Shown in pieces: positions 1-64,000 of a stretch of 64,000 nucleotides of DNA. The position numbers were made by a program, and so were the translations under genes. Within the stretch, counting starts at the first letter, position 1; each line of letters opens with the position of its first letter. The stretch is from Podarcis cretensis (lineage: Eukaryota), in the NCBI GenBank assembly GCA_951804945.1, contig OX638150.1, forward strand, positions 82,956,001 through 83,020,000, given 5' to 3'. Under the pieces are notes generated by a model that was given only the letters and a program-made list of their open reading frames with translations, made no database searches and had not been told where the DNA came from.

Positions 1-1802
1 TACAGCTCCCCCTCCACTAAATGAATGGGCAACTTGCCTGCTTATGGCGATCATTCTGTGCAGACTTACAAGAAAGCGAGCCTCTTTGTACATAATAGGG
101 TTTGCTTCCAAGCATACATGCATAGAACAGGGCTATGTGAAATCCACATATCAGTGGGCATATCACACATGCACACACCCTACTTCCTATAGGTATAGAG
201 TGGTAGATAATTTAAAAACATTCTGTAAACGTAAAAAATATTTTTTCTCAGATTTCAACAAATGACAGTAAAAAGGGAAAGCTAGGTGTGCTAGGTGTGT
301 TGGAAAGCTGTTTATTATCATGCTAATTGTTTGTAATGCAATTTCATAGCATAGTTTAATGCCACAAATGCAATAGAAAAGAGGAACCATGAATAAATTA
401 GCCACTAAAGTGCAGGGCCAGAGCCAGATTGAGGCCCTTCCTGTGTTGTAATTATTGAATATCCTCCAATAACGAAAAGTGAGCTTTGGTGATTTCTCAT
501 CTGAGCTGTTTTGATATTCCCCAGTGCTCAAAACAGCCAGCTTTGTCTTTTCTTCCTTAAATATTTGTCTTGTAATTTACTTGGACCACAGTCCTAAGCA
601 TCCTTCCTAGTAAGTCTCATTGAACTCAGTGGGAACTCCAAGTGGACATTGTTTTTGACTGGCCTTTAAGTCTGCCTTTTAAACATTAGCAAAACATATA
701 TAATAAAAATGATAAACATGTGCAAGACATAGAAAGGGATTGAAAATGAATCATGATTATTTGCACTTTATTTAAGTAAGATACTAATGTGAACCTGAAT
801 TAAAATTGCTGAATTAAAAAGCTGAATTAAAAATGCTGGCATTGAAAAGACAAACAGATGACATATAATACTCTAAGACTTGGGCAAAGGTATGAGGAAG
901 GGGGGAAAACCATTTCCATTAGATGCAAGAAAAAGAACTGTTACGCTCTGCTTTTGAGGATTAGAAAGCTTGAGGAGCCTTTTCTTTTGCTCAACACTTG
1001 TCTTGGCAGAGCCTGAAGAAACCACTGGAGTCAATAGTACCCACCGGGTTTTGCAGAGATAAGTCATTTGTATGCTCTGCTGTAAAGGGTCAGCCAAGAA
1101 CTCTTGCTTCTACTGTTATGAAAATTGTTTGTTTCCTGTGGCCTCTCAGGAGGGAAAGTGTCAGTCAAAGCAGCACAAGTAATTTCAAAGAAAATCCTAA
1201 CCAGGTCTAATGTGAGTTGCTTATGCTTCATACAACTAACTTCTAAACAATCTAGCAACAGAATGAAGATTTATCACACAATGGTTCCTTAGATCTTGAG
1301 CTAGGTGGTGATACCTAGTGTTAGTCATATGCAGAGCACACCCATTCAGATAAATAGAATTAAGCGCATTGATCTCCTCTGGTTAAGACTTAGTTGGTTG
1401 TCACACTAAGTGTCCAGCAAGTCAGACCCTTAGTAGTTAACTAACCCTTCGTTAATAATGGCTAATCAGCCTTTTTAAAAAAGATGTGAAAGCATCCATT
1501 GTTGAACTGGATATTTCTTGATCTGTGCTGCAGTTAGTAGACTTTTTTTCAATTTTATATTTACTATGACAGCATTTTAGGACTAAATTTGAAGGCAAAC
1601 AGTCAACAAATAGTCATGTTTTAGTACTCTTATTATACTTTCTTGTAATTATTAGGAATGTGATGGTTTAAAGAAGCCTTTTAGATGAGAGGTAGGAGCA
1701 CCAAAAGTCAGGCCAGTTCAATATAATATATACACCACTTTCTGAAAGGGGCCAAAATGACCCAAAGTGTTGGGTGGAATGCAACATAGTACTTTAGTAT
1801 TT

Positions 1803-1861
1803 TTTTTTTCCCCCGAATACATTTTTATTAAAGTTATACACAAAACAGACATATAAAAAAG

Positions 1862-1901
<40 letters not shown>

Positions 1902-2032
1902 AAGATTACAAAAAAGGGGTCACTACAACAGAGATATACAAGCCAACTTTTTCCTTTTTCCAACTATACAAAGAAAATAATTTAGCTACATTGTGCAAAA
2001 AAAAAAAGAAAAGAAAAAGAAAAGAAAAGAAA
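1803..2032 (-). mobile_element. Short poly(A)-tailed retroposed insertion (probable 5'-truncated L1-type 3' end) containing a (TA)n tract
   Basis: Exact 15-bp TSD AGTACTTTAGTATTT at 1788-1802 and 2033-2047. Minus-strand AATAAA (plus-strand TTTATT 1824-1829) followed by poly(A). The terminal motif catttttattaaagttat recurs near 13093. Confidence 0.7.
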
Positions 2033-3117
2033 AGTACTTTAGTATTTAGTGGGCTATGCGTCTGTTGGATGGAGTCTGCTCACACAATAAAACTTCCCCT
2101 CCTCTCTTCTGCCTGCACACAGTGGGGAGGAAAGTGTGGGGGCACAAAGTTGGAGGAGTGGGGTGAAAATCCCATTGCACAAGTGGACCTCGTTCCATGC
2201 ATGCAGCACCCTAGTCGAACCCTGCCCGATATATTTATTAATCTTTGTGGATCAAAAGGATTAATTGAGAGAGGTGTTCTGCAACATACCAAACTTAACC
2301 AATCTTTCTTTTGGCTCCACGGGAGCTAAAACTCTTCCTATACTCTTGCTAAAGTTCACCAAACAGCTAGAATTTCCTTAAGAATCGTTGCATATCATAA
2401 TAGGTGAATTCATGTTGTCAAAATACAAGAGCTGAGCCAAAGTTTAATGAGTTTTGAATTTTGTGTTGAAATTAGCATGTTTTGAGGAATGAGAACCTAC
2501 GCGGACATTGGACAATGTGTTTCCCCCTTAAAGCAGGGCACAGTTTAGGAACACTCCCAAGTCTTGGGATCAGTAATGCTGTGCAAATGGGAGATTTCAT
2601 AAATTTTGGGTAACTGTTTGAATAAAGTTTTAGAAACATTTCCCCAACTCAACCAAGCTACAGCTTAGTCAGGGTCATTTTATATCCTCTTCGTAAGCTG
2701 TCCACCCTGGCTCATGTGCTTGTCAACAGGCACAGGGTTAGGCTGGGCACATGTGACAGAGCAAGGATTACCAAGAACAGAAAGTGCCTTAGCTTTATCT
2801 TTATTTTATTTGGTTTAGAGGTAGGGATGGTCAAATTTCTAACCCATGTCACTTTAACCTGATCTGTTCATTCCTATGAGTTATTTTCAGTCCCTTTCCA
2901 TAGGAATTTGCTGATTTTCCAAGAATTTGCAGAAATATTTATATGTTAACTATTTTCCCCACCCCCCTAAAAATAGGCATTTCTCCAGAGGTGGTAAACG
3001 CGTGGCATCAATAAGTTATGCTGCCCTCTTGTGCCTGAATACAGGAATCACAAGTCTTTGTCCATTACTGGCTCCTCTCTTCCTCTTGACCAGGTTGTTT
3101 CTCATTTTGAGCCAGAG

Positions 3118-3120
<3 letters not shown>

Positions 3121-3155
<35 letters not shown>
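3121..3155. repeat. (TC)n microsatellite
   Basis: direct reading. Confidence 0.95.
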
Positions 3156-3159
<4 letters not shown>

Positions 3160-3914
3160 TGTACTCTCTAGCTGTCTACTCCTCAGGCTTGTGATTTGTG
3201 CTTTGAAAACATTTTGTCCATTTGTATGAGAGTGTATGATCTGCGTTGTTTGCCTTGCCTTTCCCTTATCAGCCTTCTTCTGCCCTTATTATGATCACTT
3301 TCTCAATCTCTTTGAGATTCAGTTGCAATGTCAGTAGCTTGGTTTGGTCAGTTGCCTGGACATGAGGATACCAGAACACATGCACACTGCTTTGGGGATC
3401 CATGATGAAAGAAAGATGGGATAGGAATAAATTAAAGGCCATCGCTGACTCTGTGGACCAGGAGAAGCACAAGCGAGTGTGAAGTCCTCAGGCCATGTGT
3501 GTGTAGAAGGGGTGCTGAGGGTTCCTTCCCCTCTCCCTGACTGCGGGAATTTGAATCTTCCTTGGAGTTGCAAGGCAAGCAACACTTGGGGACTGCTAAG
3601 GTTCCTCATTCTCAAGTCTGATGAATGAGCTATTACAGGGACTACACTGTTCCAAAAGCCAGCCTTTGGGAGCTGCTGCTTACTTCCTTCTTGTACTGGA
3701 ATTCTGAGGTGGTAGTCAAAAGCCTGACGCTGATAATGATGACTTGCACTAATACTGAATGTGAAAAGGATGTTTTATATCAGCTTCTTATATCAGTCAT
3801 TTTAAAAGTTGTTTAAGACAATTAAAATATTTTCTTTTTTACAGAGGAGCCTTAAATCCTACAGATTATTTGCATCTGAAGTCAATCCAGTGAATTTGAA
3901 ATTGTTTCCAAAAG

Positions 3915-4350
3915 TATTACTTTTTTAAAAAATTATGGCTGCCATTAACAGAGCAGAGGTATACCTAGGACATCAGTTTGCTGACAGCTTTTACATGAGC
4001 TTAACAGTATGGGGCAATCTTTCAACTTGTAACCATCTGTTACTCTGTGAAGTTCTGTGTGATGTTTTGGTCAGGCTATATAAACAATTAACATTTTCTA
4101 CAGTATAAGATAAAATGCAGACCCCCATGCCTACAGATGCATATGATTAGCTGTACTGCTTGAAATGGGTGAGAGTATATAGTATATTAAATATTGCATA
4201 GCAGGGTTGCAAATAGAAGGAATGCCTGGTGCTAAATGTGAGAAGGTGCTTCATACAGCTTTCCATATAGAATTGCATCCCTTTTTTGGAGTGTTTATTA
4301 CATCACCAATGAAACCTAAGAACTGGGTGTGCACCCTACATCCCTATGGA
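3915..4350 (+). repeat. Copy A of a locally duplicated intronic element (partner ~12013-12440)
   Basis: 3999-4096 aligns ungapped to 12094-12191 with 4 mismatches in 98 nt; weaker similarity continues on both sides (boundaries approximate). Confidence 0.92.
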
Positions 4351-5193
4351 AAGTGACAGGGGATGTATATAGGGTTTTATTTTCAAATTTGTTATAGTTT
4401 ATTTCAAAGCCATAATTGAACAGGGGTTCACAATCTTTTCACCACGCGGAATATCTCCACTGGATGAGACCACACAGATTCAACGACATCTTGACCATAA
4501 ATATGGTAACAGATGCTCTCTGTGTCTCATGCATGGTCAGGTTCAGTTTTTCTCTGACTATGCTTTAGCCATTATCCATGCTGCCCCACTGCCCTCAGTT
4601 TCCCTCAGTAAACCAGGAAGATGCTTGAACTCTTCTGGCAAGGAGGAGGAGAGGAGACTGGGAGTTACTAAGTCAGTTGCCTGTGTGCCTAGAACAATGC
4701 CAAACCAGATAGAGCCAGTCAAACACTTCCCTGAAAAATTATGGAAACCATGTGGATCCAGTAGATTTTAGGAAGAGACTATCCTAAATGCAGAAGCAGC
4801 TGAGGGACTGAGATGCTACGCTAGCTTTTCAATCGTGCCTCTCCTACTTACCAGGACAGATGAAGTAGTGCAGAGGTCAGTCTATCGAAAGGCACTGGTG
4901 GAGTCAATCCAGTGCTTCTGCTGTTCAGTACCACTGCACCAACCTCCCCACCACCTCAACCCAGCCCTTTCCCCTCCCAGTAAACAACAGCAACTCACCT
5001 ATCCAGGAAGCAAGTAAAGCAACTCTACCCCCATCAAGTCAGTCACTCCCGTCTAACTAGCCCTTCCTTCTTCCTTTAGTTTTATTCATATGACTTAAAA
5101 TGCATTCTGAACATAGCTCCATTGGTTTTCTACAAACAGCTTTGGATGTACAGTGACACTTCCTTTCCCTCTCTTCCAACTACCTCATGCCCC

Positions 5194-5315
5194 AAGGTTA
5201 CCAGATTTTTTTTCAATGAATCCAGGGACACTTTTCAACTTCAATTGATTTTGTGTGGGGAGTGATTTGTAAATCCGGGGACTGTTCCTGGGAAACAGGG
5301 ACGCCTGGTAACCTT
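5194..5315. mobile_element. Small non-autonomous DNA transposon (MITE)
   Basis: Terminal inverted repeats (TIRs) AAGGTTACCAG (5194-5204) / CTGGTAACCTT (5305-5315); subterminal GGGAC motifs; no clear TSD. Confidence 0.7.
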
Positions 5316-6238
5316 ACCATAAATCTGCTCCACAGGGTTAGGGGGAAACCCCAGAATATATTTAGGAGGAAGTGGAAAGGAGAGGGAGAGGAAGTGCCAT
5401 TGAGTAGCCAAAATTGCTTGCACCAGCAGAGCTGTTTAGTTGGATACCACCCAATATGCTTTAGCCTAGAGGCCTCAGCTGCAGTGCTGGTAAGATTCGT
5501 CCTCCAAATTCTAGAGCATGACACTGATGTCACAGCAGCACTTCTCAAGGTTCTAATCCAGAACCATTTCAATTCCGAGGATAATTCTCTCTTTTTAACC
5601 CATCCCAGCCAAGCCATTCTTATTCCCATGAGCAAAATGGGAAAGAATCCCTGTTGAAGAAGCATGTGTGGAAACCTGTAATTGAAACAAGCAATTCATG
5701 ATACTGAAGGCATGGCAGTCAGTGCAAGCAAGACTGGATGGAAGTCAAATTGGAACATGGGTTCTTCCTGTAATGTTAGCACTTGTCTGTTGGAAACTTT
5801 CAGCATCTCCCTAATAAATTGGAAGTAGAATATTTAAGGAAGAGGTCAGCAACTCGTAGATTCCAGCTGGGAAGTATTTTATCAGCTGTTCTCTTTGGCT
5901 AATACTGATCTGTGTTTTTACATTGCATGCAATGCATTTTCTAAATTTGTTGTTGTTTTCTGTCTTCATCTGATGCTTCTAATGAAAGCACTTGCTGCTG
6001 ACACTCTTTCTTAGGGGATCAGATCAAGACAGGCACTTCATGGTTGGAAGTTAATTGAGTTTGAATGAAAATACTAAAGGATTGGTGTGTGGGTGTGTTG
6101 TTGGAGGGGGGCTTGTAATTGACTCTACTGGTTAATGCTCAGTTTTATTGACAAAATACCAGACATAGTGGCTACCCTCCCACCCCTGGAGTTGGGACTA
6201 TGTAATGTAGTTATTTTGCCTAGCTGGTAATGTGTGTG

Positions 6239-6630
6239 TAGGGATGGACAAATCTGTCCCTTTGGATTTCTCACTTTTCCTGTCTGAAGTTCAGTTCACT
6301 CCATTTCCACATCACTTTGCAATGCTTACTTAAAAGTTCTCACAAAAACCTGTATGTATTTTCATGCACATTGCGCATTTCTGTATGCATTTTTTTCAGG
6401 AAGTTTTCACCAATATAATGCACTTTTGCACATTGTTTTCATTAATATACTTTGTGTGTGTGTGTGCACACTTTCCCTTAAAATACACCCTTTTGTATAC
6501 TTTGGTGCACTGTGGAACTACATTGCAAAAACGAGAGTAGTGCAAAGTTTGAAGGATAGCTGTGTTTCAAGTCATATAACGGTTTGGGAAGGGCAAGTTA
6601 AAATGCAAGCCATTTTCTCCCTCATCCCTA
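6239..6630. mobile_element. MITE with TAGGGATG...CATCCCTA termini; related copy at ~62860-63400 and possibly ~2822
   Basis: Inverted termini; internal gttcagttcactccatttccaca segment shared with ~62870. Confidence 0.65.
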
Positions 6631-7558
6631 TAATGTATGATATACAGTTGTAGAGCCCTATTTTGGATTGTTCATTTGAGTCGTAGCTCATGGTATACCT
6701 GATGAGTACATCTATGTGGACTGAATCAGCATGTCTTCTTTGGGAGTAATGTAGGCAAAGTTTAGCATTTCAGTGGCGTAGTGATTTCTACAGAAGGGTC
6801 AAATATTTTCTCAGCGCTCATACCGAAATCTCTAAATCATCTCTCACACTGATTTCAGTGACATAAATCAGTGTGTAGCTTTACACTGCAATATGCCTTT
6901 ATTTAGATATCAACAGCAACTTTGATCGGTTTGGACGTACGTAAGACAAATGGCACAGATTTTACAGTTCTTGCAAATAATTGTGACAGTTTCAGTAGTA
7001 ACAGTAGCATTCTGCCATTTAGTAGCATGAAGCTTTTGTTTACAAAATCAGAATTGCGTCTTATGCACAGGCACTCAAGTGCAGCTCATACTTGTGTTTA
7101 AATATGTGCACACACAATTATGAATGTGTATTTTGAATGGTCCATTAATTGGAATGGATCTTAACTGTAAGAGGGGCCTAAAAGATCCAAGAAAGGCCTT
7201 TTAAATGATGCAGTTACCTCTACGTTGAATTATATTTGTGTACAGGAAGATGGAACTTCACAATTCAAGTGCGATACCATATCTTTTGGGGAAACCATCC
7301 CTTTCCTCTAGCACTGCAGTGTTTTAACAAATTGCATAGTGCTAGTGATATTTAGCAGAGAAGCTGTCCTTTCGTTCCTCCGATAGTCCCATGTTTATGC
7401 AGCAGATTGAATTAATTGGAAATATTTCTCCTGTTACTTCCTCTATTTTTATTAGCTTGGTGATTTTTTTAAATTAATGAATCAGCTAAACTCACGTTAA
7501 TATATCACATCAATTATATAATGATGGCTTGTTCTATTTTGTTCTTGTTTTTTTCCAG

Positions 7559-7576
7559 CTTCCTCAGGCTCAAAAG
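7559..7576 (+). CDS. CACNA2D3: CACNA2D3 18-nt microexon (exon ~14), LPQAQK
   Basis: ttcttgtttttttccag|CTTCCTCAGGCTCAAAAG|gtaaac; phase 0/0; peptide matches the segment preceding L-x-D-D-Q-G in alpha2delta-3. Confidence 0.93.
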
Positions 7577-10500
7577 GTAAACTATTTTCAATCAATACTT
7601 ATTCAAAAGAAATCACCAACTCTTCATGTTTCCACAGTGTCATGAATATGGTACAATGGTGATCAGTGAAATGCTTTACAATGTCACAGCTGTAATGAAC
7701 TGGAGAGCATAACATTGCTTAAATCAAAGCCAGGCATTGTAAGCAGTCAAGTCACCCACTGAGAGTTACAACTCAGACACAATGTGAGAGCTATTTGAAC
7801 AAAATGGACATGGAGTGGACTGCTGAGTTGCACAATACAGGATCCATTTTGTTATCACTTTGAAAATAATAGACAACCATCAAATGGACATGGCAGTTAC
7901 GAAGAAGCCATCCCTAGGCCGTTACATTCCCCACCAGAGGAACAATGGGTTTCATGGCATGGCTATATCCTTTCACTGGTCCCTATTGTATTGTCTTATC
8001 AAAAGCCTCTCAGTACATCTAGCATATGGTTTGTCCAAGGAGGTTTCCATGCAACATGCTCTTGTTGTTGTACAGCTTCTGCTTTGATATGGTATGATCC
8101 AGAGCTACCCCATTGCATTTCATGATATCACAAACAACAATTGTGGCCAGCACAACATATCACTTGATGCCTGTTGCATCATTCTTGTATAATTCACAAA
8201 TATAATTGAAAGACACATGTGTATATATACACACACGCACTGCTACAGTTTAGAATGTCATTGTGTTATTAGATGTGCGGCATTTAGCCTCCCAGAATTC
8301 TTGTGTGATTACAACAAAATAGCTTTGTCCCTCACCCGTTTGTTTTATCGTAATTATTACTAGATCAGCAGACTTGAATGGAAAAGTCCAAGTGCCCCTT
8401 TCTTTGTGTGCTCAGCTGGATTTTTCCTGCCATTATTGAGCAGGAAAGCCTCCCTCGCCACTGCTGTTTTTCACTTTTGTTTCATGAAGCAGCACAACTT
8501 GCTTTATCGACGCAGAGAGAATAAAGTAGCATGGTGTGGATAAAAGAAGCTGGAGTGGCAGAAAACCTTTGGCATGGGAGAGGCGATCTTTAAGCTTTTC
8601 CTTGCCCCAACTGCTTCTCTCCTTGAAGAGAAAAATACACATGCACCCACTATATTTTCTTCTGCAGGGGCAAGCAATTATAATTTGGGGAGGGGGGGGA
8701 GCTTACAGGGACAGGTTTAAGCTCTTTTCCTCAGAGCTGTTACTTTGATCATTTGGAGTAGTAAAACACAAAAAGAAAAATCTTTCTTCCTCACGTGTAG
8801 CTTGGCTCCAGGTCAAAGCCAATGGCTGTAGTTTAGATGGTCCAATTATAAACACAGGGTCACACATACGTGGAGGCCTCCATTTTGTTTTCTGTGAGGA
8901 GATGCAAGATAATGGTCACTGAGTACTCAAAATGTCACTGAGGTGTAAATGGCTTTAACTGTTTTATGGACCACCCAAGGAACTTTAGCTTTGGGGTCAT
9001 ATCAAAATGTAGTTAGTAAATAAATAAATAATACATTGAGGACCGAGAACTTTTAAATGCCAAATCTATTCCAACCCAATTATCGGTGCTAAAATAACTA
9101 CGGTCCTTTGGTTTCTAGTTTCCAGAGCAAGCAAAATCATTATGAAGATGCTTGCAGCTGCAATTCTAAATGCTCATACGAGAGAACAAGAACTAATGAA
9201 CACAGTGGGACTTACTTCTGCCTCAACTTTGTAGGATTGTGCTGACCATAATCTTTTTAAACTCCTGAAACCCATTTGTAAAGGTTAATAGCCTTTTTAC
9301 ACTTAGCAAAAATGTGGCTTCATTATTTAGTAAATACAATTTTTGGTTAAACTCTTCTACCAAAATGCTCGAGCCCCCTTTTTAGTTGTTCATTCAGTTC
9401 AGAATAACCATCCATAGGAGGGGGGTGCGGAGAGAATACTTGAATTGGAACATCTGTACGGCTTTTGAGGGGACGGAGCCTGTCACTTTGGTGTGCTTAT
9501 TCAGTGTGGAATGAACAGATGAAAGGGGCTTTTGTGTACAGTGTCAGTGATCTGTTAGGACTATTACTAGAGTTAAGGCAAAGGCAACCAAGGTAGAAGC
9601 ACTATGTCAGTTATGGGCATATGTTTACCAGTTTAAAGTAACGGCGGATATGATTCCTATTAAGAGTATGCCAATATCATGCCACGAGTTCCCAGCTCTG
9701 GAGTATATGCTGTTGTTCATTGTTACAGATCTACAAGACTTCCATATATTCTCAAGCTAGGTTCTAAAGGCAGAATTGTTGCTTTCTTAGCATCTCAAAC
9801 GCCAAGGAATAAAATCATTTCCTTTAGGTATCACTGTTGTTCATTCTTTGAACCTCTTTTTAATGCCAGGAACAGCCCTGTTAAGTATGAACTCATCGTT
9901 AAGCATATGCACAGTCCCATTTCTAAAACATTGGGTAACCACAATCCGCTCCCCCAGACGTTGTTAGGAAAATGACCTGCAAGTCACTAGGTGCAATTTC
10001 CAGGCAGCCTTGGGCCCTGTGCTGGGAAATAAACAGGGAAATGAAAGAGGGATATAAAAAGTGAAAAGTATGAAACCATAATAGGTGTTGGAGATATCTT
10101 GCTGCAATTTATCCGTGTTTCTCTATAGTTGACTTGGAACAGCCTTCAGAAGCCAGTCTCCCTTGTGATATTACAAAACTGTTAAGGGATTCCATATTGT
10201 AATAGTTATTCTTTTCTCATCAGTCAAGTTTATTGTCTCAGTTCTACTTCATTCTCTTGAATAGCATCATAATTGTCTTTCAGTTATTGTTGCAAATCTC
10301 ATAGTTAGTTTTCATCCCACAGGTTTGGTTTAAAATGTAATATCGCTGCTGCTTATTCCTAGGCTTAGCTCCAGCCTCTTCTATGGTTAGCAGATGTTGG
10401 ATGCAGTCATGGTATTTTTAGCACTCCCACCTTAATTTGCATACGTTTTTTCAAGGCACTAGTAGCATCTACCTTCACTCATTAGTAGAAATCCCTTTTT

Positions 10501-13500
10501 GCTCAATAAAAGAGGTTGCTTGCATATGCAGTAGCCCCATTCCTTGCAACTTGTCTGTAAATGGTCATTGGTGATATATAAGCAGTTGCAGTGCTAAGGA
10601 CATGCAGCGTAAATTGGATGCACAGTGTATGTGTGCCTATCTAATGGCTTATTTGGCTCATGAAGTCATAAGGCAGTCCTCAAACAGAAATATTTACAGA
10701 GCTACATCATCTTCAGATCTGTATCAAGCAACAGGGAGTTGTTTGATAGCTAACATGAACTTGGTATAAAATTCTGAGTGGAAATGGAGTTTTGTTGAGT
10801 GTACTAATTAGTTCCCCCCATTCTGAATAACACGGAGATGTTTAACATTGAGACTTTCCCCCCAACTAACTGAAGCATGATGAGAAGTTTTCAAATCCAT
10901 TTGGCATTTGTTTGTTTGAGGAAGACCAGTGCAGGACTGATGCTTGTCTTTGTGAATGACTTGAATCAATGCTAGTGTATGCTTTGCCATATGGTGTGTA
11001 AACTTGTACTGTGTTTTTGTTGGAATCTGTGTATCATCTACAAATGTTTTCTGTATAAACATTTTAAATGGTCATGTCTCTATAAACATGCTCACTTTAA
11101 TCTTCAGATGCTTCTAGAATAATAATGTTGCCATCCAACTTTACTTTTTAAAACTTCTATCTGCCTGAAATCTCATATCAACTTTTAGGGATTGTGTGTG
11201 GTTATTCTTTGTGGATATAAACAACCACTTTGGCGACAAGTGGCAGATTCTCTCTTATGCTACTATTAACTTCGAAGTATTTATTGCAAAAATAATAATA
11301 ATTCTGAAAATGGTTTTAAGTAAGCTAACTACTATAAATTCCTACCAGATACAAAGCAGTGTGCATGTTCTTTAAAATATGGATGCCTATATGCAATGGA
11401 CATTGATAGAAATTGAGGACAAATTGACATTTGCCAGTATACGTTTTTAGGCTGCCAGCAAGAAATGTAAGAAAATTAACAATGTTGCATTCAGTGTTAG
11501 TACTGCTAAGAGTAAACTCAATGAAATTAATGAACATAAGTAACTAATGCCCATTAATTTCAGTGAGTCTTCTCTGAATGGAACATTGGATGCAACTCAA
11601 AAGTTCCTACAGTAACAATGTCCTCTTATACAGGAAAGCTCAGAAGTAAGCACCATTGAGTTAATGGGACTTCTAGGCAAATGTATATAAGGTTAAAACC
11701 CAAATGACCACATTTCATTCACATTTCTATAATTTATTGGTAAAGGGAACATTTGTCATGCCCCAGCGACTCAATTATTTCTGTCATTCAACAGAACATC
11801 TGAAGAATAACCAAGTGCCTTCAGTATAATCCATTTCCATGATTTATCAGTAATTGTCAACATTTATCAAACATATCTTCACTAGAACAATCTCTCTGTT
11901 GGTATTTGTTACCAAACTTTCTGTGGCATTTCTTATAGTAATGGCTGGAAGCATTCTAGAGTCATCTAAAGGTTAAAGAGAAAAACAGCAGAACTACAGC
12001 AACAGGTGGATGTGTTACTTTTAAAAATTATGACTACCATAAAAAGAGAAGAGATGTAGCTAGGACAGCAACTTGCTCACAAATTTTACACAGGCTTAAC
12101 AGTATGGGGCAATCTTTCAACTTGTAACCATCTGTTATTTTGTGAAGTTCTGTGTGATGCTTTGGTCAGGCTATATAAACAGTTAACATTTGGTGCAGCG
12201 TAAGATGCAAGACAGACCTCATATCTACAAATGCATATGATTAACTGTACTACTTGAAATGAACACAAGGACATAAGAGTTAAATATTGCATGGGGAGTT
12301 TGTAAACAGAGCGAATGTCCGGTGTGCTGTTTCACACAGCTTCCTATGTGGAATGGCACTGATCCTTTGAAGGGGTTACTGTGGCACTTCTGAAACATAA
12401 GAATTGAATATGAGTTTTAGATCACTATGTAAGAAGAGACATGCTGTAATAAGATGTCCAAATAATTTGGTTTTTGGATGAGCCTTCCAGGCTTATGATG
12501 CCATCAATAAAACCCCAAATATTTAATTCAGAGAAGCAATTAGTTTACTCTGGGCTTTGAATCTGTGTATTTAGCCCTCCTGATTCCTAACCTATTCTGT
12601 TCCTCAAGCATAAGCTACTCCTGTGTAATAGCCCACTGGGGCATTGTTTTACTTGCTTTGTTGAAACAGCAGGCTTCAAGCTGTGTTATCTTATTCCTGT
12701 TGCGAGGTATTTAGTACTGAGCCTGTATGAAACAGGAGGGACTATATATTAGCCATAGTAATGAAAGAGAGTCAGCCTTGAAAAAATAATTTTGCTAAAT
12801 TGAAAACATTGTTCCCCCCTGCCCGAAATGTTTTTAGAATATGCCTCTGTCATATAATCTTACTCCCTCTAAGTTTCCAGCAGCTTCTTTTCTCTTTGAG
12901 TCTTAACTTATTTGGGCAAGGCTTGCTGTCCTTTTATCTTGACACTATTCTGTTTCCAAAAAGCTAGACACATCATTTATCATTCGCTGCTTCATTTACT
13001 TTTTCCTACTTCAAGGTGCTGAATTACAAGGAAAAATTGGAAAATTTGCAACCCTGATATTGCCGTGGAAATGCATCAGCAATTTTTTTTAGCATTTTTA
13101 TTAAAGTTATCTAAAAAGTTAAATTGAACCAAATGAAGTACAAAAGAACAATATAATGGTACAGTAGCTATTTATGGGTTGTTGTTTTTCTGGAGTGCTG
13201 CTTATTTTCTTTGCAGTGCATTTAAACTCTTTTTAAAGCTAATGCCTGTGTGCCTGGAGGAGCATCATGATCACACATGACCCACACCTAATTTCCAGAT
13301 GTTGAGCATAACATCAGCATAGGTAGATCCCAATACATGTAGACTCTAATCACTGATCTGTATATCGCAAAACTGAATCATACTGGATCACATTATTCAT
13401 GCCTATGAAGACTGGGTTCTACACATGTAGGCAGGCTGTAACTAAAAGTAAATCTGATTTATTTATTTTCGGGGGGGGGGAGAGCAGCTTTTTATTTTTC

Positions 13501-14550
13501 AGTTCTTATTATATTACATGCACAGCATCCTGAAGCCCCCCATGCTGGAGTGCCTGGTCTCTTGTGAGCCTGTAGAATTTGACTATTCTACTATGTTAAA
13601 TGCTGAACTGGTCCTTTGAATAATTTTTTTTTTAAAAAAAATCTGGTGTTATAATAACCTCAAAAGGAGAGTCAGAATATAAAACCCAAAGTTCTATTTC
13701 TCAACAAAAAACCCACACTTCCTCCCCCTCCCTCCCAAAATCATTATCTCTTAAGAAGTTTCCTTCCATTTAAATTCTGTGCATATCATTTACAATTAGG
13801 AAATGTAGATGTCTCATGAAATGTAAAAATACCCCTTTGCAATAGCACTTAAAAAGAAATGGCAATGTGTTTACCTTTAAAAAATAAAGCAAATGGGAGT
13901 GGGAGAATCTGGACTTCGTTACTGGGTTTAATCTAATTATTCTTGCATTTCAAAGGACAAACACACACCCTTCTATTTGGAGTAGGAATGCTGCAGATCT
14001 TAAAAATAAATTCTATTATATACACACACACAAAGGAGGAGTTGGTATTAACATTGACAGAAACAAACGGTGGGTTGGGGACTTTTCGTATTAGAATTTC
14101 AGGCAAGACAACGTGCACTAACCTCGTGATATACACTTGTTGTAAAAGGCAGAACTTTTGGGCCAGTTCGCACAACATGATTTGCAGGCACAAATCTTGT
14201 AAATGATCTCTGGCCATATCCCTGAGAGCTGCACCGACATGTTGGCCAGGGGCTGGGGAGCTCCCTTCCCACACAATACATCACATACTGCCTGAGCACA
14301 GTGCTTGGAAGTCTTTGGGCAAGCCAAAGCAGGAGGCTGTCACCCTGTGTGGAGAGCATGTCTTCCAAGCGTAGTGTGAAATGTTTCTAGAGTTGGTCGT
14401 GTTAGAAGGGGAGCATTCGAAACCATTCTTTACAAATAAAACCAAGAACACAATCCTTTATGAATGAGGTTTGGGGATTGTCCCTCCATCTGCCTTTCGT
14501 CAATCCCTGCTTCTGCTGTGAACTGTGCCCTCTGTCCAAGAAATAGAAAC

Positions 14551-14590
<40 letters not shown>

Positions 14591-14654
14591 TCTATCTTGT
14601 GTAGAATTTGTAATATCCAGGCCAAAGGTATTCAGATTTCCCTTGCCTTGGTTT

Positions 14655-14706
<52 letters not shown>

Positions 14707-17700
14707 GCTTCTTGCTTGCTTCAAATCGCTTATCTGGGGGAACCATTTGCTTTCTCAGCCCATCCAGGAAAAGGGTTTCCCCAGAAACTGCACTCCCACT
14801 TTTTGGAGTTTTGAGCACTGGTGCTTGCTTACTGTTGGGTGGATGATGAAGATCAGACTAGAATTAGCTGATTCCACCTGACACTGGTTCTCACTCTTCC
14901 TACTGTTGGGCTTCTTGCTTTTCACCTCACCAGCTACCACTGTTGTCTCAGCTGGGGGGAAACAGCCCTTCCTCCAGTGGTAAATGGAAGGGTAAGAGAC
15001 ATCCATGGAACAAAGGGAGGTTTTTTTGATGGATTAGTTTGCACTCTCCACTAGCCTCCTGTCTCACCTCTGCCTTCCTTTTCTGTGTTGCCATACATAT
15101 CCATCTATGTACCAAGTGTGAGGTTCAGGAAGAAGACTTGATCCCACCTTCCCACAGTTCTCTTATGCATGCCTAGAATTCTGGACCCTTACTTTATAAA
15201 ACTTTGCACTTGGTTTGCTCTTCTACTTTATTATAATCCTGTCTAGAACTAGCTTATTAAACACCTTCAGCTATGTTGTACAATAACTCCTAGGAATAAT
15301 AGAATTAATAAGCCAGGAATATATAGCAATGTCAAGGATGGCTAAATTTTATATTACATTAATCTTTGGGAAGAAATTCTCTGATTTGGTCACCAACTCA
15401 TAGTTAACAAGTTCCATTAGGAAAAGTGACTCAGCTCTGCTCACCCATTTATGTAAAGAGAAACATTCAGAAAGCTTGATGCAATGTCTGGAAGACTTGC
15501 TCTGTTTTTTTAAATTTCAATTGCTTCTGCTTTGTGGCTTCCACTTCTTACATAATATGTTAATGTTTTCCCTAACATAACAATTAGACTTAAACTGGAA
15601 CGTTTCAGGAAGGCAACCACGTTAACCTTATGGTATCTTAAAGACTAACAGATTTATGGTGCAATAGATAACTTACTGTGGACTAGAGACCACTTTTTTC
15701 AGATGCTTGAAGCATCTTCTGTTGACCAGGTATAAAGGATAGGAATGGAATGCCTCTTGAAATCAGTAGCAAAGTGTTGTGGAAGATGGACATATTACCT
15801 CACTGATTTTCTGAAAGTTTTTCTGCTTCCCTGGAAGCCATCGTATTCATAGTTGACATGGAGAAGCACGTCTCAGTTCCTGTCCTTAAAGGCCTAAGTT
15901 ATCTTTGTCTGAGATAACTCAAGGGCATCTAAGGCTGCAGCCAACCTCTGGGGCTGGAGAACAGTGTGTCTTAATGGAGCGGCAGTCCTTCAGCTCATGC
16001 TGGCTGAGGTGGAAGACTGGAAGGAGGCAGGTATATCACTTCGCTAACCTGAAAACTGCCAGTAACACTTCTGCCCACTTACACATTGGGCTGGTGGAAT
16101 GGAGAATTCTGTATAGGCAGCACTCCCCAAGCAGAGGCTGGCACAGCTAGGTGGAGGGACACCCTGCCTGATGCAAGGGGGATTCTGTTTGCAACATAAA
16201 TAATCTACACCAGCCAGTGCTGGATTTATGTATAAGCTAAACAAGCTATAGCTTAGGGCCCCACTCTCTTGGGGCAGTGGAGTTAAAAGTATTTCACTAT
16301 TAATATACTTCTTAATTGTATTTCAGTTCAACAATTACTTTGAGGAAATACATATTTTGTTAGGTGCAAATGGCTTTAGATACCTATTAGGTCCATAAAT
16401 TACCCTATAGCATATATTCAACAAAAAACAGCGACAATTTGTTGTTGACAAAGGACAGCTGGACATATAAAGGGCCCCATTACCTTCAGTAGCTTAGGTC
16501 CTCATCAAACCTAAATCCGGCCCTGACACCCGCCTCCGCCAATCTGGTGCCCTCCAGATGTTGTTGGATGACAGTTCCCATAACCTTCTCTGCAGTATTA
16601 TCTGTCCTGGCTGCTACTTCTGATTTCTTGCTCTTCTTCACTCTTTTTGTATGTTTGCCAGCTTCATTTCTATACACTAATCTCAAACTACCTTCCAACA
16701 CTATAAGCCAGCCGGAAAGGCAATATAGTTCACTACATTTCTGTTTCCTATATTAACTAGGTTTCTTCTTCCTTCCCACTCTTAAGTTTCAGTTTCTTGA
16801 GTTTGTATTTTCCATGATATTTTGCATCCCTGGCAAGAACAACCTTTAAACAGAAAGTAACCATTTTATAACTTAAAAAGCAAATGCATAATGTCTGAAC
16901 AGTTTCGTTCATGTTGGACATTCCTTTCACAATGTGCTTTCCAGTTCAAAAAATAGTGATATTTGGCAGCTGTAAAAACATTCAATCTGATGCATTAACC
17001 ATTTAACATTTTGTCCTACTTCTCTGTTTATACAAATTATTAATAAATATGTTGTTTGAACCCATGGGACTCCTTTACTAACTACGTTAAGACTCTTGTC
17101 TTCAGAAGCTAGCTAATTTCCACTTGGTTTATTACCTTTTAAAAGTATTTTATTTTAGATTTAAACTTACACGTGCTTATGATTACATTATTTCACGATA
17201 ACAGAATTCCTATGGATTCCAGTGGAACATACCAATTAAAGCATTTGTTTGTTTAGGCATTTGTTGACTGTCCAGGAACAACATTTCTTGGGTGGTTCAC
17301 CACCTTCAAAGAGAAAACAACACCCTCCAGCTTCCATCATGTCTTGGCCTTGTTTTTTGCCTAATTATATCAAAGAGCCATTTAATAAAATGGCTATGAA
17401 AGAATTTCAAAAGTGAATAGTTGGATTCAGAATTAAGCGTACATAACAATGCTGGCGGCAGCAGACGTGCCTGCTTTCTCCTCTGCATTGCAGCCTCCTC
17501 AAAAATGGTCCATCAAGGTTTGGGGGACCCTGCTGAATGGATAGGCTGCAGCATGGGCAGATGGGTGATTCCCCCCCCCCCAATCAGGCAAAGGCAACCC
17601 CAGAGAGTGGGAGCTCTGCTTGTGAAATACACTTTTGCCCAGTTTTTCAGGATCCTTCCTTCACCCTCAGCCCTCCCCATGCCACAGTTCACCCTATTTC

Positions 17701-20700
17701 ACAGGGAGGAGGTGTGGAGAAATCAGTTCCACCAGCCCCATTATAGATGCTTAATTCTGGAGTCAGCCAATAATTTCTATTCAATCCCTACCTGTCAATC
17801 AGGTGCTTTAGCTAAATATGCATTCTGCTAAATGTTTGGTGTTTTGCTCTTGACTTTCTAAAATACTTTGAGGTGTGGCGTTCTCTCAGTGGCAGTGGAC
17901 TGCTTGAACAATTGTTTCTCCCTGGGGGAATGGCAGCGTGTTTTGAAAGCTCTTTGTATCTGTAAACTATCCATGCCAATATACATTTGTAAGATGGCAA
18001 AACTCTGCATCCACCAAAAGTGCTGTGCTCCAGGACACTGTGGGCACACACCTGAGTGCATAACCCACATGCTTCCTGGCATTACACCCTGGAAACCTCA
18101 GCCATACTGTCTGGACCCATTGTTGTGCTCCTACAAGTGATGTCTCTGTGGCTGGGAGGGAACATTTCAACATCCCCTGGCTAGAGGGGATTGAGGGATG
18201 TGTGGGAATTGTGTGGGAGGGAAGATCCAGAGAGAATTTTTTTTTTTAATTCCAAACATATGCTTGCCCCCAACCACAATTTAGTGCATGTGTGTGTGTG
18301 TGTGACTTAATTCTGTATATCCTGTCACCGTGTTAATCTGCCACTTAATGTGCTTTCTAAATAAATAGTATATTGAGTAGTAATCCATATAAAGCAATTC
18401 TTTATATGTGTACTTTGTTCATAAGAATACATGAAAGGCTATCGTATATTAACTATTAATGCCTCAACTCCCACTGACTGGCAAAACCACATGATACCAG
18501 CTTTACAGGTAAAAAACTTGGAGATATGAACTTTGAGATATGAGGAATCATATAAAGACTTAGTTTTATATTCTTCCAGGAACAGTTTCGCAAACAGTCA
18601 AAATTGTCCATCACAAATCTACCGGGGGTGGGGGAAAATATGTCCCCGTTTTTCTAGTCACAATCTTAATATGTGGTTGCCATATGTTTGGTGACAACAT
18701 AGAATTTGATTGTTTCCCAATGCTGGGGCTGAATTTGGCCATGGGAAAGCAGGAGGTAGAAGACTGGCTCAGCCACCGAATAGCACTGTTTTTTCGCTAA
18801 CAGGGAATTTGCCTGTCATCTGTGTTTGCATGAGCTATATGCAGTCTGTGAGCCAGGAGTTCACGGAGGTCAGCAGCATTGTCGTACATGATCTTTAACA
18901 TAGCTGCAATGCATTGGAGATTGTGGAAATGACTATGGCTGAGAGCCATAAGCTCTCAACTCACTTCTTACCAAGCTGGCATGAAAGCCATGTAAGAAGC
19001 AGCCCAGTGGAGTGTAGGTATTAGCCCAAAGGCTACCGTCATCTACTACCATCAGAGTGTTCGTCCTGCAAAAAGTTGTGGACAATGCAGTAAATTGGAT
19101 CCCACGAGAAGTGGAAATGTAAAGAAAATTAAGGGAGATTTGTCTGAATACAAAAATATTCAATACATATCCAACAGATGAGTAAAAGATTACAGTAATA
19201 GATTTCTCTTTCTTTAAATGAAAGATGATTTCAACCACACCTTCCGATAGGCACATGATTTGGACTGAGCCTCACTCAGATGCACTAAAAAGCAATGCAA
19301 TGCAGGTTGCAATGGGCTCTTAAACATCATTTCCATTAATCAGAAGATAACTTCTTTGGATGCTTTCATAGCTATGATTTGATAATGGTCCCATCTCATA
19401 TTGCTCTGTATTAATATCTCTTCTTATTTTTTAAATGTAGCTTGCAGACGATCAGGGATTGGTTTTGATGACCACTGTTGCCATGCCAGTATTTAGTAAG
19501 CAAAATGAGACTGTAAGTACTCACGCCATACACCAGCCATGTGCTACAAAATCAGCACAAATGTGAACGTCTTGATGAAGCTATGCATTTCTCGACTGTT
19601 GGTATCCTCTACCTTCTCCCCATAAATGTGTACTTGGTGTTAAAATAAATGCCATACAACATACTTAGCAGCAAAGAACTGAAAAGTAAACTTTCAGTGG
19701 TTCTTGAAATAAAACGCCTTGTCCCTTTTTAAGAAGAAGCACACATTAAAAATACAAATATCAAGGTTTTAAATACTGTTTAGCATAGTGGGGTGTTTTG
19801 GACATCAAATAGGATGCAATCCAGGTAAAGCTAAATTTTATTTATTTATGCTTGGAAGCTATTGGTTTCAATAGGATCTAAGCACCCCAATCTTTCCCTG
19901 AATTGTTCAGATTTGCCATGCTATTGTATTGGGCGCACCGCAGCCTACTGTTCAAGGTGGAATAGATCACAGGTAGGAAAAAGGTAACACGTGTGCACCT
20001 GTAACCAATATTACCATAGAAATTCCCTGAAACAACATGTGCACATGTTTGTGCATAAGATACTGTACATCTGTGCACACAGACACAAACATGTGTGCTT
20101 TTGCTGTCACTGTGGTTTTTCTGATTGGAGCAAATGTCTGTAATTATTCTTTTCTTAGACTAGTGCTAGTGTATATATCCATAAATATTTCTACTATATT
20201 TCTATAATAGGGATCTGGGGTTTTAAAAATCTATTTCCATTTTATATTTGCATTTACCTTGCCCTTCATATTTAATTCTTGCCTCCTGGGCTTCGCAAAC
20301 TATTTGAAACAGAAGATAAATTGCATTTTTCTATGCCATATTTTGTCTGGATGGGGCTTCCTGAGTCAGAATGTTTAATTGAAAGCATCCTTATCAGCTG
20401 CAACTTTGCACACAACCTTTGATTTTATTTCTAGGGTAGGGGAAAGAAGACATCTATTGATTTTGTTTGTGTGCGTATTCAGCCAGATTAGCTGCAGCCA
20501 CCCATAATACCTTGTCAAATAGTTGGAAGAATTAGCTAGTTATCGGCAGTGCTCAGTGCAGTTTTAATCCATATGGGAAATACTTATTGACTGAATTACT
20601 GTGCTCTAACTGTAATTGTTTGTTCCAACTAATCTGCATTTTTTCCAAACAATCTTTTAAAATAGAGATCGAAAGGCATTCTTTTGGGAGTTGTGGGCAC

Positions 20701-22280
20701 AGATGTTCCAGTGAAAGAACTTCTAAAGACTATTCCAAAATACAAGGTAAATAACATTTTGATTACCAGTTCATTGTATTGAATTAGAAGTAAATTACAT
20801 TTATATGCTACAAAATATCTATTGAATCTGGATATGCTTTTTGGCAAATGAGCAGCGTCTTCTGCAAGGGAAGGGTCTTTTCTTAATGTAACACACAACC
20901 ATTGTGCAAGCAAAGAGAAGTGAAATCCAACTGTGTGGTTCTGTAGCGCAAGTTCTTGTGCAATCTCTTTCACAAGGCCTTGTACAACATTTGACAGGCA
21001 TTGCTCCAAGTGTTGCACACCATTCCAAGATGTGTTCATGCTATAAATCATGGTACTGAGCCTTCTGTTATTTGCAGAATATTGTCAGTGCTATCATTTC
21101 TTCAATGGGTGTAGCTCTAGAGGGGGATCCAACCCATATTATTCAAACAAATTATTTATTGGGTGTGCTTCTTATGTATAATAAAGCCAGTCTAGGTAAG
21201 CTTTCTTCACAGATCATTCCCCCCAAAATGGAATCCCAGATCTCTTAATACCTTAGATATTACTCAGTAATGTACTATCCCTTTTTCAGAAATGGCTACA
21301 TTTTCCAAATCCTTTAAAAAGAAGTGTGTTGTTGTTTTTAAGAAACCCTTCAAAACTTTGCTAAGCATATTCCTCAAGCTCCTGCATGATCATAATAATA
21401 ACTTACAAGCCCCAGACCTCGCTTTCTGGAAACATCAATTTGCTGCACCACGTGGATGTAAGAGCGAAACAGAACCAAATCCTTTTAGTGCTGCTTCCGC
21501 TGTAGGGCACTGCCCAGTTGTGTGGCTACCACTGCTCAGGAACAACCAGTGCTGCCAGTGGAGCTTAGGAAGCAAAACCAGGCAGCAGACTGTAGGGAAA
21601 ACTCTTAGGAAAGATACTTAAGTTTGCTATGAAGGAAGGTTAGTTGACAGGGCTGGGAAGGAATTTCGCACACATTCACAACTGGTGTGGGTCTTTGACC
21701 TTCCTCGTAGCAACATTTGTGTTCTGATGGTTGTTGTTCATTATTTTATATTTCACCACAACTCATTATTGCAGGTGGAGAGGCATTGGGTTGAATCCAG
21801 AGCAGGGATGAGCACCTCTCTTCCCTCTGGGAGATCCCCTTAAGGGATCCTGGGTGGTGCTTCAAGGCCTCAGGGAGGTAGCACACATACTGCATTCCAG
21901 GCTGTATGATAGGATCATGGTATTAGTGCACACAGTGGTTGGCCTGCAAGTCATGCAACTTCCACCAACAGCTGCCTGATAACTAGATGCCATCCCATGC
22001 CACACCAAAACTCAGTGAGCTGTAGCCAATAAAGTTGTGGCCTAATATAACCCACACAAGCCTATGTGTGGCTTTTCCTGTCCCACATTCCACACTACAG
22101 GCTGCACAATATATCACTGACTTCCTCTTGCTTAGCCAAGCTTCAAGAATGACATAAGATATTGGGCAAATGAGAATTTTAGATTCAAGTGGTTGCTATG
22201 CAACTAATGCACTCCTTTGCTTGTAAAACTATAAGCAAATATACAAGAGGACAATACAGCAACACCCACATGCGCACACA

Positions 22281-22338
<58 letters not shown>

Positions 22339-25300
22339 TTAATTGTTGATTTAAGCAGTTCTTCATAGATTCCAAAAAAAGCTTGAGTTTCTCAAACACA
22401 TTTTTTATCTTCTGTAAGATTTGTGGCTATCTATCTTACTGGAGTTAGAATTTGGGTATGCAATTACAATTATTGCCCAAGGTTCTGAATTAGCTACAAA
22501 GCAGTCTTGAGGAGAAATTCTCATATGTGATTTGGTATCTTCAAGGTTTGCTGAGGTGAATAGTAAGATCTAAGGCAGCACATTACTAGTTTGGGTTCAA
22601 ACTGTAGCTAAATAAGGACAGGGCTTTGGCAGTAATAGTAAATTCTTGCATCACAATTTTAAGTCTACCAATGTACCTTGTGCAATATAGTTGATAATAT
22701 ATGTGCCAAAAAGTACAGTACCAGTTTCAAGTGCACTGGACTGGAGTCCCTTTTCATTGTCCTTAGCCATTTCCTTCAAAGCAATCTGTACCTGATTATG
22801 CACCACATTGTATTAGAAATGACCTCAGTTGATAATTTTCTGTGTGTGTGTGTGTGTCTGTGTGTGTGTGCAAGTACAAGTGCACACACGCGATGAGGGC
22901 TGTTCAAGGGCAGGTCAGCCGTCAACCTCTTTGTACCATCAAAGCTGTGGCTCTTGAATTATGCTGATTCCCTCTTCAACTATAGTCCCTCATGCCCCAT
23001 AGCACACCATTTCCCTGACCTTCAAGAGCAGCTTTTCAGAGCCATGGGAGAAATGGGAAAGCGAGGGGATGGAGAGGAGAGAAAAGCCCTATTTTGTAAG
23101 CAGAAACCTGTTTATGCTTCGCTGGATCCATCCCACCATTTCCCTGGTGGTATATAAGATTGATCCTTACTTTAGAATGAACCTTATCTGAAGAGAGTGG
23201 CCTTTCATATAAAGTAATGTGACCTTTAAGCTAGAGAATGTCTTGAGAACAGTCACAATTGATTAAGAGATGATTTGGGCAATTTTAGAAATAAGTTGTA
23301 TTATGCACTGCAAAACACACACACACCCAACCCAGCAGGTTTAAAACTATTTCCGTATTTGATCTGCCTTCCCAGCGGTAAAGCTGTGTTGTACAGAACA
23401 TCTGCCAAAGCTATCAGCAGCGGGGTTTTTTCACTAGGGGACATTTTAATGACTAGACATCAGTGATTTGAAGATACATTTATTGCAATCAATGAGGGCA
23501 GTCAGCTGTGTAACAGAAGCATTGTCAAAAGGGGTAGGATTGCTATTGAAATAAGTGCAGTTCTAAATTTGATTATGCATGTACTTTCAGGCCTAATACA
23601 ACACTACATTGCTCTCAGATTACTTCCAATATATCTCTGAGGTTTGAAAGTGGAAATTGTATGAGCCTCTGAATTAGAAATAGTCCTTTTTTATGCATAT
23701 AGTATTATGTCCATCTATTATTATTTTTTTACTCTCTTGATCACAGACAGTAAGGTGCCTAGGTCCAATTACCAGAGTCTCCTATTGCCTTTCAGTACTG
23801 AAGTGGTTTAAACCAAATCAAGGTTTTTCCTTATCTTGAATAAGTTTAAAACAACAACTTCCATTTTCCATGGAAAATAAAGAGCAGCACATCTTCTGCA
23901 CTTGCTAATTATGTTTTAGGTTCCTCCTTTCTGATAGATCATATTGCTCAGCTAACTTGGAGTAAAGGAAGCAGGGATGCTTCATTTTTCTCTTCCCTTC
24001 TGTAAAGCCAAAGTTCTGCTGCCAGTAGAACTGGAGAAGGGGTAACGTTTGCCCTGCCAAAACCCTGGGGTGTAAATGGTAAGCATCATAGCCCAAATCC
24101 AGGATATTTTAATTTAAAAATCTGAGGAGCCCTGAGCAGGCATATTTGAAACTCCTTCCCTCATTTTAATTTAGTAAGACAGCTGGATTTCTCGCAAAGC
24201 ACAACAATTGAGATTTCACATTGAGCTCAGTCATAAGCTCTGTCAGTGACAGCTGTGCCAGTTTCTGGGAAGACTGTATTTGGGGGGCTTTCTCGTCCAA
24301 AGGAACCACAGAAACTAAAATAAACAAGACTTGCTTCCATATATTCTAAGGATGGTCGTGGAGATTGGGGGGCAACTAGAGCCTTCTTAAGCATCTTCTT
24401 GCAGTTTTTCCTGGCATGGGATTCTATAAGTGATAGGTGTCTACTTGTAACAGGGAAATCCATCATATAATAATTTTACTTTTACCTATTCCAACATATG
24501 TGTCTATTCAGGAGTAAGCCCCAATGAGTTCAGTAGGACTTACTCCCAGATGAGTGTGTATAGGGTAGTGGATTAGGTGAAGTCCAAGTTATACTGCTGG
24601 CTTAATAAATAAATAAATAAATAAAAAGGCAACGAGTGAAATACTAACATTTGACAATAGTGGGTTGCCATACTGATCAATATGTGTTTTAGTTTAAAGG
24701 GATGGGACCAAGAGAGAGAGGTGTGGCTAGAGGAGGAAAAGAAGGGGCCAAGAGCCCCACTGTGCCTAAGGAGCCCTGGAAGCCATCCCACAGCCACTAC
24801 TGGCAGCACTAAATGTGTTAGGTTAATGTGTATATATCTGTTTATTTCCCCTAAAATACAGAAGAGAGTGAGAAAAGATGCATGCATGCAATGAGGTGGA
24901 TATTGTAGCTCTGTTGTTTCCTGCAGGGATGTGGAACCTCAGGCCCGGGAGCCAAATTCAGTTCTCCAAGCCTCTCTGTCTGGCCCTTCAGTTTGTCCCC
25001 ATGCCACACACCTCACCAGCCCCTCTTTGCATCCTCCCTGAGTGTCCTTGAATTCTGGTAATGCTCTTGCTGCCTGGACGGCAGATAGAGCAGGCTGTGA
25101 AAATGTGTCTAGAAAAAACCATCCTGAGATCTGTGGATTAAGGGCAGTATACAAATTCAATAATAAAAATAGTAGTAGGACAGTCGTACCTTGGATCCCG
25201 AAGGCCTTGCATGTAAAACGTTTTGGCTCCTGAACACCACCAACCCGGAAGTGAGTGTTCTGGTTTGCGAACACTGTTTGGAACCCGAAAGTCCGATGCG

Positions 25301-28300
25301 ACTTCCACGGCTTCTGATTGGCTGCAGGAGCTTCCTGCAGCCAATCGGAAGCTGTGGCTTGGTTTCCGAACATTTTGGAAGTCGAACGGACTTCCGGAAC
25401 GGATTCTGTTCAACTTCCGAGGTTCCACTGTAGTAGTAGTAGAATTTGCCTTTTATCTTTTGCTTCTAGCCTGCCCATCATTGTTACGTGACACCCCAAG
25501 AAGGTTGCCCAGAGCTCCCCACCCCTAATATACTGAAGTCCCCACAGCTATAGGGATTTTTTTTACTAGATGTTAAAGAAAAGGGACTTCACTTGAATTT
25601 GAGCAAAATGCTTTATTGCTAAAGGCTTATAACTGCCAAGTTTGAGGTGCACAATGCACCAGGAAATTTTCCTGAAAACCCACTACTGAAATGTATTTCT
25701 GTGCGGTTCACATTTTTTAGATGGGTCTTGTGCCAGAAGACTTCCTGACGGTTTGTGTTCCAAAAGTTTACCTGCTCTGTAGGCCCTATTTATTCAGGTT
25801 CTTTTCTTTCCTATATCCTTACAGTTAGGTATTCATGGATATGCATTCGCAGTCACGAACAATGGATACATTCTGACTCATCCAGAACTCAGGCCTCTGG
25901 TAAGATAAAAAATATGTTGACTGATTTTATACATGCCGAGATAGATATGTTTACATTTTCTTCTTCTTCTTAAGATATACAGAATTAAAGAGCAGAGTGT
26001 AATGGTTCACAAGGACGACTACTAAAAAGACTACTATTTAAACTTAAATACTGCAGACATTTTTCCCTCTAGAAGCTCCAATGCAAATAATAACATAAGC
26101 CTTTTGGTGATACAGAAATGCACAGGTTGTATGGTGAGAGACCCAAACCCCTGTAAGTGCAAGGCAAAGCCATAAATTGCTGCAATTATGTACACTTACA
26201 TTAAAGTGGAATTCTGTGTTCCTAAGTAATAGCCCCTATTTGTCATGTTTAAGTGGACTAAAATTTCTAAAACTGTGTGGATATTGTATGCAAGCTCCTT
26301 CTCTTCTTTATCTTCACTTGAAGGATTATTCCCCCAATTACTCTTTTTTAAAAAAGTGAAAATTCATTTCCATTACCCTTTTTGCCTTCTTTTAATTAAC
26401 CAAAGTCAGAAAGAAGTTTGATGTGCCTGTTATATAAAAGTTTATTGAATGATAGCATAGGCTGTAGCTTCATTTTTTTGGTTTTATAGGAACACTTTAA
26501 GAGTTTCATCACCATTGAATCTAACTAAAGGAGTGGCATTAGTGAATTCACTATAATATAATATAATATGGATGCCATTTCTCAGGTAGGCACTTAATGT
26601 AATTATCAGAATTCAACAATATATAAGCAGAAAGCAGCAATATATCTCAGAGGGGTATTTGCATATTTAAAAAATCAGGATTATTGTACATAAGGATTGA
26701 TGGAGTCATAATTGGAGCTTTCACAAACATTTATCCCTCTAACGTTTGGATTAGGCATTACACTTGGTTAATATTTACATTTGAGTGGTTTTGATGAGAA
26801 GATGAAATGAAATTGTCAGAACACCAACGTTTTCCTGGCTGTTCCTCCTTCCACCCCCAAGAAGTTTTTTTTTTAAAAAAAATAGAACAGTGCAAAAAGG
26901 CAGTGGAATTACTTTTTGGGTATAAACTGATTCATTCTAAATTTAGACAAATTATCCTACCTATAAAAACTGCTTAGTATTTTGGGATGGGAGCAGCAGT
27001 GTAAAGCTGGGGGTAGCAGCAGATGTGATGTTAGTCATGCTATTAGCAATTATGTGAATTGCTTCTCAAAGTGAACTGCAGGCATGAGCAGAGCAAATCG
27101 GGAGCAGGATCCTGGTGTGGGGTGTCCCTGCTGTGGTCTCCGTCTAGATCAGGCCCCCTGCACCGGCTGATTGCAATGTGAGGGAAACTCCCTTTTGTTT
27201 TAATTGCAAATAGCAGGTGTTGTGATCCCAAATCAGAACTGCAACAGGACACAGTCTGCCTCTTGTGTCTGCCTCCTGTGCCGGGGCTGTAGTCACTCCC
27301 AGCACCTGCAATTTGCTTTTAGATTTCAAAACACTCATTTGCTAATTGCTTGAATGGAGCCTTCCTTAGTTTATCATTCAGTCTTCTAATGGGGTGGGGC
27401 TTTGCTTCAGACTCCCCTCCCCCAACATGTAGATGGCGGGGGGGGGGGTCAGAACCAGCAAGCATAACCTTGTTCTCTCCTGGTGTGATTACAATCGTTC
27501 AAGAGAAGAATGGCTGAAACAGTCTTATGCATTTTCTATTTAATTCTCTCTCCCATCCCTCCCCCGCCCCCCCAAATACCAACCCATGAGGTAGATCAGT
27601 GTGGGTTTTCATTTTAAAAATGGGGAACAAATTCCAGGAGGCAGTGGGTTCGTTGCTGTCAGGGAATCTGTAAAAGGGAATAAGAAACCCAGAATCTCCC
27701 AGATCCAACACAGTGGCTGCAATGGATATTGTACAAAGCTAATCTGGAAGTGGTGGGTTGAATCCAGCGCCCCATGTGTGAAGTTCCACTCACATAATGA
27801 GATTTCCCCTTATGCATGGAAGGGGCTGCAAGGAAGAGAAGTGTGGTGCTAGCAGAGCAACAGCAGTGGATGCTCTTCAGTTCTTAGATTAGCTGCTGAG
27901 TAACTGTCCTTTTCAGCTGGGCACCCTTGTTCAGAATTGTATGCAGAGTGTAAATGTTATGTTCAGTCGTATATGTAACCCTGGTTCCGGGTGGGGGGAG
28001 GGTACAAGAGACAAACCTGTTTGTGTGCATACATATTGTCTGGTGTGTCCCCCCACCCCTCAGAAACAAAACAAAAAAAAGTTACCATGTACCACTAATA
28101 TGTGGCCAAGATATAATCAGTACACTTAGTTTTGTCATTAGTACAGCTTTTAAAAAAGAGTTTGTGAATAACTCTTTAAAATGTCATTTGGGTAAACAGG
28201 ATTTCTTACAACCTGTATAGTATCCTTCCCCACCTTTTCTACATTAACAAGTTATAGAAAATATGGACAAATATCTCACCATGCCTTGTTCTCAGCAGTG

Positions 28301-29025
28301 AAATTTAAAAGAAAAACTCCTGGAGAGTTTAATTCTAGTTTATTATTGCTAGGTGGAACACACACAAACTCAGCAAATGTTGTTTCACTTAAATATAGTT
28401 TTCTGTGAGTATTCAGCTTTTGTTCAACTCTATATATTCCTTTGTAGATATATGTGATGCTTTGTAATGTATTATAGGAAAATACACACTCTTTGAAACC
28501 AGTTTTGCACTTTAAGAGAATTATAAGAAGAATGTTGTTTTCTGGTTGGACTAGATCAAGAAAGGAAGTAAATCAAAAGTCCTCAGAAAGCTTTGCTAAT
28601 AACATTGTTAGATGCTATTTAATTTCTGCATACGTAGGAACAAAATGTCAAAAGAGACCATTTATAATATTCATGGATTCTTTTAGAAACCTCTTGTCCT
28701 CCCCAGTTTCCTAGAACTCCCACATCCTATTTTACTGACATTATTTGATGTACTGAACAAAGTCACACGAGCTGTTTAGAGTGGTCCTAAAGTCTTTCAC
28801 CTCCCTCAATGAGCATTACATAGATGGCTGTGAGCCTATTGTGCCCATCCACCCAAAAACAGAACAAAAAAACCCCACAGATTTCCACTCATACAACTGG
28901 ATTTCCCCTTCTGCTCCCCCTGCAGGCCCTTGTATGCTCTGTTATGGGAGACCCTTTGGAGCAGATTTTGGGGGCTATTGGGAGCTCCATGAGAGGGAGA
29001 GGGAGAGGGAGAGGGAGAGGGAGAG

Positions 29026-29069
<44 letters not shown>

Positions 29070-30977
29070 AAGGGCAGCCCTGTGGTATTCAGGGAAGTCC
29101 ACTCATGAGACATTGGATTTCATCCTATGTGTTTACTAGATCCCATTTTCTTTCATGGCCTGTTTTTATAATGATTCAAAAGGACACAGAAGGATTCATT
29201 TGTGTAAACATGTATATGCTGCAGTGATACGTATCTCATTCAAAAAGAGCATTTGAACTAAAGCCTTGTGTGGACCATTAGTAAACACATAAACTCCTTT
29301 ATGTGCAGCACCCCCCTTATTTTGCTCAGCGGTACATACCTTTCTGTTCCATTTAAATGAATGGGTATCCTGTTTCTGCAAGGAATCTATGACCACACAA
29401 AATGTACATACTAATTGTAGAACAGGGATCCAGGAGGATATGCGTTGATATTCCTAGCTAAAGGACTGTGTAAAGACTGTGAGATCTGTTCAGATAGTAT
29501 TCAAAACAAGTTCCTGGGCTTTCAGAATCCTTTAATCCAGTTGGTGGATCTCAGGATTCTAGTACAAAGTAGGTCCTGCAAGGCAGATATCTTCCTACAT
29601 GGCTCTGTGTTACTTACCTTGTCTTCTGCCTCTCTTTAATTACTAGATCTCATGCATTCCTTGTTTAGGAGGGAAATGTGGAATGAATTCCAGCAACAAT
29701 AAATGATACAAGACAGATTGGCAAATGATGTAATCTTCCTTCCTTGTTTTTGTTCATGACAGCAGTTTTTTAAATGGGAAAAAGTGGATGTTTCCCTTCC
29801 TCACATCACTGCACATCTCTGGCTCATTACCATACACAATCATTCCAATGGTAAGTGCACAGATAAATAAAACTGTGAGGCCAGGGAGCTCACTACATTA
29901 TATGCATTCCGTGGGTTTTTAGGGTCCTGATTTTTATTTTTATTTTAATCTGGATCCTTCAGCATGGTTTCATATCAGCACAGCAATAGAAGGAACTTAA
30001 AAGCTATCTCCATTTTCTCATTTATTTGAAGGATATGAACATATATCCTGATTAGCTTGTGTATGCTGTGCAGGTCAGAGGTGCTTGTGGGATGAAGAGC
30101 AACTTAATTGCAATGAACTCAAATGATAAACTAATAACCAGTAGTAAATAATGATATAAAATTCCCATTTAATGATTTATTTATCTTTAGTGGTGCAGTG
30201 ATTACTGGAATGGTTTGTTACGGTGGGAAAATTGTAAATGTGAATGGGCCAGAAGTCACTATGTGTATGAAGGAAATTTGCTCTCAGATCATACTGGGAC
30301 TATGAAGATTTTTAAAAATGATGTGTTAGCCATGCAATAGGAGGAGGTATTGTGAAATACATTCCCCTTTGGAGGGAACTAGAAAAACTGGCTAACATGT
30401 GTAGTAAGTGTATTATACAAAAAGTCAAGTTAAAGCTCTCTAACAATTCTTCATTTCAGCCATATTTTGATTGATATATTTGCTGACTTGAACTTTATAA
30501 CTGAATCATCTTGTTGAGATTCTGTTCCCTGCCAGGTTTACACAAATTAGAAAGGGGGGACCTGTGACCTTGCACAGGTTGTTGGACTACAACTCCCATC
30601 ACTTGTGCCACTTGGGGCTGATAGGAGTTGGAGCCTAACATCAATCTGGAGGGTTCAGCATTCCTGACATCAATAACACTTTGAATTGTGATCATTGTCA
30701 ATTAAGTTGACATTCTCTTGATCAAGTCTTCAAGAAGAAAGCTAGTGTTGACCTTCAGAGGAGTGCAGTAAGTTTAAATTAGCCACAGAATCTTCCAAAC
30801 CCTATGGATAAACAAAGGTGAGTGCAGCTCAAATCATCTGAGCAGCTTTCCTTATAGATACTTGTGCTGGTGATGAACTATGTAAGATCAGACATTAGAT
30901 GGCAGCATAGCACTGCCATGTATAATCAACCATTGACATAGCCTTCACTGGAATCTGAGCAGGCAGAGCCATTATTC

Positions 30978-31012
<35 letters not shown>

Positions 31013-31296
31013 ATATGCATGTTTTGAATATGTTGTGTTTATGTAAAAAGTGAAAGTTAAGACTTGTATTGAATGTGTTTCTCTTTACTGCAAAACACAG
31101 TATTATTAAAATGCAGAAACAAAGCCCCACTGGCATAAAATCATATATGGCAACAAGGAAACAGAAACTCTATATGTTTCACTTTCTGCTACATTTGAAA
31201 GCTCTGTTTGGCTGCAGCATGGAAATATTAACAGGAAATGTTTCCACGGTCCAAAGAAGCAGCCTTGAAAAAATGCATATACTTAAAACGCACAGA

Positions 31297-31343
<47 letters not shown>

Positions 31344-31603
31344 CACAACGGGAAAGCTAGTAGGCGTCAGAGAGACAAAAAAGGAAAAACACCAGCCACA
31401 ATTCAAAACACAATACTAATGACTCCTCTTGTATTACAGATTAGAATATATAGTAATACTGTGTAATACAGAGCACAGGAAACATCCTCAAATTAATTCC
31501 ATTTGTTCTCATTGTGTGTCTTAAAAACATAAAATTCTGATCTTAATACACACACACATATATATATTATTTGTAAAAAAGAAAATACATTCTTAGGTGT
31601 GTG

Positions 31604-31649
<46 letters not shown>

Positions 31650-34600
31650 GACTGTGTTTTGTTACCCTACATCATGATATAGTATCATTCACAGAGACAT
31701 TCTCACATGCTGAATGTCAGCTGGGCTGCTGAGTCCAGCCACTTCAGTCAGTAACTTAGTTTTTCTTTTTAGTGAGTGAAAGTCACTCAGTAATTTAATT
31801 GACACCTCTAAAATTGTCGAGACTCTTCCTAAAACTTTGAAGAGCATTGCCATCCCCTAGTTCCTCTCCCCCAAGTGATGAAAAAGAAATTGGGCTGAAT
31901 GAAGGCTTATAAGGGAGTAACTGCTCTGAGAGACCCAATCAATTTAGAATTTGGGCAGAATAATCCCAGTTTGTGCTGCTCGCTATGGTTAGGAGGTGTT
32001 CTCCTGACAGGCCTCAACAGCAGTGGGCTGCACCACTGCAGAGGCCCTTGCCAAAGGTGGTATTTCAAGCAGCAGTAACCAGCAGTAGGTCCTCAGAGTG
32101 ATTTGAGGGAGAGGTCAGAGCTGGGCTGGCAATGGATCAAAGCAAACACAGTTCCTGGAGAGGAGTCTAATTTTGGACCCCTGAGCTGCAGCAGCCTGAA
32201 GCTGGCACAGCAAAATAGGTACAGCATCTCTTCCCTCACCTTCTGCCTTAGCCAGCAGGAGCCAACAGCAATGAATCTGCCACTGCACACCCTTGCTCCT
32301 GTTAGAACTGCCCCCTTAAAAGCCTACACTATTTGGGCTTTCAGTGTGAGCACATATACACTCAGATTTTCAGTGGTTTTCACAAGCTACCTGGCAAGCT
32401 GTCCTGTGGACCAGCAGTGGTGTTCTGTGCTTGGACCATCCAAAACTCCTCATCAAGAAATGAGCTGCCTTGTTCTCATCCATAGGAACCTTCTAACCAT
32501 TCTTTAACATTTGTTCCATGTAAAGTGCCTTGTTGTGGTAGATGCAATGATGCCAGCTCTATAGCCAAGTTTGTGTACACGATCTTTCTCCCTTGGTTAT
32601 AGATGTTTCAGCCACCATGTATCAGCATGGACATTGCAAGTGGGACAAAATTAAGCCCATACTGTATAAATAACATTGGAAGTGTTTTAAATTAAAATGC
32701 CAACTATGTTCAGGATATTTCTCCTCATACTGTCAAAATTTTTCAATGGACTGAGAAATAAATCCAGCTGAAACAAATGGGACTTAATTCAGATGCATTC
32801 TGATCCAAATAGTGTGCTAGTATAAATCAGGGGCAATTAAAAGTTTACCGCCTCTGAATATGGAATTTTGGCTCTCATAACTATTGAAATCAGTGCGCCT
32901 TTTCAGTAAAATCTGGTTTCAGTTGAGGTGTAAGTTTCTCAGTTTGCTTATTGGAGTTATACAGCTTTAAACTTATTTCTATGGGACTATTCGCTCTAAT
33001 AAAGTTTAATAGCATGTGTAAATGCTTCCAGTTCTGAGTCGTAGCCAATTTCATGTTGATACCGCATTAAGACGTTGGTCTTGAAAAAGCAGTTGATCCG
33101 CTACTTTCGGGTTGAGGGACCTGTTGCCCTCCTAGTGTGGCTAGTAAAATGGTTCCAAATGGAACAGAATAGTAAATATGAGCATACTCCAAGGTTTGAC
33201 ATAAACACAATTTGAGAGACAATAAAATATGAACCTTCCTTGGAATGCGTTAAATGTAATCTTGTTGTATAGGATAGATCTCAATATTGTGCTATTACAG
33301 ACACTCCATCTGTGCAAGCATTTCAGCTTGCCAGGTACAATCATCAGCCCTTTCTTTCCCCTACACACTGCTCTGAGGGTTCTCCTGACCCCTCCAGACC
33401 CAATTTTGGTTGTGCAGCGGAAGAGAGGGAAGCCATTTTACATAAGTTTGTGCAGGCGAAAACTGCTCCAAGAGTATATTTGTAAGAAAGTTGTTCCACA
33501 AGAGTGTAGCAAGGAAAATTCACCAGTCATTCTTTGGAAATCATTTGAACTTGCTTCCGAGTAAATGTGATTATTGTTGAGCTTTTAGGATTTTGAACTA
33601 TTTCTGTAAACTGCTTGAAGCTTTACTAAAATCAAGTCGTATATAAATGTTAACTCCAATCCATGACTCCAGTACTATGATTGTCCAAGAGCAAAGTGGT
33701 GTGTGTTCTCCCTGCCTACTTAAATGTATCAAAGGTCTTGGGGATAATAAAGTAACACATTTCAGCTTAATAATTTAGTTTGCCGGGGGGATGCAAAGTG
33801 AGGGGGAGACTCCTTGGTCCTGAACAGGATAACTGTTCCCCTGAAAGACCAGGTGCACGGCCTGGGAGTCATTTTGGACTCACAGCTGTCAGTTCTGTGT
33901 CCAGGGCAGCTGTTTATCAGCTCCATCTGATATGCAGGCTGAGACCCTACCTGCCTGCAGACTGTCTCACCCAAGTGGTGCATGCCCTGGTTATCTCCTG
34001 CTTGGACTACTGCAATGGGGCTGCCTTTGAAAGTGACTCAGAAACTACAACTAATCTTGAATGCAGCAGCTAGACTGGTGACTGGGAGTGGCCATCGGGA
34101 CCATATAACACTGGCCCTAAAAGATCTTCACTGACTGCCAGTATGTTTCTGAGCACAATTCAAAGTGTTGGTGCTGATCTTCAAAGCCCTAAATGACTTT
34201 GGCCCAGCATACCTGATGGAGTGTCTCCACCCCCATCACTCAGCCTGGACACAGAGGTCCTCCTCCAAGGGTCTTCTGCTGGTTCCCTCACTGCGAGAAG
34301 CAAAGTAACAGGGAACCAGGCAGAGGGCCTTCTCAGTAGTGACACCCTCCCTTCAGATGTCAAAGAGATAATTTTAGAAGACATCTGAAGGCAGCCATGT
34401 ATTGGGAGGTTTTTAACGCTTGGTGTTTTTATTATGTTTTTAGATATGCTTAAAGCCACCCAAGGTGGCTGGGGAAACCCAGCCAGATGGGTGGGGTATA
34501 AATAATAAATAATAATAATAATAAATGTTATTTGTTATTATTTTACAGCAGGCTGTTGAACTTTCATTTTCTGAAAAGAATCTCATCAGCTGTTGTACTT

Positions 34601-35661
34601 TGTTTTGTTTATAGGCACCAGTGCTGGATTGAGAAACATCATGGATCAGACACAATTTAATTTAGGAATGTAATGTTAGCATTATATTATCAAAACATAA
34701 GCGAGATAAAGACATTGAGAATCTACCACAGGGTTTGATTCCCCCCCTCCCAAAAAATGGTATTTTTAAAAATTGAAATAGAGATTCAAACCACACACCA
34801 GGTTTTCCATGCGTTGTTAAGAGCTTCTATAAGAGGAAAATAGCCCCCTGCTGCCACTTGGCTCCAGAATCTGGGGTATACTCTTTTTCCCATTGACATT
34901 GGTGCCCACATATGCTAAGAACACTGACTCCTGGTCAGTACCCTCTTTCATCAATTTATCAAAACATTTCATGATGCCCACCAACCTTCACACCTGCATG
35001 CCAAAACCCTGTGATTTCAATGAGCAAATCTGCTACTAGGAGCACTCTAACCCAGAAGCATATAATTGATGAAAGGATATCAGCTCATCGCCATAGCTAG
35101 TTTCTTACTTTTTCAAGCATTAGGCCCACTTACTCCACACTAGCACTGCATACAGGCCATTAACACCAGTATATTATCTCTTTTAACAATATGTATTTTC
35201 CATCAAGGAAGATCTCCATATTAACAGTTTAGCCAGGTCAGGTACCATTTGCACTGAGCTCTCTGCATTTGCCCTGCATGAAAATAATCATGCAGTTTGC
35301 TTCTAGTCCCACTCCTCTTCAATTGCTTATTCTTACGACCACAAGCATGGACAGTTTAACTCAGCTGTTTCTTTGCAAGCCACATGATCTCACACTTATT
35401 TCTAGTCACGTAGGATAGCTCAGTGCAAATGAAACTTTCCTTTACTTACAGGCAAACTACAACTCATGTACATAATAAGAACACAAATTCCCAATATTAG
35501 TTCAGATTTGATGACAGTGTTGGTTTCATTTTTGTAGTAATCCTATATTCTACAAAATCCTATTTGTTCTTCTTTCAAAAGGAAGTTAACATGAAAAATA
35601 TTCACAAAATCATAACTGCCCTTATACAATTGTTTTCATCATTGGCCTTGATAAAGGAAGT

Positions 35662-35707
<46 letters not shown>

Positions 35708-38700
35708 CGAAAGATAAAAACTTTCCCCTAAATACGATGGCAGTTTTGTACCCAAAGCAAGTTGCTGAGTTTAAGTTACCGGTAAATGTTAACAGCCACA
35801 ATGCATTGTATGTAGCAAAAAAGACCCGGTGTATTTAAAGATTGCTAAACCAGTATTAAGACTTTCATAGCTGTAAATTCTGGGAAAATTTGTTTCTCCT
35901 AATATAGAAAAACAGAGAAATCCAATTCTCAGAGGAAACATTAATGCCCCACTTAAACGGTGTTAGCCTTTCATAAGCAGCAAATCTCATTTCTCTCTGG
36001 GGAGTCCTGCCTGAAAACTAAGATAACCTACACTTACCCTTGCTTTTTCAGAGACTCCATAAAACTCTACAGCTGTAGCTGACAGTGGAATATTTAAATG
36101 ATTTGAACAGTGTAAATGCCTTGTGTTCATTTAAATAACTGAAGAGTTCAATTACTTGAATGTCAACAATTATTCCTGTCAGAGTTTACATGTTAAAAAA
36201 GAAAGAGCATCTGAATCCCTGTGAGGGCATTAAATTGCTATCTAATTAGCAATCCTAAATTACATATATTAAAAAGATAATTAACAGTTTGAATGCCTTG
36301 CTGGAAAAACCAGTTGCACATACAAATGAAATGCAAGAAATTTGGTAGTAAGATACTTGCAGTTTACTTTGCTTCTTTACTTTCAACTTTGACGTTAGGT
36401 AGAAACAAGCTCACCGAGTTTTAAGTCTGGTAATGTTGAAATGATGGCAGATGGTTTAAATTATTTCCACTCTAAGAAGATATAATTATAAGCAGCTGTC
36501 AGTTTTACATAATCCTGAATGATAAGGTCTTAAGAATGCAAATTAAATCCTAAATTAAGAGGGTTTGCCGTGGAAAGAATCAAGTACATGTCACACTACT
36601 AATCTGCTTGTATGTGGTTGATCTGATCTGAAGGTATTGTTTACCCAGTCTTTATAGGTACATAAAGATCTGTGCACTATTTTCTCTGTCATTAATTTAG
36701 ACCAGGGGTAGCCAGTGTGGTACCCTCCAAATTTTATTTAGCTCCTATCATCCCTGGTTATGCTGGCCGAGGCTGTTGGGCATTGGAGTCCAATGGTAGC
36801 TGGATGGCACCATGTTGTCTACCCCTTATTTTGATCAATACTTCTTAAAGCCTTGTAGTAAGGAAGCCCCTTTTAGTCATGCTTGATCCATTTGGCTCTC
36901 CAGAAATACAAAGCAGAGGGCAGATTCTCTATTTCATATGACAAAAATACCACAAGGCATTTTACCACAAGATCCAAGTGCTTCAAGCTATTCCATACAG
37001 CTGCCTTTTCACGTTGTGAAAGTAGTATTTACCACGTTTGGGGGGGGGGACTTTTGAAAAGCAGCAAGTTCCAGCTGTACTGAGGACTGACTTTATCTCC
37101 TCAGAAGTAGCATGAGAGGACAGCCAAGGTAAAAATACAGATACCTCAGCTGTATAATCTGTCTATAGCAAAGGTTCTCAGAAAGAATGGGGCTTTGAGG
37201 GCCTTTAGACTCCAGGCTTGTGGGATCTGCTCTGCTTTTAGTTAGTTTTTTTACTAGAACCCCAAGATCCACCAATGGGAGTCAGAACAGTAATGGGGGT
37301 GTCAACATATTCTTAGAATTAAGTAACAGAGTGCCTCTGAGCGTATTCTCATAGTCCTGTCACACACAAATCCTACCCCAACAAACTTTATCTCAGCAGC
37401 CTAATTTAGAAGGGTGTCGTTATTGTTATTATCAGTGTTGTTGCTGACAGTCAGAATCCTTGTTGATATGCTGTAAATCAGTCTGAGATCTAGTGGAAGC
37501 TGATCTATCTTCTGTCTAGCCAGGGCATTCTGATCTACCTTCTGCTTCAAAGTTATCCAAAGCTGAAAATATCTACGGGAGAGGTGGGTGAAGTTCCAAT
37601 AGCAGTGGCGTAGCGTGGGTTGTCAGCACCCGGGGCAAGGCAAGTAATTTGCGCCCCCTAACCCATGGATTTGCACCCCCTAACCGTGGATTTGCGCCCC
37701 CTAACCCTAACCCCCAGATGTTGCGCCTGGTGCGACCGGCCCCCCCCTGCACCCCCCATGCTACGCCACTGTCCAGTAGCTCCCATTATCAGTTGCATTG
37801 GTGGATTCCTTACAATACTTGCATTGTTATGATTAGGTAGGTTTGATGTATTAGGACAAAGACTTGCCTGAGGAGGGATTAGTCAGCTTCTTTTCATACA
37901 TTCATATATTCATGCACTCCTCCTTTGCAGGTGGTTGGACTAGATTACTCTCAGGTTCCCTTCCAACTCTACAATTCTATAATTCTGTGGTACCAACAGC
38001 TGTTTATATCTTTTTAGAAGACTTTTTCACTTTGAGAACCAGAGCTTTAGATGTGTTCTGTGTTATTTGTAACATAAGCATGTACGGGGGGAGGGCGGAT
38101 GAGAAATCAAAATTTTCTCATACGTTACATTGCTAGGGGATTCTTTCAGGGCTGTACATCTTTATTTGCTTCCCTTTTTCCCCCTGTGTGAAAGCTGAGG
38201 TTTATTCCCCCACCCACTGCCCCTCCTTTTATGTGACATAGTTAAGGGTTGGTTTTTTTTCATTGCATTATGGGTTGGAAATTTTACTGCATGGCAGATT
38301 GCTACTGCCAGCTGGCATGGACATCCAATCCAAAATAACTGGTCTTCATTGCCAACCATAATCTAAGAATTTCTGGATTAAAATCTTAAATTATAGCTTT
38401 GGTCTGCAGCTCTTTCTTTGGAAAGGGAGAGAAAAGGTTAGCTCTTATTCTCTTATAAGAAAGCAAAGAAAGTCACACTTTTGTTTAATCTTAATCTTGG
38501 GAGTTTGCTTTTACAAGGACCCTTTTATGAGTGAACACATTTCAAATGCTTTACAAATTCAGGGCCCAGCAGGGCTCAGTAAAGGATCATGCTCAGCTAC
38601 AAAATAAATGCAGCTCACATGATACTAGGATTGCAGGAAACCAGGGTTTTTTTTTAAGCAAATTAAATAAAAAAAGCTTAAAAGCCTGCCAGTGGAGATT

Positions 38701-41700
38701 TAAACTGAGAGCCCGTGCTGCTCCCAGATACATCCCCAGGGGGAGAGTTGTACGTATGCCAACTTAATTCTTCCTCTGGGAATTTAACTCTGATAAATGG
38801 AGCAGAGAGGTAGTTTTGTAAACTCCAAAGGCTGAAGCCTAACTTCCATTCTAATAATGAAACCCAACACTGGGTGGGGTTCCCTAGGCTAGACTTGTCA
38901 CGTGATATTTCTGCCTTACCTTGTTAAGTGCTCACTCGCTAAGAAAGTATGTTGTCTAGAGCCAAGGATATTAGCAAACTGGATTTGCATGTTGCTTTTA
39001 AAATGTTACTCTCCCCCTCCCCCTCCCCATCTCCCTATTACATGCTTGAGTCATTTGGATATTTGAACTAAACAAATTCCTTATCCCACTGGCAACACCT
39101 GGCAGTGTTGCGTGCCCTTTTTAACTTCTGCTTCTTCCATCGATGCAGGGGAACAAGATCCAGCAGAGGTTCCTGCTGCAGGAAGATGGGGGGTACCTTC
39201 CCACTGTAGCCCGCTTTCTTCAGGAAGGGTTCCCAACTCTCTGGGGAAGCTTTCCAAAAAGAGGGGGGAAATGGTGAAAATCCCCTCTCCTTTCCCCGCA
39301 ATGGGATTATTCTGTGAGTGAAGTTTGAAGCAGAAGTAGAGCACTGCTGAAATCAAACCACAGGCCTATCACGTCCAAGATCCTATGTCTCTCTCTGTGG
39401 CAAGGCAGATGACTTTGGGAAGTCAACGATCAGGACATGCAGGCAATAATAGCCCTCTCCCACGGTTGTTCCCCAGTGCCTGGACATCAACTATCTGGAT
39501 TCAAGCCAATCTGTTTTATTTATATTAACTTGATTTACACCCTGCATTACTTATAACAACTTGAGTAAATCATCAGAGCAACAATGCAAGATAAAAGAAA
39601 GAGAAAAACTGAGATAGAATTAATTATAAAAGCATGTTAACAATAAGAAAAGCAATATTAACGTATCGGCAACGTGCCAGATTAAACCTGTAACAGTTAC
39701 CCAAAAGCCTTCCAAAAACAAGGAGTTTCAGTGCTTTCCCATGTTTGTTATGGGTTTCATACGTGTTCCATTAGGCTGGTACTGCTATAAGCATGCCAAT
39801 GCTGTCAGCCTCCTCCCTTGGGCAGCTCATAGTGGCTGCTAGAAAGTGGGCAAGGAGGAGGGAAGGGTGCCACCACTGAGGCCCAGCCCTACGTCCCATG
39901 CCAGCTCTGAGGGGCAGACAGAGGAAGAAAGGGGGAGCGGATCACAAGGAGTCTTGATTTTTTTATTTTAAAAAATGCTTTGTGCGTCTGCATTTAATCT
40001 TGCTCCTTTCTAAAATTTATTTATTTGTATGTTTTTATTTTTGTAAATCTACCAAAGAATAAAACAAAATCTCAGGACAGTGGAGGGTGTGTAGTGGTGG
40101 AGGAAATGCTCGGGGGAGGGGGGAGATGACAAAAATGGGGGGGGGGTTGAGGAGGGTCAGTTGCGGGAGGGAGAAAGAAATGTCCCTATTTTCTTCTGAG
40201 GAATGTTGGAGGGTATGTAATACCTCAAGAGGATTAGAGTGAGATTCAGAGGACAATCCAAGTTTTCCTTATGCCAGGCTGTGGAAGAGGTTGGATTGAG
40301 TGGAAGTCTCCCCCTACGCAGCTCTGCTGTCTGAGCAGGCCTGCTGCCATATATGAGGGTAGGCAAGAGTACTGGTTATACCAATGTCTGCAGAGCCCAG
40401 AGAAAAGGCCCCAAAATGTGCTGTTCTGAGAGTGAAGGAGGTGGCAGTTTGCTGTCTCTTAAGCAAGTTTCACTGCTGTTGGGTGATGGCCTGAAGCCTG
40501 ATTCAAACCCAATCACTATGCTAGCCTGGAGCTTGTGAAGGAGCAGGTCTGAATGGTCTTCCCCCTCTTCCATTGCAGTGGAGCTGTAGCTGTAGTAAAT
40601 ATTTCCGCCACTCTGCAGAACCCTGCTGGTGTGGAGTGGGGAGGCTGTATTTTGCCCTAAATGTGGAAATGTTCTGAAACATGCCGGCCAAAATAAAAAT
40701 GTTCAGAAGATCCTACAATCCTCAGAAATTTAGCCCTCTCTCACGTCTGTGTGAAAAAAGGTAAAAATGTTTATAGATTGCCACACTGAGGTTATAGAAT
40801 CCATTGTGCAATGCAGCTGTGAACAAAGCGTGTGTGCTTAAAAGAATTTAACACATTTTCCTGAAGCAAACAATTCCTCAGAGTAATGCTGGCAGAATTT
40901 GTATAGGCAGTTAGATTTTTGGCAGAATTCATAGCTTGGTGCCAGAAAAGAGTTTTTCAGATGGATGTCTTTCTGTGGATTTTGTACAGCCTTAGTTTTA
41001 ACACCGAGTAATACAGAATAACTAACTGTGTGCACTTGAGATGTACTCATAACAGAATGCATTGATTTATTTTCTTGGGTGAGCTCACAACATTTCATTG
41101 TAGGTATTAGCTTTAACCCATAACAAGGTGTTTTTTCAGGGTCTCTCAGTTGTGATGTGCAGCAGGGGGCAGGATTTTCCCACATTACAGGAACACATTT
41201 GTCATCATGTGGTGCTTATTTTAAAATGTGAGATTTACAGTGTTACCATATTAGTGATAAAAACAAATAGCATGTCTCTATTAGTGTGCCTCTTGTGTTC
41301 TCCCACCCATCTGCCCCCGTGAAAGGGTTGATAAACTACAGTATCAGCAGATATTAACACCAAACTTCCTAGGAATAGGGCCTTATCTTGTTTAAAGAGA
41401 AATATATAAACGTTTTGTTGATAACACTTTAGGAAATATCACTTCCTGCATGGCTGCAAGAATTATTTCAGGATGTATTTTATAAACTTTGAGAGTACGA
41501 CTTGCATACTTTCCATATGGTGTAGTAGCTGGTAGTCTAATGTATCTGTGGTGTTCATACAAAGCAATTTTCTTTTATTAGGTGTCCAAGTTTATTTGTC
41601 CCCGATTCCTCGGTGTCAAGGGTACACTGACAATTGCTGTGCTTACAATCTGTGAAAAGGGCACGTTCTGATGAAAGGAAATCCATTCTGGAGCCCCAAA

Positions 41701-44700
41701 GAGTTGTGTTAAAACAAAACATTTGTTTGTGTAAAGCTGTGTGTGCTTACCTCAGGGTTAACCAAAGACATTGCTGAAACCACCCATTGCATGAGGTTGT
41801 AAAGAAATGGCAAATCATTTTGACCAATGTCTTTTTTTAAAAAAACAACACATATCTTTTTTAAACTCTAGTATGAAGAAGTGAAAAAGCGAAGGAAGCC
41901 CAACTATAGCAGCGTCGACCTTTCCGAGGTGGAGTGGGAAGACGGGGATGATGTGGTGAGTGATTTGTTCTGTCAGAGCTTGTCAGAAAGGTAATTGCAT
42001 TCACTAATATACCACTTTCAAGTATTAAGCAGCAAGAAGAAAAGAGAAGCGAAAGATAATGGTCCATGTTCTTCCCCTTCTCCATTCAAGTTTTATATTT
42101 TTTCTTCTCGTTTTGACTTTCTCACTCTCCTTCTGCTTTGTACATACGTATCCCCATGTATAGATGTACCAAGGATATATTGCCATTTGCCCTGCACAAC
42201 ATCTTGCATTCCGTTGGTTACCATGGCAGGTACCAAGATCAGGCCATATTGGGTGGTGGTCCAGGAAAGCACTTAATAAGAGGCTGTGTGTATAAATCCC
42301 TATACTGCTTTGGTTCATTTGGTTCATTTAGTCTGCTGCTCAGTGACCGGGGGGGGGGGGGAGAGAGAATAGAAGAGATCCCAGTGTTATATGGAGCCTG
42401 GGTGGGATTCAACTATTGTGCCCCACTAGTGGAAACCCAGCTGATATACCAGCCACAGTCGGAAGGGGCAGCAAGGTTTCAGGAAGCCAGAATCTGTATG
42501 TCATGTGGAGAGGATTGGCATAATATATAATTCTAGGGAGACTCATATTCAATCCCATGCTCAGGCCTACTCTCTCAGCCTAATGCTTCTCATAGCTGTA
42601 TAGTTCAAACGAAACAAACACACTTGGCCACCTTGCGAAGCCTGAAAGGTGAAAAACCAGGGTATAAATATTGCAATAAATAAATAAATAACCCGAATGT
42701 GCTTAGTGGTAAGATGGGAAATAAAGGTGATAAATAATCACAGGATGGATGATACATACAGCTATAAGGATTGGCAGAGGGACACTAGTCCTGTTACAAG
42801 CTCTACCAGCCATAGAGCTTGGTAAGATGAATGAGGAGGAGGTGCCAAACCCCACCATCTCCATAGGGGCAGAATTTTAAACTTTTGAAAGCCAGGAGTC
42901 ACCTCTGGATCCTGCCGAGTAAATAACATTTAGATGTTAGATTACACAACAAGAACAAATCCTGTGCCAAATTTTGCCAGGATTTCCTCTATATCTCTGA
43001 AGAAGTTTCCCTGTTGCTTATGAAGCAGTTTAAAATGCCAGAAACCAACCAATATTTTAAAAAGAACCACATTTTTGGTCTCTGTCCAAACCCCAGAATC
43101 CAGAACTGCAGGATCATGTTAGTGCTGTCCATCTAACACCTTCTTTTAGGTATGTGCTAATCTTTTCAGTTAAGTTCTTTCTGTTCCAAGATCATGCTCC
43201 TCCCTTGTTCGTCTCTCTGTTGTCCAGTCAGTTTGTATCTCCCTTCTGTGTCATTCTTTATTTACATGTCAATTCCTTGAGCTGTACTGTATCAAAAGTT
43301 TTCCTTATGTCCATGGCTTAACCTTTGCCTGGTCTTTCTGTTACTTCCACCATAAATCTGATTTGTTAGGCATGATTTGTTTTGTGCAAATCCATGCTGA
43401 CTGTCCTTAATTAAATCATAACTTTCCAGGTGTTCTCCTTTCGGTTCCTGTTATTGAGCTTTTCCCATAATGTCTGCGCCGACTAAAGTCATGCTTGCAT
43501 GTCTGCATTTTCATAGATATTTCCTAGCACTCTTCTCAAATATCAGCAGTACATTAGCATCCCCTATATCCTTCCAAAACCCACTCATTTTGGAGAGGTT
43601 TTGAATATATCAACGGAAGGTTCCCATATTTACAGTGTCACGTCTTTCTGAAATCTGGGATTCATCACGTATGTCTGCCTCTGGAGCATTATCAGCATTC
43701 AGATGTAGGCATTTCTTATCCTTTTTCTCCAACTCAAGTTTATGTTTTTCTTCTCCCTTGCAAAATATATGTCTGATTCTGTCAGCCCACCCCTACTCAG
43801 TTTATAAATAATGAAACATTTCATGGGTTTAGCAGTGCCAGTCTTTCTTTATTTTGCTGATTAAATCAGCTCATCTTTTCAGGGACTTTTCACCTCTTCC
43901 CTTCAGCTCTTGTGATTTCTGCTCCTAAACATTTCCACTAGATTTTGTGATGTTTCCTACATTCTTTTCTGCATTTTCAACCTGAACTTGGGCTTAATTC
44001 ATTTCAAAATGAGATTTGCAAGTGAAATTCCCCACTTGTGCAATTCAAATCAAAATACCCAGATTCTGCAATTGCTGAAGTCCATTGAACATCTCACCAG
44101 AGACTCAGAAACTTCTGTTTAATCTGTTCATTAGCACTCACTGGAGAGCATCTGCACTATCAAGCTTTCTAGAAGAAGGGAAAAGACTGACCCCCCCCCC
44201 TTCAAATTGAAACCGCGATATGCATGTTGTCCTTAGACTAGTTTGCAGTGGCCGAGGGAGGGGCCTGCTGTTATAATGCTGCTCTCATCAAGAAAGGGAC
44301 CAAGGGTAGTAGGAAGCAGTTAGTACACCTCAGATCCTGTTGTCTCCGTGGTTGGAGCTGGAGCTGGGGTGGGGAGATTTATTTTTCTTATTCCCTGCCA
44401 GTCAATAGAATATTTGAGAGTGTGGTTGCTGACTCAGTACATCTCAGAGGCATAGAAGCTATTTGATGCAACTCTGGATGTTTCAATCCACTATCTTGAT
44501 TCAAAATGGCATCCAACCGTTGCTGCTATAGCAGTGGCAGCAAAAGTGCACCAACGCAATATCTTGGGTTGACTCTGGACACAAACATATCCAGTGTCAG
44601 CTTCCAATTACTTAGACATCTGCTGGGGTCGGCGTTTTGTTTGGAACCACATCCTCATCTCAGCATTACTGTGACTTCAGCCACCACTCTGGCCCAGCGG

Positions 44701-47700
44701 CGCCAGGTATAAAGGGCAGAGGGGCTTCAGCTCCACCAATATTTTTTGGGCAGGGGGCAGTGCCCCCCAATATTGAGGGAGCCACCACTGGGTGTCCTCT
44801 GTGCACCCCAGCCTCCACCAAGCAGCCCAGGAGCCGGGCTGCAACTGGGATGAATGAAGCAAAGATCACCCATACTCGTCCCAAACTCTGCACGGCTGGG
44901 AGGAGCGTGGACAATCTTTGATTCACTCATCCCAACCTCTGCCTGGCTCCTGGACTGTGGCTGGGATGAGCAAACAGAGATCGCTCTCGGTGCGTCCTGC
45001 CCCTGCCTGGCGCACTCCAGGTGGCATCACGTGACGCATCACATCATATGACCGTGCACCCTCAATGGGGGGGGGGCAAGTCGATGCCCCTGCTCTGGCC
45101 CTCTGTTGGTTCAAATGCTGCAATGCCATGGCAATACTGCAGCCAACAAACAGTCCAACCCAAAAAGGCTTCCTTAGTGTTGATAGAGATATGTAGAACC
45201 TGCCAAGTACCCATCAGAGCTGAACAGCTGTGTGGCTTCCAGCCTATTATGGTGCTACTGCCACAAACGAAAAAGCCTATTTGGCTTCCACACTCAGAGA
45301 ACAGAGAGACTGCTGGTGGTTGCAGCACCAACCTCACTGGGGTGGGGAGGAGTGGCGGTGAGTTCCGGAGGGACCTTATTTTGCCCGGAGGGGGGGCATT
45401 AACAACACCTTGCTCAGGGCCACCCAAAACCTGAAGCTGCAATACCTGGTTGTGTACAAGTCAGGGAGTGCATTGCCAGTTGGCAGGCCTGGTGTAGAGG
45501 ATGCAAGCTTATATTGTGATACATTTGTCAATATGTCTGCCTGCCTCTTTACCCGTTTTCTATAGATTGCTTTGTGGCATTGTGTCCATTAACAAGACTA
45601 GAAAACACGCAGTTTTAATTAGATTAAAGGAGGTACAGTTTTATTTTGTGTTTAAAATGTCTTCTGTAGTGAAAACGAAGCTTTATATTTGGGAGTGCAC
45701 ATTGTGTTACTTAGAAGTATCTGGCCTGCTTTTGGATGAAAGATGTTCTGCATCCATATCACTGGTCACCAGTTTCAACCCCAGAGGTAGCAGAACAAAA
45801 TTCTACAGAATAGATGAAAAACTGAGCTACAAAGCCAAGAACTCCATTCAGAGGGTAAAAAAATAAAAATAAAAAATCTAATTCCCACATGCATACTTGA
45901 TCTTAAAAGCTATGAGGGTTTCGGGGGCCCTTTTTGTAAAGTCTGTGACTTGCCCGAGGGTTGTGTGGGGAGTGGGCGCTGGAAGACTACAGGCTCTGAA
46001 ATGGAGAAAAATGAGAAACATGTTAAAGATAAATGGAACAGTTCTTTAAACGTTAGAAAGTAGATTGTTAATTAAGACCAGCTCTCCTAGTCCAAAACCA
46101 CAAAAGTTAAAAAGGCAAAATATTTCCAGAATTGCCTATTACGCATTGTGTTTATATATATATGTGTGTGTGTGTGTGTGTACAAAAAAAACCTACAGTA
46201 AAATATATGTTTTATTTTATATATGCCTCCAGTGCAAAATTATTCTTTTACACTCGCTGACTGAAGAGTAAGATTGTTAGCTCCGATCTAGATGGCCCAG
46301 AATTAAATTTAAAGAGCTGCAAACATTGCAGTTTTCAGTTTGTCAGCCATGCTCAAATTCTTCACAAAAACAAAAACAGCTCTTTCCCTGACAAGCTTTG
46401 GCAACAATTCCACACACACACTCTCACACCAACAGCACAGTCCTCCTTCAGGAGGACATTGATAGCAAATCGACAATGAAAAAAGCCTGTCCCTATTGTC
46501 CAATCAATCATCCATGATGCATGCAAGTGAATTGGAGAAGAATAAATAGGTGCAGTCGTAGCAGAATAAGCTCACTGGTTTCAAATCCTGGAATGCAGCA
46601 GTGTCTTAAGGTATTCTGAAATGTTCTTTCTCCAGGGCTGTATGCATTATTTACACATTCAAATGCTATATTGTGTGTGCTCTGTTAGGCTAGTTCAAGG
46701 TAAAATGAAAAAAGAAAAGCAGAAATTATTTTTTTATTTCTTGAAAATATTATCCAGGCTGCCATCCTGCATCCATTTTCTCAGGTTTAAGCCCCACTGA
46801 ACTTAGTGGAACTTCCTTCTGAGTCTGACATGCATTGAGCACATTCTTCATCTATATAAATACCAGGGAGGTTGACGCATGGGAAACAGAACATACCAAA
46901 ATGACAATATACCAAAACCAAGAAAATGACATCATTTATAGCAATGTAAATATAGAAAGCTAGGGGGAGGAGGGAAGAAACACTGTATAAAACCAGTTTA
47001 AATTGACTATAAAGTAAAAACATTAAAATGCTTGGGCAAATAAATGTCCTGGCACTAAAATTGTGAGTTGAACTCCCAGTCCATAATTCAGATGCAAAAC
47101 TCTGGTGCTCACATGACCATCCCACAAATATTACTTCATTGTCAGGCACTGGATCATGCTTACAGGGCGCTTCCAACTTTGGACTACATCCTGTAATCTC
47201 TAGAAAGAAATTTAAATTAAGAATGTGTGGAACCCATTTAGAAGTCCCACCAGTTTTATATAAATTCCTTTAGCTTTCTCTGAAACTCTTCAGATATTTC
47301 TCCTGAGCAGAAACCTTCACCCCAAATCTGCATATTGGTTAAAAAATTGGAAGCAATTCTGGTCTTATGACTCTTTCTCACTGTGTGGAGTGTTTCTTTG
47401 CAGACCTTGGTTCTGAAAGGTCATCTAGTCTGGTGAGAAACAAGTAATATCACTGTGTAGAAGGATCCCAGTTGGAGATATAGAGGGTACCCATCGCCAC
47501 ATGCATATTTTTTTGCAAATTTGAATGGAACTCTTTTAGGGTTTCTCAGAATTTCTTGCATGTTCTATCCAACCCAGAAACCCCAACATTGAACATGCCC
47601 ATGTAGTTTAGTAGAAGGGAGGGAGAAGGTGGAACTGACTGGGAGGAGGACATGTCAGAAACTGAAGAGGTAACAGGATTTAGTGAGCAGGAAGGGGCTG

Positions 47701-50700
47701 TGGCAGAAAGCAGCCCAGAATCAGCAGCAGAAGCAGAGGGGGGGGGTCAAGAGGTGAAGTAGAGGCAGGCTGCTGAAGAGGCCAGGGAGTCTCCCCCTCC
47801 TGCTGTGAGTAGCTCTGATCTCCCTCCTGCTGTGAGTAGCTCTGATCTCCCAGAGCATGCAGAGAAATGAAGAGGGTGGAACACTGAGAGAGCCTTAGGC
47901 TGCTGGAGGAAGAACTGGGGGAGGAGGCTTAGAGAGTAGTGGGAAGACGGGAACCATCAGTCCTCACAACTGGCTCATTGGGGCAAGACCTACTGGGAAG
48001 AGTTGCTGTGATCATTAGGCCTGTGCTGTTTGGGTTCTTTTCAATAAAGAGTTAACTTCACTGACACTGGGTGTTTTATTGCTGACCTGCTCCTGACTCT
48101 GGTTCCTGGCAGCCATTATATTTTAAAATGTGTATTTTTTAAAAAAGTAGGTTGTGTCTTGTTTCCATACTAATCCTTCTCTCCTTGTAAGCAGAAGCGT
48201 CCATTGAAAGTAGCAGCTTCAGAAAAGTGATTTTCTTTTTGTCAGAATGATGGCATGGCAGGAAGAGAAAAATTTTAATTTCGATGCTCACCACACATGG
48301 CTACTGCATGAAAAACAAACAAACCTCATATTAATTGTGTCTGCACACTTAACCCATGACCAAGAAGACTTCCGGAAAATGTTTTTGCTGAGAGGACTTT
48401 GCCTGAAGCTGTCTAAGCAGAACCCTATGGATCCAAATATGCATTTTTATCTATCCTATCAGGTTCTAATCTATAATCCATTAACATGAGTTGAAAACTT
48501 CTCATCCTTGGTAGTTAAATTACACGAAGATGGAAGGTTACTGTGTGCACATGGCTTCAGCAGCTATGCGAAATATCTTCATTTTGCCCAAATACGCGAA
48601 CTACAAAGAAGATAATTTTTTTTCTCATTCCTTGTCTAACTATATGACTGTATTTTACTTTCAGCTTCGAAATGCAATGGTGAATCAGAAAACAGGAAAA
48701 TTCTCTATGGAAGTGAAGAAAACCGTGGACAAAGGGGTATCGTATAGAAAATACTTTTTCAGCTAGTAGTAAAACAAATAATTGCTTTTTTAAAAAACAC
48801 CCACAAACCATTGGTTTAAAGTGTATGTTTGGAGTGGAAAACTTTCCCTGAGACATGATGCCCACAGTGTTTATTAATTGTGGGTCAGATATAAACATTT
48901 GCATGTATGTGTGCACATTGCTGTTATTAATCTTGTCACAGATTTTAAGTTTGCTTTTGCATTTAACCCTGCAAACCTTTCCTAACAGGCATGTTGTTGT
49001 TTCTCTTTCCTTTTCTAAATCTAGAAGCGGGTGTTGGTGATGACAAATGACTACTATTATACAGACATCAAGGGGACTCCTTTCAGGTAGGGCTGGCCAT
49101 AATAAATGGAACATTTCATCAGGCTCATTGCAGTTGCAAGCCTTGCGAGCTCATTAAAAGCTCATCAGGAGGGCTGACAATAAAATACTCCTGGACAATG
49201 CTGCAAAGAGCGAGGGAAAAGGTTTCCGAACGTGCCTTTTTAGGTTTCATTCAGGGATGGGTAGTTTGTGAAAGGTAAATTCTTTGGCTGTGATCCGGAC
49301 CTGCCATTCAGGAAGTCCTCTGCTCTCTTCAGTGCTTGGGGAGAGCAGCATGTGTGTGTTCCTGTCTCTACTGAACTGCCCCTACCACACCAGAGAAGAA
49401 GGCAGCTCTGCTTGCACAGAGCTCTGGGAAAGGAATAGTACCATTTAAAGGATTACACTAACAAATGCATCTCTGTGTGCACAGAGGAGGCTTGTTGAGC
49501 CACAAGCCATTCAAAGTATGATATTGTGTGTATGCAGCCTCTCCTGACCTGGTGTTAACTAGACTGAAGAGACAACAAGGGTACAGCAGGACTCCAGAGC
49601 TGTGTGTTTAGCTCTTCCCCAAATTCCCAAACACTCTCTGAGCCCCTCATGGAGAACCCAGGAAGATAAAAGTTCTCTATTGTTTCTATGAATACGAAAG
49701 ACTCCCCACTCCAGAAGCTCATTGCATGAGAGGTTGATAGAATTTGTGTGGCTCCAGGGACAGGCCTTCATGCCAGTAACACCTGTAAAAGGCTCTGGGC
49801 TGCCTCAAGTAAGCAGGCAAGACCTCAGTCCTGGCTGTGGCACCAATGGACCCCCAGTTCTTCTTCTTCCTGCCCAATTGTGCAATAAGCCCCTACTGCC
49901 TGCATATCAGCTCTGAGCCATAGGCATCAGACAAAGGAGAGCCAAGTGGCAAGGGAGCTGAGAGAGATACACTCCAAAATATACCAGAGCCAAGAAGCCT
50001 GTTGTAGCTCAGGCAAAGTCTCATCCCAAATCAGAAGCCTTCTGGAGTCCTTCCTGTCCAGGAAGATCCAATAGCCAATCAGGGTAGGTAGTCCGGAGCC
50101 TGAAAATGCATTGCTGCCCAGATGTTTTGGACTACAAGACAGAAGTACTGTTTTTGGGGGACAGGAGGCGGGCAGGTGTGGAGGATTCCATGGTCCTGAA
50201 TGGGGTAACTGTGCCCCTGAAGGACCAGGTGCGCAGCCTGGGAGTCATTTTGGACTCACAGCTGTCCATGGAGGCACAGGTCAAATCTGTGTCCAGGGCA
50301 GCTGTTTACCAGCTCCATCTGGTACGTAGGCTGAGACCCTATCTGCCTGCGGACTGTCTCGCCAGAGAGGTGCATGCTCTGGTTATCTCCCGCTTGGACT
50401 ACTGCAATGCACTCTACGTGGGGCTACCTTTGAAGGTGACTCGGAAACTACAACTAATCCAGAATGCGGCAGCTAGACTGGTGACTGGGGGCGGCCGCCG
50501 AGACCATATAACACCGGTCTTGAAAGACCTACATTGGCTCCCAGTACATTTCCGAGCACAATTCAAAGTGTTGGTGTTGACCTTTAAAGCCCTAAATGGC
50601 CTCGATCCAGCATAACTGAAGGAGCGTCTCCACCCCCATCATTCTGCCTGGACACTGAGGTCCAGCGCCGAGGGCCTTCTGGCGGTTCCCTCATTGCGAG

Positions 50701-50939
50701 AAGCAAAGCTACAGGGAACCAGGCAGAGGGCCTTCTCAGTAGTGGCGCCCGCCCTGTGGAACACCCTTCCAGCAGATGTCAAAGCGATAAACAACTACCT
50801 GACATTCAGAAGACATCTTAAGGCAGCCCTGTTCAGGGAAGTTTTTAACGTGTGATATTTTACTGTATTTTTGGTTTGTATGGAAGCCGCCCAGAGTGGC
50901 TGGGGAGGCCCAGCCAGATGGGTGGGGTATAAATAATAA

Positions 50940-50974
<35 letters not shown>

Positions 50975-53900
50975 TACTACAACTCCCATCATCCCATTCA
51001 GTCTTGGGCTGATGGGAGTTGGAGTAAAAACATATGGAAAGTGCAATACCTCAAGAGTGGCCTCTCCCCATATGAACTGACCTGGACCCTGTGATCATCA
51101 TCAGAGGCCCTTCATGTGCCTCCTCCACGAGAGGTCCACAGGGCAACAACATGAGAGCAGGCCTTTTCTGTGATGGTTCCTTGCCTGTGGAAGTTTCTCC
51201 CCAGGGAGGTTCATCTGATGCCTTTGTTATATATTTTTAGGTGCTAGACAAAAGCATTCTTCTTCTCCCAGGCCTTTGGCTAATCAAACCACCTATGGCC
51301 TTTTAGATGGGGGAGGATTGTTTTTGTTTGTTAATATGTATTGCGCTGTATATTTTGTGCTTTTATACTGTAAACCACCCTGTGACCCTCTGATGAAGGA
51401 TGGTATGGAAATAATAATAATAATTTGGCAAAAGCTGTTGTAAACCATAGTTCTGGTAGCTCACTGCACCAGTAACTGGCACAGAAGCCTGAAGATTAGC
51501 GGATTCTGGTCTTGGCTCTTGGCATTTGTGGCATCCGTGCCTCAGGTTGGCCCCTTGTCTTAACTCTGCTGTGGATCTGGATGCCCATCTACCTATGAGA
51601 GAGCAGTATAAGCAAAACAGAAGTGCAGTGCAAAAGCTATTTTGTAGAACATTGTTTTCCAGATCCTTGCCTTTCTATTGTGGGTCTTATATTGATAAGA
51701 GATAGTAGTGCAGATGGTTTAAAGGGCAGAAAAGGAAACGTACTTTTATAGCATGCATTTCTGTTGTACCAAAAAAAGGTCTTTGGAATTTCCTCTCCAA
51801 AGGCTTGTAGATTCTCAAACAAATTAGATACCTGACCACAGAGAATAGATTGCATCTCCGAGTGGGAACCATGTGGGCTTTATCCTATTGATCTCTTGCC
51901 AGGCCTCCAAGTCACCTGTACTGCAGTTTCATGAATGCTTTAGAAAACAGAGGAAATGTCTTCCAGCCCTTCATCCATGCTATACATTATATAGTAGTAG
52001 TCCTCCGTGTGTGACCGTGTTATATGGAGAAGATAAGCCCAATGCGGTATTATTTCCATCACATAAAATATGAACATGCCAAAATATGCAACAAAGAATT
52101 ATGCCAAGTGGGTCATTATGACCCCCATTAACACATTCTTGTATTTCCTTGCACTCAGCAGCTCTACTGGCGCCCAAACTATAAGTAAGGGCAGTCCGTC
52201 CCCTTCCCCCCCATGCACACAGATGACTTTCATTTTTGAGCCTCCTTCTAGTGAGCCCATGGGCATGTTCAGATCTTGGCTGGAAAATGAAGCAGCTGGA
52301 AGAACCACTCTGACCTTGGTGGGGCTTGCATTTGAGCTTGCCAGAGAATGCACGGGTTACTGCACCCCTAAACACACAAATAGATACAGTCCATTGCTCC
52401 TGGCACAGTAAAAATGAAATGGCACTGAAGTGGCTGGTTGAGCAATAAATGCAACCACCAAGGTTTTGGAAACAACACTGAATTGTTTCTAGAGGACGGA
52501 CTAAAAATGCTGGGAGAATGGTATATATTTTCTCTTGCACTTTCCTAACTTTGTGTGTGGGACAGATTTCATGGCCTGCTTTTTGTTTATCTGCACAGTT
52601 TAGGTGTGGCTCTCTCTAGAGGACATGGCAAATATTTCTTCAGAGGAAACGTGACTATAGAAGAAGGTAGCATTTGCACAGCAAATCAGATTTCCTAGGC
52701 ATTTGTTCAACTGTTGCATGATAATAGGGCTTAAGGCATGGAGGTCTCTCAAGCAGTTTTTCTGCTTTATTGCCCAGTGACCTTGTGCATGTTTTGGATG
52801 TGTGTGTGCGTGTGTGTGTGCATGCACACATATCTAATTGGATGAAAGATATATGTGGGAGATTTATGGGGACAGTGCCACAACAAAGATTCATTGTAAC
52901 ATAGAAAGCAGCAACATGGCTGCATCATTTTATCCCTCACTTTGTGGGCATCTTTGTGCTAGATTTGTGGTTTTAATTGATTAGGCCTATTAGGTGGATC
53001 GGACCACAGAGCTATGCAGCCACCTTGCTTGCCCAGCAGGGCAACCCCCACCCTATCCGTGCCAATTTGTGTTTTTCATGGTCAAAGCGTCATCATCAGA
53101 GTAGCAGATCCCCTACTTTTACTATTTGAATTATACCCGTATGCCTGCTAACCACAGTTGTGGGACTCTTGAATGTTTTACGAGCCAAAACATACGAGAG
53201 AACCTGGGTCCTGCTGTTCAGACAATGGTAGCTGAGGTTGAGATAGAGTTTTCATTCCCCTGTAGTTACTCTTGATAAGTAGTTCCAGCCTAAACCACAC
53301 ATTTTGCATGCAGAATTGCCTTGGTTCAGTCCCTGGCATCTCCATTTAAGAGGATCTGGATGCAGGTAATGTGAAGGACCTCTGTCTGAAACTGCCTGCC
53401 AGAGTGGACAGCATGGGGTCTTCTATAAGGCAGCTTCCTATGTTCCAGTATAAACAATTACCCAAACCTACATTGGTCATCTTCATTTTAGTTTGTATTA
53501 AAAATTCCATTTTGTCATCTTAGTAGAGCTTGAGACTCATAATCTCAGTGTCCTTTTTCATTCCTATCCTCAGCTACTTGCCTTTTGTGCGTCTTCATGA
53601 GTTTTGTTTTTAAAAAAGCTTTTTTAAAATACAGACAGCAATAACAAAAGAGCATTATGTAACAGTACCACAAGATCACTAAAGGAATAGAGAACACACT
53701 GGGCTATTTCCCAACACTGCAACTTCACTGGTGCAACCGGCTTCCGTGCATGCGATGGAACTTCCTTTTCCTTTCCCATCCCCTCCAGTTCCCTGCACAC
53801 TCACAAAAGTATATTTGGGTGGTGTACTAGGAGAGGAGAGGAAAAGGAAGTCCTGCCACATGCATGGAATTCCACTCACTCAGCATTGGATACAACCCAC

Positions 53901-56900
53901 TGATTACAATCCTTAGGATATCATGCTTGTGGGACAACTAGGGTAAAAGTGCCTGTTGTCTTAACATGCTTGAAGACCAGCTTGAAGTTTGTACAGGTGT
54001 CTTCCAGCTGTCTAACCTATGTGGTCCTGTATATATAATGATATTCAGTTCCCAAGGTTTAATCAAATGCATTCCCTTGGTTCTTGCATATTTCAGTACT
54101 GATAGAAATACACTTAATTTAGATTAGTTATGGTATATAACCTAGCAGTCCACTCCCTACCCCAAAGAAGGAAGAATGACTGTCTTGAACTGTATACAGA
54201 CACTGAACTGATTCTGATAGCTTTCAGAAAATGACCCTTGTCACATTTTCCGATTTCAGGATTGAATGATTTAGAACAGCCTGATGTCTCTTTGGCAGAT
54301 GAATGGTAAGTCTTCAATAAAGCATGCAGTTGATTTGTGTTGCTCTTTTTGTTCATGTGTGGTGTGTCTGACTCCTTCTGCAGAATGACAATGGGAGATC
54401 ACACTTACAAATATTTGTTGAAATTATTTTTAACCATGCTATGTTCTCAGGTCATATTGCAACACAGACTTGCATCCTGAGCACCGCCAAATGACTCAGC
54501 TGAAGGCTATTCAAAACTACCTCATGGGGAAAGAGCCATTGCTTCCTTGTGAGTTGTTGATTAATTTTGATAAGTATTCCTCCAAACTGTATTTGCCTTT
54601 TACAGCTTCATTTTTAATGCAATACACAGGAAATGGGCAGCGTACATCATTGGTGGGGGCCTGAGCTTGCTTGAACCATCAAATCAGTAGCTGGTCTAGG
54701 CAAGCTTTTTTTTCTCAGCCTCAGTTCCCCCATCTGTGATATTGGGGTTATAATACTGACCTACCACTGAATGGATTATAACACAATAAAGATTTGGAAG
54801 CTCTTTGAACACTACATAAACATTAAGTATCCTTACTTAAGAAAGTTCCATTTGTACTGGATGTTATACAACAAACTGCTGGGTGAAACCTTTGCTTGCG
54901 TCACTAGAAATACATTGGCATGTATTACTGAGAAAAGCAAGATGGATTTTGACGTTCAGACTGTTTGATGATCATACCTGTATGTGCTTTGGTAACAAAA
55001 ACTTAACTGAGCTGTGGTTGGGATGTGAGACAGTACTGTCTGCAGCACAACCTTACACATGAAACTGGGAATTTTCCATTGCTGGCCACAGAAAGCAAAT
55101 GTTCCATGTGTTCATTTAATAGTGTCTTCTATAAGTTGGTACTGGGACAGAATATGGGTGCTGGTGGATCGCAACCAGTATTGTGGAATGATGCTACCAA
55201 GCATGATAGTACCTGGATGAAATATAGCATGGACATATGGAACTCGTATAAGGATTAGTGCAAGGAATCCAGGAAATTTAGATTTTCATGTTCAAGAGAA
55301 AGATGCTAGCCATGGTATGTGAGATTTTCCTCCTCCCCGTCTCATCTCAAATAGGTGAGATTTCCACCACATACGTACCTACAATTTCTTCTGGGGCCAG
55401 AGTCCGCAGTGAAGTATACAGTCTCTAACAACAGACATGTAGCATTCCTGCCAATATCTACTGACTCCAAGTTTACTGTCGTAAGAAGGCTGCACACATG
55501 CTCCTTATTAATGCTTTTAAAACTTTATAGGTGATAAAGAATTAATACAGGAAGTCCTGTTTGATGCAGTGGTCAGCGCACCAATAGAAGCTTATTGGAC
55601 CAGCCTTGCACTGAACAAATCAGAGTAAGTGAACAAAGCATTGCTTATGATTCTTTTAATAATGTCTTCACTCAGTTACATACATTTATTTTTCACCAAT
55701 TCATTCATTGTTTTAAATATATGATGCACAGAAATAATTCACCTGCCCTTATAGACTCTTCCATTTGTAACAGTGGAAAGATTTGATTCGTGTCTACATT
55801 CTTTAGAACCTCTTCTGTACTAGAGTAATGGGTGTTATATATTATTAAAATACTACTTCCATAATAATGACCTAAATCATAGATTTCCAATGTGGTGTGA
55901 TCTGTTACTATAAAGAAGCAATGCAGAAGAAAGAAGCAGCAGCTAAACCAGCTGCTGGTGGCTGGAAAGCCAGACAGGATGTTTGTGACTGTTACCATGG
56001 CAATAAAGGGGCAGTCCATTCTCCGTATTGAGCACCGGATGTGAGCTCAGTGTGTGTCATATGACCTGTACAGGATGTACATGGGTGGAGTTTAATGATT
56101 CTCTCTGTTGTTTGTGAAGAGTGCAGACATGTTTATCTGTATGGCTGCTAAAGACAGAAATAAAGACATGTAAATACGTTTCTGTCTAAGTCTGATTCCC
56201 CTCCCTGGGGAGCAGGGAGAGGGAGAAGCAGTGGTGTGTTTTTCTCACAGTCTGGGAAAAATCACCGATACAGACCTCGCATGTTTACCTGCCGGGAGTC
56301 GCAGGGGGAGGTCAAAGGAATTCAGCCGGTGCCTGAAAAGGTAGGCACATTCCTCTGACCGAGGCAGAATTCCAACATGATCCAGGTACTGTTGAAATCC
56401 AGGAGCTATCAACCCAAAGCCAATGGCCACGCTGGCTTCCCCTAATCTAGACTGTCCTCCTGGTACAGGCTTTGCTGTGCTGGCATCCTGAGAGTGCCAC
56501 TACTCTCTCTTCTCAGGTGCTGCTACCAACCGCTGGCGTTTTCTAAAACTGGGGCTGTGATGCGACTTCGCTTGTAGAGTTGCATGTAGAGTTGGCATGT
56601 AGAGTTGCTAAGCTGAAACCCAGCTATTTCTCTTTTCCATTAAACCCATTACTAAAACAAAAGATTGGGCAGCTGTGTAGCTATCCTCAGTCCTGTCATT
56701 CCCCTGCAATCATCCACTACCCACTGTAATGAGCAAGTGAGCTGTACATCAGCTGAGGAGGGAGGCTGACGACAGAGCCTGCAGCATAATGGATGAGAGA
56801 AATGAGGACTCTCTTGTCTTCCAAGTCAGCAGCCCATTAAAGGGCCGTGGGGGGAATCTCTAGGCAGCCACCTGACAACCCTCACGGCGTCATTTGTTCT

Positions 56901-59900
56901 GGAGCGGCAAAATGAAATTGCATAGACAGCATTTAATTTAATAATAATTTTAAAAAACCAAGATTGACATGCAGTGCCCCTGCTGACTTGCTCTCAGAGT
57001 GTTTTGCATAAAATCACTGCATTAAAGCCACATTTGAGACCATTAAAAACCAATTTTGAAAAAGAAAACTAGGAAGGGAATATAGAAGATTCACTTAAGG
57101 GACAAATTGGGCATTGTCTAAAAGCACATGAAGAATGGTGGAGTGTCATTTTTTTTCTTTTTTCTTTTTGAAGGGTAAGTGGAACAATGAAAAACAATAT
57201 CCTGGCATGACTTTGCTAGTCCTTACTCCTAAGAATGCACAGGGTTGCAGCCTTGTGCATAGAGCATCAGATTAGAGCTGGGGAAATTTCTGAGATCCCC
57301 CCCCCCCATTACCCACTACAAAAAGTTCACCTCACATAATTTCCCAAGAATATTCTCCACCATTAAATTAAATTAAATTAAATTTTTCTCTGCCACTAGA
57401 GCTCAGAACAATTCTGGGTCCAGAATGCAAAATGGTGGCCACAATGTCAACATAGTTGCTTCTGCCATCACGTCCAGTGCCATATATATATTAGAAATTT
57501 AGGTGAAAACAGAAGAGGCTGTGCTACAGCCACTGGTAATGGTGAGCCCCACAACCACCCCCTGAAAAAACCTGCTAGGTAATTTCTTATTCCCCACCTT
57601 GAAAAATTGAGAGAAATGGTGCTCCCACCAATCAAAAAGTAGGGGGTGGTGTTGTTGTTGTTGTTATTTTGTACCCCACCCATCTGACTTGGTTGCTCCA
57701 GCCACTCTGGGCAGGTTCCAGCATATATAAAAACATAGCAAAACATTCAACTTTAAAAAGCTTCCTTATACAGAGCTGCCTTCAGATGTATAGGATAATT
57801 TGGATAATTTCAAGCGGCCATTTGCACACAACTATAGGTTAGGGAGATTGTGCATCTGTGTTGACTGCTTAACAGTTTATCCTTTCAGTCCAACTCCCAC
57901 TGATTAATTGGGGAAATATTTTAATTTCAGTTAAAGCTTAAGTTGATTATTGTATTTATTAAAACTGATTAAAATTGCAGTCCTGGTTTGTGCTTGCACT
58001 TCTTGTGACCTCAGAATATCTGCATACCATTTACTGTCTGGAAATGTAATTCTTCCTTGTGTGTTGCTCTCCTTCAGAAATTCAGACAAGGGAGTAGAAG
58101 TTGCCTTCCTTGGAACTCGGACGGGTCTTTCTCGTGTCAATTTGTTTGTGGGACCGGAACAGCTAACTAATCAGTAAGTAGTATATGGCAGTGTAAGAAA
58201 GCAGTACCGGAAGTAAAGAACCATGCACATAATTTTATATAGTCCCTTCTTTCCCTTTCCCACTAGTTCTCTGCATTCTAGTTCAGATTCCATGTGTCAA
58301 AACAAAGGACACTTAACACTCTTCTGGGCAAAGTGTGAGCTTCAGTTGTTGATTTAGGAAGCCCTGAACAACTTGGAGCCTGGCTATATGAGGAGATACC
58401 TTCACCTCTTTAGACCAGACTGGCCAGTGTGATTTCAGAATGAGGTCCTCTTGGTTGCACTACAGTCTGCAGAAATGCATCAGGTAGCAACCAGGGAAGA
58501 AGGCCTTCTCTGTTCCAATGCCCAATTTCTGGAGCCATGTCTCCCTGGAAATAAGGTGGGTGTCAACCTCGTTGAGTTTTTGGCAAATCTTGAATGTGCA
58601 CTTGCTCACCTCAGCTGGGTTTCTTTGGGCAGGGGCATGGAGGTAAAAGGCCCAGCTTTGAGAAATGTACCAGTTACTGAATATATGATTTCATTTTCAT
58701 TTATTGCAATGTGTTTTGTCTATTGCATAGTCTTTTAGCCTTCTTGGGATTTCATTTGGAAGATGGTGTATAAATATTTAAAAAGAAAATAAATTTGGAA
58801 AGCTTGTACATAACAGATTGTTCATTCAGTTTTCAAACGATTTCATCCTGTCTCATCACACAAAGAATGCAGATCTGATTTTAGCAGGTTTAATACAGCT
58901 CATATAGCCCTAAAAGGCAATGGATATCTGTCCCCTTGATCCCCCCCACACACTTTAAATCTCCCAAGAAAAATGGTTCCCCATTTGCACCCAATTCATC
59001 ATGCATTGCTAGCTACAAAATAACATTTTAAGTGAGAATGCCCAGAATCTCAAGACTTACTTTAAAGCATACCTAAGAAGAAGAAACCTCACCACCCCCA
59101 TTACACATTGAAGTCTCATGTTTTTGAAAGCAACTCTATTTCCTTTTTGCTTGGAGGACTGCTTTTTGAAAAAACACAAGCCCAAAGCCCTTCTGCGCAC
59201 ATCCATTTCTTCGGACAAAATGTTTCGTAAAATAAAATCACGCGCCCCCCAAAAAAGCCCTAAAAAGCAATGGCTCATCATTGTTTCATTCACTCCTTTT
59301 TTTTGTTTTGTTTTTCTCAACATGCATGCTACTTTACTATTATTATTTGGTACTGTATTTATTTGTCGCTTCTTACACCAAAGGGTCTCAAAGCAACCTA
59401 CACAATCAAAACTGAAATAACAAAAATACAAATACTGAAACCAAATATTGAAACATCAATAAAGTAAGGCCTAATGTGCTTTTCTGTTACACTTCCTGGA
59501 AGATGTTCATTGCTTAGTTACTGGGGCTACCTACAAGCTGAGGAGGAGACCGGTTTTCCAGCTCCTGTGTCTTAGCAGCAGCCATGCTTATTCACTGCAG
59601 CATGTTTATTTTAGGTGCATTCTACCTGGGAAGGCATTGTAAGTGCAGTTGTAACCAGGCACATGTGGGGCTGCCATCCTGACACCAGTGACTCTGCTAT
59701 CGAGAGGGTATCTTACATTATTCTAGAGTTACTTTCAGGAGAACTAAAGAAAGAAGGAAGGAAAGAAAGATAACTTTTGTTTTTTAAGGAGCTTAAGATG
59801 TAAAAATCAAAACAAGCAAACATATTATGTTTTCTTCTGTTTCAAGAGACTTCTTGACAGCTGGAGACAAGGAGAATATTTTCAATGCTGATCATTTCCC

Positions 59901-60643
59901 GCTTTGGTACAGAAGAGCTGCAGAACAGATACCAGGAAGCTTTGTCTACTCAATCCCTTTCAGCACAGGTTTGTCATTTAATTGTGCTTCGATTCATAGC
60001 TAATTCATACACTCAAAACCACTTGGAGGAACATGTGAAATGTGTGGTATAAAATCTTAAAGTAAATAAAAAGAAGGAAGGAATTGCACCCATCAATCCA
60101 GATTGGTACCCAGTATTTCTGCTTACTTAAAACTACAGGCAGTTAAGATTTGCAGGATTTAATTTAATATTATGCTGTAATTTCACAGTTTCTAATTGTA
60201 CTGTGCACACAAAGAACTGTTGTTTAGCATGAACACACAAACGTACTGGCTTCCAGGGAGGCAGCCACAGTCCTTTGAGCCCCTCCCCAGTCCTTTGAGC
60301 TCAGCACGACCTAGCAACTAAACAAATGTGTGGTTGAGCATGTCATTTGAATGTGGGGTCATGGTTAATCTCTCCCCTCCTTAACCAAGGTTTGTTCTTG
60401 GTTACAGATTATGGTTTAGCAGGATAGAGCTTGACTGCAATCTCCAGTTCAGATGACATGCAAAGCTTATTTTAATCTGCTACTGTGAAAACATACCACC
60501 AGTTGTTTAAAAATACATAGTTAGAATCTTAATTTGAATAACTGCTTCTTTTTTTATTGTAGAAACAGCAAACAAAAGCAATGTGGTAACAGCAAGTACT
60601 GCCATTCAGCTTCTAGATGACAGAAAATCTCCAGTGGTAGCAG
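7559..60643 (+). CDS. CACNA2D3: CACNA2D3, partial multi-exon CDS (14 internal exons, 1069 nt; region C-terminal to the VWA domain, including Cache-domain segments)
   Basis: Manual splicing at GT-AG sites gives one continuous frame: [356 protein letters not shown]. This is recognisably alpha2delta-3 and all intron phases are compatible. Exon numbers below follow the human gene from memory. Confidence 0.98.
12013..12440 (+). repeat. Copy B of the locally duplicated intronic element
   Basis: See copy A; constant offset of 8,095 bp in the core. Confidence 0.92.
14551..14690. repeat. (AAT)n (14551-14590) and (CT)n (~14658-14690) microsatellites
   Basis: direct reading; source of the poly-N/poly-I and (ER)n spurious ORFs. 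Confidence 0.95.
16215..16525. mobile_element. hAT-superfamily MITE inserted into the start of an older MITE
   Basis: TIRs CAGTGCTGGATTTA / TAAATCCGGCCCTG; 8-bp TSD ACACCAGC (16207-16214) vs ACACCCGC (16526-16533); continues into ctggtgccctccagatgttgttgga of the older family. Confidence 0.85.
19441..19512 (+). CDS. CACNA2D3: CACNA2D3 exon ~15 (72 nt) [24 protein letters not shown]
   Basis: aaatgtag|CTT...ACT|gtaagt; phase 0/0. Confidence 0.97.
20666..20746 (+). CDS. CACNA2D3: CACNA2D3 exon ~16 (81 nt) [27 protein letters not shown]
   Basis: aaaatag|AGA...AAG|gtaaat; phase 0/0. Confidence 0.97.
21800..22099 (+). mobile_element. Probable degraded solo LTR (3' part; 5' boundary uncertain)
   Basis: AATAAA at 22028-22033 in caataaagttgtggcc context, about 65 nt before a terminal CTACA; no clean TSD. 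Confidence 0.4.
22276..22335. repeat. Compound (CA)n(GA)n microsatellite
   Basis: direct reading. Confidence 0.95.
24924..25527. mobile_element. hAT-like MITE (CAGGGATGTGGAAC...GCTCCCCACCCCT) interrupted by a LINE/SINE 3' tail and a Tigger-like MITE
   Basis: Degenerate CAGGGGTGGGGAAC-type TIRs; internal gggcagtatacaaattcaataataa tail at ~25120-25180. Confidence 0.55.
25181..25430. mobile_element. Tc1/mariner (Tigger-like) MITE with internal hairpin
   Basis: TIRs CAGTCGTACCTTGG / CCGAGGTTCCACTG; flanked by GA and TA (degenerate TA TSD); CpG-rich; related to 63003-63244. Confidence 0.8.
25825..25899 (+). CDS. CACNA2D3: CACNA2D3 exon ~17 (75 nt) [25 protein letters not shown]
   Basis: ccttacag|TTA...CTG|gtaaga; Cache-domain GY-x-F...NNGY-x-L-x-HP motif. 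Confidence 0.97.
28991..29065. repeat. (GAGAGG)n + (GA)n homopurine tract
   Basis: direct reading. Confidence 0.95.
30545..30670. mobile_element. Small hAT-like MITE of the ggactacaactcccatc family
   Basis: Core ttggactacaactcccatc...gctgataggagttggagcc; same family at ~16534, 36703 and around 50120/50983. Confidence 0.6.
30980..31645. repeat. Cluster of microsatellites: (CA)n 30980-31010, (TA)n ~31300-31340, (CA)n ~31615-31645
   Basis: direct reading. Confidence 0.9.
33805..34525 (+). mobile_element. 5'-truncated, degenerate L2-clade LINE
   Basis: Collinear with 50138-50975; remnant peptide [24 protein letters not shown]...LDYCN; (TAA)n tail. Confidence 0.92.
35662..35704. repeat. (GT)n(AT)n microsatellite
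   Basis: direct reading. Confidence 0.95.
36703..36826. mobile_element. Small hAT-like MITE
   Basis: Termini CAGGGGTAGCCA / TGTCTACCCCT; partly similar flanks (atttagac / attttgat). Confidence 0.65.
37603..37771. mobile_element. hAT MITE with internal ~21-bp tandem repeats containing CCCTAA
   Basis: TIRs CAGTGGCGTAGC / GCTACGCCACTG (12/12); 8-bp TSD TCCAATAG (37595-37602) vs TCCAGTAG (37772-37779). Confidence 0.9.
41872..41955 (+). CDS. CACNA2D3: CACNA2D3 exon ~18 (84 nt) [28 protein letters not shown]
   Basis: aactctag|TAT...GTG|gtgagt; phase 0/0. Confidence 0.97.
43130..43720 (-). mobile_element. Ancient CR1-clade LINE reverse-transcriptase fragment
   Basis: Minus strand encodes [14 protein letters not shown] (43402-43361) and DIRKTFDTV (43311-43285), matching CR1 RT motifs QHGF-x3-SCLTN and D-x2-KAFD-x-V; boundaries approximate. 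Confidence 0.8.
44695..45092. mobile_element. hAT-superfamily MITE, GC/CpG-rich
   Basis: Perfect 8-bp TSD CTCTGGCC (44687-44694, 45093-45100); imperfect TIRs CAGCGGCGCC / CGATGCCCCTG; internal inverted repeat ~44826-44955. Confidence 0.85.
47602..48111 (+). mobile_element. Probable solo LTR (Gypsy/ERV-like) with internal 27-bp tandem duplication
   Basis: TG...CA ends; purine-rich body; AATAAA 48043-48048 about 63 nt from the end; ccctcctgctgtgagtagctctgatct x2 at 47795-47848; TSD imperfect (ccca/gcca). Confidence 0.6.
48665..48736 (+). CDS. CACNA2D3: CACNA2D3 exon ~19 (72 nt) [24 protein letters not shown]
   Basis: tactttcag|CTT...GGG|gtatcg (weak donor); phase 0/0. Confidence 0.96.
49025..49086 (+). 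CDS. CACNA2D3: CACNA2D3 exon ~20 (62 nt) [20 protein letters not shown](S)
   Basis: aatctag|AAG...TTCAG|gtaggg; phase 0/2. Confidence 0.97.
50138..50975 (+). mobile_element. Young 5'-truncated L2-clade LINE (ORF2 C-terminus + 3' UTR + (TAT)n tail) inserted in a MITE
   Basis: Peptide KTEVL...[13 protein letters not shown]...[14 protein letters not shown]...[12 protein letters not shown]...[14 protein letters not shown]...[13 protein letters not shown] is typical of L2 ORF2 downstream of the RT core; TSD ACTACAA at 50131-50137 and 50976-50982. Confidence 0.95.
51045..51423 (+). mobile_element. Older L2 subfamily 3' fragment
   Basis: caatacctcaag...ggccttttctgtg...ctcccaggcctttggcta...(TAA)n tail; reverse complement of the 61212-62150 element. 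Confidence 0.75.
52599..52666 (+). CDS. CACNA2D3: CACNA2D3 exon ~21 (68 nt) (S)[22 protein letters not shown](G)
   Basis: ctgcacag|TTTAGG...GAAG|gtagca; phase 2/1. Confidence 0.96.
53300..53446 (+). mobile_element. Degraded tRNA-derived squamate SINE (Squam3-like)
   Basis: ttgcatgcagaa...ggttcagtccctggcatctcca (B-box-like) and 3' end tataaggcagcttcctatgttcc; family assignment from memory. Confidence 0.65.
54260..54305 (+). CDS. CACNA2D3: CACNA2D3 exon ~22 (46 nt) (G)[14 protein letters not shown](W)
   Basis: gatttcag|GA...GAATG|gtaagt; phase 1/2. Confidence 0.96.
54451..54548 (+). CDS. CACNA2D3: CACNA2D3 exon ~23 (98 nt) (W)[32 protein letters not shown](C)
   Basis: gttctcag|G...CCTT|gtgagt; phase 2/1. 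Confidence 0.96.
54690..54830 (+). mobile_element. MIR/CORE-SINE remnant
   Basis: ctcagcctcagttccccatctgtgatattggggttataatactg resembles the CORE consensus. Confidence 0.6.
55531..55624 (+). CDS. CACNA2D3: CACNA2D3 exon ~24 (94 nt) (C)[30 protein letters not shown](E)
   Basis: ctttatag|GT...CAGA|gtaagt; phase 1/2. Confidence 0.97.
57650..57790 (-). mobile_element. L2 3'-end fragment, antisense
   Basis: Reverse complement aligns to ~50812-50940 (acatctgaaggcagc...gcccagagtggctgg...cagatgggtggggta); (CAA)n tail. Confidence 0.85.
58078..58173 (+). CDS. CACNA2D3: CACNA2D3 exon ~25 (96 nt) (E)[31 protein letters not shown](Q)
   Basis: ctccttcag|A...ATCA|gtaagt; phase 2/2. Confidence 0.97.
58340..58790 (+). 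mobile_element. Old L2-like 3' fragment
   Basis: aagccctgaacaacttggagcctggctat...aggccttctctgt resembles L2 3' ends; heavily diverged. Confidence 0.5.
59847..59968 (+). CDS. CACNA2D3: CACNA2D3 exon ~26 (122 nt) (Q)[40 protein letters not shown](E)
   Basis: tgtttcaag|A...ACAG|gtttgt; AAG acceptor; phase 2/1; WYRRA motif. Confidence 0.97.
60563..60643 (+). CDS. CACNA2D3: CACNA2D3 exon ~27 (81 nt) (E)[26 protein letters not shown](A)
   Basis: tattgtag|AA...GCAG|gtaaaa; phase 1/1. Confidence 0.96.
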
Positions 60644-61211
60644 GTAAAAATTATTGCTCCTTTTCTATATCAATATTGTAAACAGGCTTTGCTTTCTTAT
60701 GCTACTTAGACTTCCTATAAAAATTCTCACTTAAAGACTGTTTTGGAAGTAAGTTCAATGAAGTGCAACTTAATGACCTAATGTCTGGACCATCACAGGC
60801 CTCCTCACTTTAAAATGCTTGATTCTGAATGCCCTGAAGACACGAAAATCCTTCATTATAAGTTGGAAGGGGTTTAATTTGCATTAACAAGGCAGTATTT
60901 ACCGAAATTTCAGTATGGCAAATCTGAAATCACAAACCTTTCTTATTATAAATTTTAATTAACATAGGTGGACCCTTATTAGTCATACTTGTGTATGGAG
61001 TTAGCTGCAAATGTATATATTGAGAATAACAATATATACAACTGGCTTAACAGGAACATCAATGGACAACAGTACTTCTGAAGCAGCACTGGAGTTCACT
61101 AGTGTTTTCTACAAGCTATTTCATACCCAATGTGCTAACTTCCTGATGTTGTTGCCATGAGCCCCAGCCAGCATGGCCAAGAGTCAGAGTTGATGGGAGC
61201 TTATTTCTAAT

Positions 61212-62150
61212 GTTTGTTTGTTTTATTCCCTTAATTTATCGACCACCCTTCATCCAAGGATCAAAGGGTGTTTTACAGTTTCGAAAAACAAAAGCACATA
61301 ATAACAAACAAAACAATGCTTCCCCCCAACACACAGTTTATAAGGCCATAGATGGTTTAGTTAGCCAAAGGCCTGGGAGAAGAGAAATGTTTTTGCCTGG
61401 TGCCTAAAGATATGTCATGAAGTCACCAGGTGAGCATCTCTGAGGAGAACACTGCACAGCGGAGAGCTACTGCGGAAAAGATCCATTCTCATGTTGCCAT
61501 CCTCTTACCTCCCATGGAGGGGGCACACAAAGAAGGGCCTCAGATGATGATAGTAGTCACACCCACCCTGTGAAACACCTTCCCATCAGATGTCAAGGAA
61601 ATAAACCACTATCTGACTTTTAGAAGACGTCTGAAGGCAGCCCTGTACAAGGAAGTTTTTAATGTTTGATGCCTTACTGTGTTGTAATTTGTTGAAAGCC
61701 GCCCAGAGTGATTGGGGCAACCCAGCCAGATGGGTGGCATATAAATATATTATTAGTATAACTACTACTATTACTATTACTGTTGCAGAGTCTGGGTTGG
61801 TTCATACGGGGCGAGGCAGTTCTTGAGGTATTACAGTATTTGCATATTTAAGGTTTGAATTTGGCTCAGAAACTGATTGGCAGCCAGTGCAGGCAGGCCA
61901 GGTTGGGTTTAATATGCTCAAACCATCTTGACCCGGCGAACAGCTTGGCTGCTGAATTCTGCACCAGCTGAAGTTTCCAAATTGTCTTCAGAGGCAGCCC
62001 TGTATGTTGCAGTAATCTAACCTAGAGATTACCAGAGCACAGAAAACAGACGTTAGGCTATCATTGCACAGGTAGCTGCGCAGCTGAGCCAGCAGCCGAA
62101 GTTGGTGGAAGGAGGCGAGTCCAGCCATATCTGAAGAGCACCAAGCTGGC
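61212..62150 (-). mobile_element. Antisense older L2 fragment interrupted by a sense L2 3' end
   Basis: Reverse complement similar to 51045-51423; further L2 ORF2-like remnants to ~62050. Confidence 0.75.
61551..61785 (+). mobile_element. L2 3'-end fragment nested in the antisense L2
   Basis: Aligns to ~50738-50945; (TAC/TAT)n tail. Confidence 0.85.
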
Positions 62151-63002
62151 TGGATCTGGGATACTCCTTATGTAATGATACAAATGTGATTAGTGAAAAA
62201 GTATCTTTAAATTGTGGTGTGAATAGCAGTATTTTGAGTCCAACCATTCTGAAATACATCTTTGCTATTCACAAACCTTTCACTCCCTGACAGCAGTCTT
62301 TTATTCTTTGCTTCTTAGGTTGTTCTCCCCTCCACATTATAAATTATCAGTCACTGTGTAGTGGAATCCATGCAAATATGAAAGAATCCTTTCCCATATA
62401 CAGGTTGAGATGAATTATCTGGGCTGCTTAAAGAAAGAGAACTTGACCTTTCAAGAGTGGGACTGGGCTGGCATATTATCCTGGTGTGGGTGCGCGTCTT
62501 TAAGTTGGCCTGCGTCAGTCAGGTACAACAATCCACCCTCCCACCCAACTTCCAGAATACTGGATTTCCTGGTTGCTGTTCAAGGCAAAGTAGGCGTTTT
62601 GGGTACACAAAAAGTACAGACTTCGTATATGAGCTGGTGTGTGCATAGAAAGAGGGCCTGAGGCTGAAATGTTACTGGGGGCGGAGCCAATAGTTGAATA
62701 ACCAAATTAGAACTTTGTTCACATAAAACTACGATATAAATTGTAGCAATGTTTTCATTTTGTAATGAATAGTGCCAGATCAGTAATGCTGCATTTTATT
62801 TATATCCAATATAGCCACGCTCTTCCCTGTGTGCCTTTCCCTGCTGTTTTGTTGCTGTTGATTCTTACGTTCAGTTCACTGCATTCCCACAACACTTTAA
62901 AATCATAAAAAAGATTAGTGAACATTCTAATCATAATGTACAGCTTTTTTCAAGCAGTTTTGCCTGATATAAACATTTTTGCAAGCCGTTTCTCCTAACA
63001 TA

Positions 63003-63244
63003 CAGTGGTACCTCGGGTTACATACGCTTCAGGTTACATTCGCTTCAGGTTACAGACTCTGCTAACCCAGAAATAGTATCTCAGGTTAAGAACTTTGCTT
63101 CAGGATGAGAACAGAAATCGTGCTCCGGCGGCACGGGAGCAGCAGGAGGCCCTATTAGCTAAAGTGGTACCTCAGGTTAAGATCAGTTTCTGTTTAAGAA
63201 CGGACCTCCGGAATGAATTAAGTTCTTAACCCGAGGTACCGCTG
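63003..63244. mobile_element. Tc1/mariner (Tigger-like) MITE nested in an older MITE
   Basis: TIRs CAGTGGTACCTCGGGTTA / TAACCCGAGGTACCGCTG; TA TSD at 63001-63002 and 63245-63246; flanks rejoin into a relative of the 6239-6630 element. Confidence 0.9.
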
Positions 63245-64000
63245 TAATGCATTTGTGTTTTGTTTTCATACATGAATGCTTTTTTTGGGGGGGGGGGTGA
63301 AGAACTGCATTGCAAAATTCAGAGTAGTGTGAATTTTAAAGATAGCTGTTCAAGGAAGTGTGAATTAGTTTGCATTAAAATACAAAATGAACAGAACTTT
63401 CCCCTAGCTTTACTGGTGAATAATATTTGAGTACAAGGTACCATCGATGATAATGAGATCCAAAATGTTAAGAAATGGCATGTGAAACCCAGCTGCTGTA
63501 AGTCATTTGGGCATTTGATATGAATGTTGGCAGAGCATCCCAAGGCCAATAAGCTTTACACACTCCTCCATGCCAGCAAGGCTGCCTTTGCCTAAGTTCT
63601 GCTCATAAACATTTGATTAGGGGTACTTGCCTTTGCTAGAGTCCCCCTTACATGTTCAAATGTTTACAACTTCTGTAGTTGGGAGCTTGCTTTCTGGGGA
63701 AGCAATGCTGGTTTAGAGATTCCTTGCAGCTGTCAGGTGTGTTAAGGACTCCTGGTACATCCTTATTCTTGACCCCTCATGGCACTGAGGTGGGGATTTT
63801 GGCTGCATGGAACTTTCCCACTCTCGGCATACAGTGGTGAATACACCCAACATGTGGCTTAATTTATCAAGGCACACTTGTTGTTAAATAACTTTATTGC
63901 ATGCTCTTATCACATATTAAGTATGCCCAAACTAGGAATGTCCACTCCCACATAATTGTTTCAATCAGCACTGTTTATGATCTGTCACAGTTCTGCTGTT

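Follow-up and report, generated by a model that had tools for sequence, protein, structure and literature searches.

The vertebrate dCNEs of McEwen et al. 2006 reportedly lie mostly beside paralogous genes that stem from whole-genome duplication. The element pair analyzed here likewise has a short core, strongly conserved between two copies of one genome, with less conserved flanks; unlike the dCNEs, it occupies adjacent introns of one gene, and its conservation was compared in close relatives only. Ultraconserved poison or alternative exons, SCN1A 20N for example, are said to be intronic, conserved at the nucleotide level and equipped with an in-frame stop. These three properties are shared by the present element, whereas its splice signals are weak and no spliced form was found among the retrieved proteins. 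For shadow enhancers, one study (PMC13345019) gives evidence of duplication in 33.9% of the mouse sets. Shadow enhancers formed by local duplication resemble the present pair in that a single gene has two non-coding elements which are homologous to each other, flanks included, and have retained their motif content; the sets are defined there by enhancer activity or chromatin, whereas the pair described here is defined by its sequence and, unlike those sets, flanks a microexon. Neither the element nor the peptide LPQAQK nor six 16-mers taken from the core were found described in the full-text literature, supplements (with possible CNE/UCE lists) being outside the search.

The window, a stretch of 64,000 nucleotides of the Podarcis cretensis genome, contains part of CACNA2D3 (alpha2delta-3): with a window exon as query, all of the 12 matches were CACNA2D3 proteins of squamates. 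Mapping of CACNA2D3 proteins to the genome placed an exon ending in TEAYVDST at about -17.3 kb. Downstream of it, the microexon LPQAQK, flanked by AG and GT ends, is followed by the next constitutive exon. Among the matches listed, LPQAQK or a close variant was present in 7/130 proteins spanning the site (from snakes, bird and fishes), so that the microexon is ancient and alternatively included. A second in-frame AG within the microexon, at 7568, could yield a 9-nt AQK variant. Copy A of the element is located in the intron before the microexon and copy B in the intron after it, as given by the following features (position 1 is the first nucleotide of the window).

3912..4351, no strand assigned: copy A of the element, non-coding and duplicated, in the CACNA2D3 intron that precedes the LPQAQK microexon
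3999..4096, no strand assigned: core A, from self-BLAST
4010..4020, plus strand: CAAT-like motif GGGCAATCT, fitting a loose C/EBP pattern
4032..4041, minus strand: putative E-box, exact AACAGATGGT; five in 264 kb, two of which are those of these copies
4077..4086, plus strand: TATAWAWR box with an overlapping forkhead-type ATAAACA
4113..4168, no strand assigned: second conserved block, 82% identical between A and B, containing the POU-like ATGCATATGATTA
4165..4174, plus strand: ATGG/GTGAGA, in copy A only; out of frame with the host exons, position +5 being A instead of G in 2/2 relatives
7559..7576, plus strand: microexon LPQAQK of CACNA2D3, 18 nt, phase 0, single copy
12010..12432, no strand assigned: copy B of the element, in the intron that follows the LPQAQK microexon
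12094..12191, no strand assigned: core B, apparently the same as core A along 89 nt in three other species
19441..19512, plus strand: next constitutive CACNA2D3 exon (LADDQG...), marking the end of the intron in which copy B lies, from protein mapping

Self-BLAST confirmed two copies in the same orientation at an offset of 8,095, aligned from 3924-4351 to 12019-12432 with 316/428 identical positions on the same strand (E 4e-80; 74% identity overall). The ungapped cores, with 94/98 identical positions and no difference within the first 44 nt, were also recovered as originally read; they differ at 4043, 4045, 4065 and 4087. The flanks had been called clearly more diverged than a sharply conserved core. 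They are more diverged (Fisher P 2e-8 for the contrast of core and flank identity), but identity is graded rather than sharply two-level: it amounts to 78% in 3915-3998, 96% in the core, 62% in 4097-4112, 82% in 4113-4168, and 66% and 64% in the distal blocks. Taken together, the proximal blocks reach 79% and the distal ones 65% (Fisher P 0.005). Permuting the match vector 100,000 times never produced a window of 98 columns with 94 matches. A window at least as good was present in 6/588 old repeat pairs within 864 kb, the A/B pair counted, so that a core of this kind is not unique among repeats. The distance between the flanks of A and B (0.37) is about 15-fold that between species (0.024), from which we infer a duplication about 15 times older than the split of the species compared.

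DNA and pattern searches of the same genome returned copies A and B only, whether the query was the whole element, its core, its right flank or one of three sub-motifs, while two nearby old repeats, used as positive controls with the same search tool, gave 921 and 558 candidates. No third copy was found in 864 kb around the window, and the pair is thus not a dispersed repeat or LTR, in line with the earlier failure to recognize a transposon. Scanning metagenome contigs with 18-mers yielded chance matches only, at 52 loci, the longest being 27 nt. Between the A-side and B-side intervals no further homology and no second or decayed LPQAQK microexon were found. This indicates that about 430–500 bp were copied, or that the rest was lost beyond recognition; a tandem duplication of the full 8 kb is not supported with a single microexon and no other shared sequence. 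Recombination between the copies, proposed as a route to loss of the microexon, is allowed by the geometry, but no corresponding joint was present in two genome-wide runs.

Several other features were observed in and around the window. High-copy short repeats, with very high depth in relatives, lie between the copies (5194-5316, 6250-6560 and 11510-11580), as does a palindrome at 11509-11575. LINE 3' fragments, presumably L2-like, were seen in translated frames at 33808-34542, 50184-50972 and 61242-61781, and long open frames of what we take to be a copia-like (about -55 to -58 kb) and a gypsy-like retrotransposon (+149 to +153 kb) are situated inside CACNA2D3 introns. Nested in a CACNA2D3 intron on the minus strand are leucine-rich repeat (LRR) and transmembrane exons (about 69.8-76.0 kb in window coordinates) of a gene approximately 60 kb downstream of copy B, which we take to be LRTM1. 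Opsin exons on the minus strand, presumably parapinopsin-like, are located about 446-458 kb upstream of the window. Synteny of parapinopsin with CACNA2D3 is reported in PMC4570685; at about 450 kb this opsin is too distant to be considered as linked to the element. Core segments 4049-4074 and 12144-12169 match the CACNA2D3 coding exon at 55551-55576 on the same strand (21/26 for A and 22/26 for B; P 0.0035 and 0.0005 against 2,000 random intronic 99-mers). The match, noticed after the fact, does not extend to either side and is probably due to chance.

The explanation we prefer, with about even confidence, is that of a locally duplicated conserved non-coding element, likely enhancer-like, with a 98-bp core probably held by purifying selection. 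The element is non-coding: it lies between mapped host exons of CACNA2D3, and its core is without Pfam or Rfam match. Approximately 430 bp of CACNA2D3 intron would have been copied once, 8.1 kb away, to the other side of the LPQAQK microexon, giving what is likely a duplicated cis-regulatory element in which a 98-bp putative transcription-factor-binding core was probably retained by purifying selection. Selection rather than gene conversion would be the main cause of the likeness of the cores, and occasional conversion from A to B may help to keep B alike. The two copies would most plausibly act as redundant (shadow) enhancers, with CACNA2D3 or a neighbor (the nested LRTM1, for instance) as the target and the E-box, the forkhead/TATA and the POU-like sites as putative working parts.

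Evidence on selection came from sequencing runs of related species. The stretch is contained, wholly or in part, in 20 of the 24 runs listed, from 7 studies, and none of these was listed as RNA; six were compared, covering close relatives only. Four related species have both copies; among them, X16 and X17 diverge from the window by about 2.4% (121/4913 and 166/6839). In each of X11, X16 and X17, positions 3998-4086 are covered by a single 89-nt contig that is identical to A and has about 1.6-1.8 times the depth of neighboring contigs, and the flanking contigs break exactly as those of a collapsed two-copy repeat would; along these 89 nt, A thus appears to equal B in all three species. In X14 the collapsed contig is only 45 nt long (3998-4042), unchanged from A, and the two copies of X14 differ at two places, its copy B sharing T at 4043 and 4045 with copy B of the present genome. 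The latter differs from A at four positions within 12093-12181 (3998, 4043, 4045 and 4065 in A coordinates), those at 3998 and 4065 being private to it. Since A is unchanged in X11, X16 and X17 and two of the changes in B are shared with X14, all four differences are placed on copy B. Over the slightly longer interval 12093-12195 of copy B, private changes were seen at 12093, 12160 and 12195, while those at 12138 and 12140 also occur in X14.

An unchanged core A has a probability of 0.014 under a four-lineage star tree with 2.4% background, and of 0.04-0.24 with a local background of 1.6% or fewer independent lineages (0.24 at two lineages combined with the 1.6% local rate). For four changes over both copies, P ranges from 0.03 to 0.20; as a cross-species test this is weak. 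The four changes within 89 nt of this genome's B correspond to the neutral rate or exceed it. The species relationships are unrooted in this comparison.

The same data bear on a reading in which the pair is a functionless old duplicate, its central 90-100 bp kept alike by repeated non-allelic gene conversion and its motifs incidental, which we consider unlikely but deserving of some weight. The equality of A and B over 89 nt in three species, next to four differences here and two in X14, looks as though A had been copied over B in part of the lineages; the stepwise fall-off of identity is what nested conversion tracts would give, and the flanks differ between species by 1.3-1.8%, near background. 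Against it, neutral conversion would let the sequence common to both copies drift, yet core A has no change in the species compared, and the mark of conversion, a change that A and B of a species have in common, was found in none of the four species. Furthermore, efficient conversion in vertebrate cells usually needs longer homology than the identical tract offers, which is under 100 bp and embedded in flanks of 65-78% identity. The sequence-only reading had ascribed the core to selection or gene conversion. Constraint is probably at work, and the unchanged core A favors, without proving it, selection on at least A, next to which gene conversion may also act. For copy B of this genome, it is possible that constraint was relaxed in its lineage or that B was overwritten from A in the other species.

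Under the preferred enhancer reading, the motifs of the element are candidate binding sites. Their positions were as first stated, with GGGCAATCT at 4012/12107, TATATAAA at 4077/12172, ATAAACA at 4080/12175 and ATGCATATGATTA at 4137/12231. They were chosen after the fact, and the TATA, forkhead and C/EBP patterns are common: per 98 bp, the chance rate is 0.14 for TATAWAWR and 0.26 for the forkhead-type ATAAACA, and the loose C/EBP consensus, to which we presume GGGCAATCT to belong, is present locally about 0.33 times. The rarest motifs are the AACAGATGGT E-box, taken by us to represent the NeuroD/Neurog/TAL1-E47 type consensus, and ATGCATATG, which we assign as POU-like. An exact proneural-type E-box is rare here, at 0.002 per 98 bp, and ATGCATATG occurs five times in 264 kb, two of these being in the copies. 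The combination of E-box and POU-like site would fit a neural enhancer, the host gene being neuronal.

Alternatively, the core might act in RNA, either as a rare alternative last or poison exon or in splicing control of the microexon, which we regard as decidedly unlikely. In both copies an AG (4006-4007 in A) is followed by 27 open phase-0 codons and a TAA (4089-4091) near the core end, the host intron is of phase 0, and the copies flank an alternatively included microexon. In addition, the core is conserved at the nucleotide level, as is typical of poison exons. On the other hand, the pyrimidine tract of the acceptor is poor and the internal donor TTG/GTCAGG is weak; three of the four A/B core differences are non-synonymous in the 27-codon frame, and the peptide was present in 0/132 alpha2delta proteins (best 120 of 358 matches listed) and had no Pfam match. 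An RNA role is not supported by folding either: the consensus hairpin is no better than with randomly placed substitutions (P 0.49-0.57; SCI 0.71 vs 0.73). A long consensus hairpin without broken pairs was rejected after these null tests, RNAalifold being a program that selects compatible pairs. No stable fold of the element was obtained (z between -1.2 and +0.5); a small hairpin at 3985-4060 alone reached z -2.5 (P 0.03). Rfam gave no match in the whole window at gathering threshold and only sub-threshold matches, all outside the cores, in E-value scans around A and B, and a structured ncRNA (snoRNA or pre-miRNA) was dismissed with neither a family match nor a supported fold. One run (X20) contains a 683-nt contig over 11786-12455 together with short intronic pieces, its RNA origin being only guessed, and another (X21) covers a repeat only; neither is taken as evidence on expression.

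That the copies are true TATA promoters starting sense transcripts near 4107 and 12202 is distinctly improbable. A canonical TATAWAWR box is present in both cores (4077 and 12172) with the CAAT-like 9-mer 65 nt upstream, a pair which occurs seven times in 264 kb, two of them here, and there is no indel from the TATA box to the expected start. However, a CAAT box requires the CCAAT pentamer (NF-Y box), which is absent on either strand of either core. No downstream gene body is common to A and B. The ATGG/GTGAGA donor site is confined to copy A, as had been noted; joined to the host exons it is out of frame and leads to an early stop, and its +5 G (4173) is A in both X16 and X17. It is probably incidental. 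An N-terminally truncated alpha2delta-3 would, moreover, lack the signal peptide. The sense-promoter model is weakened by these results, and the antisense first exon offered in its place is unsupported, its GTAAAA donor (3989/12084) being present but outside the core in the 78% flank. What stands of the old duplicated intronic promoter or enhancer is the old two-copy intronic duplicate with a probably constrained core.

It is very improbable that the twin cores form a matched regulatory pair either side of the microexon that controls it, whether as phase-0 terminal or poison exons or as hairpin arms pairing across 8 kb to loop the microexon out, with B periodically rewritten from A. Barely credible is the reading of the copies as transposable-element remnants, either a pair of solo LTRs or both ends of a single provirus. 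The geometry would speak for it, as direct repeats of approximately 430 bp that are spaced 8 kb apart and carry CAAT-like and TATA motifs resemble an LTR element. Against it, there is no further genomic copy, no transposon domain in the 38 open frames between A and B (Pfam), no gag/pol remains between them and no polyadenylation signal common to both, and no target-site duplication exceeds the length of chance 6-mers; moreover, the ancient host microexon between the copies means that they are not LTRs of one insertion.

The element belongs to an ordinary class of elements, and a twin enhancer would be useful rather than surprising because redundant enhancers often arise by duplication; the pair would matter more only if it controlled the microexon. 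If it is a twin enhancer, it would represent a compact natural enhancer duplication at a neuronal calcium-channel gene, with both copies kept for a long time. With copy B apparently drifting in this genome yet seemingly equal to A in three relatives, the pair could help to tell apart the effects of selection and gene conversion on non-coding DNA.
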